Assembly: GCA_965207735.1 (NCBI GenBank)
Contig: OZ242296.1
Span: 2,176,001 to 2,240,000, forward strand
DNA from: Candidatus Versatilivorator sp.
GTDB taxonomy: Bacteria; Acidobacteriota; Terriglobia; Versatilivoradales; Versatilivoraceae
Direction: 5' to 3'
DNA length: 64,000 nucleotides
Position numbers and translations under genes: made by a program. The notes under the pieces were generated by a model, which was not told the DNA's origin, ran no database searches, and saw only the letters and a list, made by a program, of their open reading frames with translations. Positions 1 to 64,000 of the stretch are shown here, one piece after another (position 1 is the first letter of the stretch; the number at the start of each line of letters is the position of its first letter).

Positions 1-1157
1 GGTCGCCACCCCAGCAAGACGACCAGGGAGGGTGCTGGACTGGCACCCCCGGGAAAAAACAGATTTCCCTGGCTCTTCGTGGCCGTATCGGGACGGTTAG
101 CCCGGACCGAATGGCGACCACGGGACCGCTGAGCGAGCCGACCCGTCCGGTTTCCCCACAGGCGGCGAGACCTGCGGTCCCTGAGATGGAAATCCGTCCA
201 GGAGGCGTTTCCGGGTGCTCTGCTATGCCAGGGAGTGAGAAAGTCCAGCCTGCCCCCCGCAAAGCTCGCGGATTCAGGGGTCAGGACACGATCGAACGCC
301 ATGGCGGCCTCGGTGTCGTCATGGAGAAGATCGACCAATGGGAGCAGGAAGACCCGGCCTCCAACGGCCGCGACATGATCGACGATTTCCGCCTCCCGGG
401 GTCAAGGACGTGGCGTCGTATGGGTGGCCACCTTTCAGACGGGGGGTGGCTCACACAGGTGGCGCACCAAGTGGCTCACGCTTTGGACCACCCCAACGCT
501 CCACTCTCAGAGGGCGAAGCCCTCGCCGCCGTGGTCCAGGCTGTTCCCGGAAACCCGCATTGGACGCGGGTTGGCACGGATTTCCCAAATCCTATGGGGT
601 AAAGCCCCGTGGGGCGTCGGCATCGCGTGTCCGCCCCCTCGCCCGGCGCGTCGTGGGGCCGCACAGGAGGGGGGGAAGTGGAGGGAGCGACCCCCCTCCT
701 TTTGCCGCTGGTGCAGCACCGGGGAGTGTTCACCGGCGCGTACAGTGGCGCGCGGTGAACACTCCCCTGCGGGGGTCGCTCCCTCAACAGTGATCCCTGG
801 CGGGAAGGCCTCCAGCGCCTCCTCACCGAGCGGCACCTCAACGTCGGCTCCCGGCTGCGCGCCCTCGTCGATGAGGCCCTCGAAGAACAGAAGACCACAG
901 ATGGCCAGAGGCCGAGAAGGACAAGGCTGGAGGATGCTCACAACCCGATATCTCCGATCCGAAGCACGGACAGCCTACCACCCCGCTCGACGGTCTCCGA
1001 CGCAGAGTCTCGGGGGTTGAACATCGTAAGACCTGTCCACCAACGTCCTGAATAGTCCAGTGGATTCCCGTTCAAATAGAGGGATATAATGAGGGGATTA
1101 CAACAGGGCTAACCACAGTAAGTCTAATATAATGAACAGTTACAAGTTTTCTGATGT

Positions 1158-1250
1158 AGTCGCCGCCTACGCGGCTCGACACCCATACGCGACGTTTCCC
1201 ATGGGCTGACGCCCACGGCTAAGTGCTGCCGCGGCCTACTCGGCTCCACT
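1158..1250. repeat. REP-like repeat family D
   Basis: GTCGCCGCCTACGCGGCTCGAC...CCATGGGCTGACGCCCACGGCTA; same motif at 10500, 24060/25790, 31877, 37627-37990, 38185. Confidence 0.8.
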
Positions 1251-1287
1251 CGATTCTCTGACATTCACTCCCGGGACGCCGCGTTTG

Positions 1288-2390
1288 CCCCCCACCGCAT
1301 CAGCCTTCGCCATTCGGCTCGGCTTCTGCGACTCCCCCTCAAGGGGGGAGTGATACCGGGCACTAACCGGGACCGGCGTTGACACATTGGACCGGGAACA
1401 TGGTTTACATCCCGCCCGGGAAACGGGCAAGACGCCCCATGCAAGCCTCAAGTATCACTCCCCCCTTGAGGGGGAGTCGGAGAGACAAGGGCGCAGCCCG
1501 CAGTCGATCCGGAGGGGGGCAGACTCGGCGTCCCGAAAGTGGCAATCGGCAGTACTCGCAGAGCCACAAAGCGAGACGGACCTGCTTCAACGGCACGCGT
1601 TGCCCCAAAGCCGCGCCGGCGACCGCCCCCCACCGCATCAGCCTTCGCCATTCGGCTCGGCTTCTGCGACTCCCCCTCAAGGGGGGAGTGATATCGGGCA
1701 CTAACCGGGAACGGCGTTTACACTTTAGACCGGGAACATGGTTTACACCCTGCCCGGGAAACGGGCAAGGCGCCCCATGCAAGCCTCAAGTATCACTCCC
1801 CCCTTGAGGGGGAGTCGGAGAGACAAGGGCACAGCCCGCAGTCGATCCGGTGGGGGGCAGACTCGGCGTCCCGTAAAAGCCGATCAGCGGCACTCACAGA
1901 GCCACAAAGCGAGATGGACCTGCTTCAACGGCACGCGTCGCCCCAAAGCCGCGCCGGCGTCTGCCCCCCACCGCATCAGCCTTCGCCATTCGGCTCGACT
2001 TCTGCGACTCCCCCTCAAGGGGGGAGTGATACACGGGCACTAACCGGCAACGGCGTTTACACATTGGACCGGGAACATCGTTTACATCATGCCCGCGAAT
2101 CGGGCAAGGCGCCCCATGCAAGCCTCGAGTATCACTCCCCCTTGAGGGGGAGTCGGAGAGACAAGGGCACAGCCCGCAGTCGATCCGGTGGGGGGCCAAC
2201 GCGGCGTCCCGTAAAAGCCGATCAGCGGCACTCACAGAGCCACAAAGCGAGACGGACCTGCTTCAACGGCACGCGTTGCCCCAAAGCCGCGCCGGCGTCC
2301 GCCCCCCACCGCATCAGCCTTCGCCATTCGGCTCGGCTTCTGCGACTCCCCCTCAAGGGGGAAGTGATACACGGGCACTAACCGGGACGG
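1288..2390 (+). repeat. Tandem array of repeat family A, 338-bp period
   Basis: CACCGCATCAGCC recurs at 1293, 1631, 1969, 2307; each unit has two oppositely oriented ATCACTCCCCCCTTGAGGGGGAGTCG palindromes. Confidence 0.95.
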
Positions 2391-2394
2391 CACT

Positions 2395-2420
2395 CCCGGG
2401 AGCGCGGGCGTCCCGCCCGC
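2395..2420 (+). repeat. Single REP of family B
   Basis: CCCGGGAGCGCGGGCGTCCCGCCCGC matches the REP at the RAYT locus (50901). Confidence 0.75.
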
Positions 2421-2458
2421 CTCCTGTCCCGACCAACGCTATCGTCCCTCCCCCGCCG

Positions 2459-4774
2459 CTACCAGGCCAGGCGGAGGCCGCTGGTGATCATCCGGGGGGG
2501 GCCGATGCCCAACACCAAGGTGTTCGAGACCGGAATCCGGCGGTTGAGCAGGTTCTCCACGGCAAGGGTCAGAACCAGGTTGCGGTGCACCCTCTTGGAG
2601 ACCTGAAGGTCCAGCAGAGTGGTGTTGGCCAGCGGCCGGAGGTTGCGGTCGTCGTCAAACTGCAGCCCCAGGAAACGGGCCAGCAGGAAGGCGTTGAGGA
2701 CTCCGGGGCGTGCATAGCTCAGCGAGGCCGTGAGCCGGTGGCGGGGCACCTGGGGCAACCGGTTCGACTCCACCCCGGGGTTCTCCGGAAAGCGGCCGAA
2801 GGTGGAATCGGCCAGCAGGTAGCCTCCTCGCAGCCTCCAGTCCCGGTTCAACCGCAGCGTCAGATCCGCGTCCAGGCCCCGGGCGTTGACACGACCCACG
2901 TTCTGCCGCTGTCGGGTAATGAGCGCGGGGGTGGTCCCCAGGGTGATGTTGGAAATGGCCTGGCTCAGGTCGTTCCAGTAGGCCGTCAGCCGCCCTCTGA
3001 CCCGGGATCCGCCGTACCAGTCCACACCGGCCTCGGCGCCCCTGAGTGTTTCCGGTCGCAGGTTCTCGTTGGCCAGGGTCACCACGTTGCCCACCCGAAA
3101 TCCGCGGTAGAGCTCGTTGAGGGTGGGCGCCCGGAAGCTGCGGTAGACGGCTCCCCTGAAGGTGAGGGCCTCGGTGGCGTGATAGGAGACCCCGCCCCTG
3201 GGACTGAGCATGCCGCCCCCGCGCCGGGAAAACTCGAGGACGGTGGAGGTTCCGGACGGCAGCGGGACCTGATCGCGGGCGGCATCGTGGTTGAACCAAC
3301 CGTCCAGCCGGGCGCCGAGCTGCAGCTGCCAGCGGGATCCCAGGTCCACCAGGTCCTGGAAGTAGACCCCGCCCAGTTGCTGATGGCCACCCAGCACCTG
3401 AAACTGAGCCGGCATCCCCGAGCGGAAACCGGTCTCCCGGCTGTGGCCCCTCACCCATTGCCAATCCACTCCGGAAGTCATCAGGTGGCGCTGTCCCAGC
3501 AGGCCCGTCCACTGCAGGGAACCGCCGGCGCTGCGGGCCGGCACCTGCTGTTCGCGGGTCAGGAACTCCGAGCGCCGGTGGGAAGGAACGGCGGTAAAGC
3601 TGCTGTCGAAGGTCTGGGTCAGGCCGTAGGCGCTGAGCTGCCACTCCCTCCCCCGGTCGTCTTTCCGTCGGTAGAGACCCCGAACCCGGGTCACATCGGT
3701 GGCGTTCGCCCTCAGCGGGGTTCCGTTTCCCCGATCTTCGCCGAAGTGCTCCAACCGCAGCGTCGCCTGCCCCCCTCGGCCGGGTTGGTAGAACGCCGCC
3801 GCCCGGACCGAGTAGGCGCGGGAGTTGGCCGGCAGGTCCACCGGGCCGCGATCCTCCGGAGCCACCACCTGATATCCGCCGGTGCGAAAGAAAGAGCCGG
3901 AAACCAGACCGCTCCAGCGTTCTCCTCCAACCGAGCCCAGCAGGTCGGCCCGGGCCGTTCCCAGAGAGCCGCCCCGGAGGTCCAGCTCGAACCGCGGGAA
4001 CCGGGGCGCCTTGGAAAAGGCCTGGATCACGCCCCCCAGAGCGGAGCTCCCGTAGAGGCTGGAGCCACCCCCGGGGACCACCTCGATGCGTTCCAGGCTG
4101 CTCTTATCCAGCTGGCTCCAATAGACCCATCCTCCAAAGGGATCGTTGAGCGGTGTCCCGTCCCACAACACCAGCGTGCGGCTGACGCCGCTGGGTCCGA
4201 TCCCCCGCAGGGACACCCCCTGGCTGGTGGGATGGGCCACCAGGCTGCTGCTGCGCCGAAAGAGGCTGAAAGACGGAATCCGGCGCAAGAGGTCGTCGAC
4301 GGTGATTGCCGGGGATTGACCCAACTCCGGTTCTCCCAGCACCGTGACGGCCGAGGGAATGTTTCTCAAGGTGCGCGGGGTGCGGGTGGCGGTGACCGTC
4401 AGCGACTGCTCCACCCGCCGGGGAACCAGTGTGAAAGCGGTCTTCCAGTCGCCGAGGGGTTGAACCAGGTCCTCGAAGTCCGGATGACTCAGTCTCAGGG
4501 CCTGGGCCGCCGGAGAAACCGTCTCGAATTGGAAGCCGCCTTGGGGGCCGGTGGCGGTTTGCGCCAGCACACGCCCCTGCGCTGAAACCAGCATTACCCG
4601 GACTCCAACAATGGCCCTGAGGTCGGAATCCACGACCTGGGCGTGAAGGGGCGGCGGGGCGGCTGCTTCCGTGCCGGAATCGCCTTGGCTTTCGGCCAGG
4701 AGGCCGGCCGGGAAAGAGAGAGAAACCAGGAGCAGGGCTGAGGCGAGGCTGCAAGAGGTGGACAATGGAGGCAA
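2459..4774 (-). CDS. TonB-dependent receptor
   Basis: Signal peptide, TVTATR box, plug motifs (LRGIG, IEVVPGGGSSLYGSSALGGVI), FRAPTLNELY, ENLLNR, C-terminal W. Confidence 0.92.
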   Translation of the reverse strand: MPPLSTSCSLASALLLVSLSFPAGLLAESQGDSGTEAAAPPPLHAQVVDSDLRAIVGVRVMLVSAQGRVLAQTATGPQGGFQFETVSPAAQALRLSHPDFEDLVQPLGDWKTAFTLVPRRVEQSLTVTATRTPRTLRNIPSAVTVLGEPELGQSPAITVDDLLRRIPSFSLFRRSSSLVAHPTSQGVSLRGIGPSGVSRTLVLWDGTPLNDPFGGWVYWSQLDKSSLERIEVVPGGGSSLYGSSALGGVIQAFSKAPRFPRFELDLRGGSLGTARADLLGSVGGERWSGLVSGSFFRTGGYQVVAPEDRGPVDLPANSRAYSVRAAAFYQPGRGGQATLRLEHFGEDRGNGTPLRANATDVTRVRGLYRRKDDRGREWQLSAYGLTQTFDSSFTAVPSHRRSEFLTREQQVPARSAGGSLQWTGLLGQRHLMTSGVDWQWVRGHSRETGFRSGMPAQFQVLGGHQQLGGVYFQDLVDLGSRWQLQLGARLDGWFNHDAARDQVPLPSGTSTVLEFSRRGGGMLSPRGGVSYHATEALTFRGAVYRSFRAPTLNELYRGFRVGNVVTLANENLRPETLRGAEAGVDWYGGSRVRGRLTAYWNDLSQAISNITLGTTPALITRQRQNVGRVNARGLDADLTLRLNRDWRLRGGYLLADSTFGRFPENPGVESNRLPQVPRHRLTASLSYARPGVLNAFLLARFLGLQFDDDRNLRPLANTTLLDLQVSKRVHRNLVLTLAVENLLNRRIPVSNTLVLGIGPPRMITSGLRLAW

Positions 4775-4847
4775 CCGTTACGGTCTTGCCGGGATGACCG
4801 GCTCCCGGGGCGGGTGGCCGCCCAGGCGGGACGGCGAGGGGACAGCC

Positions 4848-5090
4848 TTATTTCAATGAGGACAACTGCTCGTTGATGGCGGCCAGAGACGTTCCCAGCA
4901 GGTCCCTGTATCGGTCGTTGGCAGTGGCGTGCATTTCATTCAGGATGCGTGTCTTGGCCAACAGGAGGGAGTGGCGTTCTCGCGAGATTTCTCCAGCGGC
5001 TGTTCTCGAGGCTGCCTTGCCCTTCCGGAATTCGTCCCTGGCCTCTTCAATCTGAGCCTCAACCGCCTTGCTCTCCCATCCTCTAGCCAT
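4848..5090 (-). CDS. Small hypothetical protein (MARGWESK...)
   Basis: GAGGAAA RBS before ATG; helical composition. Confidence 0.7.
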   Translation of the reverse strand: MARGWESKAVEAQIEEARDEFRKGKAASRTAAGEISRERHSLLLAKTRILNEMHATANDRYRDLLGTSLAAINEQLSSLK

Positions 5091-5098
5091 CATTTTCC

Positions 5099-5491
5099 TC
5101 AATAGCCGAACGACCCCTGGATTCCCGACCATGCCACGCCGGTGGCTACCTCATGCAGCGCCGGAAATTTCTCTTTCAGCGCCGCACGGTCGATTTCCCG
5201 GGCTAAAAGGACCCCCTTGTCGTCATGCACCGTATATTTCGGAGAGCGTACTCCGCCATACACGCTGATCCGATGGCGACGTGTCCGCAGAACCAGAATC
5301 AGCCGGCTCTCATCGGCCCCGGGGCCGGGTTGGGCTACAGCCGTCTTGGAAGGACCCTTGGCGTCGGAAGAGACCGGCGGCGCCTCGGTTCCGGTGGATT
5401 CGGCCGGAGGGGCCGGTTCCGAGGTCGACACGGCCACCATCAGGAGCAGCAACCCCAGCAGGGGTAGCATCTTCTTTGCTTTCACCATCAT
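5099..5491 (-). CDS. Hypothetical secreted protein
   Basis: GGGGAG RBS; basic plus hydrophobic signal peptide, Pro/Ser linker. Confidence 0.6.
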   Translation of the reverse strand: MMVKAKKMLPLLGLLLLMVAVSTSEPAPPAESTGTEAPPVSSDAKGPSKTAVAQPGPGADESRLILVLRTRRHRISVYGGVRSPKYTVHDDKGVLLAREIDRAALKEKFPALHEVATGVAWSGIQGSFGY

Positions 5492-5605
5492 ATTGAACTC
5501 CCCCGTTGACGAAATTCGGCTGGTGTCCTTGGGTCCCATTATAGCGCAGCCGCTTCCGGGCAATGTGATAATGTTCTACCCATTTGGCGGAGACAGGGAC
5601 AGGCT

Positions 5606-6379
5606 ATGCGCGACTATCCGGCGGTTGCCGTGGAAGCGGCCAGGCTGGGCGGAGACATCCTGCGGGAACATTACCGGCGGGTGAAGACGATCGAGTTCAA
5701 GGGCGAAGCCGACCTGGTCACCGAAGTCGACAGGCAATCGGAAAAGGAGATCGTCGATCTGCTTGCCTCACGTTTCCCCCACCACTCCATCCTGGCCGAA
5801 GAGGGCACCGCCACTGAGAAGAGCTCGGAGTTCAAGTGGGTCATCGACCCGCTGGACGGCACCACCAACTACGCCCACGGATACCCGGTCTTCTGCACTT
5901 CGGTAGCCCTGGAGCAGAACGAAGACATCCTGGCGGCCGCCGTCTATCAACCCATGACCGACGAATTGTTCGTGGCCGAACGGGGCGGCGGAGCCTTTCG
6001 AAACGGGAGGAGGATCGAAGTGTCCCAAGTGGCGGAGCTGAAGGGGGCTCTGCTGGCTACCGGGTTTCCACCCCAGGTGCGGCAGAGCCCGGAGCAGGCC
6101 CTGAGACATTTTTCCGCCTTTGTGAGCCGAGCCCAGTCCATCCGGCGGGACGGCTCGGCGGCCCTCAACCTGTGTTGCGTGGCCTCGGGGCTGTTCGACG
6201 GTTTTTGGGAAGTCCATCTGAAGCCCTGGGACACGGCCGCCGGCCTCCTGGTGGTCCGGGAAGCCGGCGGCCTGGTGAGCCGGTTCAGCGGCCGCGACTA
6301 TTCCATCTACCAACCGCAGACGCTGGCGACCAACGGCCTGATTCATGAAGAGATGCAGCAGGTGCTGGGGGAGCTGTGA
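5606..6379 (+). CDS. suhB: Inositol monophosphatase family protein
   Basis: DLVTEVD, EE, WVIDPLDGTTNYAHG, GSAAL, KPWDTAAG motifs. Confidence 0.93.
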   Translation: MRDYPAVAVEAARLGGDILREHYRRVKTIEFKGEADLVTEVDRQSEKEIVDLLASRFPHHSILAEEGTATEKSSEFKWVIDPLDGTTNYAHGYPVFCTSVALEQNEDILAAAVYQPMTDELFVAERGGGAFRNGRRIEVSQVAELKGALLATGFPPQVRQSPEQALRHFSAFVSRAQSIRRDGSAALNLCCVASGLFDGFWEVHLKPWDTAAGLLVVREAGGLVSRFSGRDYSIYQPQTLATNGLIHEEMQQVLGEL

Positions 6380-7437
6380 TCATATGGATCCGCCGGCTTG
6401 GCCTCGCCGCCGCCATCACCCTGCTGGCCGCATCGACATCCCGGGCCCACACCACCGGAGTCAGCTACTCCGACATCCGGGTCGAGGGACGGACGGCTGA
6501 ACTGCGGCTGCGGATCAATCTGCGGGACCTGGACTTCGTGGACCAACTGGACCTCGACCGGGACCGCCTCATCTCCCAGGAAGAGGTCAGCCGGGCGCTT
6601 CCCCGCCATCTTCCACGCCTGATGGACAACTATCGGATCGGGTCCGCCGAAGACGAGGGCCGCGCCGAGCTGGTCTACTGGCGCCAGGGTCCCGGTCCGG
6701 GCGAACTGGAATGCCGGGTCCAATACCACTTCGGGGACGAGGTCCAGCGCTTGCAGTTTACGGTGACCCTGCCGAGCCTCACCGACTCGGGCCACTGGAA
6801 CCTGGCCAGGGTGCGCCATCCCGGAGGTCTGGCCGACCTCAACTTCAACCTGGAGAACCCGACCGCCAGCCTGGAAGTAGGCCGGGGATGGAGGCTGCGG
6901 GCCGGCAGGATAGCGGGGGGGCTGGCCCTGGGCGCCAGACAGGCGGCCACCTCTCTCATTCTCATCGGGTTCCTCCTGGGGTTGCTGTTGACGGTCCCCG
7001 GCCCGGACGGCGCCGCCCGGGTGGCGGGAGCCTTCCTGGCCGTTCAGGGACTGATGGTCCTGCTGGCTGTCCTGGTACCGATCCAGCTCCCCGCATCCTT
7101 TCTGGCATCGGCCACCGCTCTCAGCCTGGCCTACATCGCGGCCGAAAACCTGCTGGTGAAGGAGACCGCCAACCGCTGGGCCATCGGCGGCTGCTTCGGA
7201 CTGCTGTTCGGGGTCGACCTGGCCTCGGGGCTGCTTGCCCGTGGAGCCCAGGTTTCGGCCTGGGGGATCATGGGCTGGATCCTGGGGCTTACTTGCGCCC
7301 TGGCCCTGGCGGCGGCGCTGATTTTCCTGCTCAACCGAGCCTGCCGGACGCGGTCCTGGCACCCGTGGTATGTGCGGCTGGCCTCGGGGCTGCTGCTGGG
7401 AGCCGGTCTGATCGGCTTCTTCTACAGGGTTCTCTAA
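6376..7437 (+). CDS. HupE/UreJ-like membrane protein with N-terminal periplasmic domain
   Basis: Signal peptide ending in AH; TM domain with SLAYIAAENL and FGLLFG; overlaps upstream stop. Confidence 0.7.
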   Translation: MIIWIRRLGLAAAITLLAASTSRAHTTGVSYSDIRVEGRTAELRLRINLRDLDFVDQLDLDRDRLISQEEVSRALPRHLPRLMDNYRIGSAEDEGRAELVYWRQGPGPGELECRVQYHFGDEVQRLQFTVTLPSLTDSGHWNLARVRHPGGLADLNFNLENPTASLEVGRGWRLRAGRIAGGLALGARQAATSLILIGFLLGLLLTVPGPDGAARVAGAFLAVQGLMVLLAVLVPIQLPASFLASATALSLAYIAAENLLVKETANRWAIGGCFGLLFGVDLASGLLARGAQVSAWGIMGWILGLTCALALAAALIFLLNRACRTRSWHPWYVRLASGLLLGAGLIGFFYRVL

Positions 7438-7528
7438 AGCCCGCGGGGGAGCGCAAGGCCTGACCGCGGGCTTCAACGGCAATGGCATCCCGGAAGCGCA
7501 CCCATCTCCCGGAACACTGAACTGGAGG

Positions 7529-8587
7529 TTGTTTCCCATGAACACTCTTCGCTTGGCCTCGCGGCCGCCCATCGCCGCTTTCTGTTCCAGGCACCCTCGC
7601 CCGAGAGCCTGGAGACTCCTGATCCCCCTTGCCTTCGGACTGCAACTGGCCTGCTCGGGACGCGGGGGGCCGGAGGAGAATACCACCGACTCCTCCCAGC
7701 CTGGACAGGGCGGAGTGGTCCTGAAACAGGGCGACCGGCAGGTCGACATCCTGGTCGACGGCAAACCCTTCACCTCCTACCATTTCCAGGGCTACAACAA
7801 GCCCATCTTCTTCCCGCTGCGCTCGGCCACGGGGACAGTGGTCACGCGGGGCTTTCCCATGATCGAGGATATTCCAGGAGAGAGCCGCGACCACCGCCAC
7901 CACACCGGCGCCTGGTTCACCCACGGAGACGTCAACGGCGTGGATTTCTGGAGTGAGACGCCGGAATGCGGAACCATCCGCCACCAGGAATTCGAGCGGG
8001 TCGAGAGCGGGGCCGAGGTGGGCGTGCTCAGGTCCCGCAATCACTGGCTGACCCGCGAGGGAGAACTGGTGCTCACCGAGACCCGGGAGGTCCGAATTTA
8101 CAACCGGCCCGAATCCCGGGTCATGGACCTGGACGTGCAGCTCACGGCTGCCGGCGGACCGGTGAAGTTCGGCGACACCAAGGAGGGATCCTTCGGCATG
8201 CGGCTGGCCGAGCCCTTCACCGAGAAGGCAGGGCTGCTGATCCGGAATTCAGAGGGCGCCCGGGGCGAGGCCGGATGCTGGGGCAAGCCGGCCCGCTGGG
8301 TGGACTACACCACCCGGGTGGGTTCGGAGACCCTGGGAGTGGCCATTCTCGACCATCCCGGCAGCTTTCGCCATCCCACCCACTGGCATGCCCGGGGCTA
8401 TTCCCTGTTTGCCGCCAACCCCTTCGGGCTACACGATTTCTACGACGACGAGACCAGGGACGGCAGCCACCTGCTGCCCGAGGGAGAGACCCTGCGCTTC
8501 CACTACCGGGTCTACATCCACTCCGGCGACGCCGACCAGGCGGGAGTCGAGCAGGAGTTCCAGGCTTTTGCCGGGGAGGAGAATTAG
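7529..8587 (+). CDS. PmoA-like/DUF6807 family lipoprotein
   Basis: Lipobox LAC; DHRHHTGAWFTHGDVNGVDFW, FGDTKEG, WHARGY motifs. Confidence 0.75.
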   Translation: MFPMNTLRLASRPPIAAFCSRHPRPRAWRLLIPLAFGLQLACSGRGGPEENTTDSSQPGQGGVVLKQGDRQVDILVDGKPFTSYHFQGYNKPIFFPLRSATGTVVTRGFPMIEDIPGESRDHRHHTGAWFTHGDVNGVDFWSETPECGTIRHQEFERVESGAEVGVLRSRNHWLTREGELVLTETREVRIYNRPESRVMDLDVQLTAAGGPVKFGDTKEGSFGMRLAEPFTEKAGLLIRNSEGARGEAGCWGKPARWVDYTTRVGSETLGVAILDHPGSFRHPTHWHARGYSLFAANPFGLHDFYDDETRDGSHLLPEGETLRFHYRVYIHSGDADQAGVEQEFQAFAGEEN

Positions 8588-8593
8588 TCCCCA

Positions 8594-9391
8594 TCACCCT
8601 TCCAGCGCCAAACCGACCAGGCTCAGAAGGCACAGGGTGGTGTTGTAGGCCAGGTGCAGCAGGAAGGCCGGAAGGAGGGCGCCGGTCAGAGCTCGCGCCA
8701 GCGACAACGCCAGTCCGACCAGCAGGATCAGGCTGACGGCCATCCAGCTTCCCCAGAGCTGTGTGACGTGCAGGGAGGTGAACATCAGCGCCGTCAGCAG
8801 CACCGCGGCCACCGGCCCCCACCGCCGTTCCAGCACCGGAAAGATGAATCCGCGGAAGACTACCTCTTCCACCAGGGGCGCCACCGCAATGGCCGTCACG
8901 CCCAGGAACACGGCGGTTTGGGCGTGGCGCAGCAGCCCGGAGACGGGAAGATCCTCGATGCCGGGGATACGGCTGGAGAGAGCACCCATGACCAACGCCA
9001 GCAAGGCTCCCAACACCAGGAAGAGGCCGGGCGGGATCGATGTCGGACCCTTCCATTTGAGTGAGGACCAGAACGGGGACCGGTACTTCACGGTGACGGT
9101 GCGATAGATGAAAAACAGCACCAGCCCGTTCAGCAGGTTGGTCATCAGGATCTGAGCCATGCCCAGATAGACCGGGTCGGCGGTCAAGGCCGGCAGCCCC
9201 AGGTAGCGGGTGAGCAGGGACCCGGCGGCCTGGGCGGCCAGCATCAACACAATCAGGCCCAGGCAGAAGAAACCGGCCAACTCCAGCAGGTCGCGTCCGT
9301 TCCACACCGGGAAGGACACCGGCAAAGGGGTTCGAGACCCGGCAGATGGGCTCGGGGTCGTGAAGGGATCCTTGGACATGGTGTCGTCCAT
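8594..9391 (-). CDS. CPBP (CAAX/Abi) family intramembrane protease
   Basis: EEVVFRG, FTSLH, HLAYN motifs; multi-TM. Confidence 0.9.
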   Translation of the reverse strand: MDDTMSKDPFTTPSPSAGSRTPLPVSFPVWNGRDLLELAGFFCLGLIVLMLAAQAAGSLLTRYLGLPALTADPVYLGMAQILMTNLLNGLVLFFIYRTVTVKYRSPFWSSLKWKGPTSIPPGLFLVLGALLALVMGALSSRIPGIEDLPVSGLLRHAQTAVFLGVTAIAVAPLVEEVVFRGFIFPVLERRWGPVAAVLLTALMFTSLHVTQLWGSWMAVSLILLVGLALSLARALTGALLPAFLLHLAYNTTLCLLSLVGLALEG

Positions 9392-9455
9392 TAGGCAGGA
9401 ATCGGGAAGGTCGGGCCACCCGACAATGCTCGTCCGGAACGTGGACGGAGAGGAT

Positions 9456-10427
9456 CTATCCCTGGTCGCGCTCCACCAGCGCCGCGGCCAGCAGCGGGAT
9501 CATCAACTCGTGGTGGCCGGTGAGGGCGATTCCCTTCCCTGACCCCTGGGTGGGCCGCTGCACCACGTTCCGGGTCGGCCGGTAATGCTGCAGAAAGTCC
9601 AGGTTGACGGTGGTGAAGGCTTCCAGGGGATGCCCCAGGTTGCGCACCAGGTTGACTGCCTTGAGAAAGACCTCAGGCAGGATGACGGCGGAGCCGCAAT
9701 TGAGGTAGACCCCGCCGTCGTGCAAGTCGCGCGTGATGGAAGCCAACAGGCGAAAATCCCGCAAGGTTCCCTGGCCCAGAGCCTCCCCGTCCGCCGAGGG
9801 GTGGTAATGGGTGGTGTCGGTCCCCAGGGCCACATGCACGGTCACCGGAACCTTGCGCTGCAGGGCGCAGGCCAGCAGGCTGTGTCCGGCGTGGGGAAAG
9901 TCTGCCGGGCGGTCCTGAATCCACTCCCCCAGGGCTTGTCCCATGCCCTTGCCCTCGCCGGCTCCGCGGGCCACGGCCGCGTTCATCTCCCGGCCGGTCT
10001 CCTCGCTCACCCCGAATTCCCCTTCGGCCAGGTCCTTCTCCACCTCTTCGGAAGTGGCCCCCGCCAGGGCGATCTCGAAATCGTGGATGGCGGTGGCGCC
10101 GTTCATGGCCAGAGCCGAGACGAAACCCCGCTGCATCAGATCGACGATGACGGCATTGAGGCCGCACTTCACCACGTGCCCCCCCAATCCCCAGACCATG
10201 GCGCGTCCCTCTCGCCTGGCCCCCTCCAGGGCCTTTACCGCTTCCATAAAATCGGTTCCCGCCAGGATCCCGGGCAGCGACCGCATCCAGCCCTCAAGAC
10301 CCTCGCCCTTGCGGTAGGGGCGCGCGAAAGCCGCAAGATCCACCTTGCTGGGCCGCCCCTTGATGGAGCGGGTGCGCAGGGAGTCGGTCTCCAGGGGACG
10401 GTAAGGATAGAGTGACATGGCAGGCAT
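9456..10427 (-). CDS. Conserved protein, deoxyhypusine-synthase-like fold
   Basis: GGHVVKCG, NGATAIHDFE, GSAVILPEVFLKA, GHHE motifs; start uncertain (10418/10427). Confidence 0.65.
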   Translation of the reverse strand: MPAMSLYPYRPLETDSLRTRSIKGRPSKVDLAAFARPYRKGEGLEGWMRSLPGILAGTDFMEAVKALEGARREGRAMVWGLGGHVVKCGLNAVIVDLMQRGFVSALAMNGATAIHDFEIALAGATSEEVEKDLAEGEFGVSEETGREMNAAVARGAGEGKGMGQALGEWIQDRPADFPHAGHSLLACALQRKVPVTVHVALGTDTTHYHPSADGEALGQGTLRDFRLLASITRDLHDGGVYLNCGSAVILPEVFLKAVNLVRNLGHPLEAFTTVNLDFLQHYRPTRNVVQRPTQGSGKGIALTGHHELMIPLLAAALVERDQG

Positions 10428-10499
10428 TATCCGAAGGGCCCGTCCCGATTGCAACTCATTCTTTTGGGTTGCGCCGCGGGGGTGGGTGTTGGGCCGATT

Positions 10500-10590
10500 G
10501 CTGTCGCCGCCTTCGCGGCTCGACGCTTACCCTAACCGTATCCATGGGCTGACGCCCACGGCTACCTGCTGCCGCCGCTTCGCGGCTCCA
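10500..10590. repeat. REP-like repeat family D
   Basis: GCTGTCGCCGCCTTCGCGGCTC...CCATGGGCTGACGCCCACGGCTACCTGCTGCCGCCGCTTCGCGGCTC. Confidence 0.85.
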
Positions 10591-10696
10591 CTCGAGCCCC
10601 GGGCTGACGCCGGGGGAACAAAATGTTCTTTTCCGAGGCCGGCGTTGGTCCCCGTCCGGCTCGACGGCGGGCTGCGCCTTTATGGTAGTCACGCAC

Positions 10697-11072
10697 GGGG
10701 CGCCGAGTTTGCCCCCCTCCGGATCGACTGCGGGCTGGCGCCCTTGTCTCTCCGACTCCCCCTCAAGGGGGGAGTGATACTTGAGGCTTGCAAGAGGCGC
10801 CGTGCCCAATTCCTGGGTGCGATGTAAACCATGTTCCCGGTCTAATGTATAAACTCCGTTCCCTCTTCATAACACGGATATCACTCCCCCCTTGAGGGGG
10901 AGTCGCAGAAGTCGAGCCGAATGGCGAAGGCTGATGCGGTGGGGGGTTCGCACAAGGCGAGCCACAGGCGAGATCTTGTGCGCCGTAGCGGTAACCGCCG
11001 GCGTGCGTCGGTTGCGGTGGGGGAGTCGCAGAAGCCGAGCCGAATGGCGAAGGCCGATGCGGTGGGGGGTGG
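10697..11072 (-). repeat. Repeat family A cluster
   Basis: Reverse-complement copies of the 1288-2390 palindromes and spacer. Confidence 0.9.
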
Positions 11073-11145
11073 ACGCCGCCAGTCAGACCGCGGTGCGGGG
11101 CCCCACCGCCCCTCCAAACCCCTGTCAGCCGGCCCGGGCGCCCTT

Positions 11146-11175
11146 TTGACTTTTCTCCGGGGAGTAGGCTAATAT
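11146..11175 (+). promoter_or_regulatory. Putative sigma70 promoter of accD-folC
   Basis: TTGACT-18 nt-TAATAT about 30 nt before the accD ATG. Confidence 0.5.
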
Positions 11176-11203
11176 CCTCGCCTTCAATCGGGAGACCGCC
11201 CTC

Positions 11204-12046
11204 ATGGCCTGGTTCAAGAAGGAAAAGGCGCCCATCGTACCCATCCGCGACCGGACGGTGCGCACCGAGGGACTGTGGCAGAAGTGCGAAGGGTGCAATC
11301 AGACCCTTTGGAAGAAGGACCTGGAGCCCACCTTCCACGTCTGTCCCCAGTGCAATTTCCACTTCCGGGTCAGCGCCCGCGAACGCCTGGAGCGCCTCTT
11401 CGATCAGGGTCGGTTCAAGGAGTACGACCGCGATCTCCAGTCGAACGATCCGCTGCAGTTCGTGGACAAGAAATCCTACCGCCAGCGCCTGCGCGATATG
11501 GAGGCGGCCTCCGGCATGAAGGACGCCCTGCTGGCGGCGGAAGGAAGGGTCGGCGGCAAGACCGTCTGCGCCTGCGCCATGGAACCCTCCTTCATCAGTG
11601 GATCCATGGGGGTGGTGGTGGGAGAAAAGATCACCCGGGCCATCGAGCGCTGCCTGGAAAAACAGCATCCGCTGATCATCATCTCCTGCTCAGGAGGAGC
11701 CCGCATGCAGGAGGGTGTCCTGAGCCTCATGCAAATGGCCAAGATCACGGCCGCCCTGGCCCGCATGGACCAGCAGCGCCTGCCCTACATCTCGGTGATG
11801 ACCCATCCCACCACGGGAGGCGTCACCGCCAGCTACGCCATGCTGGGAGACCTGAACATCGCGGAACCGGGTGCGCTCATTGGATTTGCAGGCCCCAGGG
11901 TGATCGAGCAGACCATCCGCCAGAAGCTGCCGCCCGGTTTTCAACGGAGTGAGTTTCTGCTGCAGCACGGCATGCTGGACGCCATCGTCCCGCGCACGGA
12001 CCTGAAGGACTACTGCATCCAGGCGCTGGAGTTCTTCGGCGCCTAG
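11204..12046 (+). CDS. accD: Acetyl-CoA carboxylase carboxyltransferase beta subunit
   Basis: Zn finger CxxC..CxxC, GSMG, SGGARMQEG, PTTGGVTAS, GFAGPRVIEQT. Confidence 0.97.
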   Translation: MAWFKKEKAPIVPIRDRTVRTEGLWQKCEGCNQTLWKKDLEPTFHVCPQCNFHFRVSARERLERLFDQGRFKEYDRDLQSNDPLQFVDKKSYRQRLRDMEAASGMKDALLAAEGRVGGKTVCACAMEPSFISGSMGVVVGEKITRAIERCLEKQHPLIIISCSGGARMQEGVLSLMQMAKITAALARMDQQRLPYISVMTHPTTGGVTASYAMLGDLNIAEPGALIGFAGPRVIEQTIRQKLPPGFQRSEFLLQHGMLDAIVPRTDLKDYCIQALEFFGA

Positions 12047-12289
12047 CCCGCATTTCTCGCCAGGTCGCTGGTGCCATGACGAAAAGCAGTTTGTCTTCAG
12101 TACTTTGATTGGCTCCCTGGGAAGGGCTTGTGGGTAACAGACGGCGCTGGGCATGCCTTGGCTTGTCTTTTTCCCTTCAGCCCGCACATGCTCCCTCGCG
12201 CGTAGTGACCGCTACGCTCTTCGGTCGCGAGCACGCGCTGAAGGGAAATATCCTGCGCCATGTTCATGCCCCCTGGTGAGAAATGCGGG
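12047..12289. mobile_element. IS1380-family MITE, 243 bp
   Basis: Terminal IRs CCCGCATTTCTCGCCAGG / CCTGGTGAGAAATGCGGG match the IS1380 ends at 24090/25787; CTAG duplicated at 12043-12046 and 12290-12293. Confidence 0.9.
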
Positions 12290-12295
12290 CTAGCT

Positions 12296-13777
12296 ATGGA
12301 TTACCACCAAGCGGTATCCTATCTCTATTCCCTCGGCAACGAAGTGGCCACCGCCAAGCTGGGGCTGGACAACATCCGGCGCCTGATGAGCTTCCTGGGC
12401 GATCCCCAGGACCGCTTTCCCTCGGTGCTCATTGCCGGCACCAACGGGAAAGGATCGGTGGCCGCCTTCTGTGAGTCGGTTCTGCGCACCCAGGGATACA
12501 GGACCGGCCTCTACACCTCCCCTCACCTGATCCGCATCCAGGAGCGCATCCGCATCGGCGGGCGAGAGATCCTCCCGCAGGAGCTGGCCCGCCTGACGGC
12601 CACCGTCAAGGAGGCGGTGGGCCAACTGCTGGCCGGGACCTCCCGCAACGGCCGCCGCCTGAAGCTGGACCGTCACCCCACCTACTTCGAGATGGTGACG
12701 GCCATGGCCTTTCTCCATTTCGCCGAAAAGCAGGTGGACCTGGCCATCCTGGAGGTCGGCCTGGGGGGACGTCTGGACGCCACCAACCTGGTCGATCCCA
12801 TCGTCTCGGTGATCACGCCCGTCAGCTACGACCATCAGGCCAGCCTGGGAACCAACCTGCAAGCCATCGCCGGCGAGAAGGCCGGGATCGTCAAGCCCCG
12901 CAGGCACTCCCGTCCGGAGAAGCAGCAACCGCTCGCCGTGGTGTGCAGCAACCAGGAGGAAGCGGTCCTGGAGGTGATACGAAAGCAGTGCCGTGCCGCC
13001 GGGGCTCGCTGGCTCCCAGCCTTTCAGCAGCTGGAATGCCGGGAGGTCGCCCACCGGCTGGAAGAATCGGTTCTGGAACTTCAGCCGGTGCTGGGAACCC
13101 CGTTGAAGCTGAGGGTCCCTCTTCCCGGAAGGCACCAGGTCGGAAACGTTGTAGCTGCGGTCCGGACCCTGGAGGTGCTGCACGACTCCGGCTTTCCGCT
13201 GAAGCCGGAGGCCATCGAGCAGGGAATCGCCCGAACCCGCTGGCCGGGCCGGCTGGAAGTGCTTCCCGGGCAGCCCCGGGTCGTGGTGGACGGCGCCCAC
13301 AACCCGGCGGCAGCCGAGTCGGTGGCCCGGCACATCCGGACCTTCCTGCCCCCGCGGCAGGTCCTCCTCCTCTACGGCTCGCTGAGGGACAAGGACATCC
13401 CCGGTGTGTTCTCCCGCCTGAGCCCCCTGGCCCGAGAGGTGATCCTGACCCGTCCCGAATCCGAGCGCGCAGCGGAGCCCCGGGACATCGTGCGCAACGG
13501 TTGGACCGGAGGCCGCGCGGTCCGCTGCAGAGCCCGGCTGGAGGATGCCTGGGATTTGGCCCGCACTCTGGCCCGACCGGAAGACACGCTGCTGGTGGCG
13601 GGTTCGATCTATCTTGTGGGAGACTTCAAACGCCGCCTGGCCGAATGCGACCGGCCGCGGACCGCGCCGGAAGCCGCCGGCGCCGGCACATCCGTTGGCT
13701 CCCCGGGGCGAAGGGGCCAACCAGCGGCCTTCGCCGCCGGCAGCGCCGGCGCCCATCCCCCAGCGACAACATCCTGA
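12296..13777 (+). CDS. folC: Folylpolyglutamate synthase/dihydrofolate synthase
   Basis: AGTNGKGS, YTSPHL, EVGLGGRLDATN, WPGRLE, DGAHN; start MDYHQA lies just after the MITE. Confidence 0.95.
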   Translation: MDYHQAVSYLYSLGNEVATAKLGLDNIRRLMSFLGDPQDRFPSVLIAGTNGKGSVAAFCESVLRTQGYRTGLYTSPHLIRIQERIRIGGREILPQELARLTATVKEAVGQLLAGTSRNGRRLKLDRHPTYFEMVTAMAFLHFAEKQVDLAILEVGLGGRLDATNLVDPIVSVITPVSYDHQASLGTNLQAIAGEKAGIVKPRRHSRPEKQQPLAVVCSNQEEAVLEVIRKQCRAAGARWLPAFQQLECREVAHRLEESVLELQPVLGTPLKLRVPLPGRHQVGNVVAAVRTLEVLHDSGFPLKPEAIEQGIARTRWPGRLEVLPGQPRVVVDGAHNPAAAESVARHIRTFLPPRQVLLLYGSLRDKDIPGVFSRLSPLAREVILTRPESERAAEPRDIVRNGWTGGRAVRCRARLEDAWDLARTLARPEDTLLVAGSIYLVGDFKRRLAECDRPRTAPEAAGAGTSVGSPGRRGQPAAFAAGSAGAHPPATTS

Positions 13778-13806
13778 TCACCCACTGACCCATCGAGGCG
13801 AACTCC

Positions 13807-15084
13807 TTGGCCCTATTCCGACCCGCTACCGATCCCACGCCCAATCCCGGCGAGCTCGCTCCCGAGACGGCCTTCGCCGAAGCCGCCCATCCCGAGGAGT
13901 CTCTCCGGCGCCGGGATCGAACCACCATTGCCTCCCTCTCGGGGGCCCATTTCGTCAACGATACCTACGCCAACTTTCTGGGCCCACTGCTGCCTCTGAT
14001 CGTGGGCAAGCTGAGCCTGACCATCGCCCAGGCGGGCTGGCTGGGAGCTGTGCTGACGGTCTCCTCCTGCTTCATGCAGCCCGTCTACGGCTACCTTTCG
14101 GACCGCTACCTGGTGCGCTTCTTTGTCGTCTTCAGCCCGCTGATCACCACCGTCTTCATGTCCTGCATCGGGATAGCCCCCAATTTCACGGTGCTGGCCC
14201 TGCTGCTGGCCGCCGCCGGCGTCGGGATAGCCTCCTTCCATCCCCAGGGGGCCGCCATGATCGGCGCGGCCAGCCGGGACCGGAGCGGCCTGGGGATGTC
14301 CATCTTCATCGGCGCCGGAACCCTGGGCTTTGCTCTCGCCCCGATCATCGCCCCCTATGCAGTGGAACTGTTCAGCCTGGAACGGTCCTATTTCATCGTG
14401 ATTCCCGGGGTGCTGGCTTCTGCCGTCCTCTACTTTCTTATCCCGAACGACCCTCCCCAAACCGTCGCCCCTCGCTCCCGGACGGACCTGAAGGACTTAC
14501 TGCTCCCGATGTGGCGTCCGCTGCTGATCCTCTACCTGCTGGTGGTAATCCGTTCCATGGTCCAGATCGGGTTTGTCCATTTCCTGCCACTCTACTTCTT
14601 CCAACAGGGAAACGACCTGATCGCCAGCGGCCGCCTGGCCTCCCTGTTCACGCTCTTCGGCGCCATGGGCGGGTTTACGGGAGGCTTGCTCTCCGACAAG
14701 GTCGGCGGCCGCAGGGTGATCGTCTATTCCAATCTGCTGGCCCCGCCGTTCCTGGCCGGCTTCTTTCTGACCGAGGGGGTTCTCTCGGCCGCCTGCCTGG
14801 CCTCGGGAGCGGCCCTGCTGCTCTCCACCCTGCCGGTCAACGTGGTGATGGCCCAGAAGATGCTGCCGCAACGGACCAGCATCGCCTCCTCCTTGATGAT
14901 GGGGTTCGCCTGGGGAATGGCCGGATTGGCCATCCCGGTGGTGGGCGCGCTGGCCGACCGCATCGGCCTGGGCTCGGCCCTGCTGCTGGTGGTCGGCCTG
15001 GGGGCGTTCGGCTTCCTGCTCTCCCTGTTCCTCCCCAAGGACGCCTGTGAAGAAGGGGATATCGGACAGATCACGTGTCACTGA
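13807..15084 (+). CDS. MFS transporter (Fsr-like)
   Basis: HFVNDTY, QPVYGYLSDR, FHPQG, LSDKVGGRR; about 12 TM segments. Confidence 0.88.
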   Translation: MALFRPATDPTPNPGELAPETAFAEAAHPEESLRRRDRTTIASLSGAHFVNDTYANFLGPLLPLIVGKLSLTIAQAGWLGAVLTVSSCFMQPVYGYLSDRYLVRFFVVFSPLITTVFMSCIGIAPNFTVLALLLAAAGVGIASFHPQGAAMIGAASRDRSGLGMSIFIGAGTLGFALAPIIAPYAVELFSLERSYFIVIPGVLASAVLYFLIPNDPPQTVAPRSRTDLKDLLLPMWRPLLILYLLVVIRSMVQIGFVHFLPLYFFQQGNDLIASGRLASLFTLFGAMGGFTGGLLSDKVGGRRVIVYSNLLAPPFLAGFFLTEGVLSAACLASGAALLLSTLPVNVVMAQKMLPQRTSIASSLMMGFAWGMAGLAIPVVGALADRIGLGSALLLVVGLGAFGFLLSLFLPKDACEEGDIGQITCH

Positions 15085-15202
15085 AACCGGTTGACTTCAA
15101 GTACGACCGGCAAACCGTTGAAGGCCTGGTCGATTTTCAAAGAAACCGGGATCTGCTAAACTGAGTCTCCGGCGGCGCCTATGCGTCGTCCCGCCAACCC
15201 AC

Positions 15203-15279
15203 GCGCCCGTAGCTCAGCTGGATAGAGCGACAGCCTCCGGAGCTGTAGGCCGCAGGTTCGAATCCTGCCGGGCGTACCA
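15203..15279 (+). tRNA. tRNA-Arg(CCG)
   Basis: Cloverleaf: D arm AGCTCAGCTGGATAGAGC, anticodon arm ACAGC-CTCCGGA-GCTGT, GGTTCGAATCC, encoded CCA. Confidence 0.97.
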
Positions 15280-15291
15280 CACCTCAAGGGT

Positions 15292-16770
15292 TCAGATAAT
15301 CTGGTGGATGGGGTCGGCCCCTTCGACGCCCACCAGCTTCTGATCCAGACCGCTGTAGAAATAGGTGAGACGGCCCGGGTCCATACCCATCTGGTGCAGG
15401 ATGGTGGCGTGCAGGCGCCTGACGTGGAAGGGATCTTCGACGGCGGCGCTGCCCAGTTCGTCGGTCCGGCCCACGCTGATGCCGCCCTTGATGCCGCCGC
15501 CGGCCATCCACATGGTAAAGCCGTAGGCGTTGTGGTCGCGGCCGGTGCCCTTTTCGTATTCGGCGGTGGGCTGACGGCCGAACTCGCCGCCCCAGACCAC
15601 CAGGGTCTGCTCCAGCAGGCCCCGCTGCTTCAGGTCCTTCAGCAGTCCGGCGATGGGCTTGTCGGTCTCGAGGGCATGCAGGTCGTGGTTGGATTTGAGG
15701 TCTCCGTGGGCGTCCCAGTTGGCGTCCCCGTGGTTGCCACCCGAATAGATCTGAACGAAGCGGACCCCCCGCTCCACCAGCCTCCTGGCCAGCAGGCACT
15801 GTCTCCCGAAACCTTCCGTCTCCTTGCGGTCCATCCCGTAGAGGGCCAGCGTCCGGGGGTTCTCCCGCGAGAGGTCGACCGCCTCGGGGGCGTGGCGCTG
15901 CATCCTGAAGGCCAGCTCGTAGCTGGCGATTCGCGCGGCCAGGTTGGAGTTGTCCCCGCGGGCCCGGTAGTGCTCCCGATTGTAGGCGCCCAGGCTGTCG
16001 AGCATTTGCCGCTGCATTTCGGGGCTGACGCCGTCCGGAGGAGCCAGGTCCAGAATGGGCTTGCCTCGGGAACGCATGACCGTGGCCTGATAGGTGGCCG
16101 GCATGTAGCCGCTGCTCCAGTTCTTGGCCCCGCTGATGGGACCGCCCCGCGGATCCAGCATGACCACGAAGCCGGGCAGATTCTCATTGGCCGTGCCCAG
16201 GCCGTAGTTGATCCAGGAGCCCAGGCAGGGGCTGCCGCTGAGGATCCGGCCCGAGTTCATCATCAGCATGGCCGACCCGTGGATGGGGGAGTCCGCCGTC
16301 ATGGATTGGAGGAAGGCGATGTCGTCCACGCAGGTGCCCAGGTGGGGAAACAGGTCGGAGACCCACTTGCCGCACTGTCCGTACTGCTTGAAGCTCCAGC
16401 GGGGTTCCACGATCCGGCCGCTCTGCCTGTGGCCGGCGCGGCCGAAGGTCTTGACCTCGACCGTCTTGTTGTCCATCCCCTTCATGGCCGGCTTGTAGTC
16501 GAAGGTATCGATCTGGCTGGGTCCGCCGTACATGAAGAGAAAAATGACCGACTTGGCCCGGGCCGGGTAATGGGAGGGCCTGGATCGCAATGGATTGGGG
16601 AAGGTGGTGAGGCTGTCGGCCGCCAGCGCCTGGCGCTGCAGGAAGCCGTCGTCCCCCAGGGCGGCCGCCAGGGCGACCCCGGTGAACCCGCCCCCGGCCT
16701 CCCACAGAAACTCGCGCCGGGTGCGGCCGCAGAAGTCGCCCCCCCGCTTGCGGATTTTCCTGGTCTCCAT
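15292..16770 (-). CDS. DUF1501 domain protein (Tat-like signal)
   Basis: TRREFL, VIFLFMYGGPSQIDTFDYKP, ARRLVERGVRFVQ, GEFGR, GRDHN; RBS GAGGAGG before 16770. Confidence 0.9.
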   Translation of the reverse strand: METRKIRKRGGDFCGRTRREFLWEAGGGFTGVALAAALGDDGFLQRQALAADSLTTFPNPLRSRPSHYPARAKSVIFLFMYGGPSQIDTFDYKPAMKGMDNKTVEVKTFGRAGHRQSGRIVEPRWSFKQYGQCGKWVSDLFPHLGTCVDDIAFLQSMTADSPIHGSAMLMMNSGRILSGSPCLGSWINYGLGTANENLPGFVVMLDPRGGPISGAKNWSSGYMPATYQATVMRSRGKPILDLAPPDGVSPEMQRQMLDSLGAYNREHYRARGDNSNLAARIASYELAFRMQRHAPEAVDLSRENPRTLALYGMDRKETEGFGRQCLLARRLVERGVRFVQIYSGGNHGDANWDAHGDLKSNHDLHALETDKPIAGLLKDLKQRGLLEQTLVVWGGEFGRQPTAEYEKGTGRDHNAYGFTMWMAGGGIKGGISVGRTDELGSAAVEDPFHVRRLHATILHQMGMDPGRLTYFYSGLDQKLVGVEGADPIHQII

Positions 16771-16948
16771 GACTTCCTCCTCAGCCGACAATGAATTGTT
16801 GATTTCCGATTGAAGATTGTTGATTGGGTGGTAGGACCCTACATTGTGCCCCGGATCCGCAATTTTCAATGGAGAGTAGGGACGCTGCATTCGCGTAACT
16901 TCGTGGACGCCTCTTTTCTCCGAACCGTTGGTCCGTGGCGCGCCCTCC

Positions 16949-19516
16949 TTAATCCAGATAGACAAACTCGTTCAGGTTCAGCGCCACCAGGCAGAACAGT
17001 TCCAGGGCCTTGTCCTGGACGGTCCGGTGGTTTTGCCGGAGCGATGCCATCAAGTCCACCCCACGGGCCACCTCTGTCCCCGTCGGAGGCCGCTGCAGCA
17101 CCCGGTTGAGGGCCACCCGGACCTGGGCGGCCGGGTCGCTCCCGCCCTCTTCCCTGACGAAGCCGGCCAGCACACGGGCCTGCCGGTTCATGAACTCGCC
17201 GTTGAGGGTGTGCAGGGCCTGGGTGGGCTGAGTGGTGGAGAAGCGCACCGGGCAGGTGGCGTCGGGGTCGGCTCCGTCGAAGGCCGCGATGAGCGGCACG
17301 ATCAGGGAACGCTTGGTGTGGATGTAGATGCTCCGGCGGGTCAGATCCCGCGGCGAGGAATCCCACCAGTTATGGCCCGGCACCGATTGCCCTGCCAGGA
17401 CCTCCTCGGGAATGACAGGATAGATGCTGGGACCGGTCATGGTCAGGTTGAGACCGCCGTTGACCGCCAGCACCGAGTCTCGAATCTCCTCGGCCGCCAG
17501 CCGCCGCATATCGAACCGCCACAGCAGGCGGTTCTCGGGGTCTCGGGCCAGGGCCTTCTCTTGAGGCCTGGACGACATCCGATAGGCACTGGACAACAGG
17601 ATCATCCGGTGGATGGGCTTCAGGCGCCAGCCGCCTTGGACCCATTCCACCGCCAGCCAGTCCAGCAGCCCGGGATGGGTGGGTGCAGCACCCCGAAAAC
17701 CGAAGTCGTTGGGCGTCCGCACCAGGCCGCGCCCGAAATGGAATTGCCAAACCCGGTTGACCATCACCCGCGCCGTAAGGGGATTTTCGGGACTGGCAAT
17801 CCAGCGGGCCAGCGCCAACCGCCGCCCCGAGGTCTTCCCGTTGCTCGGCGCCGGACCGAGCCGGGGCCGGGGAGGCGAAAGGACGGAAGGGAATCCCGGC
17901 TCGACCCGCTCTCGCCTGGCCCGATGGCTGCCGCGGCCCAGCACGAAGGTCTCCCGGGGCTCCGGCCCCACCTCGGTCACGCAAAGGGCTTGCAGATCCT
18001 GACTGGCCGCGGCCTTCCTCATCCACTCCAGGCGTTTTCCGTATTCCGCATAGTTCTCGAGCTGGCCATCGCTCACCAGCCCGGGCACCCGGGTGGCCAG
18101 AATCCCCGCCCGGTTCTCTTCCTTGCGGAAGGCTTCCTTCTCCTCCGCCGTCAGGTCGTCGGCCACCAGCTTCTCTATCTTCTCCAGCTCGCGCAGGACC
18201 GGGGCGGCCTGCCGCCGGAATGTTCGCCCCCTCCACCCAGCTTCCAGGAGCCTGCGAGGTTCCCGGGGTGGGCCGATGTCGCAAAGCGAGGCCTCGGCCA
18301 CGGTCTCGGGCTTGCGCACCCCATAGCGCTTCATGCCGTGGAAGAAAGCCAGAAAGCGATAGTAGTCCCGCTGGGGAAGCGGGTCCAGCTTGTGGTCGTG
18401 GCAGCGGGCGCAGTTGAGCGTCAGGCCCAGGAACACCTGGCTGGTGGTGGTGACGACATCGTCCAGGTCCTCGTAGAGCTCCTGCACCGGGTCCACCGGC
18501 TCGTCCTGCCAGAGACCCAGGCGGTAGAAGCCGGTGGCGATGATGTTCTCGGGAGTGGACGGATGCAGCTCGTCGCCCGCCAACTGCTCCAGGATGAAAC
18601 GGTCGTAGGGCTTGTCCTGGCTGAAGGCGCGGATGACGTAGTCGCGGTAGCGCCAGACCAGCGGCTTGGGACCGTCCCGCTCGTAGCTGTTGGACTCGGC
18701 GTAGCGGACCAGGTCGAGCCAGTGCCTGGCCCAGCGCTCACCGTACTGGGGCGAGGCCAGCAGTCGGTCCACCACCCGGGCGAAGGCGCCGGGGGAAGAG
18801 TCGGCCAGGAATGCCTCCACCTCGTCCGGAGTGGGGGGCAGACCGATCAAGTCGTAGTAGGCGCGGCGCAACAGCACCCGCTTGCCGGCCGCTGGAGAGG
18901 GTTCCAGCCCGGTGGCTTCCAGCTTGGCCAGAATGAAACCGTCGATGGGGGTCCGAACCCAGCCCTGCCGCTCCACCCGGGGGACTTCGGGCCGCCGGGG
19001 CGGCTGGAAGGACCAGAAATGCCGGCTCTCCTCCACCCCGGGGGAACTGCCGTTTTCCTCAACCCCCGTCGGGCCGGCGCTCTCCTCCTGCTCGGCAAGC
19101 TCCGGCGGCTCCCGCCGCTCTTCCGGCCAGGGCGCTCCCAGTTTCACCCACCGGGTCAGCAGGTCGACCTGCTCCGGCGGCAGCGGCCCCCCGGGCGGCA
19201 TCCTGGGGCCTGCGTAGTTGATGGCGCGAATCAGCAGGCTGGAGGCCGGATTCTCCGGATCGACCGCGGGGCCCTGCCGCCCGCCCTGCAGAATGGAGTC
19301 CCGGCTGGTCAGGCGCAGCCCGGCCTGCACGGTAGGCTGACCGCCGTGACAGCCGTAGCAGCGGGTCTCCAGGATGGGCCGGACCTGTTTCCGGAAAAAG
19401 GCCGCCGGATCATCCTCCGGCTGCTGAGCCCGGACCCATTGGGACCCGGCCGGCGACAGCAGCGCCAGCACCCCCAGGGTCCAGCTCAGGAGCGAGGGCA
19501 GCAAGGCGGGTCTCAT
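16949..19516 (-). CDS. Planctomycete cytochrome c + DUF1549 + DUF1553 protein
   Basis: CYGCH, YGERWARHWLD, CARCHDHK, NPLTARVMVNRVW, PTHPGLLDWLA. Confidence 0.92.
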   Translation of the reverse strand: MRPALLPSLLSWTLGVLALLSPAGSQWVRAQQPEDDPAAFFRKQVRPILETRCYGCHGGQPTVQAGLRLTSRDSILQGGRQGPAVDPENPASSLLIRAINYAGPRMPPGGPLPPEQVDLLTRWVKLGAPWPEERREPPELAEQEESAGPTGVEENGSSPGVEESRHFWSFQPPRRPEVPRVERQGWVRTPIDGFILAKLEATGLEPSPAAGKRVLLRRAYYDLIGLPPTPDEVEAFLADSSPGAFARVVDRLLASPQYGERWARHWLDLVRYAESNSYERDGPKPLVWRYRDYVIRAFSQDKPYDRFILEQLAGDELHPSTPENIIATGFYRLGLWQDEPVDPVQELYEDLDDVVTTTSQVFLGLTLNCARCHDHKLDPLPQRDYYRFLAFFHGMKRYGVRKPETVAEASLCDIGPPREPRRLLEAGWRGRTFRRQAAPVLRELEKIEKLVADDLTAEEKEAFRKEENRAGILATRVPGLVSDGQLENYAEYGKRLEWMRKAAASQDLQALCVTEVGPEPRETFVLGRGSHRARRERVEPGFPSVLSPPRPRLGPAPSNGKTSGRRLALARWIASPENPLTARVMVNRVWQFHFGRGLVRTPNDFGFRGAAPTHPGLLDWLAVEWVQGGWRLKPIHRMILLSSAYRMSSRPQEKALARDPENRLLWRFDMRRLAAEEIRDSVLAVNGGLNLTMTGPSIYPVIPEEVLAGQSVPGHNWWDSSPRDLTRRSIYIHTKRSLIVPLIAAFDGADPDATCPVRFSTTQPTQALHTLNGEFMNRQARVLAGFVREEGGSDPAAQVRVALNRVLQRPPTGTEVARGVDLMASLRQNHRTVQDKALELFCLVALNLNEFVYLD

Positions 19517-19647
19517 GGAATTTACGGTATTTCTTCAGTGGGAATCCTGGGATAGGATACACCTCTCTAGCGCAAAAAGGAACCAGCGGGGCGGAGGCAG
19601 CCGGTCCCGGGACCCGGTCCGGCAATCCACCCCCCGAAAGAGCGGCC

Positions 19648-20913
19648 ATGGCCACCCGACGGCGCCCCATTCACACCAGGAGGCAGGTATTGACGGCCGG
19701 GATCCTGGGCCTGGCGGGCATGGAGAAACCTGCTCTCTCCAGCGGCCGGGCGGCCCCGCAGGGTGCTTCCACCGCCAGTCCCGAGCCTGCCCCCCGCTCC
19801 GACGCCTTCCCCGTTCTCCGACCCGGAGCAGCGGCCGAGGTGGGAATGTCGGCGGCCCGCCTCCACCGGATCGCCGACCGCCTGGGGGAGGAAACCTCCG
19901 AGGGCGGTGTCGGATCGGCCTCCATCCTGGTGGCCCGCCACGGCAAGGTGGTTCTCCACCAGGGATTCGGAAAGCTGAACCGGCACCCCGGCGCCCCCGC
20001 CACCCGGCCGGACACCATCTACATAGTGGCCTCCATCAGCAAGCCGGTGAGTGTCTGCGGGCTGATGCTGCTGGTGGAAGAGGGCCGGGTGGCCCTTGCC
20101 GACCGGGTGCAGCGCTACCTGCCCGAGTTTCAAGGCAGGCTCAAGGAAAGGGTCCTGGTCAGCCACCTGCTCTCCCACACCTCCGGCCTGCCCGACATGG
20201 TGCCGGAAAACACCCAACTGCGCCGGGCACATGCGCCGCTGAGCCAATTCGTGGCAGCGGCCCTGCGCACCCCGCTGCTTTTCGAGCCCGGCACCCGGCT
20301 CTCCTACCAGAGCATGGGGACGCTGCTGGCCGCCGAGATCGCCGAGCGGGTCTCGGGCATGCGCCTGAGAGACCTGCTGCGATCCAGGATCTTCCGGCCG
20401 CTGGGCATGCAACGCACCATGCTGGGCCTGGAGGGCCTGAAGGTCGAAGAAACGGCCATCTTCCAGGAAGACCGGGAAAGCGAGGATTCCAGGCGCTGGG
20501 GGCCCAACTCGCCCTACTGGCGTGCCATGGGCCACCCCTGGGGCGGCCTCCACACAACCACCGGCGACCTGGGAGCCCTGCTGCAGACCTTTCTGAACGG
20601 CGGCCGCTACGGAGAGGCGCGGGTCTTCTCGCCGGCCACCGCGGAGGCCATGACCCGGGACCGGAACGGCGACCTGGGAGCTCCCTGGGGATACGGATGG
20701 GCCCTGCGGGACTCTCCGGTGTGGAACTATTTCGGAAACCTGGGAACCGCCGGCACCTTCGGCCACGTGGGCATCAGCGGCACCGTGGCCTGGGCCGACC
20801 CCGGTCGCCAACTGATCTGCGTCCTGCTGAGCACCCGCACAGCCGCCCATCGGGAGGGCTTCCTGCTCAAGAGCCTCTCCAACATGGTGCATGCCGCGGT
20901 TGTTGGGAGATGA
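19648..20913 (+). CDS. Serine hydrolase, beta-lactamase family
   Basis: SISK (SxxK), LLSHTSGL, YQS, FGHVG; twin-Arg-like leader. Confidence 0.88.
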   Translation: MATRRRPIHTRRQVLTAGILGLAGMEKPALSSGRAAPQGASTASPEPAPRSDAFPVLRPGAAAEVGMSAARLHRIADRLGEETSEGGVGSASILVARHGKVVLHQGFGKLNRHPGAPATRPDTIYIVASISKPVSVCGLMLLVEEGRVALADRVQRYLPEFQGRLKERVLVSHLLSHTSGLPDMVPENTQLRRAHAPLSQFVAAALRTPLLFEPGTRLSYQSMGTLLAAEIAERVSGMRLRDLLRSRIFRPLGMQRTMLGLEGLKVEETAIFQEDRESEDSRRWGPNSPYWRAMGHPWGGLHTTTGDLGALLQTFLNGGRYGEARVFSPATAEAMTRDRNGDLGAPWGYGWALRDSPVWNYFGNLGTAGTFGHVGISGTVAWADPGRQLICVLLSTRTAAHREGFLLKSLSNMVHAAVVGR

Positions 20914-22148
20914 ACGCCATGGACCGCAGAAACTTTCTCAAGCTGGCAGGAACCGCGGCAGCGGCTGCCGTTGCGCCCTGGCCGCTGCCGGCAGGGGCCT
21001 CGGCACCCCGGAAGATCGCCGCCCTGGCCACCACCTACCACGTCCGCTCCCACGCCGACAACTTCATCACCCGCTTCCTGGAAGGCTACTGGATCAACGA
21101 CCGCTACTACCCGCCTCCCTGCCAGGTGGCCTCGCTCTACGTGGAGCAGGAGCACCCTGCCGACATCAGCGCCCGCCTGGCCCGAAGCTGGGGAGTGGCC
21201 CGCTACCCGACCATCCGGGAGGCGCTCACCCTGGGCGGAGACACCCTGGCGGTGGACGGAGTGCTGCTGATTGCCGAGCACGGCGACTACCCCACCAACG
21301 TCAGGAACCAGAAGCTCTACCCCCGCTACCGATATATGGAGGAGATCGTGAAGGTCTTCCGCCATTCGGGTCGGGCGGTGCCGGTCTTCAACGACAAGCA
21401 GCTCTCCTACGACTGGGACCAGTCCAGGCAGATGGTCGACTGGTCCAGGGAGCTGGGATTCCCGCTGATGGCGGGCTCCTCGGTATCGGTCACCTTCCGC
21501 CGGCCCGAGCTGGACTTCCCCTTGGAGGCCCCCTTGGAGGAGGCTATGGCGGTGGGCGGGGGCTGGGTGGCCGACGGCGGGCTGTTCCACCTGCTGGAAA
21601 CCCTGCAGTGCTTCGCCGAGCGCCGCAAGGGCGGCGAGACCGGGGTGAAGGCGGTGCAGTTGCTGGCCGACGAGGCCGTGTGGAAGGCGGCGGCCGAAGG
21701 ACGGTTCAACCGGGGCCTGCTGGAAGCCGCCCTTGCACGCGGAGCCAAGGTGACGCCGGGCCCGGCAGAGGAGAAGGCCCGACAGCCGGTGGCCTGCCTG
21801 GTGGAATACAGCGACGGCTTTCGCGGCAGCGCCCTGGCCCTGGGCGGCAAGGCGGCCGAGTACCTGGCCGCCGTCCGCATGGAGGGACGGGCGGAACCCC
21901 GGTCCACCCTCTGCTACATCCCCATCGAGAACTCCAACAACTTCAGTCCGCTGGTGGACTCCATCGGGCGCATGTTCACCCGGGGCACCCTCGACTACCC
22001 GGTCGAGCGAACTCTGCTGACCAGCGGAACCCTCTCCTTTCTGATGGAGTCCTGGCACCGCGGCCAGGTTCGCATCGAGACGCCCATGCTGAACATCGCC
22101 TACCGCGGACCCGAAACCTCCTACTACGCCCGTGGCCGGGGGTCCTGA
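20910..22148 (+). CDS. Tat-exported conserved hypothetical protein (oxidoreductase-like)
   Basis: DRRNFLK signal; VDGVLLIAEHGDYP, FNDKQL, MAGSS; ATGA overlap with upstream gene. Confidence 0.75.
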   Translation: MNAMDRRNFLKLAGTAAAAAVAPWPLPAGASAPRKIAALATTYHVRSHADNFITRFLEGYWINDRYYPPPCQVASLYVEQEHPADISARLARSWGVARYPTIREALTLGGDTLAVDGVLLIAEHGDYPTNVRNQKLYPRYRYMEEIVKVFRHSGRAVPVFNDKQLSYDWDQSRQMVDWSRELGFPLMAGSSVSVTFRRPELDFPLEAPLEEAMAVGGGWVADGGLFHLLETLQCFAERRKGGETGVKAVQLLADEAVWKAAAEGRFNRGLLEAALARGAKVTPGPAEEKARQPVACLVEYSDGFRGSALALGGKAAEYLAAVRMEGRAEPRSTLCYIPIENSNNFSPLVDSIGRMFTRGTLDYPVERTLLTSGTLSFLMESWHRGQVRIETPMLNIAYRGPETSYYARGRGS

Positions 22149-22149
22149 G

Positions 22150-23088
22150 ATGAGAGCGCCGGGAATCTACGCCAACAACACCCGACTCTTCGACCTGGTG
22201 GGGCGCCGCGCCCCCATCCTGAAGGTGGCCGGTGGTTTCGGGCGCTTGAGCGGGCCGCTGTTCAGCCGCATCGGCTACCTGCTGTTCAGCGATACCCACG
22301 GCGGCAGGATCTGCCAGTGGACCATTCCCCCCTGGGAAGAAGAGCCCCTGGGAGGCAGGCTCACCACCTATCGGGTCCGCTCCGGCGAACCCCAGGGGAT
22401 CACCTTCGACCATCAGGGCCGGCTGCTGGTGTGCGAAAGGAATCCCGCCAGAGTGGTTCGCCTGGAAAAGGACGGCAGCACCACCGTGCTGGCTGAAAAC
22501 CACCGCGGCCGGCCCCTGGGAGCACCCGACGACCTGGTCTACAACATCGACGGCAGCATCTTCTTCAGCGCCGCCCCCGCGCCCGATAGCTTCCGAGTCC
22601 GCCCCCCGGGAGACCGGCAGGACGTCACCTCCACGCCCCGGCCGGCCGTCTACCGCATCCCCCGTTCCCAGATCCCCGGCCCCTTGGGGCTGGAACGGGT
22701 CTCCGGGGAATGCAGCCGGCCCACGGGCGTGGCCCTGGGACCCAAACATAACCGGCTCTTCGTAGCCGATGCCGGCCGGCGGAACATCCGAGTCCATCCC
22801 ATCCGGGACGACGGCACCCTGGACGGCGGCCGGATCTTCGCCGAGTTCCCCTCGCAGGACCCCGGAATCCCGGGCGGCCTCAAGACCGACGAACAGGGCC
22901 ACCTCTATGCCTGCGGTCCGGGCGGCCTGTGGGTCTTCTCCCCCGAGGGCGCCCACCTGGGCACCATCGTCACCCCCGAGCCGCCGACCAACTGCGGTTG
23001 GGGCCGAGGTTTCCGGGGGCTCTACCTCACCACCGGGACGTCTCTCTATTACGTGGGAACCAGGGTGTCGGGAAGCCGCACCTATTGA
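22150..23088 (+). CDS. SMP-30/gluconolactonase/LRE family protein
   Basis: LLFSD, GITFDHQGRLLVCE, GLKTDEQGHLY, TNCGWG; several usual metal-ligand positions look substituted. Confidence 0.82.
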   Translation: MRAPGIYANNTRLFDLVGRRAPILKVAGGFGRLSGPLFSRIGYLLFSDTHGGRICQWTIPPWEEEPLGGRLTTYRVRSGEPQGITFDHQGRLLVCERNPARVVRLEKDGSTTVLAENHRGRPLGAPDDLVYNIDGSIFFSAAPAPDSFRVRPPGDRQDVTSTPRPAVYRIPRSQIPGPLGLERVSGECSRPTGVALGPKHNRLFVADAGRRNIRVHPIRDDGTLDGGRIFAEFPSQDPGIPGGLKTDEQGHLYACGPGGLWVFSPEGAHLGTIVTPEPPTNCGWGRGFRGLYLTTGTSLYYVGTRVSGSRTY

Positions 23089-23098
23089 CGGAGGGTAC

Positions 23099-23920
23099 TC
23101 ACTTCCAGTAGAGGCGGGAGGCGTTGCCACCCATGATGGCCCAAATCTCCTCTCCGGAAAGGAAGGGGGCAAGACGCTCCAGCCACTTCACGGCCCTGAG
23201 GTAGCCGGACTTGAGCAGCACGTGGGGAAAATCGCTGCCCCAGATCAGCCGGCCGGGACCGAACTGATCGTAGAGAACCCGCAGCAACTCGGCGCAGTCC
23301 TGGTGGGGATAAGGCTGGCGCGAGCAGTAGTAGGCCCCTGAAACCTTGACCCGGACGTTGGGGAGATCGGCCAGTTGGAGCAGCGGCCGATAGACCGCCG
23401 TCCTGGGGCCGGCTCCCACGGGCGGGTGGGCCATGTGGTCGATGACGATCCGCACATGGGGAAAGCGCCGGGCCAAGGCCGCCGCCGCAGGCAGGTGGGC
23501 GAACCCCGTCAGCAGGTTCACCACCACTCCCAGCCGCCCCGCCGCCTCCCACAGTCCGAAAGTGGAGGAATGGCCGAAGACCTCGCCCTCCCCGGACACC
23601 TCGGGGCGGAGCCTAAGTCCCTTGCACCCTCTCTCCCCGGCCCAGTACTCCAGCCGTTCGGCCGCGTCCGGCTTGCGGGGATCCACCACGCACACTGCCT
23701 TGTAGCGTTCGGGCTCGCCCGCGGCGGCGTCGGCCACGTAGCTGTTGTCCTCTCCCGGATAGAGCGGCTGCACCAGCACCCCCCGGCTCACCCCGTACTC
23801 CTCCATGTACTGGGCGAACAACTCCAGGGGCACGTCGCACTGGGGGCTGACGGTGGTGGCTCCCGGGTTGGGATAGTCGGGCGCCGGTTTCCACACGTGT
23901 AGATGGGCATCCACGATCAT
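23099..23920 (-). CDS. Amidohydrolase_2 family protein
   Basis: DAHLH, IDHMA, VKVSG, WGSDFP. Confidence 0.9.
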   Translation of the reverse strand: MIVDAHLHVWKPAPDYPNPGATTVSPQCDVPLELFAQYMEEYGVSRGVLVQPLYPGEDNSYVADAAAGEPERYKAVCVVDPRKPDAAERLEYWAGERGCKGLRLRPEVSGEGEVFGHSSTFGLWEAAGRLGVVVNLLTGFAHLPAAAALARRFPHVRIVIDHMAHPPVGAGPRTAVYRPLLQLADLPNVRVKVSGAYYCSRQPYPHQDCAELLRVLYDQFGPGRLIWGSDFPHVLLKSGYLRAVKWLERLAPFLSGEEIWAIMGGNASRLYWK

Positions 23921-24089
23921 CGCCGCCTCCGGTTCGATTTACTGAATGGGGAGAACATTCTATGGGAGATCGTTGACGGAGGCAAGAGAGACAAGGTGAA
24001 ATAACCGCATAAAGTTTCACCGCGGCTCAGCCCATCGGCTGGCGCCCGGGGGCGTGCGTGCTGTCGCCGCCTTCGCGGCTCGACACTAA

Positions 24090-25787
24090 CCCGCATTTCT
24101 CACCAGAGGTAGGAAGCATCGGTTCTCGGAATCTGGTAAAATACTCTTGTCTAAGGAGTTAACCAGATTCTTAAAGGAGAACCGATGCCGACACAGTGTA
24201 ACACCAAACCCCTGGAGTTTGAACCCCACGGCCGCCGCCGCGTGGTGGCTGATTTCGACGGCGGTCCCATCACTTCCGATGCCGGCTCCCTGCTGTTGCG
24301 CCGGGTGGATCGGGGCTTATCTCTCTCCGACCAGGTGGCCGACTGTTTCACCGATCACCGCGACCCCAAGCGGACCCAATACAGCCTGCGCACCCTCATC
24401 GCTCAGCGCATCCGTGGCATCGCCCTCGGCTACGAGGATCTCATCGACCACGACCAACTCCGTCACGATCCCCTCATGGCCTTGTTTTCAGAGAAAGGCC
24501 GTCGTGGCGACTCGCCTCCCCTGGCAGGCAAGAGCACCCTCAACCGACTCGAACACGCCCCCACCCAAGGCCCCACCCGCTACCACAAGATTGACCACGA
24601 CCCCGAGGCCTTGCAAGCCCTCCTGGTGAAACTGTTTCTGCAAGCCCATCCCCAACCCCCCGATGAGATCATCCTCGACCTCGACGCCACTGACGATCCC
24701 CTCCACGGGGAACAAGAGGACCGCTTCTTCCACGGCTACTACCGAGGCTACTGCTACCTGCCCCTCTACATCTTCTCGGGCCGCCATCTGCTCTCGGCCC
24801 TGCTCAGACCCGCCAACATCGATGCCTCCGCCGGCGCTCTGGAGCAGGTCCAGCGCATCGTCTCCCGCCTACGGCGTGTCTGGCCTCAGGTCAAGATCCT
24901 GCTGCGGGCCGACTCCGGCTTTGCCCGTGAGGAGCTGATGGGGTGGTGTGAGCAGCATCAGGTCGACTATCTCTTCGGCCTGGCCCGCAACTCCCGCCTC
25001 CAAGACGCCATCGCCCCCGAGTTGGCTCAGGCCCAGGCCCTCTCAGACCAGCAACAGCAGCCCGCCCGGATCTTCACCGACCTCTCCTACCGCACTCACA
25101 AGAGCTGGTCCCACGAGCGCCGCCTGGTCGCCAAAGCCGAGGTCCTGCCCCGCGGCCCCAACCCCCGCTTCGTCGTCACCTCTCTGTCGGTCCAGGACTA
25201 CCCCGCCCAGTTCCTCTATGAGAAGATCTACTGTGCCCGCGGTGAGATGGAAAACCGCATCAAGGAGCAGCAACTCGACCTGTTTGCCGATCGCACCTCC
25301 ACCCACTCCTTCCGGGCGAATCAGCTCCGGCTCCTGATGACCTCTTTCGCCTATGTGCTGGTGGAGGGCTTGCGCCGGCGGGCGCTGCAATCCACCTGCC
25401 TGGCCCGGGCCACCGTCGGTTCCATCAGACTCAAACTGCTCAAGATCGGCGCTCAGGTCACCATCTCGGTCCGTCGCATCAAGGTCGCCATGGCTTCCGG
25501 ATGTCCTTACCAGAGGGAGTTCCGCATCGCTTGGGCTCACCTGCCGCCCTGAGGTGCCCTGACCCGACCGTCACTCCTGGCCCTTGAAGACGCGGCCACC
25601 AGGCCCGATGGCAGAGGTGTCGCTGTTTTCGAGGGAAAATGCCGCCTGAGGTTCCTCGGAGAGCCTCAGAAGCCTCCGCTGTTGGCCTTTGCCTACCGAT
25701 CCAGCCACCAACGTTGTTAAACTCGGCCTCAAATGCCTCCATGGCCCCTTTTACCGCTCCTGTGCGAACTCTGGTGAGAAATGCGGG
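24090..25787 (+). mobile_element. Complete IS1380-family insertion sequence, 1698 bp
   Basis: Perfect IRs CCCGCATTTCTCACCAGAG / CTCTGGTGAGAAATGCGGG; CTAA duplicated at 24086-24089 and 25788-25791. Confidence 0.95.
24185..25552 (+). CDS. IS1380-family DDE transposase
   Basis: FDGGPITSDAG, LDLDATDDPLHG, RADSGF, YCARGEMENRIKE; intact. Confidence 0.96.
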   Translation: MPTQCNTKPLEFEPHGRRRVVADFDGGPITSDAGSLLLRRVDRGLSLSDQVADCFTDHRDPKRTQYSLRTLIAQRIRGIALGYEDLIDHDQLRHDPLMALFSEKGRRGDSPPLAGKSTLNRLEHAPTQGPTRYHKIDHDPEALQALLVKLFLQAHPQPPDEIILDLDATDDPLHGEQEDRFFHGYYRGYCYLPLYIFSGRHLLSALLRPANIDASAGALEQVQRIVSRLRRVWPQVKILLRADSGFAREELMGWCEQHQVDYLFGLARNSRLQDAIAPELAQAQALSDQQQQPARIFTDLSYRTHKSWSHERRLVAKAEVLPRGPNPRFVVTSLSVQDYPAQFLYEKIYCARGEMENRIKEQQLDLFADRTSTHSFRANQLRLLMTSFAYVLVEGLRRRALQSTCLARATVGSIRLKLLKIGAQVTISVRRIKVAMASGCPYQREFRIAWAHLPP

Positions 25788-25850
25788 CTAACGCTACGCT
25801 TTCCATGGGCTTACGCCCACGGCTACCTGCTGCCGCGGCTTCGCCGCTCG
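25788..25850. repeat. Right half of a family D repeat split by IS1380 (left half 24060-24089)
   Basis: Rejoined flanks match the intact D copy at 38185-38272. Confidence 0.85.
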
Positions 25851-25920
25851 GCTCGAAGCCCGGGCCGGCGCCCTGCACCCCCGACGCGACGCTGGCTCTC
25901 ACTTACGAAACGCCGCGTTG

Positions 25921-26778
25921 GCCCCCCTCCGGCGCGGCTTTGGGGCAACGCGTGCCGTTGAAGCAGGTCCGTCTCGCTTTGTGGCTCTGTGAGCACTGCC
26001 GATCGGCTCTTACGGGACGCCGAGTCTGCCCCCCTCCGGATCGACGGCGGGCGGAGCCCTTGTCTCTCCGACTCCCCCTCAAGGGGGGAGTGATACTTGA
26101 GGCTTGCATGGGGCGCCTTGCCCGTTTCCCGGGCGGGGTGTAAACCATGTTCCCGGTCTAAAGTGTAAACGCCGTTCCCGGTTTGTTCCCGTGTATCACT
26201 CCCCCCTTGAGGGGGAGTCGCAGAAGTCGAGCCGAATGGCGAAGGCTGATGCGGTGGGGGGCGGTCGCCGGCGCGGCTTTGGGGCGACGCGTGCCGTTGA
26301 AGCAGGTCCGTCTCGCTTTGTGGCTCTGTGAGTGCCGCTGATCGGCTCTTACGGGACGCCGAGTTTGCCCCCCTCCGGATCGACGGCGGGCGGAGCCCTT
26401 GTCTCTCCGACTCCCCCTCAAGGGGGGAGTGATACTTGAGGCTTGCATGGGGCGCCTTGCCCGTTTCCCGGGCAGGGTGTAAACCATGTTCCCGGTCTAA
26501 AGTGTAAACGCCGTTCCCGGTTTGTTCCCGTGTATCACTCCCCCCTTGAGGGGGAGTCGCAGAAGTCGAGCCGAATGGCGAAGGCTGATGCGGTGGGGGG
26601 CGGTCGCCGGCGCGGCTTTGGGGCAACGCGTGCCGTTGAAGCAGGTCCGTCTCGCTTTGTGGCTCTGTGAGTGCCGCTGATCGGCTCTTACGGGACGCCG
26701 AGTTTGCCCCCCTCCGGATCGACGGCGGGCGGAGCCCTTGTCTCTCCGACTCCCCCTCAAGGGGGGAGTGATACTTGA
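25921..26778 (-). repeat. Tandem array of family A, 339-bp period
   Basis: Near-identical units offset by 339 nt (26104 vs 26443). Confidence 0.95.
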
Positions 26779-26851
26779 GTTTCTTGAAGGACGTTTTGCC
26801 AATTTGGGGAGCAGACGCCCGGAGATAATCAATTGAAAATCCTATACACCG

Positions 26852-27033
26852 GCAGTGTCGTGGGTTACGGGAGAGCCGCGTATGCGGCGGTTGGCGTGGG
26901 TCGTCCGAAGAAACGTCCCCTGCAAGCCATCCTTATAGAGCAGCGTAGCTGCGGCCTCGTGTAGCCCCGGGCGGAAGCCCGGGGGCGCGTGAGTTCTGCG
27001 CCAACCTAGCCGCGTAGGCGGCGAATCAAGAGC
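26852..27033 (-). repeat. Dispersed repeat family E (D-related)
   Basis: Reverse complement aligns with 31587-31766 (CCCGGGGCTACACGAGGCCGCAGCT...CCCACGACACTGC). Confidence 0.8.
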
Positions 27034-27160
27034 CTCCTCCCTGATCGCACGGCCTTCACAGAACGTCGCCAACCACACTTCCGGTTGACGCCCCTCGGGT
27101 GGCTTCCTTAAGATGGGTGGCTTCGCCTTGGCCTGAGACCTGCCGGGGCCGCCTGTTTCC

Positions 27161-29275
27161 ATGCGCATCGGCATCGACATCGGAGGGACCTTCACCGACA
27201 TCGTGTGCGTCACCCGGCAGGGGTCCCTGCTGGTGCGCAAGGTTCCCTCCACCCCCGACGACTACAGCCGGTCGGTGCTGGAATGCCTGCCCGGCCTCTT
27301 CGAGGAGGCGGGGTCGGGACCGAGCCAGGTCCAGGAGGTCATCCACGGGACCACGGTGGCCACCAACGCCCTCCTGCAGGGCAGCGGGGCCCGCACCGCC
27401 CTGATCACCACCGAGGGGTTTCGAGACGTGCTGGAGCTGCGGCGCATCCGCATGCCCGAGCTCTACAACTGGGACTGGGACAAGCCGCCCGACCTGGTCC
27501 CCCGGCGCCTGCGCCGGGAAGTCCGGGAACGGATGGACGCTCAGGGCGCGGTGCTTCACCCCCTGGATTGCCCCCAGGCCGAGCGGGTGATCGACGAGAT
27601 CACCGTCGGCGGCGTCGAGTCCCTGGCCGTCTGCCTGATCAACTCCTACGCCAACCCGGAGCACGAGGAGAAGCTGGCCGTCATGATCCGGCAGAAGCAT
27701 CCCGACCTGCCGCTCAGCCTTTCCAGCCACATCCTGCGGGAGGTGCGGGAGTACGAGCGCACGGCAACCACGGTGGTCAACGCCTACGTGCTTCCCATCG
27801 TGCAGCGCTACGTCCAGTCGCTGCAAGCGGCCTTCGCGCGGCTGGGCATGGGGGCGCCCCTGCTCATCATGCAGTCCAACGGCGGTGTGATGACCGCCGA
27901 GGCCTGCCGGCGGCAACCCGTCTACATCATCGAGTCGGGCCCGGCGGCCGGGGTGATCGCCTCCCAGGAACTGGCCAGGCGCATGAACCTGGACAACGTC
28001 ATCACCTTCGACATGGGGGGCACCACCGCCAAGGCCTCCATCATCGAAGAGGGCGCCCTCCAGATCGCCGCCGAGTACGAGGTGGGGTCCTCGCTCTCCA
28101 GCGTCAGCCGCCTGATCAAGGGAGGCGGGCACCTGATCCGCATTCCGGCCATCGACGTGGCCGAAGTGGGGGCCGGGGGAGGCAGCATCGCCTGGCTGGA
28201 CGCCGGCGGGGCCCTGAACATCGGCCCGCGCAGCGCCGGGTCCTCTCCGGGTCCGGTCTGCTACGACCAGGGGGGGACCGAGGCCACCATCACCGACGCC
28301 AACCTGGTGCTGGGCTACATCAATCCCGAGGGACTGGTGGGCGGCGGCCTGCCCCTCAATCGCCGCAAGGCCGAGCAGGCCCTCTCGGAACAGGTCGCCG
28401 AGCCCCTGGGCCTGGACCTGATCCAGGCGGCCTACGGCGTGCACCTGTTGGCCAACGCCGCCATGATCCGGGCGGTGCGGGCCGTCTCCACCGAGCGTGG
28501 CCGTGACCTGAGGGAGGCGGTCCTGTTCGCCTTCGGCGGCAGCGGCCCCATCCACGCCTGCGGCATGGCGGGCTCCCTGGAAATGACCCGGGCGGTAGTC
28601 CCCCTCCACCCCGGACTCTTCAGCGCTTTCGGGCTGCTGTCGGCCGACATCGAGCACCATCGGGTCCAGACCTGCTACCAGGACTCCCGTACCGCCGACC
28701 TGGAACGCCTCAACCAACTCATGGAGCGCATGCAGTCCGAGGTGACGCGGCTGCTGGAGGAAGAGGGGTTCGCTGCCGGCGAGATCCGCATCCTGCGCAA
28801 AGCCGATCTGCGCTATACCGGCCAGTCCTTCGAGCTGTCCCTGCCCCTTCCCGAGGGCCCCCTGGACGCCGGCGTCATCCGCGGCCTGGAACAGGCCTTC
28901 GACGAGGAGCACCACAAGACCTACGGGCATCGAGCCCGTCCGGGAGAGGCCTATACGCTGGTCAACCTCCGCTTGATCGGCCGGGTGGCTCAGCGGCGCA
29001 GCCTGCTTGGCGACGGCGCCCCGGCTGCCGGCCGCTCCGCCCGCTCCCGCCGCAGAGCCTACTTCGGTCCCGATCAAGGGTGGATGGAGTGCCCGCTGCT
29101 GGCCAGAATCAACCTGAAGAGCTCCCGCCAGGGGCCCCTGCTGATCGACGAGTTCGACACCACCATCGTGGTCCCTCCCGGCTGGCAGGCCCGGGCCGAC
29201 GGCTCCGGCAACCTGTCGCTACGCCTGACCGAACCCTCCAGCGAGGAAAACCGGTCCGGAAAGGTCCTGCCATGA
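27161..29275 (+). CDS. Hydantoinase A/oxoprolinase family subunit
   Basis: GIDIGGTFTD, HGTTVATNA, EYERTATT, SGPAAG, DMGGTT, GAGGGSIA. Confidence 0.93.
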   Translation: MRIGIDIGGTFTDIVCVTRQGSLLVRKVPSTPDDYSRSVLECLPGLFEEAGSGPSQVQEVIHGTTVATNALLQGSGARTALITTEGFRDVLELRRIRMPELYNWDWDKPPDLVPRRLRREVRERMDAQGAVLHPLDCPQAERVIDEITVGGVESLAVCLINSYANPEHEEKLAVMIRQKHPDLPLSLSSHILREVREYERTATTVVNAYVLPIVQRYVQSLQAAFARLGMGAPLLIMQSNGGVMTAEACRRQPVYIIESGPAAGVIASQELARRMNLDNVITFDMGGTTAKASIIEEGALQIAAEYEVGSSLSSVSRLIKGGGHLIRIPAIDVAEVGAGGGSIAWLDAGGALNIGPRSAGSSPGPVCYDQGGTEATITDANLVLGYINPEGLVGGGLPLNRRKAEQALSEQVAEPLGLDLIQAAYGVHLLANAAMIRAVRAVSTERGRDLREAVLFAFGGSGPIHACGMAGSLEMTRAVVPLHPGLFSAFGLLSADIEHHRVQTCYQDSRTADLERLNQLMERMQSEVTRLLEEEGFAAGEIRILRKADLRYTGQSFELSLPLPEGPLDAGVIRGLEQAFDEEHHKTYGHRARPGEAYTLVNLRLIGRVAQRRSLLGDGAPAAGRSARSRRRAYFGPDQGWMECPLLARINLKSSRQGPLLIDEFDTTIVVPPGWQARADGSGNLSLRLTEPSSEENRSGKVLP

Positions 29276-31026
29276 CCCCTCAACGCGATTCCAGGGTCGA
29301 CCCCATTACCCTGGGCTTGATCCGAAACACTCTCAGCAGCGTCGCCGACGAAATGGCCAACACCGTGATCCGGACAGCCTACTCCACGGTGATTCGAGAC
29401 TGCATGGATTTTTCCACGGCCCTGTGCGACCGCGAAGGCCGGATGATCTCCCAGGGGGTGACCATCCCCTTCCAGTTGGGATCCATTCCCTTCGCCCTGG
29501 CGTCCACCCTGAACAAGTACCGGGGCCGGGTGCGTCCGGGCGACGTGTTCATCATGAACGATCCCTTCGATGGAGGCATCCACCTGCCCGACATCTTCAT
29601 TTTTCAACCCGTCTTCCACCGGGATTCCCTGGTGGGTTTCTCGGCGGTGGTAGCCCACCACCTGGACGTCGGCGGACGGGTGCCGGGCAGCGCCGCCTGC
29701 GACAACACCGAGATCTTCCAGGAAGGGCTGCGCCTGCCGCCTCTGAAGCTCTACGAGGAAGGCCGCCCCTCGGAAAGCATCTTTCAGATCCTGGAGAAGA
29801 ACGTCCGCGTCCCGGTGATGACCCTGGGAGACATCCGGGCCAAGCTCTCGGCCTGCAAGACCGGCGAGAAGGGCCTGCTCAAGCTGGTGGACCGCTACGG
29901 GTCCGAGGTCCTGGACCGCTACTACGAAGAGCTCCTGGATCTGACCGAGAGGGTGGTGCGGGCCGAGATCCGTTCCTGGCCCGACGGGGAATATGTCTTC
30001 GAGGATTACCTGGACAACGACGGAGTGGACGCGGGGACCATTCCGCTCAAGGTCAAGCTGGGCGTGCGGGGGGACTGCCTGGAAATCGACTTTACCGGGA
30101 GCAGCCCCCAGGTGAAGGGCGGCATCAACTCGCCCTTCCCCTTCACCGTCTCCTGCTGCGGGTACGCGGTGCGCTCCATGATGCGGGCCGACATCCCCAA
30201 CACCTCGGGTTTCTTCCGACCCCTGGAGGTCATCGCCCCGGAGGGCTCCATCCTGAACCCGGTCATGCCGGCCGCCTCCAGCATGCGGGGCGTGGTGGGC
30301 TTCCGCCTGTCGGACGCCCTGTTCGGCGCCCTGGCCCAGGTGCTGCCCGACCGGGTGCCGGCCGCGGGCGAGGGAGGCAACTCCCTGATCGTGATCGGCG
30401 GCTACCGCAAGGGACGGGATCCCTTCGTCATGTTCGACCTGGTGGCCGGGACCTGGGGCGCCCGTCCCAACAAGGACGGCAACGACGGCCTGACCAACCC
30501 CGGGGCCGTCATCTCCAACATCCCGGCCGAGCTGATGGAGCTGGAATACCCGGTGCGGCTGGAACAGTACGCCCTGGCCGCTGACAGCGGCGGGGCCGGC
30601 CGCTACCGGGGCGGCCTGGCCGTGGTCCGGGACTGGCGCTACCTGGGGGAGGAACCGGCCAACCTGACCATCCGCTCCGACCGCCGGGAGCATCTGCCCT
30701 TTGGCCTCTACGGCGGCCAGCCCGGATCGGGCTCCATGAGCATCCTGAATCCGGGGCGGGAGGACCAACGCACCCTCCCCACCATGGTGACCGAGACCAT
30801 GCAGCCGGGGGAGCTCATCCGTCACATCCAGCCCGGAGGCGGCGGCTGGGGGGACGCCATGATCCGGGACCCGGAAGCCGTCCGCCAGGACGTCCTGGAC
30901 GGCAAGGTGTCCGCCGAGGCGGCCAGGGAGTCCTACGGGGTGGTCCTGCGTCCGGGAAGCCTGGAGATCGACCGGGAAGCCACCCGCAAGCGACGCGAGG
31001 GGATCCGCGAAGGGCGTGACGGCTAA
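29272..31026 (+). CDS. Hydantoinase B/oxoprolinase family subunit
   Basis: RTAYS, NDPFDGGIHLPD, HHLDVGG, DSGGAGRYRGG, PGGGGWG; ATGA overlap. Confidence 0.93.
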   Translation: MTPQRDSRVDPITLGLIRNTLSSVADEMANTVIRTAYSTVIRDCMDFSTALCDREGRMISQGVTIPFQLGSIPFALASTLNKYRGRVRPGDVFIMNDPFDGGIHLPDIFIFQPVFHRDSLVGFSAVVAHHLDVGGRVPGSAACDNTEIFQEGLRLPPLKLYEEGRPSESIFQILEKNVRVPVMTLGDIRAKLSACKTGEKGLLKLVDRYGSEVLDRYYEELLDLTERVVRAEIRSWPDGEYVFEDYLDNDGVDAGTIPLKVKLGVRGDCLEIDFTGSSPQVKGGINSPFPFTVSCCGYAVRSMMRADIPNTSGFFRPLEVIAPEGSILNPVMPAASSMRGVVGFRLSDALFGALAQVLPDRVPAAGEGGNSLIVIGGYRKGRDPFVMFDLVAGTWGARPNKDGNDGLTNPGAVISNIPAELMELEYPVRLEQYALAADSGGAGRYRGGLAVVRDWRYLGEEPANLTIRSDRREHLPFGLYGGQPGSGSMSILNPGREDQRTLPTMVTETMQPGELIRHIQPGGGGWGDAMIRDPEAVRQDVLDGKVSAEAARESYGVVLRPGSLEIDREATRKRREGIREGRDG

Positions 31027-31094
31027 AAAGGGCAATCCACGAAGGAAGTGTCGAGCCAAGCCGCGCGTCGCGGCCTGACACGCCCCGGCGTCCG

Positions 31095-31522
31095 CCCCCG
31101 ACCGCATCAGCCTTCGCCATTTGGCGCTGCCGTTCGGAGGCGCCGCGTTGGCCCCCCTCCGCATCAGCCTTCGCCATTCGGCTCGACTTCTGCGACTCCC
31201 CCACCGCAACCGACGCACGCCGGCGGTTACCGCTACGGCGCACAAGATCTCGCCTTTGGCTCGCCTTGTGCGAACCCCCCTCCGCATCAGCCTTCGCCAT
31301 TCGGCTCGGCTTCTGCGACTCCCCCTCAAGGGGGGAGTGATACCCGTGTTATGAAGAGGCAACGGAGTTAATGCGGTAGACCGGGAACATGGTTTACATC
31401 CTGCCCAGGAATCGCGCAATAAGCCCTCTACAGGCCACAGTATCACTCCCCCCTTGAGGGGGAGTCGGAGAGACAAGGGCGCAGCCCGCAGTCGATCCGG
31501 AGGGGGGCAGACTCGGCGCCCC
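31095..31522 (+). repeat. Repeat family A cluster
   Basis: Inverted counterpart of 10697-11072, with the same alternative spacer. Confidence 0.9.
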
Positions 31523-31586
31523 TTGAGTGCAGGGTAGCGGCGTGTGGGCGGTGTCGTTCTGGTAAGGCTGTGGGTTTCGGGACGGC

Positions 31587-31925
31587 GCTCTTGATTCGCC
31601 GCATTCGCGGCTGCGTTAGCGCGGAATTCATACGACCCCGGGCTCCCGCCCGGGGCTACACGAGGCCGCAGCTCCGCAGCTCTAAAAGGATGGCTTGTAG
31701 GGGACGTCTCGCCAGGTTACCGACTCCAACCGCAGCTTCGCAGCTCCCCCCAACCCACGACACTGCAAGCAGAAACGTGCTTTTTTTGGATAATGGCCCA
31801 GGGGTTCGAGTGGAGCGGTGTGGCCGGGATTGATGGTTCGCACCCGAGAAAACACCGCTCGTGCCGGCTTCCTTTTCGAGCGGCGAAGCCGCGGCAGCAG
31901 GTAGCCGTGGGCGTAAGCCCATGGA
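31587..31925. repeat. Family E (31587-31766) and family D (to 31925) repeats
   Basis: Homology to 26852-27033 and to 37940-38060. Confidence 0.75.
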
Positions 31926-32085
31926 TCAGGTTGGTGATCGAAGTTATTCCAGTAATTCAACAACGTCCCCTATTTGCGTCCTAAGTTGACGGCCCTGCGG
32001 ATGGACAGGATTTTTCTTTTGGACAATCCCAGGGCTTCCCGCCCGGCCACCCCCAACTAACCACTATCCACTATTCACTGCCGTT

Positions 32086-33258
32086 CTACGCCCGGTTGCC
32101 GCCGTAGGCGCCTTCAATCAGGTCGCCATGCTGGAACCGCGAAAGGGCGAAGCGGCCGATGTCCGCCGTGCGGGCCCGTCCGTTGACGATCTCCTCGGCC
32201 ATCAGCTCCCCTACGCCGGGGGCGATCTTGAAGCCGTGGCCGCTGAATCCGGCGCACATGTAGAACCCCCCGACACCCTCCACCTTTCCCAAAATGGGAT
32301 TCCAGTCGGGCGTCACGTCGTAGAGCCCGGTATAGGCGTCGATGGCCAGCGCCTTGTCGAAGGTGGGGAAACGCTGCAGGAACCGCTCGCGGGTCTCCCG
32401 GATGAAATCGGGAGCGGCCGACCGCTCGAAGCGGTCGGGGTCCACCTGCTGGTAGTCCTTGGGAAACCCGCGGCCCACCAGGGTGCGCGAAGACCAGTGG
32501 GGACGGTAGTAGATGGCCTTGGCCATGTCCGAAAACACCAGCCGGGGAGGACCGCCCACCTCGGCGGTCTCCAACAGGATCTCCTCCTCCCGGGTGACCT
32601 GGATGGGCGCCTCCACCCCGGCCCAGCCGGCCACCCTGCCGGCCCAGGGGCCGGCCGCGTTGACCACCACCTCGGTCGATATCTCTCCCTGCGCGGTGTG
32701 CACGCCGGCAATCCGCCCGCCCTCCACCCTCAGGCCCTCCACCGGGGTGAGGGGCAGCAGTTGCCCGCCCCGATCCTGGAAGCGCCCCGCGTAGGCGGCG
32801 GTGGTGGCATGGGGGTCGGCGTAGCCCGCCCCCGGTTCCCAGGCGATCCGGTCGACGCCGCTCAGATCGATCCGGGGCTCCATCTCCAGCAACTGGCGCC
32901 GGTCGATCTCGCGGGTATCGATGCCCAGTTGCCGCTGCATCTCCAGGTTGCGATCGAAGCCCTCCGAAACGTAATCGGGAACCAGAAAGGCCCAACCGCA
33001 GTTCACGAACCCCGGGCTTCCGCCGATCTCATCGTCGAAGTGGTGGAAGATCTGCACCGACCGCTTCACCAGCCGCACCAGGTCGGGATGGGAATAGTGC
33101 TGGCGGATGATGGCCGCCGATCGGCCCGTCCCTCCCGAGGCGATCAGCCCCTTCTCCAGCAAAATCACCTTCCGCAATCCGGCCTTGGCCAGGTTGTAGG
33201 CCGTGCTGGCGCCGTTGACTCCGGCCCCGATCACCACCGCGTCGGCTGTCCTGACCAT
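32086..33258 (-). CDS. FAD-dependent oxidoreductase, DAO/sarcosine oxidase beta family
   Basis: GAGVNG Rossmann motif, GTGRSAA, VVNAAGPW, TPD, GFSGHGFK. Confidence 0.9.
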   Translation of the reverse strand: MVRTADAVVIGAGVNGASTAYNLAKAGLRKVILLEKGLIASGGTGRSAAIIRQHYSHPDLVRLVKRSVQIFHHFDDEIGGSPGFVNCGWAFLVPDYVSEGFDRNLEMQRQLGIDTREIDRRQLLEMEPRIDLSGVDRIAWEPGAGYADPHATTAAYAGRFQDRGGQLLPLTPVEGLRVEGGRIAGVHTAQGEISTEVVVNAAGPWAGRVAGWAGVEAPIQVTREEEILLETAEVGGPPRLVFSDMAKAIYYRPHWSSRTLVGRGFPKDYQQVDPDRFERSAAPDFIRETRERFLQRFPTFDKALAIDAYTGLYDVTPDWNPILGKVEGVGGFYMCAGFSGHGFKIAPGVGELMAEEIVNGRARTADIGRFALSRFQHGDLIEGAYGGNRA

Positions 33259-33329
33259 GTTGCCCCCTGAAAGGATCCCTTGGTGTCCGCTTGCCGGTCA
33301 ACAAACTGGAAAGAGGATTTGGGATGCTT

Positions 33330-34703
33330 CTATGTGCGGAAGTGCCTGGCTACAACCTCCTCGAAGAATCTCCTGCCAATCTCCTCAATCTTACCCACGG
33401 ACGCACGGCCGCTTCTTTTTCGTTCGACAAACCGCTCTTTGGATATTTCGTACCCGATCTCAAGCAAGTCGGGAACATTCTGCGCCACCACATTCTCGAG
33501 TCGTTCGTAGTTGTATGAATTCTGGGGTTCCTCCCGCGCCACGTGAAGCGTTACTGAGCACCTTTCCCGCAACCTAAAGCTTCCATGTCCGAAGAAAAAA
33601 AGATACCGCGCCGATCGATCGGCCCTCCGAAAATCCACGCGAAGAAACCATGTACGCTTTGCAGATTCGCCACGGCTCAAAGCCAAATACTTTTCGAATT
33701 CAAGGCTGCCAAAGTCCTTGAAATAGACATTCCCGTATTCGGCCAATTCATTGAAGACTCCTACTGTCTGCCGAAGATAGCTCTTAAGGAGTTCCATCGC
33801 ATTCTTCCATACCTCGTACTCGTTTTGTGCACGAACTTTCTCCGGTTCAGTAAACTTCTGCGCCAGTGACTGAGCCCATTCTGTTTGTTCCTGCTGCTCT
33901 CGTGCGGCATGTTCGTACTCTTCCAGGCTTTCCTCCAAACATTCAGCAAGAAGAACTGTAAACGGTGTCAAATCCGACGCTTGAGATGCTTCCAGCGTGT
34001 CGTAATAACGAAGACGGTCTTCCTTAGATATAATCGCAATCGGATAGCCGTACCGCATAAGAAGCAAGTTCATAAGCAGACGCGCCACCCGACCGTTTCC
34101 GTCGACAAACGGATGGATGGTCACGAACCAAGTGTGTGCAACCGCTGCCGAAAGCAATCCCGCAACGCTGGCGAACGAATCATCGCTAGGTGTGCTCACG
34201 TTAGCCAACCAAAGACCGAAATCCCGCATGTGAGCGCCAACCGATTCAGGTGGAGATGGATCAAACTGCGAACCGCTGATCCTGACAGGAACCGATCTAT
34301 AAGCTCCTGCCGCGTCGCCCATGCCATCCAAAACCAGAGAATGGATTTGTCGAATATCATTCTCGACAATCGGATCGTGTGCCTGGCCGGCCAAGTCTTC
34401 CAAAAAATCGATAGCGTGAGAAAGATTGCGTGCTTCGGCCTGGTCCTTCAGGGGCTTGCCGGTGATGGTGAGACCCAACTCAACGACTTGACGGGTTTCC
34501 CCAACTCCCAAGACATTTCCTTCGATCGCGTTTGAGTGATAAATATTCTTGATTCGAAAATATTTCCGAATGCGGTAGAGAACCTCCGGAGACAGACTTC
34601 CTTCTCCTCGCATTCGCTTAACTCGATCCGAAAGATCGCGAAAGTACGAATATCTCGATTCGTCGCAGCTATAAGCAGTGTTTTCAATTTCACGATGGGC
34701 CAT
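33330..34703 (-). CDS. Fic-domain protein with extra C-terminal domain
   Basis: HPFVDGNGRVAR catalytic loop; SNAIEGN inhibitory-helix motif; visibly lower GC. Confidence 0.92.
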   Translation of the reverse strand: MAHREIENTAYSCDESRYSYFRDLSDRVKRMRGEGSLSPEVLYRIRKYFRIKNIYHSNAIEGNVLGVGETRQVVELGLTITGKPLKDQAEARNLSHAIDFLEDLAGQAHDPIVENDIRQIHSLVLDGMGDAAGAYRSVPVRISGSQFDPSPPESVGAHMRDFGLWLANVSTPSDDSFASVAGLLSAAVAHTWFVTIHPFVDGNGRVARLLMNLLLMRYGYPIAIISKEDRLRYYDTLEASQASDLTPFTVLLAECLEESLEEYEHAAREQQEQTEWAQSLAQKFTEPEKVRAQNEYEVWKNAMELLKSYLRQTVGVFNELAEYGNVYFKDFGSLEFEKYLALSRGESAKRTWFLRVDFRRADRSARYLFFFGHGSFRLRERCSVTLHVAREEPQNSYNYERLENVVAQNVPDLLEIGYEISKERFVERKRSGRASVGKIEEIGRRFFEEVVARHFRT

Positions 34704-34704
34704 G

Positions 34705-35391
34705 TCAGTTCTCTCTATTGGTCATGCCGACATCCAGGATGCCTCCCTGCCCCCGACCCAGAACCTCCTCGGCCAACTCCCGGTAGCCGGCGGCCCGCTG
34801 GCGGATGTCGGCGGCCGGCAGCAGGTCCCGGATGACGGCCACCGAGTCCACTCCCGACCGGAACAGCGTCGGGGCATTCTCCAGGGTGATCCCGCCGATG
34901 GCTACCAGTGGCTTGGAGACGCACTCCCGGATGGCTTGCAGCTCCTGCCGCTCCACCACCGGATCGGGATTTTCCTTGGTCCGGGTGGGAAAGACCGGCC
35001 CGATGGCCAGGTAGTCCGCCGGGCTGTCCTGGGCCTGGCGGGCCTGCTCCAGCCCGTGGGTGGAGAAGCCGATGATGGCCTCCTCGCCCAGAATCTTTCG
35101 GGCCTCGGCGACGGGCAGGTCCTCCTGCCCCAGGTGAACCCCGTCGGCCCCGCTGACCAAGGCCAGGTCGGCGCGGTCATTGACGATGACCTTCAGCCCC
35201 AGCGGCCGCGCCAGGGCCACCAGCCGGCGGCACTCCCGGAAAAGGTCCCCGGAAGAGAGCTGCTTGCCTCTCAACTGAACCCATTGCACCCCGGCATCGG
35301 CCAGCCCGGCCAGAACCGGTTCAAGCGGCCGCTGCAGCACCGCCAGGTCGATGATGGGGTAGAGCGGGAAAATGCGGGCTTGGGACGGCAT
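34705..35391 (-). CDS. thiE: Thiamine-phosphate synthase
   Basis: VQLRGK, IVNDRADLA, GVHLGQED, GFSTH, GPVFPTRTK, AIGGI. Confidence 0.95.
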   Translation of the reverse strand: MPSQARIFPLYPIIDLAVLQRPLEPVLAGLADAGVQWVQLRGKQLSSGDLFRECRRLVALARPLGLKVIVNDRADLALVSGADGVHLGQEDLPVAEARKILGEEAIIGFSTHGLEQARQAQDSPADYLAIGPVFPTRTKENPDPVVERQELQAIRECVSKPLVAIGGITLENAPTLFRSGVDSVAVIRDLLPAADIRQRAAGYRELAEEVLGRGQGGILDVGMTNREN

Positions 35392-35439
35392 GAGCCTGGA
35401 AGGAGCGCCCTGCTCTGCCCTAGTGGGCGTCCCGGCAGG

Positions 35440-36771
35440 TCAGGCGTAGCGCTCCATGAACCCGGTATCCAGGCGTCCGGCCAGGAAATCGGGTTCCTTC
35501 ATGATCCTCTGGTGCAGCGGAATGGAGGTTTGCACACCTTCAACGATGAACATCTCCAGGGCCCGCTCCATCCTGCGAACGGCTTCCGGGCGGCTGGGCG
35601 CGTGCACCACCAGCTTGGCGATCAAGGAGTCGTAGTAGGGGGAGATCTGACACTCGGAGTAAACGGCCGTGTCCACCCGCACCCCTGCGCCTCCCGGCAC
35701 ATGGAAGGTGGTGATCCTCCCCGGAGAGGGCCTGAAGGTCTCCGGATCCTCGGCATTGACGCGGCATTCGATGCTGTGGCCCCGCAGCCTGAGGGGTTCC
35801 TCCAGCTCCAGGGGCTCCCCGGCGGCCATCCGGATCTGCAGCTTGACCAGGTCCACGCCCGCGACCATCTCGGTGACGGGATGTTCCACCTGAATCCGGG
35901 TGTTCATCTCCATGAAATAGAAGTTGCGGTCCTCGTCCACCAGGAACTCCACCGTTCCGGCGCCGGAGTATCCCACCTCCGCCAGAGCCTCCTCCACCTG
36001 CCTGCCGATACTTTCCCGAATGTCCTCGTCCACGATCACCGAAGGCGATTCCTCGATCAGCTTCTGGTGGCGGCGTTGGATGGAGCACTCCCGCTCCCCG
36101 AAGTGAACTACCTTGCCGTGCCGGTCTCCCATCACCTGGAACTCGATGTGGCGCGGCTTTTCCAGATACTTCTCCAGGTAGAGGTCGGGCACCCCGAAGG
36201 CCAGCATGGCCTCATTCTCGGCGGTGGAGTAGGCAGTGGACAGCTCGCCGGGGCCGCGCACGATTCTCATGCCGCGCCCGCCGCCGCCGGCCGCGGCTTT
36301 GACGATGATGGGATAGCCGATTCCGGAGGCAACCTCCAGGGCCTGATCCAGCGACTCCAGGGCCCCCTGGCTTCCCGGCAGCACCGCCAGCCCGGCCTCG
36401 ACCATGCGGGCGCGGGCTCGGGCCTTGTCTCCCATGAGCCGGATCACCTGGGGCGAGGGTCCGACAAAGCGGACGTTGCAGGCTTCGCAGACGTCGGCGA
36501 AGTAGGCATTCTCGGCCAGGTAGCCGTAGCCCGGGTGGACGGCGTCCACGTCGGCGACCTCTGCCGCGCTGATGACGCTGGGGATGTTGAGGTAGCTCTC
36601 GGTGCTGCGTGCCGGACCCACGCAGACCGCCTCGTCGGCGAAGCGGACGTGCAGCGAGTCCCTGTCAGCCTCTGAAAAGATGGCCACCGATTTGATGCCC
36701 AGCTCTCGACAGGCGCAGATGACGCGTAGCGCGATCTCGCCACGATTGGCCACCAGGATTTTCTTGAACAT
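35440..36771 (-). CDS. accC: Biotin carboxylase
   Basis: [45 protein letters not shown]. Confidence 0.97.
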
Positions 36772-36918
36772 GACGACTTCCGCGGTTCTGGGGCGGGTCC
36801 GACCCGCGTTTCCGGATTTGGAGGAAAGGCTCAGGCTGGAGGGAGAACCGGAGGACGTCCGACACGGTCCCGCGAGAGGACTCCGGACTGACCGCCGGCA
36901 CCCGATCCGGCCGGTCGA

Positions 36919-37383
36919 TCATCCCGTTCGGCGAATCCCGAAAAGCGCCTGGTTGTACTCCACGGGCTCGCCGTTGTTCACATAGATCTCGGCGACTTCA
37001 CCATCGGCATCCGAGGGGATCTCGTTCATCAGCTTCATGGCCTCGACGATGCACAAAATCTGTCCGGACCGCACCCGGTCGGCCACCTGGACGAAGGGGT
37101 CGGCGTCCGGTTTGGCCGAGCGGTAGAAGGTTCCCACCATCGGGGATCGAATCACGTGCAAGTCGGGCTCGGCGCCCGCGGGGGCTTCCGCGCCTGCCGC
37201 GGCCGGCTGCTCCGGGCCGATTCCGACGACGGAACTCTCCACCGTCACGGAGGGCGATCCGGCTTGGGATGAGGGGGCCTCCTTGCGGATTCTGATCTTG
37301 ACACCGGTCCGCTCCAGCTCCAGCTCGGTGATCCCGCTGTCGCAAACCGCCTGAATCAACTCCCTGATCTGTTCGATATTCAT
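36919..37383 (-). CDS. accB: Biotin carboxyl carrier protein
   Basis: [17 protein letters not shown]. Confidence 0.97.
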
Positions 37384-37476
37384 CCGGTCGCTCCTCTTTC
37401 CTCCCGGCCGCCGGCACGGTACGGCCGCCGGCCCATCCGGCAGCGGCAGAGGCGGCCTTGGGCGGAATAGCGGCTA

Positions 37477-37505
37477 AGTATAGCCAGAGCCATCGGCAAT
37501 TACAA
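37477..37505 (-). promoter_or_regulatory. Putative sigma70 promoter of accB-accC-thiE
   Basis: Minus strand TTGTAA-17 nt-TATACT. Confidence 0.6.
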
Positions 37506-37626
37506 TCGGTTTCAGATTGACAGTGAACGGCTTAGACGGCAACTAACGGCCGGGGGTGCAATTGCGGGTTCCTCTCGCCTGGGGAGCGGTTCATCGGCCG
37601 GCGCCCATTGACGCCTGGGATGCCTT

Positions 37627-38272
37627 TCCATGGGCTTACGCCCACGGCTACCTGCTGCCGCCGCCTTCGCGGCTCGGGGTTGGGGGCATCGTTTTCCATG
37701 GGCTTACGCCCACGGCTACCTGCTGGCGCCGCCTTCGCGGCTCCGCTGGAACCCCCCGGCTCGCGCCCGGGGGACAATTCATCGAATAGTCGCCGGCCCC
37801 CAGCTTGTGTCGCATTTCGGCCAGTGCGCCGATTGATTGGCTGGGTTCCAAGACTCCATTGCCTCTTCAAATCTATCCCCCTTACCCTCGGGCCTTCCTG
37901 CTGTCGCCGCCTTCGCGGCTCGGCTTTGGGGCATCTCTTTCCATGGGCTTACGCCCACGGCTACCTGCTGCCGCCGCTACGCGGCTCTATAGGAAGGCCT
38001 GCATATGTGGCGTTTTCTCATGTGAGACACACCAATCCTGGCTATGCCACGCCCCCAAATCCCCAACTCGGCGGGGAACAAGATCTGAATAGAACTTGTA
38101 GCCCAAGAGAACCCGACACGTCCGAAGCGTAGCGATCTTAAGACTTGATCCTCCCTCGGGCGCCAGCCCGAGGGCATCGAGTGGAGCGGCGAAGACGCGG
38201 CAGCAGGTAGCCGTGGGCGTAAGCCCATGGAACAGGGAGTCTTAGCGTCGAGCCGCGTAGGCGGCGACAGCA
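37627..38272. repeat. Cluster of family D repeats
   Basis: CCATGGGCTTACGCCCACGGCTACCTGCTG at about 37628, 37696, 37941, and inverted at about 38200. Confidence 0.9.
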
Positions 38273-38273
38273 A

Positions 38274-38383
38274 TCAGCCTTGGTGCTCGGTCTCGAACAG
38301 GTAGCTAGGATCAAAGTTGATCCGATGTTCTTTCAATAACTCCAAGGTTTTTTCCGAAACGTCTTGGTCCAATGATGGACGAA
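38274..38383 (-). pseudogene. C-terminal remnant of IS200-type (Y1 HUH) TnpA
   Basis: HHWTKTFRKK / 1-nt frameshift / LELLKEHRINFDPSYLFETEHQG*; resembles the HH..KTF.EE...LL..H.I.YD..YL tail of this family. Confidence 0.65.
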
Positions 38384-38552
38384 TTCCCCCGGGGCGCACC
38401 CTCGGAGTTCGATCAGAGCGGCGAAGTCGTGGCAGCAGGTAGCCCCGGGCGGAAATCCCCGCTACCGAAGCCGCGTACGCGGCGAACTAATAGCGCTGTC
38501 CCAAGACCCACCACCCTTTCAAGAAAATGCCGGCCAACCCGGTCCGCCCCTT

Positions 38553-39971
38553 CTACAAGATCCTCGGCGAGAGGAAGAAGACCAGCTCGCGGGTTTCCCG
38601 GACCAGGGATCGATTGCGGAAGAGGGCGCCCACGATGGGAATTTCGCCCAGCCCGGGCACCTGGCCGCGGCTGTCCTGGCGGCTGTCGATCAGGATTCCT
38701 CCGATCGCCACCGTGCCTCCGTTGTTTACCAGGATAGTGGTGGTGGTCTGGTGGGTGTTGACAGTGGGAATCCCCTGGACCTGGCGGGAAAAATCGGGTG
38801 TGGAATTTTCGATGTCCACGCTCAGCAGGATGGCGTCCTGCCGGGTGATCTGGGGGGTCACGGTGAGGCGCAGCACGAAATCGATGAAGCGGGCCGAGAC
38901 GGTGTTGTTCACGGTGGTCTGGATCGGAATCTGGATCCCCTGCTTGACCACCCCTTCCACGTTGTTCTGGGTCAGGATCTTGGGCTTGGAGAGCAGCTTG
39001 GCGTTCCCCTTGCGCTCGGCGGCGGTGATGAGGGCGTCGAGGACGAAGTCGGCCGCCAGGCCTGCGGCAAGAGTGAGGGGGCGGGCGGCTGCGCCGGTTT
39101 GCAGGTCGAGGCTCAGCCGCGACCGCTGCTCCCCCGAGGCCGATTCTCCGCCGGAGGCGGGAGCATCCAGCAGCGGAAAGGGGCTGAAGGCCGGCGCCGA
39201 GCCCGATCCTTCCTGCTGCCCTGTCCGGGCCTGCCGCCCGTAGAGGGCGCTCCACTGGACCCCGATGTCCTGCAGGAAACTCCGGCTGGCAGCCACTACC
39301 CGGGCTTCGATCTCCACCTGGCGGACCTTGCGGTCCAGCTCCCGCAAGAGGGCGTCCACCGCCTCCAGCCTGGGCGGAATGTCCGAAACGACCAGGGCGT
39401 TGGTGCGTTCATCCACGATGATGTCTCCGCGGGGGGAGAGCGCCTTCTTGAGGATGGGGCTCAATTCCGCGGCCTTGGCGAAGCTGGGCCGGCGAATCCG
39501 CGTCTCCAGGTCGGCCGCCGCCACTCTGGCCTGGGCCAGCCGCTGTTGCTGCTGCTGTTCCGCCTCCAGGGTCGAGAGCCTGGAGATCCTGAGCACGTTG
39601 CCGCTCAAGTGCCTGGCCATGCCCTGGTTCTCCAGCACCACCTCCAGAGCCTGGTCCCAGGGCACCTCCTTGAGGAATAGGGTGAGGGACCCTTCCACGT
39701 CGGGGTCCAGGACGATGTTGAGGCCGCTGATGCCGCCGATGAGGCGAAAGAAGTCCTTGAGGTCGGCGTCCTTCAGCTGCAGCGAGATTCGTTCCCCGGA
39801 GTAGGCAACCTTCTCCGTGGAAGCCGGAGGCCGCGCTTCGGCGGCGGGCTCGGGTTTCGGCCCGCCGGACTCCTCCGCGCCACTCCAGCCCCATGGCCCA
39901 GCCGCCCCCTGCCAGCAAAGCCAGAGCCCGCAGCCCCACAGGGCCAGGCGAAGTCGGGATTCAGTTCGCAT
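38553..39971 (-). CDS. pilQ: Type IV pilus secretin, short form
   Basis: YSGERISLQLKDAD, VPWDQAL, DERTNAL, QVEIEARVV, VPGLGEIPIVGALF, ELVFFLSPRIL. Confidence 0.9.
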   Translation of the reverse strand: MRTESRLRLALWGCGLWLCWQGAAGPWGWSGAEESGGPKPEPAAEARPPASTEKVAYSGERISLQLKDADLKDFFRLIGGISGLNIVLDPDVEGSLTLFLKEVPWDQALEVVLENQGMARHLSGNVLRISRLSTLEAEQQQQQRLAQARVAAADLETRIRRPSFAKAAELSPILKKALSPRGDIIVDERTNALVVSDIPPRLEAVDALLRELDRKVRQVEIEARVVAASRSFLQDIGVQWSALYGRQARTGQQEGSGSAPAFSPFPLLDAPASGGESASGEQRSRLSLDLQTGAAARPLTLAAGLAADFVLDALITAAERKGNAKLLSKPKILTQNNVEGVVKQGIQIPIQTTVNNTVSARFIDFVLRLTVTPQITRQDAILLSVDIENSTPDFSRQVQGIPTVNTHQTTTTILVNNGGTVAIGGILIDSRQDSRGQVPGLGEIPIVGALFRNRSLVRETRELVFFLSPRIL

Positions 39972-40935
39972 GGTTGGCCTCCCCAGGCGCCGGATGCAAC
40001 TTCTTGACCACACGGCGGCTGCGCCTCCCTCCGGCGTCGCCCTCAACCCGCTCGGAAAAGACCACCCCGTCCCCGCCGATCTCCAGGACCTTGCCGTCGA
40101 ACAGGCGGTCTCCCTTCTTCAGCAGAAAGGAGCGGTCCCGACGGCCGGTGGCCAGGGCCGTGTATTCACCTCCGGCCACAACCAGCCCCACCAGCTTCAG
40201 TTCCGATACCCGTTGGCCCTTCAAGCCGCGCGGCCTGACGGCGGCAGGGGCGGCGGGAGGAAGGGGCGTGGAAGACCGCGGGACGCCGAAGGGATCGCGC
40301 CGCCCTCGGGCCCGATAGGGGTAGGCGTTCTGCCCTGCAGGGGGCGCGGGATCGGCGGGGACCTCGACGGCAGAGGCGGCCGGCCGGTAGCGATGGAGAA
40401 CGGCAGTGAGGTCGGCGGTGAGGGTGTGGCGAGAATCCTCCGGGCCGGCAGCCGCGATCCGCAGGTCCTCCAGGCTCACGATGGGGGCCAGCCCGGCCAG
40501 CTTGCCACAGAAGCCTCCCAGGTCGTGGTAAGCGCCGGCCAGCACCAGCCCGTGGGGTTCCCGGAAGAAAGTTTCTCCCTCCTGTGCGGGCTTCTTTCGA
40601 ATCCCCTTGACCTTCAATCCGGACGCCGCTGCCGCTTCCTGCAGATGCCCCAGCAGGCCCATCGCCTCCTCCTCCGGCAGGGCCGCCTCGAGACTTGCCA
40701 GCTTCGAGGCCAGCCTCCGGTTCCGGCCGGACCGCTCCTGGAGCTGCCGCTCCAGCCCTGCTCCCTGCCCCGCCTCCCGGCTCAACGTTTCCAACTGCCG
40801 CCGGCGCAGCTCGATTTCAGCTCCGTACCCGGAGACGAACAGATACCAGCCCAGTCCCAGGACCAGTCCACCCATGCCCAAGGGAATTCCCAGGCGCTGC
40901 AGCCAAGGAGGGATGTGGGTAGTTGTGAGGGTCAT
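39961..40935 (-). CDS. pilO: PilO-PilP fusion protein
   Basis: TM and coiled coil, GAYHDLGGF..LAPIV (PilO); RRDPF and ELKLVGLV..GD (PilP) in one frame. Confidence 0.75.
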   Translation of the reverse strand: MTLTTTHIPPWLQRLGIPLGMGGLVLGLGWYLFVSGYGAEIELRRRQLETLSREAGQGAGLERQLQERSGRNRRLASKLASLEAALPEEEAMGLLGHLQEAAAASGLKVKGIRKKPAQEGETFFREPHGLVLAGAYHDLGGFCGKLAGLAPIVSLEDLRIAAAGPEDSRHTLTADLTAVLHRYRPAASAVEVPADPAPPAGQNAYPYRARGRRDPFGVPRSSTPLPPAAPAAVRPRGLKGQRVSELKLVGLVVAGGEYTALATGRRDRSFLLKKGDRLFDGKVLEIGGDGVVFSERVEGDAGGRRSRRVVKKLHPAPGEANHAN

Positions 40936-41050
40936 GGAATCAGGTGTCCCCGGGCTGTTCTGGTTGACGCCCGAGGGTTTGCTGTCGCCGCCTTCGAGGC
41001 TCGGCCGGCGTCGCTGATTTTGACTTACGGGACAGCGAGTTTCTCCCTAC

Positions 41051-41740
41051 CGGCTCAACTGCGGGCTGGGCCCTCTCGCGACGCCGAGTTTGCCCCCCTC
41101 CGGCTCGACTGCGGGCGGAGCACTTTCGCGACGCCGAGTATGCCCCCCTCCGGCTCGACTGCGGGCGGAGCACTTTCGCGACGCCGAGTATGCCCCCCTC
41201 CGGCTCGACTGCGGGCTCCGCCCTCTCGCCGACTCCCCCTCAAGGGGGGAGTGATACTTGAGGCTTGCAGGGGGCGCCTTGCCCGATTCCTGGGCGGGAT
41301 GTAAACCATGTTCCCGGTCTAAAGTGTAAACGCCGTTCCCGGTTAGTACCCGGTATCACTCCCCCCTTGAGGGGGAGTCGCAGAAGTCGAGCCGAATGGC
41401 GAAGGCTGATGCGGTGGGGGGCCAGACGCCGGCGCAGCTTTGGGGCAACGCGTGCCCTTGAAGCAGGTCCGTCTCGCTTTGTGGCTCTGCGAGCACTGCC
41501 GATCGTCACTTACGGAACGCCGAGTCTGCCTCCCTCCGGATCGACTGCGGGCGGAGCACTTTCGCGACGCCGAGTATGCCCCCCTCCGGCTCGACTGCGG
41601 GCTCCGCCCTCTCGCCGACTCCCCCTCAAGGGGGGAGTGATACTTGAGGCTTGCAGGGGGCGCCTTGCCCGATTCCTGGGCGGGATGTAAACCATGTTCC
41701 CGGTCTAAAGTGTAAACGCCGTTCCCGGTTAGTACCCGGT
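41051..41740 (-). repeat. Family A array with 50-bp subrepeats
   Basis: 386-bp period (41240 vs 41626); CGGCTCGACTGCGGGC (or 1-nt variant) at 41051, 41101, 41151, 41201. Confidence 0.92.
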
Positions 41741-42153
41741 ATCACTCCCCCCTTGAGGGGGAGTCGCAGAAGTCGAGCCGAATGGCGAAGGCTGATGCGG
41801 TGGGGGTCAACCAACGCCTGGTACACTGTCTCCAGAACATCCATGCAGCTCTGAAACACCTCGTTGTTCCAAAAGCGCAATATTCTGTACCCCTTGCCCC
41901 GCAAATAATCATCGCGCTTCTCGTCGTAGGCGTGCCGTTCCCCATGCTGGCCGCCGTCCAGCTCGATCACCAACTTTCGGGACATGCAGGCGAAATCTAC
42001 GATGTAGGGACCTATCGGTTGCTGGCGCCGGAACTTGTAGCCGGCCAGTTGTTTCCTGCTCAGATAGTGCCACAGCAGGCCTTCTGCGTCGGTCTGTTCT
42101 TGGCGCAGAGTCTTTGCTCTTTCAAGTGTTTGCCGGGTGTAGGCGCGCATCAT
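41626..42153 (-). CDS. DUF559 (Vsr-like PD-(D/E)XK) endonuclease
   Basis: LRQEQTDAE.LLW..L, KFRRQQPIGPYIVDF, LVIELDGGQH, D..RD, GYRILRFWNNEV; C-terminus reads into the repeat. Confidence 0.92.
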   Translation of the reverse strand: MMRAYTRQTLERAKTLRQEQTDAEGLLWHYLSRKQLAGYKFRRQQPIGPYIVDFACMSRKLVIELDGGQHGERHAYDEKRDDYLRGKGYRILRFWNNEVFQSCMDVLETVYQALVDPHRISLRHSARLLRLPLKGGVIPGTNRERRLHFRPGTWFTSRPGIGQGAPCKPQVSLPP

Positions 42154-42311
42154 TCCCCCCACCTGTTGGTAGTCACTCTCGCGACGCCGCGTCTGCCCCC
42201 CTCCGGATCGACCGCGGGCTTCGCACTCTAGCGACGCCGAGTTTGCCCCCCTCCGGATCGACTGCGGGCTGCGCCCTTGTCTCTCCGACTCCCCCTCAAG
42301 GGGGGAGTGAT
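41741..42311 (-). mobile_element. Putative autonomous family A element (end - DUF559 - end), 571 bp
   Basis: 26-bp inverted termini ATCACTCCCCCCTTGAGGGGGAGTCG bracket the nuclease gene; mobility is inferred. Confidence 0.6.
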
Positions 42312-42329
42312 TATTTCGTCCGATCTTCT

Positions 42330-42953
42330 TCATTTCCGGTCTCCGGTTCGACCCGATGCTTCTTCCGAGCCCTTGCCGGGTTGGTCGACAACGGCCTCCT
42401 CGAGGGAAAGGGCAAAGGCATACTGGCCGTCCTGCTCCTGGAAGTGGACCAGCTCCACTCGATGGAATTCGCCGGTGCGCTGCAAGCGGGCGATGAATTC
42501 CGAGACCCGCTCGGATTGGGCCGAGACCAGCCCGCGGAGCGAGAAGGACCCGTCCTTCCGGCTCACTTCCTGCAAGCGCAGCCCCGGAACGGCCTGGACG
42601 CAGTCTCCCAGCAGATCCAGCAGCCTGGCTGGACGCGCCTGGCGGGCCCGGAGCTGCTCTATGGCCCGGATGCGCCCCTCCATCCACAGGCCCTGCTGCT
42701 CCAGTTGCCGGATCTCCCGGGACAGGTCCAGTTGGCGCTGCCTCTGCCCGCGCACCTGCTGGATTTGCGCCTCCAGCCGTTGGCCGCGGGCCGCCTGTTC
42801 CATGCGCCAACTCAGGAGGATCGACGCCGCGCCCAGCATCATCCCCAGGGACAGCAGCCGCTGAAAGGCGCGACCGCGGCCGGCCCGGCCCATCCACCCC
42901 GGCGGTTCCGACCGCCCGGCCCCCCATTCTCCCGCCAGGTTGATCCTAATCAT
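42330..42953 (-). CDS. pilN: Type IV pilus assembly protein PilN
   Basis: MIRINL motif, TM, coiled coil; follows pilM. Confidence 0.85.
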   Translation of the reverse strand: MIRINLAGEWGAGRSEPPGWMGRAGRGRAFQRLLSLGMMLGAASILLSWRMEQAARGQRLEAQIQQVRGQRQRQLDLSREIRQLEQQGLWMEGRIRAIEQLRARQARPARLLDLLGDCVQAVPGLRLQEVSRKDGSFSLRGLVSAQSERVSEFIARLQRTGEFHRVELVHFQEQDGQYAFALSLEEAVVDQPGKGSEEASGRTGDRK

Positions 42954-43998
42954 GGAAACCCCTCAGAGCCAGGCCCACCGCCACCGCCAGGCTGGGCGCC
43001 TGCTGGTAGAGGCTCTCCTCGTTCACGCCCTTCCCGACGGCAATGCTCTTGAAGGGGTCCAGGGGTTCCAGGGGAAGATCGAGCCCGCTCTGCAGCCGGT
43101 CGAACAGCCCCGCCAGGCCTGAGCATCCGCCGCTCACATAGACCCGCTGTATGGATTCGCCCTCGGCCCCGGCCTCGAACAGGTCCAGGCTCTTGCGAAT
43201 CTCCAGCAGCAGGGTCTCCATGACCGAATGGAGAAGAGCGCCGGCCGGCCCCGCTTCCAGGGCTTCCACCCCGCTTTCCCTCTTCATCCTCTCGGCTTCC
43301 TCGAAACCGATCCGGAGCTGCTTTTGCAGCAGTCCGGTCAACTGGTTTCCACCGGCCGACAGGTCTCGGGTGAACAGAGGGACGCCGCCCCGCGTCACCA
43401 CCACGTTGGTGACGGCGGCGCCGATATGGAGCAGGGCGGCCGTGACCGCGGAGCCGGCGCCATAGTTGGCCTCGTAGGCGTTCTGCAGGGCGAAACCGTC
43501 CACGTCCACGATCAGGGGAGAGAGGCCGGCCCTGGCGATGGCCCCCAGTCGGCTCGCAACCCTCTCCTTGTGGGCCGCCACCAGCAGGACCTGGGTGTCT
43601 CCCCCGGCGGCGGCCTCTCCCAGAACCTGATGGTCCAGGTGCACGTCCGACAGATCGAAGGGGATCACCTGCCGGGCCTCCCACTGGATGGATTCCTCCA
43701 GTTCCTCCGGGCTCATGGCCGGCAGGGTGAGCTTCTTGACGATCACCGAATGACCCGAAACCGAGGTGGCCACCTTCCTGGCCCTGATCCGGCTTCGACT
43801 GAAGACCCTGCGGATGGCTTCAGCCACCGAGTCCGGGTCCCCGATGGCGCCTTCGGCCACTGCCCCCGGCGCCAGGGGCTCGACTCCGGCGCGAACCAGC
43901 TCGAAACCGGCCCGGACACGGCGCAGCTCCACCGCCTTGACGGTGCTGGATCCCAGGTCCAGCCCCGCCAGAATGTCGCCTCCGGAGAACAGACCCAT
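42946..43998 (-). CDS. pilM: Type IV pilus assembly protein PilM
   Basis: GLDLGSSTVKAVEL, IPFDLSDV.LD, VDVDGFAL.N, SGG, AVAVGLALRG. Confidence 0.93.
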   Translation of the reverse strand: MGLFSGGDILAGLDLGSSTVKAVELRRVRAGFELVRAGVEPLAPGAVAEGAIGDPDSVAEAIRRVFSRSRIRARKVATSVSGHSVIVKKLTLPAMSPEELEESIQWEARQVIPFDLSDVHLDHQVLGEAAAGGDTQVLLVAAHKERVASRLGAIARAGLSPLIVDVDGFALQNAYEANYGAGSAVTAALLHIGAAVTNVVVTRGGVPLFTRDLSAGGNQLTGLLQKQLRIGFEEAERMKRESGVEALEAGPAGALLHSVMETLLLEIRKSLDLFEAGAEGESIQRVYVSGGCSGLAGLFDRLQSGLDLPLEPLDPFKSIAVGKGVNEESLYQQAPSLAVAVGLALRGFHD

Positions 43999-44167
43999 CC
44001 GTAAGCTCCCGCATACCGAAGTGGAGAGGGAACAAGGAGGGAGAACAAGGCAGATTCCGGCGCCCTGGGAAAATCAATCGGGGGACCGCTGGCCGACCCG
44101 TCACGGTCTGAAAAACCGAACGGGCCGACCTCAGAGGGAGATGCAGCGGGAGGGAGTAAACAGGAAA

Positions 44168-44196
44168 ATCTTAAGGCGAAAGGGGGCCGCTGTCAA
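44168..44196 (-). promoter_or_regulatory. Putative sigma70 promoter of pilM operon
   Basis: Minus strand TTGACA-17 nt-TAAGAT. Confidence 0.65.
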
Positions 44197-44346
44197 GCCG
44201 GATCGACTCGGGATTGACTCCGCGCACACCCCTTTCATGCCCGGCTTTTCGTGATAGAATATCCCAGTGAGTCGTCAACACCCGAACCCCCTAACTTGTC
44301 TGATCTCCCTCTCAGAAGGTTCGTCACCGTGAAAGGAGCATCGACA

Positions 44347-44589
44347 ATGAATATCAGCCCGGAACTGATTGCCATCGGCATTCTTGGCGTGGCCTTGGTC
44401 AGCCTTGGTTGGAAAGTCTCAACGGACATCCGACAGGAGTTGAAACAAGAAATCCACTATGTCCGAGAAGATGTGGCCGTACTTGGCGATCGCATCGGCG
44501 GCCTGGAACAGCGCATGGCCCGATTGGAAGGCTGGATAGAGGGTCGCTTTACCGAGGAATTGGAGTTGAAGGCCAAGCCCGCCAAGTAG
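44347..44589 (+). CDS. Small membrane-anchored coiled-coil protein (80 aa)
   Basis: AAAGGAG RBS, N-terminal TM, heptad tail ending RMARLEG; TGATAGAAT extended -10 upstream. Confidence 0.75.
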   Translation: MNISPELIAIGILGVALVSLGWKVSTDIRQELKQEIHYVREDVAVLGDRIGGLEQRMARLEGWIEGRFTEELELKAKPAK

Positions 44590-44624
44590 CGGCAACTTGA
44601 TGTCACTACCTATGCGGCTTCCGC

Positions 44625-44655
44625 AATCCCCGGGCCGGGCTCGGGGATTTTTTTT
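44625..44655 (+). terminator. Rho-independent terminator
   Basis: AATCCCCGGGC-CGG-GCTCGGGGATT hairpin followed by a T run. Confidence 0.8.
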
Positions 44656-44725
44656 GTCATGCGCAGCCTGCGCGACCTGTAGAGGTTTGGGGAAGAACCC
44701 GGAAGCGGCGGCAAAAGCCAAGCCG

Positions 44726-46078
44726 CTACCGCGCCCCGATGCGGCGGAGGGCCCGGGTGGCTTCCGACACCACCTCGGGGTCGTTGTCCTTCAGCAGGGG
44801 TCGCAGGCTTCTGGCGGAGGCACTGTCCCCGATCATGCCCAGCACCAGGCAGAGTCTCCTGCGGATCACCGGATTGCTGTCATTCAAGTATTTCACCAGA
44901 TCCGGAGACACCCGGGTTTTCAACTCGAGCAGGTAGGCCAAAGCCTGTTGATGGATGAGCCGCTCCTTGAGAGCCGCCACCATCTGGTCGAGGTACTCCT
45001 TGCGCCCCAGGTTGTAGAGGGCAAAGCTCATGGCCAGCCGGGGGGCGGGCTTCTTCTCGGCCAGAAAGGCCCTCGACACATCCCCGGCCACCGAAGCATC
45101 TCCCGCCCGGCCAATGCCCTCGGCGGCGAACTGGCGGTACTTGGGACCCCCGTCGCTCAGGTGGCGCCGAAACACGGGCAGGGAGCCGGGGTCGCCGATG
45201 AGCGCCATGGCCTCCAGGCAATTCAGCCGGACGTCGCGGCCGGGATTCTGATCGTAGAGCGTCTGCAACTGGGGCAGGGCCTCCAGGCTCTTGAAGAGTC
45301 CCAGGGTCAGGATGGCCTCGTTGCGAACCTTCTTGTTGGTATTCAGAAGATAGGGCTGAATCTCCCCGGCCACCGAGCGGTCCCTGATCTTGTAGAACGA
45401 CCGCAGGATGGCGATTTGCAGGTTGGGCTCGGCGCCGTTCATCCCCTCCACCATCTTGGGAATCGCCGCCTTTCCCCGCAACACCCCCAAGGCGTTGACC
45501 GCGTAGAAGCGCACCTCTCTATTGGAGTCCCGCAGGCGCTCGGCGATGCCGTCGATGACGGCAGGAGCCACCTTCACGTCGGGCTCGATGACGGTGTCAT
45601 CGCTGGGCACCGGGCCGCTGAAGGGGTTCAGACGCGCGTAGAGGCGCTTGGCCTGACGGGTCAGGAAGAAGCTGGCGTCCTGCTCGGTATAGAGGTTGAC
45701 CAGAGCGATGATGGCCTCCCGGCGAACCTCGGGCACTCCATCCTCGAGAACGGTCAACAGCATGGTGACGGCGCCGGGGTCCCGGATCATACCCAGGGAC
45801 TTGGCGACCGCGCGGCGAACCTCGGGGTCCTTGTCGCCCACCGCTCCCAGCAGCAGGGGGGTGGCCTCCCGGCTGAGCGTCTCGCCCAGCTCCCCGGCCG
45901 CCTTCCTGCGGTCGCCGGCCTTCTTGCTTTTCAGCTTGTCCCGCAGCTCCTCGATGGAATCCCCCCTGGCCTCGGGAACCAGCGGAGTTGCGGCGGGGCT
46001 CAGGAGGAGCAACCCACTGGCCAGGCCGACCAGCAGGATTCGGGAGGCCTCTTTTCTCGCCCTGAATGAAACGCTCAT
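44726..46078 (-). CDS. Secreted HEAT-repeat protein
   Basis: Signal peptide; repeated D..PEVRR.A..LG.I.D units. Confidence 0.85.
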   Translation of the reverse strand: MSVSFRARKEASRILLVGLASGLLLLSPAATPLVPEARGDSIEELRDKLKSKKAGDRRKAAGELGETLSREATPLLLGAVGDKDPEVRRAVAKSLGMIRDPGAVTMLLTVLEDGVPEVRREAIIALVNLYTEQDASFFLTRQAKRLYARLNPFSGPVPSDDTVIEPDVKVAPAVIDGIAERLRDSNREVRFYAVNALGVLRGKAAIPKMVEGMNGAEPNLQIAILRSFYKIRDRSVAGEIQPYLLNTNKKVRNEAILTLGLFKSLEALPQLQTLYDQNPGRDVRLNCLEAMALIGDPGSLPVFRRHLSDGGPKYRQFAAEGIGRAGDASVAGDVSRAFLAEKKPAPRLAMSFALYNLGRKEYLDQMVAALKERLIHQQALAYLLELKTRVSPDLVKYLNDSNPVIRRRLCLVLGMIGDSASARSLRPLLKDNDPEVVSEATRALRRIGAR

Positions 46079-46153
46079 GCTTGCCTCTTTTCTGACTCTG
46101 ACCGATCCAATCCGGGATGGGGCCGCGCCCTTGCAGCCACGGCGGCCTCGAGC

Positions 46154-46669
46154 TCATTGTCCCACATTCCCGCGGTCGGGTACAGGCCCGGCGCGGGGTC
46201 GGCTCTCCAGGAACAGGGTCAGGTAGAGCCCCAACCCCAGGCCGGCCGGCCCGCCGGTAGCGACCCGCGACCAGAGGGTGCTGTTCCAGGCTCCCACCAG
46301 GTCCAGGCCGGCGTCCAGGCCCGTGAGCAGCAGCGGCCCCAGCAACAGGGCCCGGCGGCCCAGCAACCAGGCGGCATGGCCGCGCGCCAGGGGCGCCAGC
46401 AGCACTCCCAGCAACCCGCCCAGGTAGAGGGACAGGCAGCGGTTGCACACCGGCAGGAAGACGCCCGCCAGGCTCAGGGAACGCTGAGGGTCCTGGTGGC
46501 AGAGGTGGGAAAAGACGTACCGGACCGATAGGGCCGCCGCGGCCTCACCCTGGAGGACCAGCCAGGGAGACAGCAGGATGGCGGCGCAGCAGATCCCCGA
46601 ACCCGCCAGCAGCACCAGCCAGGGCCAGCGGCGGCGGGAGGGATGGCGGAGGATGGCGGTCTGGTTCAT
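46154..46669 (-). CDS. DUF2085 membrane protein
   Basis: CHQDPQRS, PVCNRC..LYLG, R..TG motifs. Confidence 0.8.
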   Translation of the reverse strand: MNQTAILRHPSRRRWPWLVLLAGSGICCAAILLSPWLVLQGEAAAALSVRYVFSHLCHQDPQRSLSLAGVFLPVCNRCLSLYLGGLLGVLLAPLARGHAAWLLGRRALLLGPLLLTGLDAGLDLVGAWNSTLWSRVATGGPAGLGLGLYLTLFLESRPRAGPVPDRGNVGQ

Positions 46670-46744
46670 GAGGAAGTGACACCCGGGAACGCGGGCGGGA
46701 CGCCCGCCCTAGCGCACTGCGCCACCGACGCAACGCTCAATCTC

Positions 46745-47570
46745 ACTTACGGGACGCCGCGTCTGCCCCCCTCCGGCTCGACTGCGGGCTCCGCCCTCTC
46801 GCCGACTCCCCCTCAAGGGGGGAGTGATACTCGAGGCCTGCATGGGGCGCCTTGCCGGATTCCCGGGTAGGGTGTAAACCATGTTCCCGGTTTAATGCAT
46901 CAACTCCGTTCCCTCTTCATAACACGGGATCACTCCCCCCTTGAGGGGGAGTCGCAGAAGTCGAGCCGAATGGCGAAGGCTGATGCGGTGGGGGGCGGTC
47001 GCCGGCGCGGCTTTGGGGCAACGCGTGCCGTTGAAGCAGGTCCGTCTCGCTTTGTGGCTCTGCGAGTACTGCCGATTGCCGCTTACGGGACGCCGAGTCT
47101 GCCCCCCTCCGGCTCGACTGCGGGCTCCGCCCTCTCGCCGACTCCCCCTCAAGGGGGGAGTGATACTCGAGGCCTGCATGGGGCGCCTTGCCGGATTCCC
47201 GGGTAGGGTGTAAACCATGTTCCCGGTTTAATGCATCAACTCCGTTCCCTCTTCATAACACGGGATCACTCCCCCCTTGAGGGGGAGTCGCAGAAGTCGA
47301 GCCGAATGGCGAAGGCTGATGCGGTGGGGGGCGGTCGCCGGCGCGGCTTTGGGGCAACGCGTGCCGTTGAAGCAGGTCCGTCTCGCTTTGTGGCTCTGCG
47401 AGTACTGCCGATCGTCACTTTCGGGACGCCGAGTCTGCCCCCTCCGGCTCGACTGCGGGCTCCGCCCTCTCGCCGACTCCCCCTCAAGGGGGGAGTGATA
47501 CTCGAGGCTTGCATGGGGCGCCTTGCCCGATTCGCGGGCGGGGTGTAAACCATGTTTCCGGGTTAATGTG
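46745..47570 (-). repeat. Tandem array of family A, 336-bp period
   Basis: Units offset by 336 nt (46895 vs 47231); a family B REP lies just upstream (about 46682-46710). Confidence 0.95.
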
Positions 47571-47586
47571 TGGACGATGCCCCCCC

Positions 47587-48792
47587 TCACGACTCCGGGA
47601 GCGGCGGCAGGTCGCAGCGGCGGGGCTTGTCGGTGCGGAAGCCCAGGGCGTAGTCGGCCTGCATGAGCGTGTGGATCTCCCGGGTGCCCTCGTAGATCAC
47701 GGCTCCCTTGCAGTTGCGGTAGTAGCGGCCCACCGGATACTCGTCCGAGAAGCCGTTGGCGCCGTGGATCTGCACCGCGTCCGAGGCGGCCCGCTCCGAG
47801 GCCACGGTGGCGTGCCACTTGGCCAGCGAGGTCTCTCGGTTGTTGCGCCGCCCCTGGTTCTTGAGCCAGCCGCAGCGAAGCCACAGCAACCGGGAGCTCT
47901 CGTAGTCCCGCACCATCCCGGCGATCATCTCCTTGACCAGTTGGTGGCGGGCGATGGGCTCATCGAAGGTACGCCTCCCCAGGGCGTACTTCCTGCTGGC
48001 GTCCAGGCAGGCTCGAATCAGTCCGGTGGCCCCGGCCGCCACCGTGTAGCGTCCCTGCTCCAGGGCGAACATGGCGATCTTGAACCCTTCGCCCTCCTTT
48101 CCCAGCCGGTTGGCGGCCGGGACCCGCACGTCCTGCAGGCTGAAGTAGCCGGTATTCCCCGCCCGGATGCCCCACTTTTGATGGTGGGTCCCGCTGGAAA
48201 ACCCCTTCATGGAGCGCTCCACCAGGAAGGCGCTGAGGCCGCGGTGGTCCCGGCTTTCCCTCTTGTCGGGATTGGTCCAGGCAAACACCAGGAAGTGGTC
48301 GGCCACGTCGGCCAGCGAGATCCAGGTCTTTTCGCCGTTGAGGATGTAGTGGGTGCCGTCGCGCCGGGCGGTGCTGCGGATTCCCAACACGTCGCTGCCG
48401 GCGTCGGGCTCGGTCAGGCCGAAGGTGGCGATCTTCTCCCCCCGGGCCTGGGGCTTCAGCCAGCGCTCCTTCTGGGCTTCGCTGCCCCAGCTCAGCAGGG
48501 TGAGGCCGTGCAGCGCCAGGTGCACCGAGAGGATGACCCGCAGGGAGGTGTCTCCGTATTCGAGCTCCTCGCAGGCCAGCCCCAGGCTGATGTAGTCGAA
48601 GTCGAAGCCGCCGTGGCGGGAGGGGATGCAGAGTCCCAGCAGGCCCAGCCTGGCCATCCTGGGCAGCAGGGATCGGTCGAAGCGGCCTTCGGAGTCGTTG
48701 CGGCCGATGTCGGGAAGCACCTCCCGGGACACGAACTGCCGCACCAGCTCCTGCACGCTCAGGTGGACCTCAGACAGATCGAAGCCGATCAT
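47587..48792 (-). CDS. Acyl-CoA dehydrogenase family protein
   Basis: FGLTEPDAGSD, LNGEKTWIS, QIHGANG, IYEGT. Confidence 0.93.
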   Translation of the reverse strand: MIGFDLSEVHLSVQELVRQFVSREVLPDIGRNDSEGRFDRSLLPRMARLGLLGLCIPSRHGGFDFDYISLGLACEELEYGDTSLRVILSVHLALHGLTLLSWGSEAQKERWLKPQARGEKIATFGLTEPDAGSDVLGIRSTARRDGTHYILNGEKTWISLADVADHFLVFAWTNPDKRESRDHRGLSAFLVERSMKGFSSGTHHQKWGIRAGNTGYFSLQDVRVPAANRLGKEGEGFKIAMFALEQGRYTVAAGATGLIRACLDASRKYALGRRTFDEPIARHQLVKEMIAGMVRDYESSRLLWLRCGWLKNQGRRNNRETSLAKWHATVASERAASDAVQIHGANGFSDEYPVGRYYRNCKGAVIYEGTREIHTLMQADYALGFRTDKPRRCDLPPLPES

Positions 48793-48868
48793 GCCACTCC
48801 CCCAAACCGTCCCTGCCGCCCGAACCCGCAAGGCTCCGGCCGCAAGGGGACCATGCCTGCCGGACCGA

Positions 48869-49303
48869 TCAGGAATGCAGGGACCGGAGGTAGGCCGACA
48901 GGACCACCACAACCAATCCCAGGACCAGGCCCCAGGTCAGCAGGCGGCTTCGCGGGGAGAGCGGGTCGGAACCGGGCGAGCGCCCGGCAAGAGCCGCGAT
49001 GACCAGCGCCAGGACCGCCAGCGCCAGCACCACCTTGGCCAGGAAGACCTCCAGGTTGGGCGCCAGGGCGGTCCTCCAGTCCAGGTGGGTGTTGTAGAGA
49101 CCCGAAATCAGGGTCCCGGCGATCCCGCCGTGGACCAGCATCTTGAGGCGAATCTTGAGGCTCAGAAAGAAGTTCCGCCGGCTCTCGGTGCTCTGCGCGG
49201 CCAGGGCAGGCCGCAGCACCAGCACCATGAAGGCGGCCGATCCGATCAGGACGGCTACCGAAGACAGGTGCAGCCAGCGCATCAGCAGGTTCAACCACTC
49301 CAT
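48869..49303 (-). CDS. Four-TM membrane protein (CopD-like)
   Basis: RWLHL, ISGLYN, K..LA motifs; AAAGGAGAGG RBS. Confidence 0.7.
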   Translation of the reverse strand: MEWLNLLMRWLHLSSVAVLIGSAAFMVLVLRPALAAQSTESRRNFFLSLKIRLKMLVHGGIAGTLISGLYNTHLDWRTALAPNLEVFLAKVVLALAVLALVIAALAGRSPGSDPLSPRSRLLTWGLVLGLVVVVLSAYLRSLHS

Positions 49304-49565
49304 GGACCCCTCTCCTTTGGCCGGGTTGGAAGGCGCCGGAAGGCCAACAGGCAGGCCCGCCGCGTCCTGCCAGCCATGGTACCACAACTCGGAGCCCCCT
49401 CATGGACGACGATTCTCCTAGCCCGACCGGCGAAGCGGCGGCCCGGTCGGCGACGCCGCCCCGGGGGAAAGTACTTGTTTGGAGGGAATGACTCTGGTAC
49501 TAGTAAGGGTTTCGCCCTGGAAGGGATCCCGCCTGTCAGACCGGACGGCGGCGGATGGAAGCGAC

Positions 49566-50540
49566 TTGAACTGCCACATCCTCTATCACGACAACTGCTT
49601 CGACGGCGCCTGCTCGGCCGCCGTCTTCATGCGCTTCTACCTCTCGAGGATCGAACCAAGAGCCCGTTTCATCCTGTTCGGCCTGTACCATCAGCCCCGC
49701 CAGACCTTTCCCGACCACCTCTTCGGGGGGGACGAGAACGCCATCGTGGACTTCAAGTACGCCAGCCACGAGCGGCTGACCTGGTGGTTCGACCACCACT
49801 ACAGCGCCTTCCTGACTCCCGAGGACGAGGCCCACTTCCGGAGCCGGAACAGCGACCGGATGTTCCACGATCCCAACTACAAGTCCTGCACCAAGATGAT
49901 CGCCGCCATCGGCCACAGCCGCTTCGGGTTCGACTCCGGGGTGCTGGAGGACCTCATCCACTGGGCCGACATCGTGGACGGCGCCCTCTACGCCAGCGCC
50001 CGGGAGGCGGTCGAGGTGGGCGAACCGGCCCAAAAGCTGGCCGCCGTCATCGAGGCCAACCGGGACGCCGCCTTCTCCCACCGCATCATCCGCCAGCTCT
50101 CCCAGCAGCCCCTCGACCAGGTGGCCACCCAAGCCGAGGTGCTGGACCGCTACCGCCCCCTGCACCGGCACCACTCCGACAACATCCGCACCATCCGGGA
50201 GGTCTCCGAATGCAGCCGAGGGGTGACCTTCTTCGACCTGATCCCCTTCGGCATGGAGGGCTACAACAAGTTCATCCCCTACCATCTCCACCCCGAATGC
50301 AACTACCACGTCAGCCTGATGCAGTCTCCCCAGCGCACCAAGGTCTCGGTGGGCTCCAACCCCTGGAGCCCCAACCCCCGCCGCCACAACCTGGCCCGCA
50401 TCTGCGAACGCTACGGGGGCGGCGGCCATCCGGTGGTGGCCGCCATCTCCCTGCCTCCCGGCCAGGCAGACCGCGCCCGCCAGGTGGCGCGGGAGATCGT
50501 GGAGGAGCTTCAGGGATCCACCAAGGACGCGAAGAAATAA
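49566..50540 (+). CDS. DHH-family phosphoesterase
   Basis: YHDNCFDG, VDF, FDHH, GGGGH; start uncertain (TTG 49566). Confidence 0.85.
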   Translation: MNCHILYHDNCFDGACSAAVFMRFYLSRIEPRARFILFGLYHQPRQTFPDHLFGGDENAIVDFKYASHERLTWWFDHHYSAFLTPEDEAHFRSRNSDRMFHDPNYKSCTKMIAAIGHSRFGFDSGVLEDLIHWADIVDGALYASAREAVEVGEPAQKLAAVIEANRDAAFSHRIIRQLSQQPLDQVATQAEVLDRYRPLHRHHSDNIRTIREVSECSRGVTFFDLIPFGMEGYNKFIPYHLHPECNYHVSLMQSPQRTKVSVGSNPWSPNPRRHNLARICERYGGGGHPVVAAISLPPGQADRARQVAREIVEELQGSTKDAKK

Positions 50541-50548
50541 AAAGAGTA

Positions 50549-50790
50549 ATCCACGAAGGGTCACGAAGGGGTTGGAGGAAAACCCAGAGGGATCCGCCAA
50601 GGGTCGGTAAGGGGGAAGGAGTAGTGCCCCCCCGGGAGCGCGGGCGTCTCGCCCGCATTCGACTTGGCATGATGGAAACGATCCCCCTAAGGGTGAGTTG
50701 GGTGCGCTTTGCGAGGGAGTGGCCGGGGGCGGCAGACTGTTTGCAGGAATTCGGTTGCGGGCGGGACGCCCGCGTTCCCGGGGGGGCCAT
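50549..50790 (+). repeat. Composite of family C and family B repeats
   Basis: CCACGAAGGGTCACGAAGGGG followed by a full B unit; same order at 54707-55045. Confidence 0.8.
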
Positions 50791-50886
50791 TCCTTTGCCG
50801 GTTTCCCGTGCGTCCATACTTCGTTGGCGACTTGGCGCACCGCACCTATTTCTTGGACCATTCTCGCTTTGGAGGCAATACGGCTC

Positions 50887-51507
50887 GTGAAGAAAGACCA
50901 CCCGGGAGCGCGGGCGTCTCGCCCGCACAAGGCCTGGCACGAACGTGGCTACCTCCCGCACTTCGATGAAGCGGGAACGGTGCAATTTCTCACTTTCCGC
51001 CTTGTTGACGCGGTTCCCGCCGCGACAGTCACCGCCTGGAAAACCGAACTGAAGCTCAGTGGCGGTGAAACGGCCGACGATCCCCGCTGTGCGCGCCTTC
51101 GCGGCCGAATCGAGCGTTTCGCCGACCAGGGACACGGCGCCTGCTGGCTGAAAGACGCCCGCGCCGCGCAGGTGGTCCAGGATGCGCTGCTGCATTTTGA
51201 CGGTGAGCGGTATCGGCTTCTGGCGTGGGTCATCATGCCCAATCACGTGCATGCGGTAATCGAGACACTGCCCGGCTTTCCCTTGGACGGGGTCATTCAC
51301 TCCTGGAAGTCGTTCACTGCCAAGCGGGCCAATCGACTCTTGGGCCGGACTGGCGCCTTCTGGATGGGAGACTACTTCGACCGCTATGTCCGCGATGAGG
51401 CACATCTCTGGGACGTAATGCGTTACATGGAAGAGAACCCCGCAAAGGCGGGTTTGGTGCGCTTCGCAAGGGAGTGGCCGTGGATGGGAGGCTGTCTACA
51501 GGAATAA
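50887..51507 (+). CDS. REP-associated tyrosine transposase (RAYT, Y1 HUH)
   Basis: RGYLPH, FLTFRL, WVIMPNHVH, WKSFTA, FW..YFDR..RD, RYMEENP.KAGL; GGAGG RBS before GTG. Confidence 0.93.
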   Translation: MKKDHPGARASRPHKAWHERGYLPHFDEAGTVQFLTFRLVDAVPAATVTAWKTELKLSGGETADDPRCARLRGRIERFADQGHGACWLKDARAAQVVQDALLHFDGERYRLLAWVIMPNHVHAVIETLPGFPLDGVIHSWKSFTAKRANRLLGRTGAFWMGDYFDRYVRDEAHLWDVMRYMEENPAKAGLVRFAREWPWMGGCLQE

Positions 51508-51513
51508 GACCCA

Positions 51514-52126
51514 CCCGGGAGCGCGGGCGTCTCGCCCGCACAAGGCCTGGCACCATGGAAACGATCCCCCTAAAGGTGAGTTGGGTGCGCTTTGCGAGGG
51601 AATGGCCGCGGACGGCAGGCGGCTTGCAGGAATAAGGTTGCGGGCGGGACGCCCACCCGGGAGCGCGGGCGTCTCGCCCGCACAAGGCTCGGCACCATGG
51701 AAACGATCCCCCTAAAGGTGAGTTGGGTGCGCTTTGCGAGGGAATGGCCGCGGACGGCAGGCGGCTTGCAGGAATAAGGTTGCGGGCGGGACGCCCACCC
51801 GGGAGCGCGGGCGTCTCGCCCGCACAAGGCTCGGCACGAAGGAAACGATCCCCCTGAAGGTGAGTTGGGTGCGCTTTGCGAGGGAATGGCCGTGGATGGG
51901 AGGCTGTTTGCAGGAATAGGGTTGCGGGCGGGACGCCCGCGTTCCCGGGGGTTTGGTGCACTATGCGAGGGAATGGCCGTGGATGGGAGGCTGTTTGCAG
52001 GAATAAGGTTGCGGGCGAGACGCCCGCGTTCCCGGGGGTTGGTGCACTGTGCGTGGGAATGGCCCTGGACCGCAGGCTGTTTGCAGGAATAAGGTTGCGG
52101 GCGGGACGCCCGCGCTCCCGGGGGGG
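51514..52126 (+). repeat. Tandem array of family B
   Basis: 142-bp period (51514, 51656, 51798) followed by two shorter units of about 85 bp. Confidence 0.93.
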
Positions 52127-52194
52127 CCTTTCCAATGGTGCGGTGGGCTCCGACAGTGGCAGCCTTTACCCGTCCGACCGCACGGCAACTCCAC

Positions 52195-54456
52195 TTACTC
52201 TTCTTCCGGCGAATCCGCCGGGCAGCCGGCGGACTCCGGATCCGAATCCGGAATCAACACGCGGATGCGGTGATTGACCCGGTCCGAGAGGTAAATCCTG
52301 CCGGTGCCGGCAATCGCCACGTCGGTGATGGCCCCCAGCCGGGCCTCGGTAGCGGGCACCCCGTCCCCGCTGTTCCCAATCATTCCCGTGCCCGCAATGG
52401 TGCTAATCGTCCCCGTGCAGGCATCCACCTTGCGGATTCTGAAGTTCACCGTGTCCGCGATGAACACGTTGCCCGAAGCGTCTACCGCCACGCCTTCGGG
52501 ATGCCCCAGCATGGCCTCGGCCGCCGGGCCTCCGTCCCCGCCATAACCGAACCGCCCCGTGCCCGCGATCGTGCTGATCGTCCCGGTCCCCGCCTCCACC
52601 TTGCGGATCCGGCTGTTCAACGTGTCCGCGATATAGACGTTGCCGGCGCCATCGACCGCCACACCGACCGGAAGCCTGAGCATGGCCTCGATCGCCGGGC
52701 CCCCGTCTCCGCCGTATCCATGACCGAGCCGTCCTCCGATGCCGGCAATTGTGCTGATCGTCCCCTTTGAAGCATCCACCTTGCGGATGCGGGAGCTGGC
52801 CCTGTCGGAGATGTAGAGGTTGCCGGCGATGTCGACCGCCACGTCATGAGGGTACGCCAGCATGGCCTCGGTCGCCGGGCCCCCGTCCCCGCCATAACCG
52901 AACCGCCCCGTGCCCGCGACCGTGCTGATCGTCCCGGTCCCCGCCTCCACCTTGCGGATCCGGTGATTGTAGGTGTCGGCGAGGTAGATGCTCCCGGAAT
53001 CATCCGCCGCAACGCCCACGGGGAACCCCAATCGGGCCCCGGTGGCCCGTTCGCCGTCGCCGCTGTCACCTCCTTCTCCCGTCCCCGCCCGGGTGGTGAT
53101 CCCGCCCGCCGAGAGGCTCGACTGGCGGATCCGGTTATAGCCGTAGTCCGCGGTGAAGATGTTGCCGAAGCCATCCACCGCCAGGCCGCGTGGTCTCGAG
53201 AGCTTGCCGGGCCCGGCCAGGGAATTATCCACCTGTCCCCCGCCGGCAATCGTGTCGATCGTGCCCGTCTCCGCGTCCAGCTTGCGGACCCGGTTATGGG
53301 CAGCGATATAGACGTTTCCGGCGCCGTCCACCGACACCCCCCTAACCAATCCGACTCGGGCCTCGGTCGCCGGGCCCCCGTCCCCGCTGTAACCGCGCTC
53401 CCCCACGCCCGCGATCGTTTGGATCGTCCCGGTGGCTCCATCCACCTTGCGGATGCGGTACCAGTCCGCGATGTAGAGATTGCCGGCGCCGTCCAACGCC
53501 ACTCCCTCGATTCGGCTCAGTCCAGCCTCGATGGCGGGTCCGCCGTCCCCGCTGAAACGAGCTTCTCCGTTCCCCGCGACGGTGCTGATCACGCCGCTGG
53601 CCCCATCCACCATGCGGATGCGGTCGTTCCCGTAATCCGCCACGTAGAGCTTTCCGGAATCATCCACCGCCAGGCCCCGCATCTCTCCCAACTGCGCCTC
53701 GGTGGCCGGGGCCCCGTCTCCGTCGAAGCCCCGCTCTCCGGTCCCTGCGACCGTACTGATCGATCCCGTGGCCCCATCCACTTTGCGGATGCGGAATCTG
53801 CCCCCGATGTAGAGGTTCCCGGCGGCATCCACCGCCAAGTCGCCGGCAAAGAGCCGGGCTTCGGTCGCCGGGCCCCCGTCCCCGCTGTAACCGCGTTTTC
53901 CCGTGCCGGCCACCACGCTGATGGTTCCCGTCATCGGGTCCACCTTGCGAACCACGGTGCCGGCCGGGATGTAGAGGTTGCCCTGACCGTCCACCGCCAC
54001 CGCGCCGGGGAATCCCACCTGAGCCTCCCTTGCCGGCCCACCGTCGCCGACCCGGCCCGGTTCGCCGGTGCCGGCGATCGTGTCAATCATTCCCGTCACC
54101 CCGTCCACCCTGCGGATGCGGTGGTGTCCCCAATCGGCGATGTAGAGATTGCCGCCGGAATCGACCGCCACCGCACGGGGGGACTCGAGCCAGGCCCGGG
54201 TGGCCGGGCTGCGGTCCCAGACGTCGTCGTTCCCCGCAACGGAGTCGAGCGTGTAGCCCGAGTGGGAAATGTCGATCGGTTCAACGACGTCTTGCCCGAG
54301 GAGCATGCAGGGAGCCAGGAGGAGGGCCAGTCCGGCGGCGACGGCAACCGTCATCTCCAGCAGGGCCCGGCCAAGCGTCCCACGGTCGCCTTCGGAGAGC
54401 CCATCTCCCGGATTGGTCAAGTGGATGGAGTGGCTACTGGAATCGGGGTAAATCAT
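52195..54456 (-). CDS. Secreted/anchored NHL-repeat beta-propeller protein
   Basis: About 12 repeats of P.GVAVD..GNLYIAD..N.RIRKVD..TG.I.T.AG.G..G..GDGGPA; AGGAGG RBS; hydrophobic leader. Confidence 0.92.
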   Translation of the reverse strand: MIYPDSSSHSIHLTNPGDGLSEGDRGTLGRALLEMTVAVAAGLALLLAPCMLLGQDVVEPIDISHSGYTLDSVAGNDDVWDRSPATRAWLESPRAVAVDSGGNLYIADWGHHRIRRVDGVTGMIDTIAGTGEPGRVGDGGPAREAQVGFPGAVAVDGQGNLYIPAGTVVRKVDPMTGTISVVAGTGKRGYSGDGGPATEARLFAGDLAVDAAGNLYIGGRFRIRKVDGATGSISTVAGTGERGFDGDGAPATEAQLGEMRGLAVDDSGKLYVADYGNDRIRMVDGASGVISTVAGNGEARFSGDGGPAIEAGLSRIEGVALDGAGNLYIADWYRIRKVDGATGTIQTIAGVGERGYSGDGGPATEARVGLVRGVSVDGAGNVYIAAHNRVRKLDAETGTIDTIAGGGQVDNSLAGPGKLSRPRGLAVDGFGNIFTADYGYNRIRQSSLSAGGITTRAGTGEGGDSGDGERATGARLGFPVGVAADDSGSIYLADTYNHRIRKVEAGTGTISTVAGTGRFGYGGDGGPATEAMLAYPHDVAVDIAGNLYISDRASSRIRKVDASKGTISTIAGIGGRLGHGYGGDGGPAIEAMLRLPVGVAVDGAGNVYIADTLNSRIRKVEAGTGTISTIAGTGRFGYGGDGGPAAEAMLGHPEGVAVDASGNVFIADTVNFRIRKVDACTGTISTIAGTGMIGNSGDGVPATEARLGAITDVAIAGTGRIYLSDRVNHRIRVLIPDSDPESAGCPADSPEEE

Positions 54457-54706
54457 GGTCTTGCTCCTCCTATGCGGCCGGGCAGGCGGGCGGCACAGTT
54501 TATTGGCCTGAAGGGAGAATCTGTTTCAGGAAGGAACCCTATCCCGTGGCCGCCAGGTCGAATCACCGGCGACAACGAGTGAACCGTCCATTTTCCCTTT
54601 TCCGTGGAATCGGGCAGTCCGATGCCGTATCGACCACAAGGGTTGCCTCCTATCTGTTTCAGACCCAGTCGGAGTTCGATCCCGATAAGGCAACCACAGG
54701 GGTTGA

Positions 54707-55045
54707 TCCACCAGGGAACACGAAGGTCGGCGAAGGGTCACCAAGGAGTTGGAGGACGATCCAGAGGGGTCCGCCAAGGGTCGGGAGCGGCGAAGGAGCA
54801 AAGCCACCCGGGAGCGCGGGCGTCTCGCCCGCACAAGGCCCGGCACCATGGAAACGATCCCCTAAAGGTGAGTTGGGTGCGACTTGCGAGGGAATGGCCG
54901 TGGATTGCAGGCTGTTTGCAGGAATAAGGTTGCGGGCGGGACGCCCGCGCTCCCGGGGGGTTTGGCGCGACTTGCGAGGGAGTGGCCACGGACGGCAGGC
55001 TGTTTGCAGGAATAAGGTTGCGGGCGGGACGCCCGCGCTCCCGGG
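54707..55045 (+). repeat. Composite of family C and family B repeats
   Basis: Homologous to 50549-50790 and 51514-52126. Confidence 0.85.
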
Positions 55046-55158
55046 CCAACCTTCATACTCTAGCGGTTTGGTGGTACACTGTGCAGGCATCGGTTTCCTT
55101 CCAGAATAGATTTAACTAACTGGATAAGAGTAACTTAACGAATTCCGATACCGGAATG
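55046..55158 (-). pseudogene. Remnant of IS1380 left end and first transposase codons
   Basis: MPAQCTTKPLEYE vs MPTQCNTKPLEFE (24185); upstream DNA also aligns to about 24117-24184. Confidence 0.8.
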
Positions 55159-56316
55159 GACACCACGCCGAACGAGCCGCACGACCTCGATAGTCCCGGC
55201 AAGAGCCAGACGGTATCCATCGTGGTGCCGACCTTTCGCGAGGCGGCCAACATTCCCCGCCTGGCCGAGCGCATTCAGGCCGCCCTCTCCGACAGCGGAC
55301 TTGCCTGGGAGCTGCTGCTGGTCGACGACAACTCGGAGGACGGTAGCGAGGCCGTGGCGGCGGAGCTGGCGGGCCGCCTGCCCGTGCGCCTGGTGACGCG
55401 CCGCCGACCGCCTCGGGACCTGTCGCTCTCCGTGATCGAGGGAATCCGGCTCAGCCGCTTCGACCGGCTGGTGGTGATGGATGCCGATCTGTCCCATCCG
55501 CCCGAGCGCATCGCCGATCTGCTGGCCGCCCTCGAGGCCGATTGCGACATGGTGATCGGCAGCCGCTACGCGCCGGGCGGCCTCATCGATCGGACCTGGA
55601 GCCCCTGGCGCTTGCTGAATTCCCGCCTGGCAACCTCATTGGCGCTTCCCCTGGTCGGCTGCTCCGATCCCATGGCCGGGTTCTTCGCGACCGACCGCCG
55701 CCGGCTACCGGACCTTCAGAGCTTGCAACCCATCGGCTACAAGATCGCCCTGGAGCTGATGGTGCGCGGGAAATTGCGGGTCAAGGAACTGCCCATCGAC
55801 TTCCGCGACCGCAGCCTGGGCTCCAGCAAGATGAACTGGAGGCAGCAGCTCAACTACCTACGTCACCTGTACCGTCTCTACCGGTGCAAGTTCGGCGGGC
55901 CGACCCGGCTTCTCTGCTTCGGGCTGGTAGGCGCCAGCGGCCTGGTGATCGATGTCGCTTGCTACCTCGGTCTGCAGTGGATCGGCCTCGAGCACCGCCT
56001 GGCGCGTTTGCTGTCCTTCTGGCCGGCCGTCACCTGGAACTGGCGCCTCAACCGGAGCTTCACCTTCGGCGAGCGCCCTCGGGAGCCCCGCGTGCACCAA
56101 TGGGGAAAGTTCGTGGCCGGCAGCCTGGTGGGGCTCAGCGTGAACGTGGGCGGCTACACGGTCTTGACCAGCCTGGTCGACTTCTTCGCCTCTCATCGAC
56201 TGCTGGCGCTCCTGTTGGGCGTCCTCCTGGGCACCGTCGTCAACTTTCTGCTTGCAAACCTCTATGTCTATCGCCTGCACTCGGAAAGGCCTGGAATCGA
56301 GGCTTCAGGGAAATGA
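55156..56316 (+). CDS. GT2 polyprenol-phosphate mannose synthase (Dpm1-like) fused to GtrA flippase domain
   Basis: VDDNSEDG, MDADLSHPPE, GSRY, DPMAGFF, F.DR..G.SK; C-terminal FGLVG..G..D, N..LNR.FTF. Confidence 0.88.
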   Translation: MDTTPNEPHDLDSPGKSQTVSIVVPTFREAANIPRLAERIQAALSDSGLAWELLLVDDNSEDGSEAVAAELAGRLPVRLVTRRRPPRDLSLSVIEGIRLSRFDRLVVMDADLSHPPERIADLLAALEADCDMVIGSRYAPGGLIDRTWSPWRLLNSRLATSLALPLVGCSDPMAGFFATDRRRLPDLQSLQPIGYKIALELMVRGKLRVKELPIDFRDRSLGSSKMNWRQQLNYLRHLYRLYRCKFGGPTRLLCFGLVGASGLVIDVACYLGLQWIGLEHRLARLLSFWPAVTWNWRLNRSFTFGERPREPRVHQWGKFVAGSLVGLSVNVGGYTVLTSLVDFFASHRLLALLLGVLLGTVVNFLLANLYVYRLHSERPGIEASGK

Positions 56317-57980
56317 CCAAGCGGAAGAAAGCAAGAAGAAACCGGCCCCGAGCGCGACGGGCCGCCGCGCAGCCCGCCTTGCCACGGATTCGGGCGGCGC
56401 TCGACATCCTGCTGCATCCAAGGCAGACCGACCGGCCCTGGAAATATCTGCCGCTGGTGCTGGCGCTGGCATTTGCGGTGCGCTCCGCGGTGGCTTTGTC
56501 GGGTGACTTCGTTCTGCACCCCGACGAGATCATGCAGTACCTGGAGCCGGCACACCGCCTGGTTTTCGGCAGCGGCGTCACCTACTGGGAATACTTCTAC
56601 GGCGCGCGCTCCTGGCTGGTGCCCGGAACGGTGGCCGGCGTCCTCATGCTGTTCGACGCCGTCGGCCTGGGTCAGCCGTCCTGGTACGTGGGCGGCGTCA
56701 AGCTGCTGTTCTGCGCCATCTCGCTGACGATTCCGGCCGGCATGTACTTCTTTGCCCGACGCCACTTCAGCGAAACCGCAGGGAGAGTAGCCTTGCTGGC
56801 GGGCGCCTTCTGGTACGAACTGGCCGGCTTCGCCCACAAACCCATGACCGAGTTCGTAGCCACGGCTCCGCTGGTGGCGCTGCTGGCGCTCTCCGTGCGG
56901 CCCTCCCCGGCAAACGCCCGCACGGTCTGGATGGCGGCCTTTCTCGGCGTCCTGACGGCAGCCATACGGTTGCAGTACGCACCGGTTGCGCTGGTGCTGC
57001 TGGGAATCGTGTTTCTGCGAACCGGGAAGAGGATTCAGCTCACACTGGCCGGGGCCGGGTTTGCCGTCGCCTTCGGCCTGTTCGACGCTATCTCGTGGAA
57101 CGGCGGCCTGTTCCACTCCTACGTCACCAACATCCGCTTCAACCTCGTTCTCGGTGCGGCGCGCACCGGAGAGAGTCCGGCCTACCAGTTCCTGTTGTGG
57201 CTCGCCATCGCGGGCCTGGGGCTGAGCCTGCTTTGCCTGGCGATGGCCTTGCGCCGGGTGCGGCGCTACGGATTCCTGCTGGGGCTGATCGCCCTGGTCC
57301 TGCTGCTGCATTCCCTGCAAGCCCACAAGGAGTACCGTTTCATCTTTGCCGTCATTCCGCTCTGGATCCTGATCGGCGCCGACCTGGCGGCGCGGTTGGC
57401 GGCGCGCGGGGACGGGTCGCGCCGGTTTGCCGGACTTGCAGCCGCCGGGTTCGCCGCCGTTTCCCTGGCAGGGATCCTGAATGGACTGCCCTACCAGGAC
57501 CGGGTGTACCGAGCCTGGTCGAGGGAGACCGGAGTGGTGGGCTTCGTCCGCAATCAGGACCCCATCTTCCCCGCTTATCGCTATCTTGCCCGCGCGCCCG
57601 GGGTGACCGGGGTATGGCAGGTCGACCGCGCCTATTACAATCTCCCGGGATACTACTACCTGCACCGCAAGATACCCTTCTACGACAGGGGCACGGGGAC
57701 CAGCCTCAAAGGGAATGTGGAAGCGGTTTCGTCCCGGGTCAGTCACATCGTATCCGCGGACCCCGGCTTTTCCGTTCCCGGATACTCCCTGGACCAGACA
57801 TTCGGCGAAGTTCGCATCTTGCGCCGCGACGAGAACGAACCGCCCGTCCGACCCTGGATCGACTACGCTCCCATCATGGTGTCCAATCGCTTTAGACGGA
57901 TTATCAGGCGGATAGATCCGGACAGCCCTTCTCCGCCGGCCAATTTCGGGATCCGATTTGCAGACCGGGAAAGGCCGTAG
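56313..57980 (+). CDS. GT22 (PIG-B/Alg9-like) mannosyltransferase
   Basis: HPDE..Q.LEPAHRLVFG.G..YWEY..G.RSW and HKEYRFI motifs; multi-TM. Confidence 0.82.
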   Translation: MTKRKKARRNRPRARRAAAQPALPRIRAALDILLHPRQTDRPWKYLPLVLALAFAVRSAVALSGDFVLHPDEIMQYLEPAHRLVFGSGVTYWEYFYGARSWLVPGTVAGVLMLFDAVGLGQPSWYVGGVKLLFCAISLTIPAGMYFFARRHFSETAGRVALLAGAFWYELAGFAHKPMTEFVATAPLVALLALSVRPSPANARTVWMAAFLGVLTAAIRLQYAPVALVLLGIVFLRTGKRIQLTLAGAGFAVAFGLFDAISWNGGLFHSYVTNIRFNLVLGAARTGESPAYQFLLWLAIAGLGLSLLCLAMALRRVRRYGFLLGLIALVLLLHSLQAHKEYRFIFAVIPLWILIGADLAARLAARGDGSRRFAGLAAAGFAAVSLAGILNGLPYQDRVYRAWSRETGVVGFVRNQDPIFPAYRYLARAPGVTGVWQVDRAYYNLPGYYYLHRKIPFYDRGTGTSLKGNVEAVSSRVSHIVSADPGFSVPGYSLDQTFGEVRILRRDENEPPVRPWIDYAPIMVSNRFRRIIRRIDPDSPSPPANFGIRFADRERP

Positions 57981-57983
57981 CCG

Positions 57984-60149
57984 ATGGCGCAGAGAAACAA
58001 GACGAGACCGAGCAAGCGCAAGCGATCGGCCTTGAGGGCAGCCTCCTCGCCCAAGGCAAGTGCCCCCGGCACAACCGAAACCGGAAGGGCTCAATCGTCC
58101 CCGGTTCCTCGCGAGTCCAGGCGGTTGTTTGACCGGTTCTCGGGCCGGGGTGCGCTGGCCGCCCTGGCGCTGGGCCTGCTGGCGGGGGTGTGCTACCTGC
58201 CGGCAATGCTTTGGGGCGGCTTTGTCTGGGATGACTTCATCTGGTTTCAGTCCCGGGCGGTGCTGGAGTGGTCCGGCCTCGGCGACATCTGGTCCTGGCC
58301 GTCGCGCATTCACCGAGAGGTGCACTACTGGCCTCTGACCTATACCACCTTTTGGCTGGAACACAAGATGTGGGGCCTGGCTCCGGCCGGCTATCACATC
58401 GTCAACGTGCTGCTGCACCTGCTGAACTCCCTGCTGGTGTGGCGCCTGCTGCTGCGCCTGGCCGTGCCCGGGGCCTGGGTTGCGGCCGCCGTGTTCGCCG
58501 TGCATCCGACGCACGTGGAGTCGGTGGCCTGGATCATCGAGCGCAAGGACGTGCTTTCGGGTCTTTTCTACCTGGCTGCCGTGCTGGTCTGGCTGCGCTT
58601 CCTGGAAAAACCGCGACCCTGGCGCTACGGCCTGGCGCTGCTGCTGTTCGCGGCGGGCCTGTTGAGCAAGTCCATGGTGGTGACGCTGCCGGCGGCCTTG
58701 CTGATTGTCCAGTGGTGGAGGAACGGCCGCATCGCGGTTCGGGATCTGCGGCGCATGGCCCCGTTCTTCCTGGTGGCTCTGCTCATCACGGCACTGGATC
58801 TCTACTCGGTCGGTTCGAAGTCCAGTCTGCTGGACTACTCGCTTCCCGAGAAGATGCTCATCGCGTCGCGGGCCTTGTGGTTCTACGCGGGCAAACTGGT
58901 CTGGCCGGCCGATCTGGCCATCATCTACCCGCGGTGGGACATCAGCCTCGGGGAACCCTGGGCTTGGCTCTACCTGGCCGGGGCGGGTGCACTGGCAGCC
59001 ACGCTGTGGTCGATGCGCCACAGGATTGGGCGCGGTCCGCTGGCCGGAGCCTTGTTCTTCGCAGTGACGCTGTCGCCGGTGCTGGGCTTCGTGAATCACG
59101 GTTACATGGACTACTCCCTGGTGGCCGACCGCTTTCAATACCTGGCCGGCATCGGGGTCATGGCAGTCCTCATCGGCGCCGCCGTACAGGGCGCCGGCCG
59201 GCTGCAGGGCCGATTGAAGTGGGGGGCGGCGGGTCTTCTGGTGGTGGTGCTGGCGCTTCTTGGAACCATGACCTGGAGCCAGGCGGGAATCTACCGGGAC
59301 AAGATCACCTTCTTCAGCCACATCGTCTCTCTCAATCCGGAGGCGCGGAACGCTCACTTCAATCTCAGCCAGGCCTTGGGCAGGGCAGGCCGTACCGAGG
59401 AAGCCCTGGCCCCCGCCCGGATGGCCGTGGAACAGCGCCCGGATGATGCCAGAGCCCTTTGCATGCTCGGTTCCGTACTGATTCACATGGAACGGTTCGC
59501 CGAGGCCGAGGAGACCTTGCGCCGCGCCCTGGAGATCGATCCCGACCACAAGTGCAGTCGCCGGGAAATGGCCCATATGCTACGGATGCAAGGACGCCGT
59601 GAGGAAGCGCTCGACGCCTATCGCGCGCTGCTTGAAATCTACCCCAACTACGCCCTGGCCTATGCCTACGTCGGCCGTGTGCTGGTTCAGCTCCAGCAAT
59701 ACGAAGAGGCCGTCAACCCCCTGAGCAAGGCCCTGGCAATGACCAGGGCGGCATCGTCCGTGACGGCGGAATTGCCCAAACCCGTGTCTGTTCATGTGCT
59801 CCTGGGCACGGCCTTGCGGGAGCTGGGGCGGACCCGGGCGGCGGAGGATCACTTCCGGCAAGCCCTGCAGCTCGACCCGCGCAACAGGGAGGCGCTCGAC
59901 CAGGTCGCCGCGGCGCATTTCAGGCGGAAGCGTTTCCAGGAGGCGCTCGATCTCTATCGAACCCTGTTGGAGATCGCTCCCGACGCGGCATCCGCTCACG
60001 CCGACATCGGCGTGACCCTCTACTACCTGGACCGAACCGAAGAAGCCATCCGGAGCCTGGAGCGGGCTCTTGCCCTGGACCCGTCCCTGGAAACGGCCAG
60101 AAACAATCTCGAAGAGATCCGCAAGAGAATCCGGCAACCGGAGGAATAG
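57984..60149 (+). CDS. TMTC-like GT-C membrane protein with C-terminal TPRs (putative O-mannosyltransferase)
   Basis: FVWDD, YWPLT, YH.VN.LLH, FAVHP.HVESVAWI..RKD, LLSK, ADRFQY, then TPRs. Confidence 0.88.
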   Translation: MAQRNKTRPSKRKRSALRAASSPKASAPGTTETGRAQSSPVPRESRRLFDRFSGRGALAALALGLLAGVCYLPAMLWGGFVWDDFIWFQSRAVLEWSGLGDIWSWPSRIHREVHYWPLTYTTFWLEHKMWGLAPAGYHIVNVLLHLLNSLLVWRLLLRLAVPGAWVAAAVFAVHPTHVESVAWIIERKDVLSGLFYLAAVLVWLRFLEKPRPWRYGLALLLFAAGLLSKSMVVTLPAALLIVQWWRNGRIAVRDLRRMAPFFLVALLITALDLYSVGSKSSLLDYSLPEKMLIASRALWFYAGKLVWPADLAIIYPRWDISLGEPWAWLYLAGAGALAATLWSMRHRIGRGPLAGALFFAVTLSPVLGFVNHGYMDYSLVADRFQYLAGIGVMAVLIGAAVQGAGRLQGRLKWGAAGLLVVVLALLGTMTWSQAGIYRDKITFFSHIVSLNPEARNAHFNLSQALGRAGRTEEALAPARMAVEQRPDDARALCMLGSVLIHMERFAEAEETLRRALEIDPDHKCSRREMAHMLRMQGRREEALDAYRALLEIYPNYALAYAYVGRVLVQLQQYEEAVNPLSKALAMTRAASSVTAELPKPVSVHVLLGTALRELGRTRAAEDHFRQALQLDPRNREALDQVAAAHFRRKRFQEALDLYRTLLEIAPDAASAHADIGVTLYYLDRTEEAIRSLERALALDPSLETARNNLEEIRKRIRQPEE

Positions 60150-60182
60150 TGGCTCGAAGAAGCGCGAACAGAGAGCAAAGAC

Positions 60183-60336
60183 CCCCCGGGAGCGCGGGCG
60201 TCCCGCCTGCACAAGGCCCGGCACCAAGGAAGAGAACTCCGTAGTGGCGGTTTCGGTGCGCTTTGCAAGGGAGTGGCGTGGGTGGGAGGCAGTTTGCAGG
60301 AAAAAGGATGCGGGCGGGAGGCCCGCCCCCCCGGGG
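60183..60336 (+). repeat. Single family B unit
   Basis: Both REP arms plus RAYT-derived interior. Confidence 0.85.
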
Positions 60337-60352
60337 GAAGAAGGGAAACAGA

Positions 60353-62548
60353 ATGGTGAAGAGAAAGAAAAAGAGACGCACTCAGCGCAGGCGCTTGGAC
60401 TCGGGGCCGGCTTCCTCGCCTCAAGCCATGGTCTCCGTCAAAGCCGGGTCCGCAAAAACGCAGTCGTCCTCCGCTCCCCGGCAGGCGACCGGGTTTTTCG
60501 ACGGAATCTCGCGCCGGGATGCGCCGGCCGCCCTGGCTCTGGGCCTGCTGGCGGGGGTCTGCTACCTGCCCGCGATGCTTTGGGGCGGCTTTGTCTGGGA
60601 TGACTTCATCTGGTCTCAGTCCCGGGCGGTCCGAGAGTGGTCCGGTCTCGGCGCCATCTGGACCTGGCCAAATCTGATTGAGAAAGAGGCGCACTACTGG
60701 CCGCTGACCTATACCACCTTCTGGCTGGAACACAAGATGTGGGGACTCGAGCCGGCCGGCTATCACGTCGTCAACGTGCTGCTGCACCTGCTCAACACCC
60801 TGCTGGTGTGGCGCCTGCTGCTGCGTTTGGCCGTGCCCGGGGCCTGGATTGCAGCCGCCGTGTTTGCCGTGCACCCGCTGCACGTGGAGTCGGTGGCCTG
60901 GATTTTCGAGCGCAAGGACGTGCTATCCGGTCTTTTCTACCTGGCTGCCGTGCTGGTGTGGCTGCGCTTCCTGGAAAAACCGCGACCCTGGCGCTACGGC
61001 CTGGCGCTGCTGCTGTTCGCGGCGGGCCTGTTGAGCAAGTCCATGGTGGTGACGCTGCCGGCGGCCTTGCTGATTGTCCAGTGGTGGAGGAACGGCCGCA
61101 TCGCGGTTCGGGATCTGCAGCGGGTGGCGCCGTTCTTCCTGGTGGCGCTGCTCATCACGGCACTGGATCTCTACTCGGTCGGTTCGAAGTCCAGTCTGCT
61201 GGACTACTCGCTTCCCGAGAAGATGCTCATCGCGTCGCGGGCCTTGTGGTTCTACGCGGGCAAGCTGGCCTGGCCAACCGATCTGGCCGTCATCTACCCG
61301 CGGTGGGACATCAGCCTCGGGGACCCCTGGGCATGGCTCTACCTGGCCGGGGCGGCGGCGCTGGCGGCAACGCTGTGGTTCCTGCGCCACAGGATTGGGC
61401 GCGGTCCGCTGGCCGGGGCGCTGTTCTTTGCGGTGACGCTGTCGCCGGTGCTGGGCTTCGTGAATCACGGCTACATGCAGTACTCCTTTGTGGCCGATCG
61501 CTTTCAATACCTGGCCGGCATCGGGGTGATGGCGGTCGTCATCGGCGCCGCCGTACAGGGCGCCGGCCGGCTGCCGGGCCGATTGAAGTCGGGGGCGGCG
61601 GGTCTACTGGTGGTGGTGCTGGCGCTTCTTGGAACCATGACCTGGCGCCAGGCGGAAATCTACCGGGACGCCGTCACCTTCTTCAGCCACATCGCCTCTC
61701 TCAACCCCGAGGCGCGGAGCGCTCACTACAATCTCAGCATCCATTTGACCAGGGCAGGCCGTCCGGAGGAAGCCCTGGCCGCCGCCCGGATGGCCGTGGA
61801 AAACCGCCCTCAGGCCAAAGACCTTTCCACCCTCGGCGCCGCGCTGATTGACATGGAACAGTACGTCGAGGCCGAGGAGGTCTTGCGCCGCGCCCTGGAG
61901 ATTGATTCGAGCCACAAGAATACTCTCCGGCAAATGGCCAGAATGCTCAGGGAACAAGTACGCTTCGAGGAAGCGCTGGAGGCATACCGCCGCTTGCTCG
62001 AAATCGACCCCGAGGACGCACTTGCCCACGGCTACACGGGCAATATACTGTTCAACCTACATCGACCCGACGAAGCCATCGAGCCCCTGAACAGGGCCCT
62101 GACACTCACCCGGGCCGCACGGTCGCTGACACCGGACTTGCCGACGCCGGAGGCTCTGCATGTCCTGCTGGGCAAGGCGTCGTGGGAAGCGGGCCGACTC
62201 CAAGTGGGAGAGGAGCACTTCCGGCAAGCTCTGCAACTCAATTCGCGCAATACAGAGGCACTCGAGCATATCGCCGTTTCGCATTTCAGGCAGAATCGTT
62301 TCCAGGAGGCGCTCGATCTGTATCGAACCCTGTTGGAGATCGATCCCGACAAGGCGTCCACCTACTCCAACCTGGGCGCGGCCTTGTATCAACTGGGCCG
62401 GTTCGAAGAAGCACGCCAAAGCCTGGAGCGCGCGCTCGCCCTGGACCCTACCCTGGAAATGGCCAGATCCAACCTCGAAAAGGTACGCAAGACCGTGCCA
62501 AAGCCGGGGGAAAGCGCGTTCACCCCGATGGCGCCCGCAAGGAAATGA
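60353..62548 (+). CDS. Second TMTC-like GT-C/TPR protein (tandem paralogue)
   Basis: Same motifs; DNA aligns to the upstream gene at a 2369-nt offset. Confidence 0.88.
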   Translation: MVKRKKKRRTQRRRLDSGPASSPQAMVSVKAGSAKTQSSSAPRQATGFFDGISRRDAPAALALGLLAGVCYLPAMLWGGFVWDDFIWSQSRAVREWSGLGAIWTWPNLIEKEAHYWPLTYTTFWLEHKMWGLEPAGYHVVNVLLHLLNTLLVWRLLLRLAVPGAWIAAAVFAVHPLHVESVAWIFERKDVLSGLFYLAAVLVWLRFLEKPRPWRYGLALLLFAAGLLSKSMVVTLPAALLIVQWWRNGRIAVRDLQRVAPFFLVALLITALDLYSVGSKSSLLDYSLPEKMLIASRALWFYAGKLAWPTDLAVIYPRWDISLGDPWAWLYLAGAAALAATLWFLRHRIGRGPLAGALFFAVTLSPVLGFVNHGYMQYSFVADRFQYLAGIGVMAVVIGAAVQGAGRLPGRLKSGAAGLLVVVLALLGTMTWRQAEIYRDAVTFFSHIASLNPEARSAHYNLSIHLTRAGRPEEALAAARMAVENRPQAKDLSTLGAALIDMEQYVEAEEVLRRALEIDSSHKNTLRQMARMLREQVRFEEALEAYRRLLEIDPEDALAHGYTGNILFNLHRPDEAIEPLNRALTLTRAARSLTPDLPTPEALHVLLGKASWEAGRLQVGEEHFRQALQLNSRNTEALEHIAVSHFRQNRFQEALDLYRTLLEIDPDKASTYSNLGAALYQLGRFEEARQSLERALALDPTLEMARSNLEKVRKTVPKPGESAFTPMAPARK

Positions 62549-62550
62549 GT

Positions 62551-64000
62551 TGTCCACGAAGGGGGTCCGTGCAGAACCGTGACGGGGTCAAAAGACTTAT
62601 CCACGAAGGGGGTCCGAGAAGAATCGTGACGGGGTCAAAAGGCTTATCCACGAAGGGGGTCCGAGAAGAATCGTGACGGGGGTTAAAAGATTTCCACGAA
62701 GGGGCACGAAGGTCCACGAAGGGGCACTAAGGCGGCGGAGGTGGATCGGGAGGGGTGCCAGGGGTCGGGTAGGGAAAAGAAAAAGATGTCCACGAAGGGA
62801 GTCCGAGAAGAATCGTGACGGGGTTAACAGATTTCCACGAAGGGGCACGAAGGGGCACTAAGGGGTTGGAGGTGGATCGGGAGGGGGGTGCCAGAGTTCG
62901 GGTAGGAAAAGGAAAAAGATTTCCACGAAGGGAGTCTATGCAGAACCGTGACAGGGGAAAAGGCTTATCCACGAAGGGAGTCCGTGCAGAACCGTGACGG
63001 GGGAAAAGACTTTTCCACGAAGGGGCACGAAGGACCACGAAGGGGCACTAAGGCGTTGGGGGTGGATCGGGAGGGGGTTGCCAGGGTTCGGGTAGGAAAT
63101 GGAAAAAGACATCCACGAAGGGAGTCATTGCAGAACCGTGACGGGGTCAAAAGACTTATCCACGAAGGGAGTCTATGCAGAACCGTGACGGGGGGGAAAG
63201 GCTTATCCACGAAGGGGCACGAAGGTCCACGAAGGGGCACTAAGGCGGCGGAGGTGGATCGGGAGGGGGGTGCCAAGGGTCGGGAAGGGAAAGGAAAAAG
63301 ATTTCCACGAAGGGAGTCTTTGCAAAACCGTGACGGGGAGAAAAGGCTTATCCACGAAGGGGCACGAAGGACCACGAAGGGGCACTAAGGCGTTGGGGGT
63401 GGATCGAGAGGGAGTTGCCAAGGGTCAGGAAGGAAAAGGGAAAAGAAATCCACGAAGGGAGTCCATGCAGAACCCTGACGGGGTCAAAAGACTTATCCAC
63501 GAAACAGTATATTGCCGACCTGGTTTGCTTTGAACAGGTTGAGGATTTCCTTTAACCCCCATCACGATTCTTCTCCGAGCCCTCCGTGGAAATCTTTTTC
63601 CCGTTTCCCCCCTTCCCAATCCCTGGCAACCCCCTCTCGAATTACCTCCGACGCCTTCGTGCCCCTTCGTGGTCCTTCGTGCCCCTTCGTGGAAATCTGT
63701 TAACGCCGCCACGATTCTTCTCGGACCCCCTTCGTGGAAATCCCTTCACCCCCGTCACGATTCTTCTCCGAACCCTCCGTGGACATCTTTTCCCCTTTTC
63801 ACCCCTTCCCGAACCCTGGCAACCCCCTCTCGAATTACCTCCGATGCCTTAGTGCCCCTTCGTGGTCCTTCGTGCCCGTTCGTGGAAATCTGTTAACCCC
63901 CGTCACGATTCCCCTCCGAACCCTCCGTGGAAATCATTTTCCCTTTTCTCCCCTTCTCGATCCGTGGCAACCCCCTCTCGAATTACCTCCGATGCCTTAG
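62551..64000. repeat. Large family C array, direct (62551-63501) then inverted (about 63545 to window end)
   Basis: Many CCACGAAGGG(G)CACGAAGG and CAGAACCGTGACGGGG units; orientation flips around 63502-63540. Confidence 0.93.
63502..63540 (+). pseudogene. Possible 13-codon remnant of a GxxExxY (PD-(D/E)XK) nuclease gene
   Basis: Translates KQYIADLVCFEQV, like the Y.AD(L/F)VC...IIVELK core; very short. Confidence 0.45.

Follow-up and report, generated by a model that had tools for sequence, protein, structure and literature searches.

We know of no mover for the BoxC-type repeats, although they have been known for decades, and of no function for DUF559, a widespread protein family. In the sections of the TM(ECO) study considered here, a consensus is given, inverted pairs of two types are described, and no mobility gene is reported beside the motif (PMC4666352). 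On the protein side, DUF559 has been grouped with the I-Bth0305I family and Vsr, going by the part of the study used here (PMC3424549); a further source, likewise taken in part, describes EDxHD as the motif of the I-Bth0305I family and Vsr as a nicking enzyme (PMC3239194), and YcjD is listed as a predicted member in the portion considered of a third (PMC1189080). A literature search that had subscription journals mostly outside its reach found no paper tying DUF559 or YcjD to these repeats; flanking genes are listed in the supplements to PMC4666352, and ycjD may be among them.

In the window, that is, the whole 64-kb stretch of DNA analysed here, the gap between pilN and pilO contains on the minus strand a left end, a DUF559 open reading frame and a right end, followed by an array of ends (Table 1). 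We use T for the 26-nt terminus, G000 for this closed 5.26-Mb genome (Candidatus Versatilivorator sp.) and G0xx for other genomes. As the first-pass annotation had claimed, the DUF559 gene lies between 26-nt inverted hairpin ends: both T copies were located, and T folded into a hairpin. It was also right in stating that the ORF lacks a stop of its own. The frame, in which a second ATG at 42150 follows the start, meets no stop ahead of the right end; its tail crosses the right end and the spacer, and its 175 codons run to the TGA at 41626 within the next T copy. The span of 41626 to 42311 proposed for the element therefore stands at 42311 and falls at 41626, which is only the borrowed stop; the true edge is 41741, and the element proper comprises 571 bp (41741-42311). 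The first base of the left end completes the TAA on the pilN side, and the G-rich stretch 5' of the ATG could possibly act as a ribosome-binding site. The GC content of the ORF is 0.56 versus 0.68-0.69 in pilN and pilO. No sigma-70-like promoter was found, and Rfam gave just one sub-threshold match to a miRNA hairpin. Sequencing data for excision or expression covered 4 of 24 listed runs, all of them contigs, whose joints lie within repeats and were disregarded; a single contig of 184 nt on the gene, which stems from an RNA library, was counted as no evidence of expression. Elsewhere in the window, a 47-nt tandem repeat field occupies 62500-63560, and a gene built from repeats of ~165-171 nt lies at 52200-54200.

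Table 1. Features around the pilN-pilO gap and the RAYT-like gene, in positions of the window.
Feature	Positions	Strand
Left end: T at 42286-42311 (8-bp hairpin), second hairpin, G-rich mirror tract	42246..42311	-
Subterminal copy (~50 nt) of the left end's inner half (repeat family D17) and G-rich stretch 5' of the ATG	42154..42245	-
DUF559 ORF, 175 aa; nuclease domain at about 41812-42129	41626..42153	-
Right end: inverted T at 41741-41766, its own second hairpin, G-rich mirror tract	41741..41808	+
99-nt spacer of the outward-facing doublet (right end, spacer, left end)	41642..41740	.
Left end (T at 41616-41641), subterminal repeat, ~100-nt non-coding filler with no detectable gene origin	41421..41641	-
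Second doublet: right end 41355-41420, spacer 41256-41354, left end with T at 41230-41255, further subterminal repeats	41093..41420	.
pilN, upstream host gene	42330..42953	-
pilO, downstream host gene (directly after pilN in G004)	39961..40935	-
Sole Y1_Tnp (RAYT-like) match in the genome, surrounded by a different REP of its own; competing mobiliser outside the element	50926..51507	+

The assignment of the gene product to DUF559 was confirmed by the Pfam HMM (PF04480; 139 bits, E 6e-41, above the cut-off). Its predicted model (pLDDT 89) consists of a single 114-aa domain with no N-terminal DNA-binding domain, and a Foldseek search with this model returned 3hrl (E 5e-9), 3r3p (E 4e-5) and 1vsr (E 0.012), of which we take 3r3p to be the homing endonuclease I-Bth0305I and 1vsr to be Vsr. 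The residues D53, E64, H70 and D77 were invariant in 39 sequences and are, by analogy, the putative catalytic residues. No recognised transposase of the DDE, HUH, serine or tyrosine type was detected by Pfam or Foldseek on the element's protein. The dN/dS values ranged from 0.07 to 0.20 (11 computable of 15 pairs). Between the genes of this genus and those of Nitrospirales, dS was above 2 or saturated and T was identical or nearly so, a constancy that would fit a protein reading T.

The reading that we prefer, with a probability of roughly 0.58, is that the gene and the inverted hairpin ends on either side of it form one travelling unit, whose Vsr-like nuclease would recognise and nick the ends, host break repair then copying them to new sites. 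The element is likely a selfish nuclease-plus-hairpin unit with the nuclease as its putative mover.

Across G000, T occurs in 143 exact copies and in 166 at up to three mismatches, 24-25 copies being located in the window, and the reversed T pattern used as a control had no match. The 166 copies form 88 clusters, among them 37 lone outward doublets, 38 single ends and no lone inward unit. Adjacent copies face outward in 58 pairs (with a spacer of ~100 nt or 26 nt) and inward in 17, and the commonest unit genome-wide is the tail-to-tail outward doublet of right end, spacer and left end. In the arrays at 1.3, 25.9, 41.1 and 46.7 kb of the window, the same ends indeed surround ~100-nt fillers, as had been noticed at first sight, but the view that these fillers are non-autonomous derivatives of the gene had to be given up for this genome. 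Searched against the gene with blastn, they gave only matches of 10-12 nt, and when three fillers were compared with the whole gene, 5, 80 and 194 of 500 shuffles scored as well, one of the three scores thus being marginal. As the fillers lack similarity to the gene and outward pairs dominate, the scattered unit in this genome is the doublet and not a deleted element.

The T clusters are concentrated around the gene: 15 of the 88 lie within 100 kb of it, where 3.3 would be expected if they were evenly distributed (with intergenic space taken as evenly spread), and 8 of the 11 arrays with at least three copies lie within 50 kb. Two other repeat families had 6 of their 70 and 3 of their 35 clusters within 100 kb of the gene. 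As the RAYT is only 9 kb away, this local excess does not on its own single out DUF559. The DUF559 gene itself is present as a single standalone copy, and the copy of G010 is located at the same site, so that a recent transposition of the gene of its own in this lineage is unsupported, which is a point against the proposal.

Within the genus, T was present in all 14 genomes (2-310 copies), and it was found in none of 27 other relatives outside the genus. An intact gene of the close clade was detected only in G000 and G010 (80% identical), at pilN-pilO in both species, and 12 of the 14 genomes were without it. Seven of the gene-less genomes of the genus contain 50-310 T copies, five of these seven being assembled in 1-3 contigs. 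The first-pass annotation had regarded a repeat abundance independent of DUF559 as evidence against its own proposal, and with these seven relatives, which have no intact gene of the clade, such independence was in part observed. The abundance of T in gene-less genomes counts against a strict dependence on the gene. Nor was T more homogeneous where the gene is present, as judged by the share of perfect copies, which was 0.88 in G000 and 0.52 in G010 with the gene, and 0.88 in G002, 0.76 in G012 and 0.74 in G009 without it.

An empty site in a relative, which had been proposed as a check, does exist: among 13 pilN-pilO junctions compared, that of G004 has pilO straight after pilN. At five others the gene is absent while ends, or decayed ends, are present, and G011 has a short unrelated spacer. 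At the same junction, G002 (L100 2246-2623) and G006 (L102) carry a PDDEXK_3 gene of the GxxExxY type between arrays of another short repeat, and G007 (L101) carries a deleted form of this PDDEXK_3 cassette; the junction is a hot spot for small nuclease cassettes (DUF559, PDDEXK_3).

Gene-less units of ~228 nt were found in five complete copies in G009 and one in G005. All six consist of both ends together with the first and last ~40-50 nt of the gene, and only 0-1 of 500 shuffles equalled their match to the gene. G009 also contains a sixth copy without the left end and one longer remnant. The remnant L093 keeps the 3' 140 nt of the gene, and a 3' remnant is present in G011; G009, G005 and G011 are the only gene-less genomes in which gene remnants were detected. 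The idea of deleted derivatives hence holds for G009 and G005, with their gene-derived mini-units, and not for the present genome, in which the fillers are not derived from the gene. When four mini-unit sites of G009 were compared with five relatives each, T was found at 0 of 20 orthologous loci. The G005 mini-unit (L123) was kept outside this comparison because its flank is itself repeated. This flank (L123 1750-2400) harbours two more dispersed repeats, one of ~215-234 nt and one of ~400 nt; five relatives were searched for them and had 28-45 matches each. The insert of L128 in G009 is ~320 nt long and extends 40-50 nt past T on each side, and comparison of its site revealed no target duplication. 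Exact adjacent repeats of 2-12 nt were likewise present at 0 of 14 units, so that no classical target duplication was found.

The gene is single-copy, under purifying selection and fixed in its site, as would also be expected of a domesticated or addictive nuclease with a repair or toxin-like role, in which case the hairpins would only regulate or stabilise its RNA and the repeats would spread via their own structural instability. TM(ECO) loci have indeed been reported as unstable, and no mobility gene was found, according to the part of the study used (PMC4666352). However, the gene is absent from 12 of the 14 genomes of the genus, and the gene-derived mini-elements are dispersed and missing at orthologous sites, so that we consider domestication highly improbable.

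In gene-less genomes T is abundant and homogeneous, and this would be accounted for if T were a REP-like substrate moved in trans, either by a RAYT/IS200-type HUH transposase or by host recombination alone, with DUF559 as captured cargo that has a host or selfish role. A Y1_Tnp match was present in all five gene-less relatives tested, and that of G000 lies 9 kb from the element. The single-strand HUH chemistry of IS200/IS605 is compatible with the lack of a target duplication, and both this lack and the ragged flanks would suit such a mover. Yet at 13 RAYT loci in the five gene-less relatives T was found within 1.5 kb in no case, whereas another REP was present at 9, and T carries neither a GTAG nor a CGTC tag. 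Moreover, a passenger gene fails to explain that the ends track the DUF559 tree across phyla, and genomes whose sole T copies flank the gene (see below for both) would be left unexplained. The RAYT as the cleaver of the T hairpin, which the first-pass annotation had named as a threat to its proposal, is thus not favoured by the loci, as these carry another REP, and we regard movement in trans as unlikely, though as the most probable of the alternatives. In the window, the Y1_Tnp gene is embedded in its own GC-rich REP (50630-52125), for which one probe counted 113 copies genome-wide.

Beyond the genus, a scan with one genome per species yielded 45 loci. The closest homologues, with 62-73% identity and the same T ends, were those of Nitrospirales, Binatia, a gammaproteobacterium, an alphaproteobacterium and an unclassified bacterium. 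In 39 searched genomes, T was present in 11 of 11 with a gene of the close clade and in 0 of 28 with a distant DUF559, and in G043 and G046 the only T copies are the element's own two. Among 151 Nitrospirales, T was found in 8 of 9 genomes with a close gene versus 13 of 142 without, which means that 13 of the 21 T-positive Nitrospirales lack the close gene; the ninth close-gene genome has other hairpin ends, and L134 is a close homologue with different ends. To DUF559 loci in general we applied a bracketing test (score of at least 36, 200 nt on either side). From the 87 loci, which do not include the duplicates L001, L130-L133 and L137, the fragment L070 and the weak matches L016-L026, five were set aside for short flanks. 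An inverted match between the flanks was detected at 59 of the remaining 82 loci, as compared to 0 of 2029 control windows, and 23 loci had no clear inverted pair. In a quick tree of 85 rows, the T-flanked proteins fall into one clade of 18 rows from four phyla, 16 of them T-positive (SH-aLRT 90), and the similarity of the ends correlated with that of the proteins (rho 0.35, or 0.37 once the T clade was left out; p 0.001 by permutation), kin being non-independent in these as in all cross-genome counts. On the two checks named by the first-pass annotation, whether DUF559 genes carry the local repeat family and whether genes and repeats co-vary, these data speak for gene and ends behaving as one unit. 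As a vehicle across phyla, phages were considered and rejected: distant DUF559 was present in only 2 of 50,697 phage and 44 of 72,556 plasmid records, with none at 60% identity. T had no exact match in viral_contigs.

At 8 of 13 close-clade loci the unit is inserted in hsdS, at one and the same position of the central linker, in 6 of the 8 within a single unbroken frame, and four further loci as well as the metagenome locus L160 share this spot. Lodging in hsdS offers a possible vehicle across phyla. The common spot, together with the EDxHD homing endonuclease I-Bth0305I as the nearest characterised fold, would also be in line with a homing mode, in which DUF559 would cleave a target that lacks the element, for example the hsdS linker, and gene conversion would then copy the element in, with the hairpins as read-through linkers and the scattered ends as by-products of repair. 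However, there is neither an intron or intein nor, in a protein of 114 aa, an N-terminal DNA-binding domain, and the unit and its derivatives occur at many unrelated sites. An empty hsdS allele of matching type was not found either (one metagenome scan with two loci, neither of them clean), and the shared site may represent one old insertion that is carried about with the restriction system. We therefore judge homing to be improbable, and continue with the travelling unit moved by its nuclease and host repair.

Some further observations concern the hsdS hosts. In L032, L033, L034, L035, L037 and L042, a nucleotidyltransferase-like domain is present at the start in the same frame, as confirmed by Pfam for L032. 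The hairpins of the close homologues L134 and L160, both located at the hsdS linker, are of other types or include additional ones; ends at this position may thus be exchangeable or stackable. An hsdS-like right flank (17 of 24 nt) was seen on 2 of 11 intergenic copies and is suggestive only. In G001 (L003), a different DUF559 with BoxC-type ends is located inside a 708-aa open frame that looks like a type I methyltransferase by eye.

The ends of the element resemble the BoxC repeats of E. coli, and the repeat family is likely related to them, with the plan of a hairpin plus a mirror tract, predicted to form a triplex, being kept. A hairpin with a mirror third strand was present at both element ends and on both sides of 38 of the 82 DUF559 loci, as opposed to 6 of 2000 control windows. 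The strict BoxC consensus flanks 15 of the 82 loci and a looser one 33. In E. coli, the strict pattern recovers the published 23 copies in MG1655. In K-12, a strict BoxC lies 167 nt downstream of the single-copy ycjD and no hairpin was seen upstream (L187 1706-1740); in another strain (L203), BoxC overlaps the 3' end of ycjD, just as T overlaps the end of the gene here. ycjD is present in 3378 of 5426 E. coli genomes, nearly always once. According to the part of the source used, ycjD replaces the eef operon depending on the phylogroup (PMC12817139). Strict BoxC counts were 23, 21, 34 and 15 in chromosomes with ycjD versus 6, 2, 2 and 19 without ycjD at that site (8 of 15 E. coli chromosomes), a contrast of four versus four that is confounded with phylogroup because the ycjD/eef swap follows it. 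The strain with 19 copies has no standalone DUF559 gene.

Comparison between genomes shows a unit with precise outer termini that crosses phyla, leaves gene-less derivatives and is absent at orthologous sites, and it equally shows the doublets and arrays of ends to which this unit gives rise. In the mechanism that we propose, DUF559 would bind and nick its own hairpin ends. As a hydrolytic nuclease of 114 aa cannot join DNA itself, the joining would be left to the host, and insertion would take place by host repair or recombination. Insertion by host repair would fit the lack of a target duplication as well as the 40-50 nt of neighbouring DNA carried along past T. The outward doublet would represent an end-to-end junction, with multimers of it making up the arrays; the enzyme may act best close to its own gene, and the repeats would persist after gene loss. 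A far broader proposal, which we advance tentatively and give somewhat less than an even chance, is that of a class of transposase-free mobile elements, in which a 114-aa Vsr-like nuclease nicks its own hairpin-and-mirror ends and host repair copies them. Such elements would cross phyla in frame within restriction genes and then seed hundreds of gene-less ends near their gene; ycjD and BoxC of E. coli would be the same system, and the GxxExxY cassettes a parallel one.

New at this locus are one exact end common to four phyla, gene-derived mini-elements with empty sites, the clustering around the gene and the counter-observation in gene-less genomes. If the pairing of gene and ends is true, it would address both the mover of BoxC and the function of DUF559. 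Another nuclease class besides RAYT would then take part in the spread of bacterial repeats, which is directly testable in E. coli K-12 with its ycjD and 23 BoxC copies. It would also explain the in-frame DUF559 domains and the hairpin-coded loops in housekeeping and restriction proteins.

In comparison to known systems, BoxC/PIT/TM(ECO) shares with the element a hairpin followed by a G-rich mirror tract, two end types in inverted doublets and variability between strains, as far as described in the sections of the study considered (PMC4666352). The ends differ in that G000 contains no match to the strict BoxC consensus and a ~35-nt hairpin takes the place of the 3-nt second loop. Like the element, the Caulobacter CIR, which we liken by description from part of its source, has two hairpin arms joined by a linker, its mover being unknown (PMC2229807). 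With the EDxHD homing endonuclease I-Bth0305I and Vsr, the element's protein has the same predicted fold and matching acidic and histidine residues in common, going by the portions of the studies used (PMC3239194, PMC3424549). In contrast to these enzymes, it comprises the catalytic domain only, either stands free or is read through in frame with no intron or intein involved, and is accompanied by hairpin ends at many unrelated sites.

The REPtron or REPIN-RAYT system, as presented in the parts of the literature used, resembles the element in its single-copy nuclease gene between inverted palindromes, in its many gene-less doublets and arrays between genes, and in the loss of the gene with repeats that stay (PMC3733652; bioRxiv 10.1101/2021.07.10.451892). 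Its enzyme is an HUH tyrosine transposase, however, whereas that of the element is a protein with a Vsr-like PD-(D/E)XK fold, and T is without the GTAG/CGTC tag that a REPtron has at the foot of the stem. RAYTs are described, in the source sections considered, as vertically inherited, whereas the gene and ends of the element cross phyla (62-73% identity) and occupy the same site only in G000 and G010; unlike a REPtron, moreover, the unit is frequently translated as part of a host gene. With an IS and its MITEs, the element shares terminal inverted repeats (26 bp here), a full-length form and internally deleted dispersed forms, the latter in G009 and G005 and not in G000. It differs from them in having no DDE transposase, and at none of 14 units was a target duplication found alongside, although the terminal AT may be a 2-bp duplication. 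As the defining enzyme, the tag and the duplication are not those of either group, the element, although similar in its working to a REPtron or to an IS with MITEs, is a member of neither.
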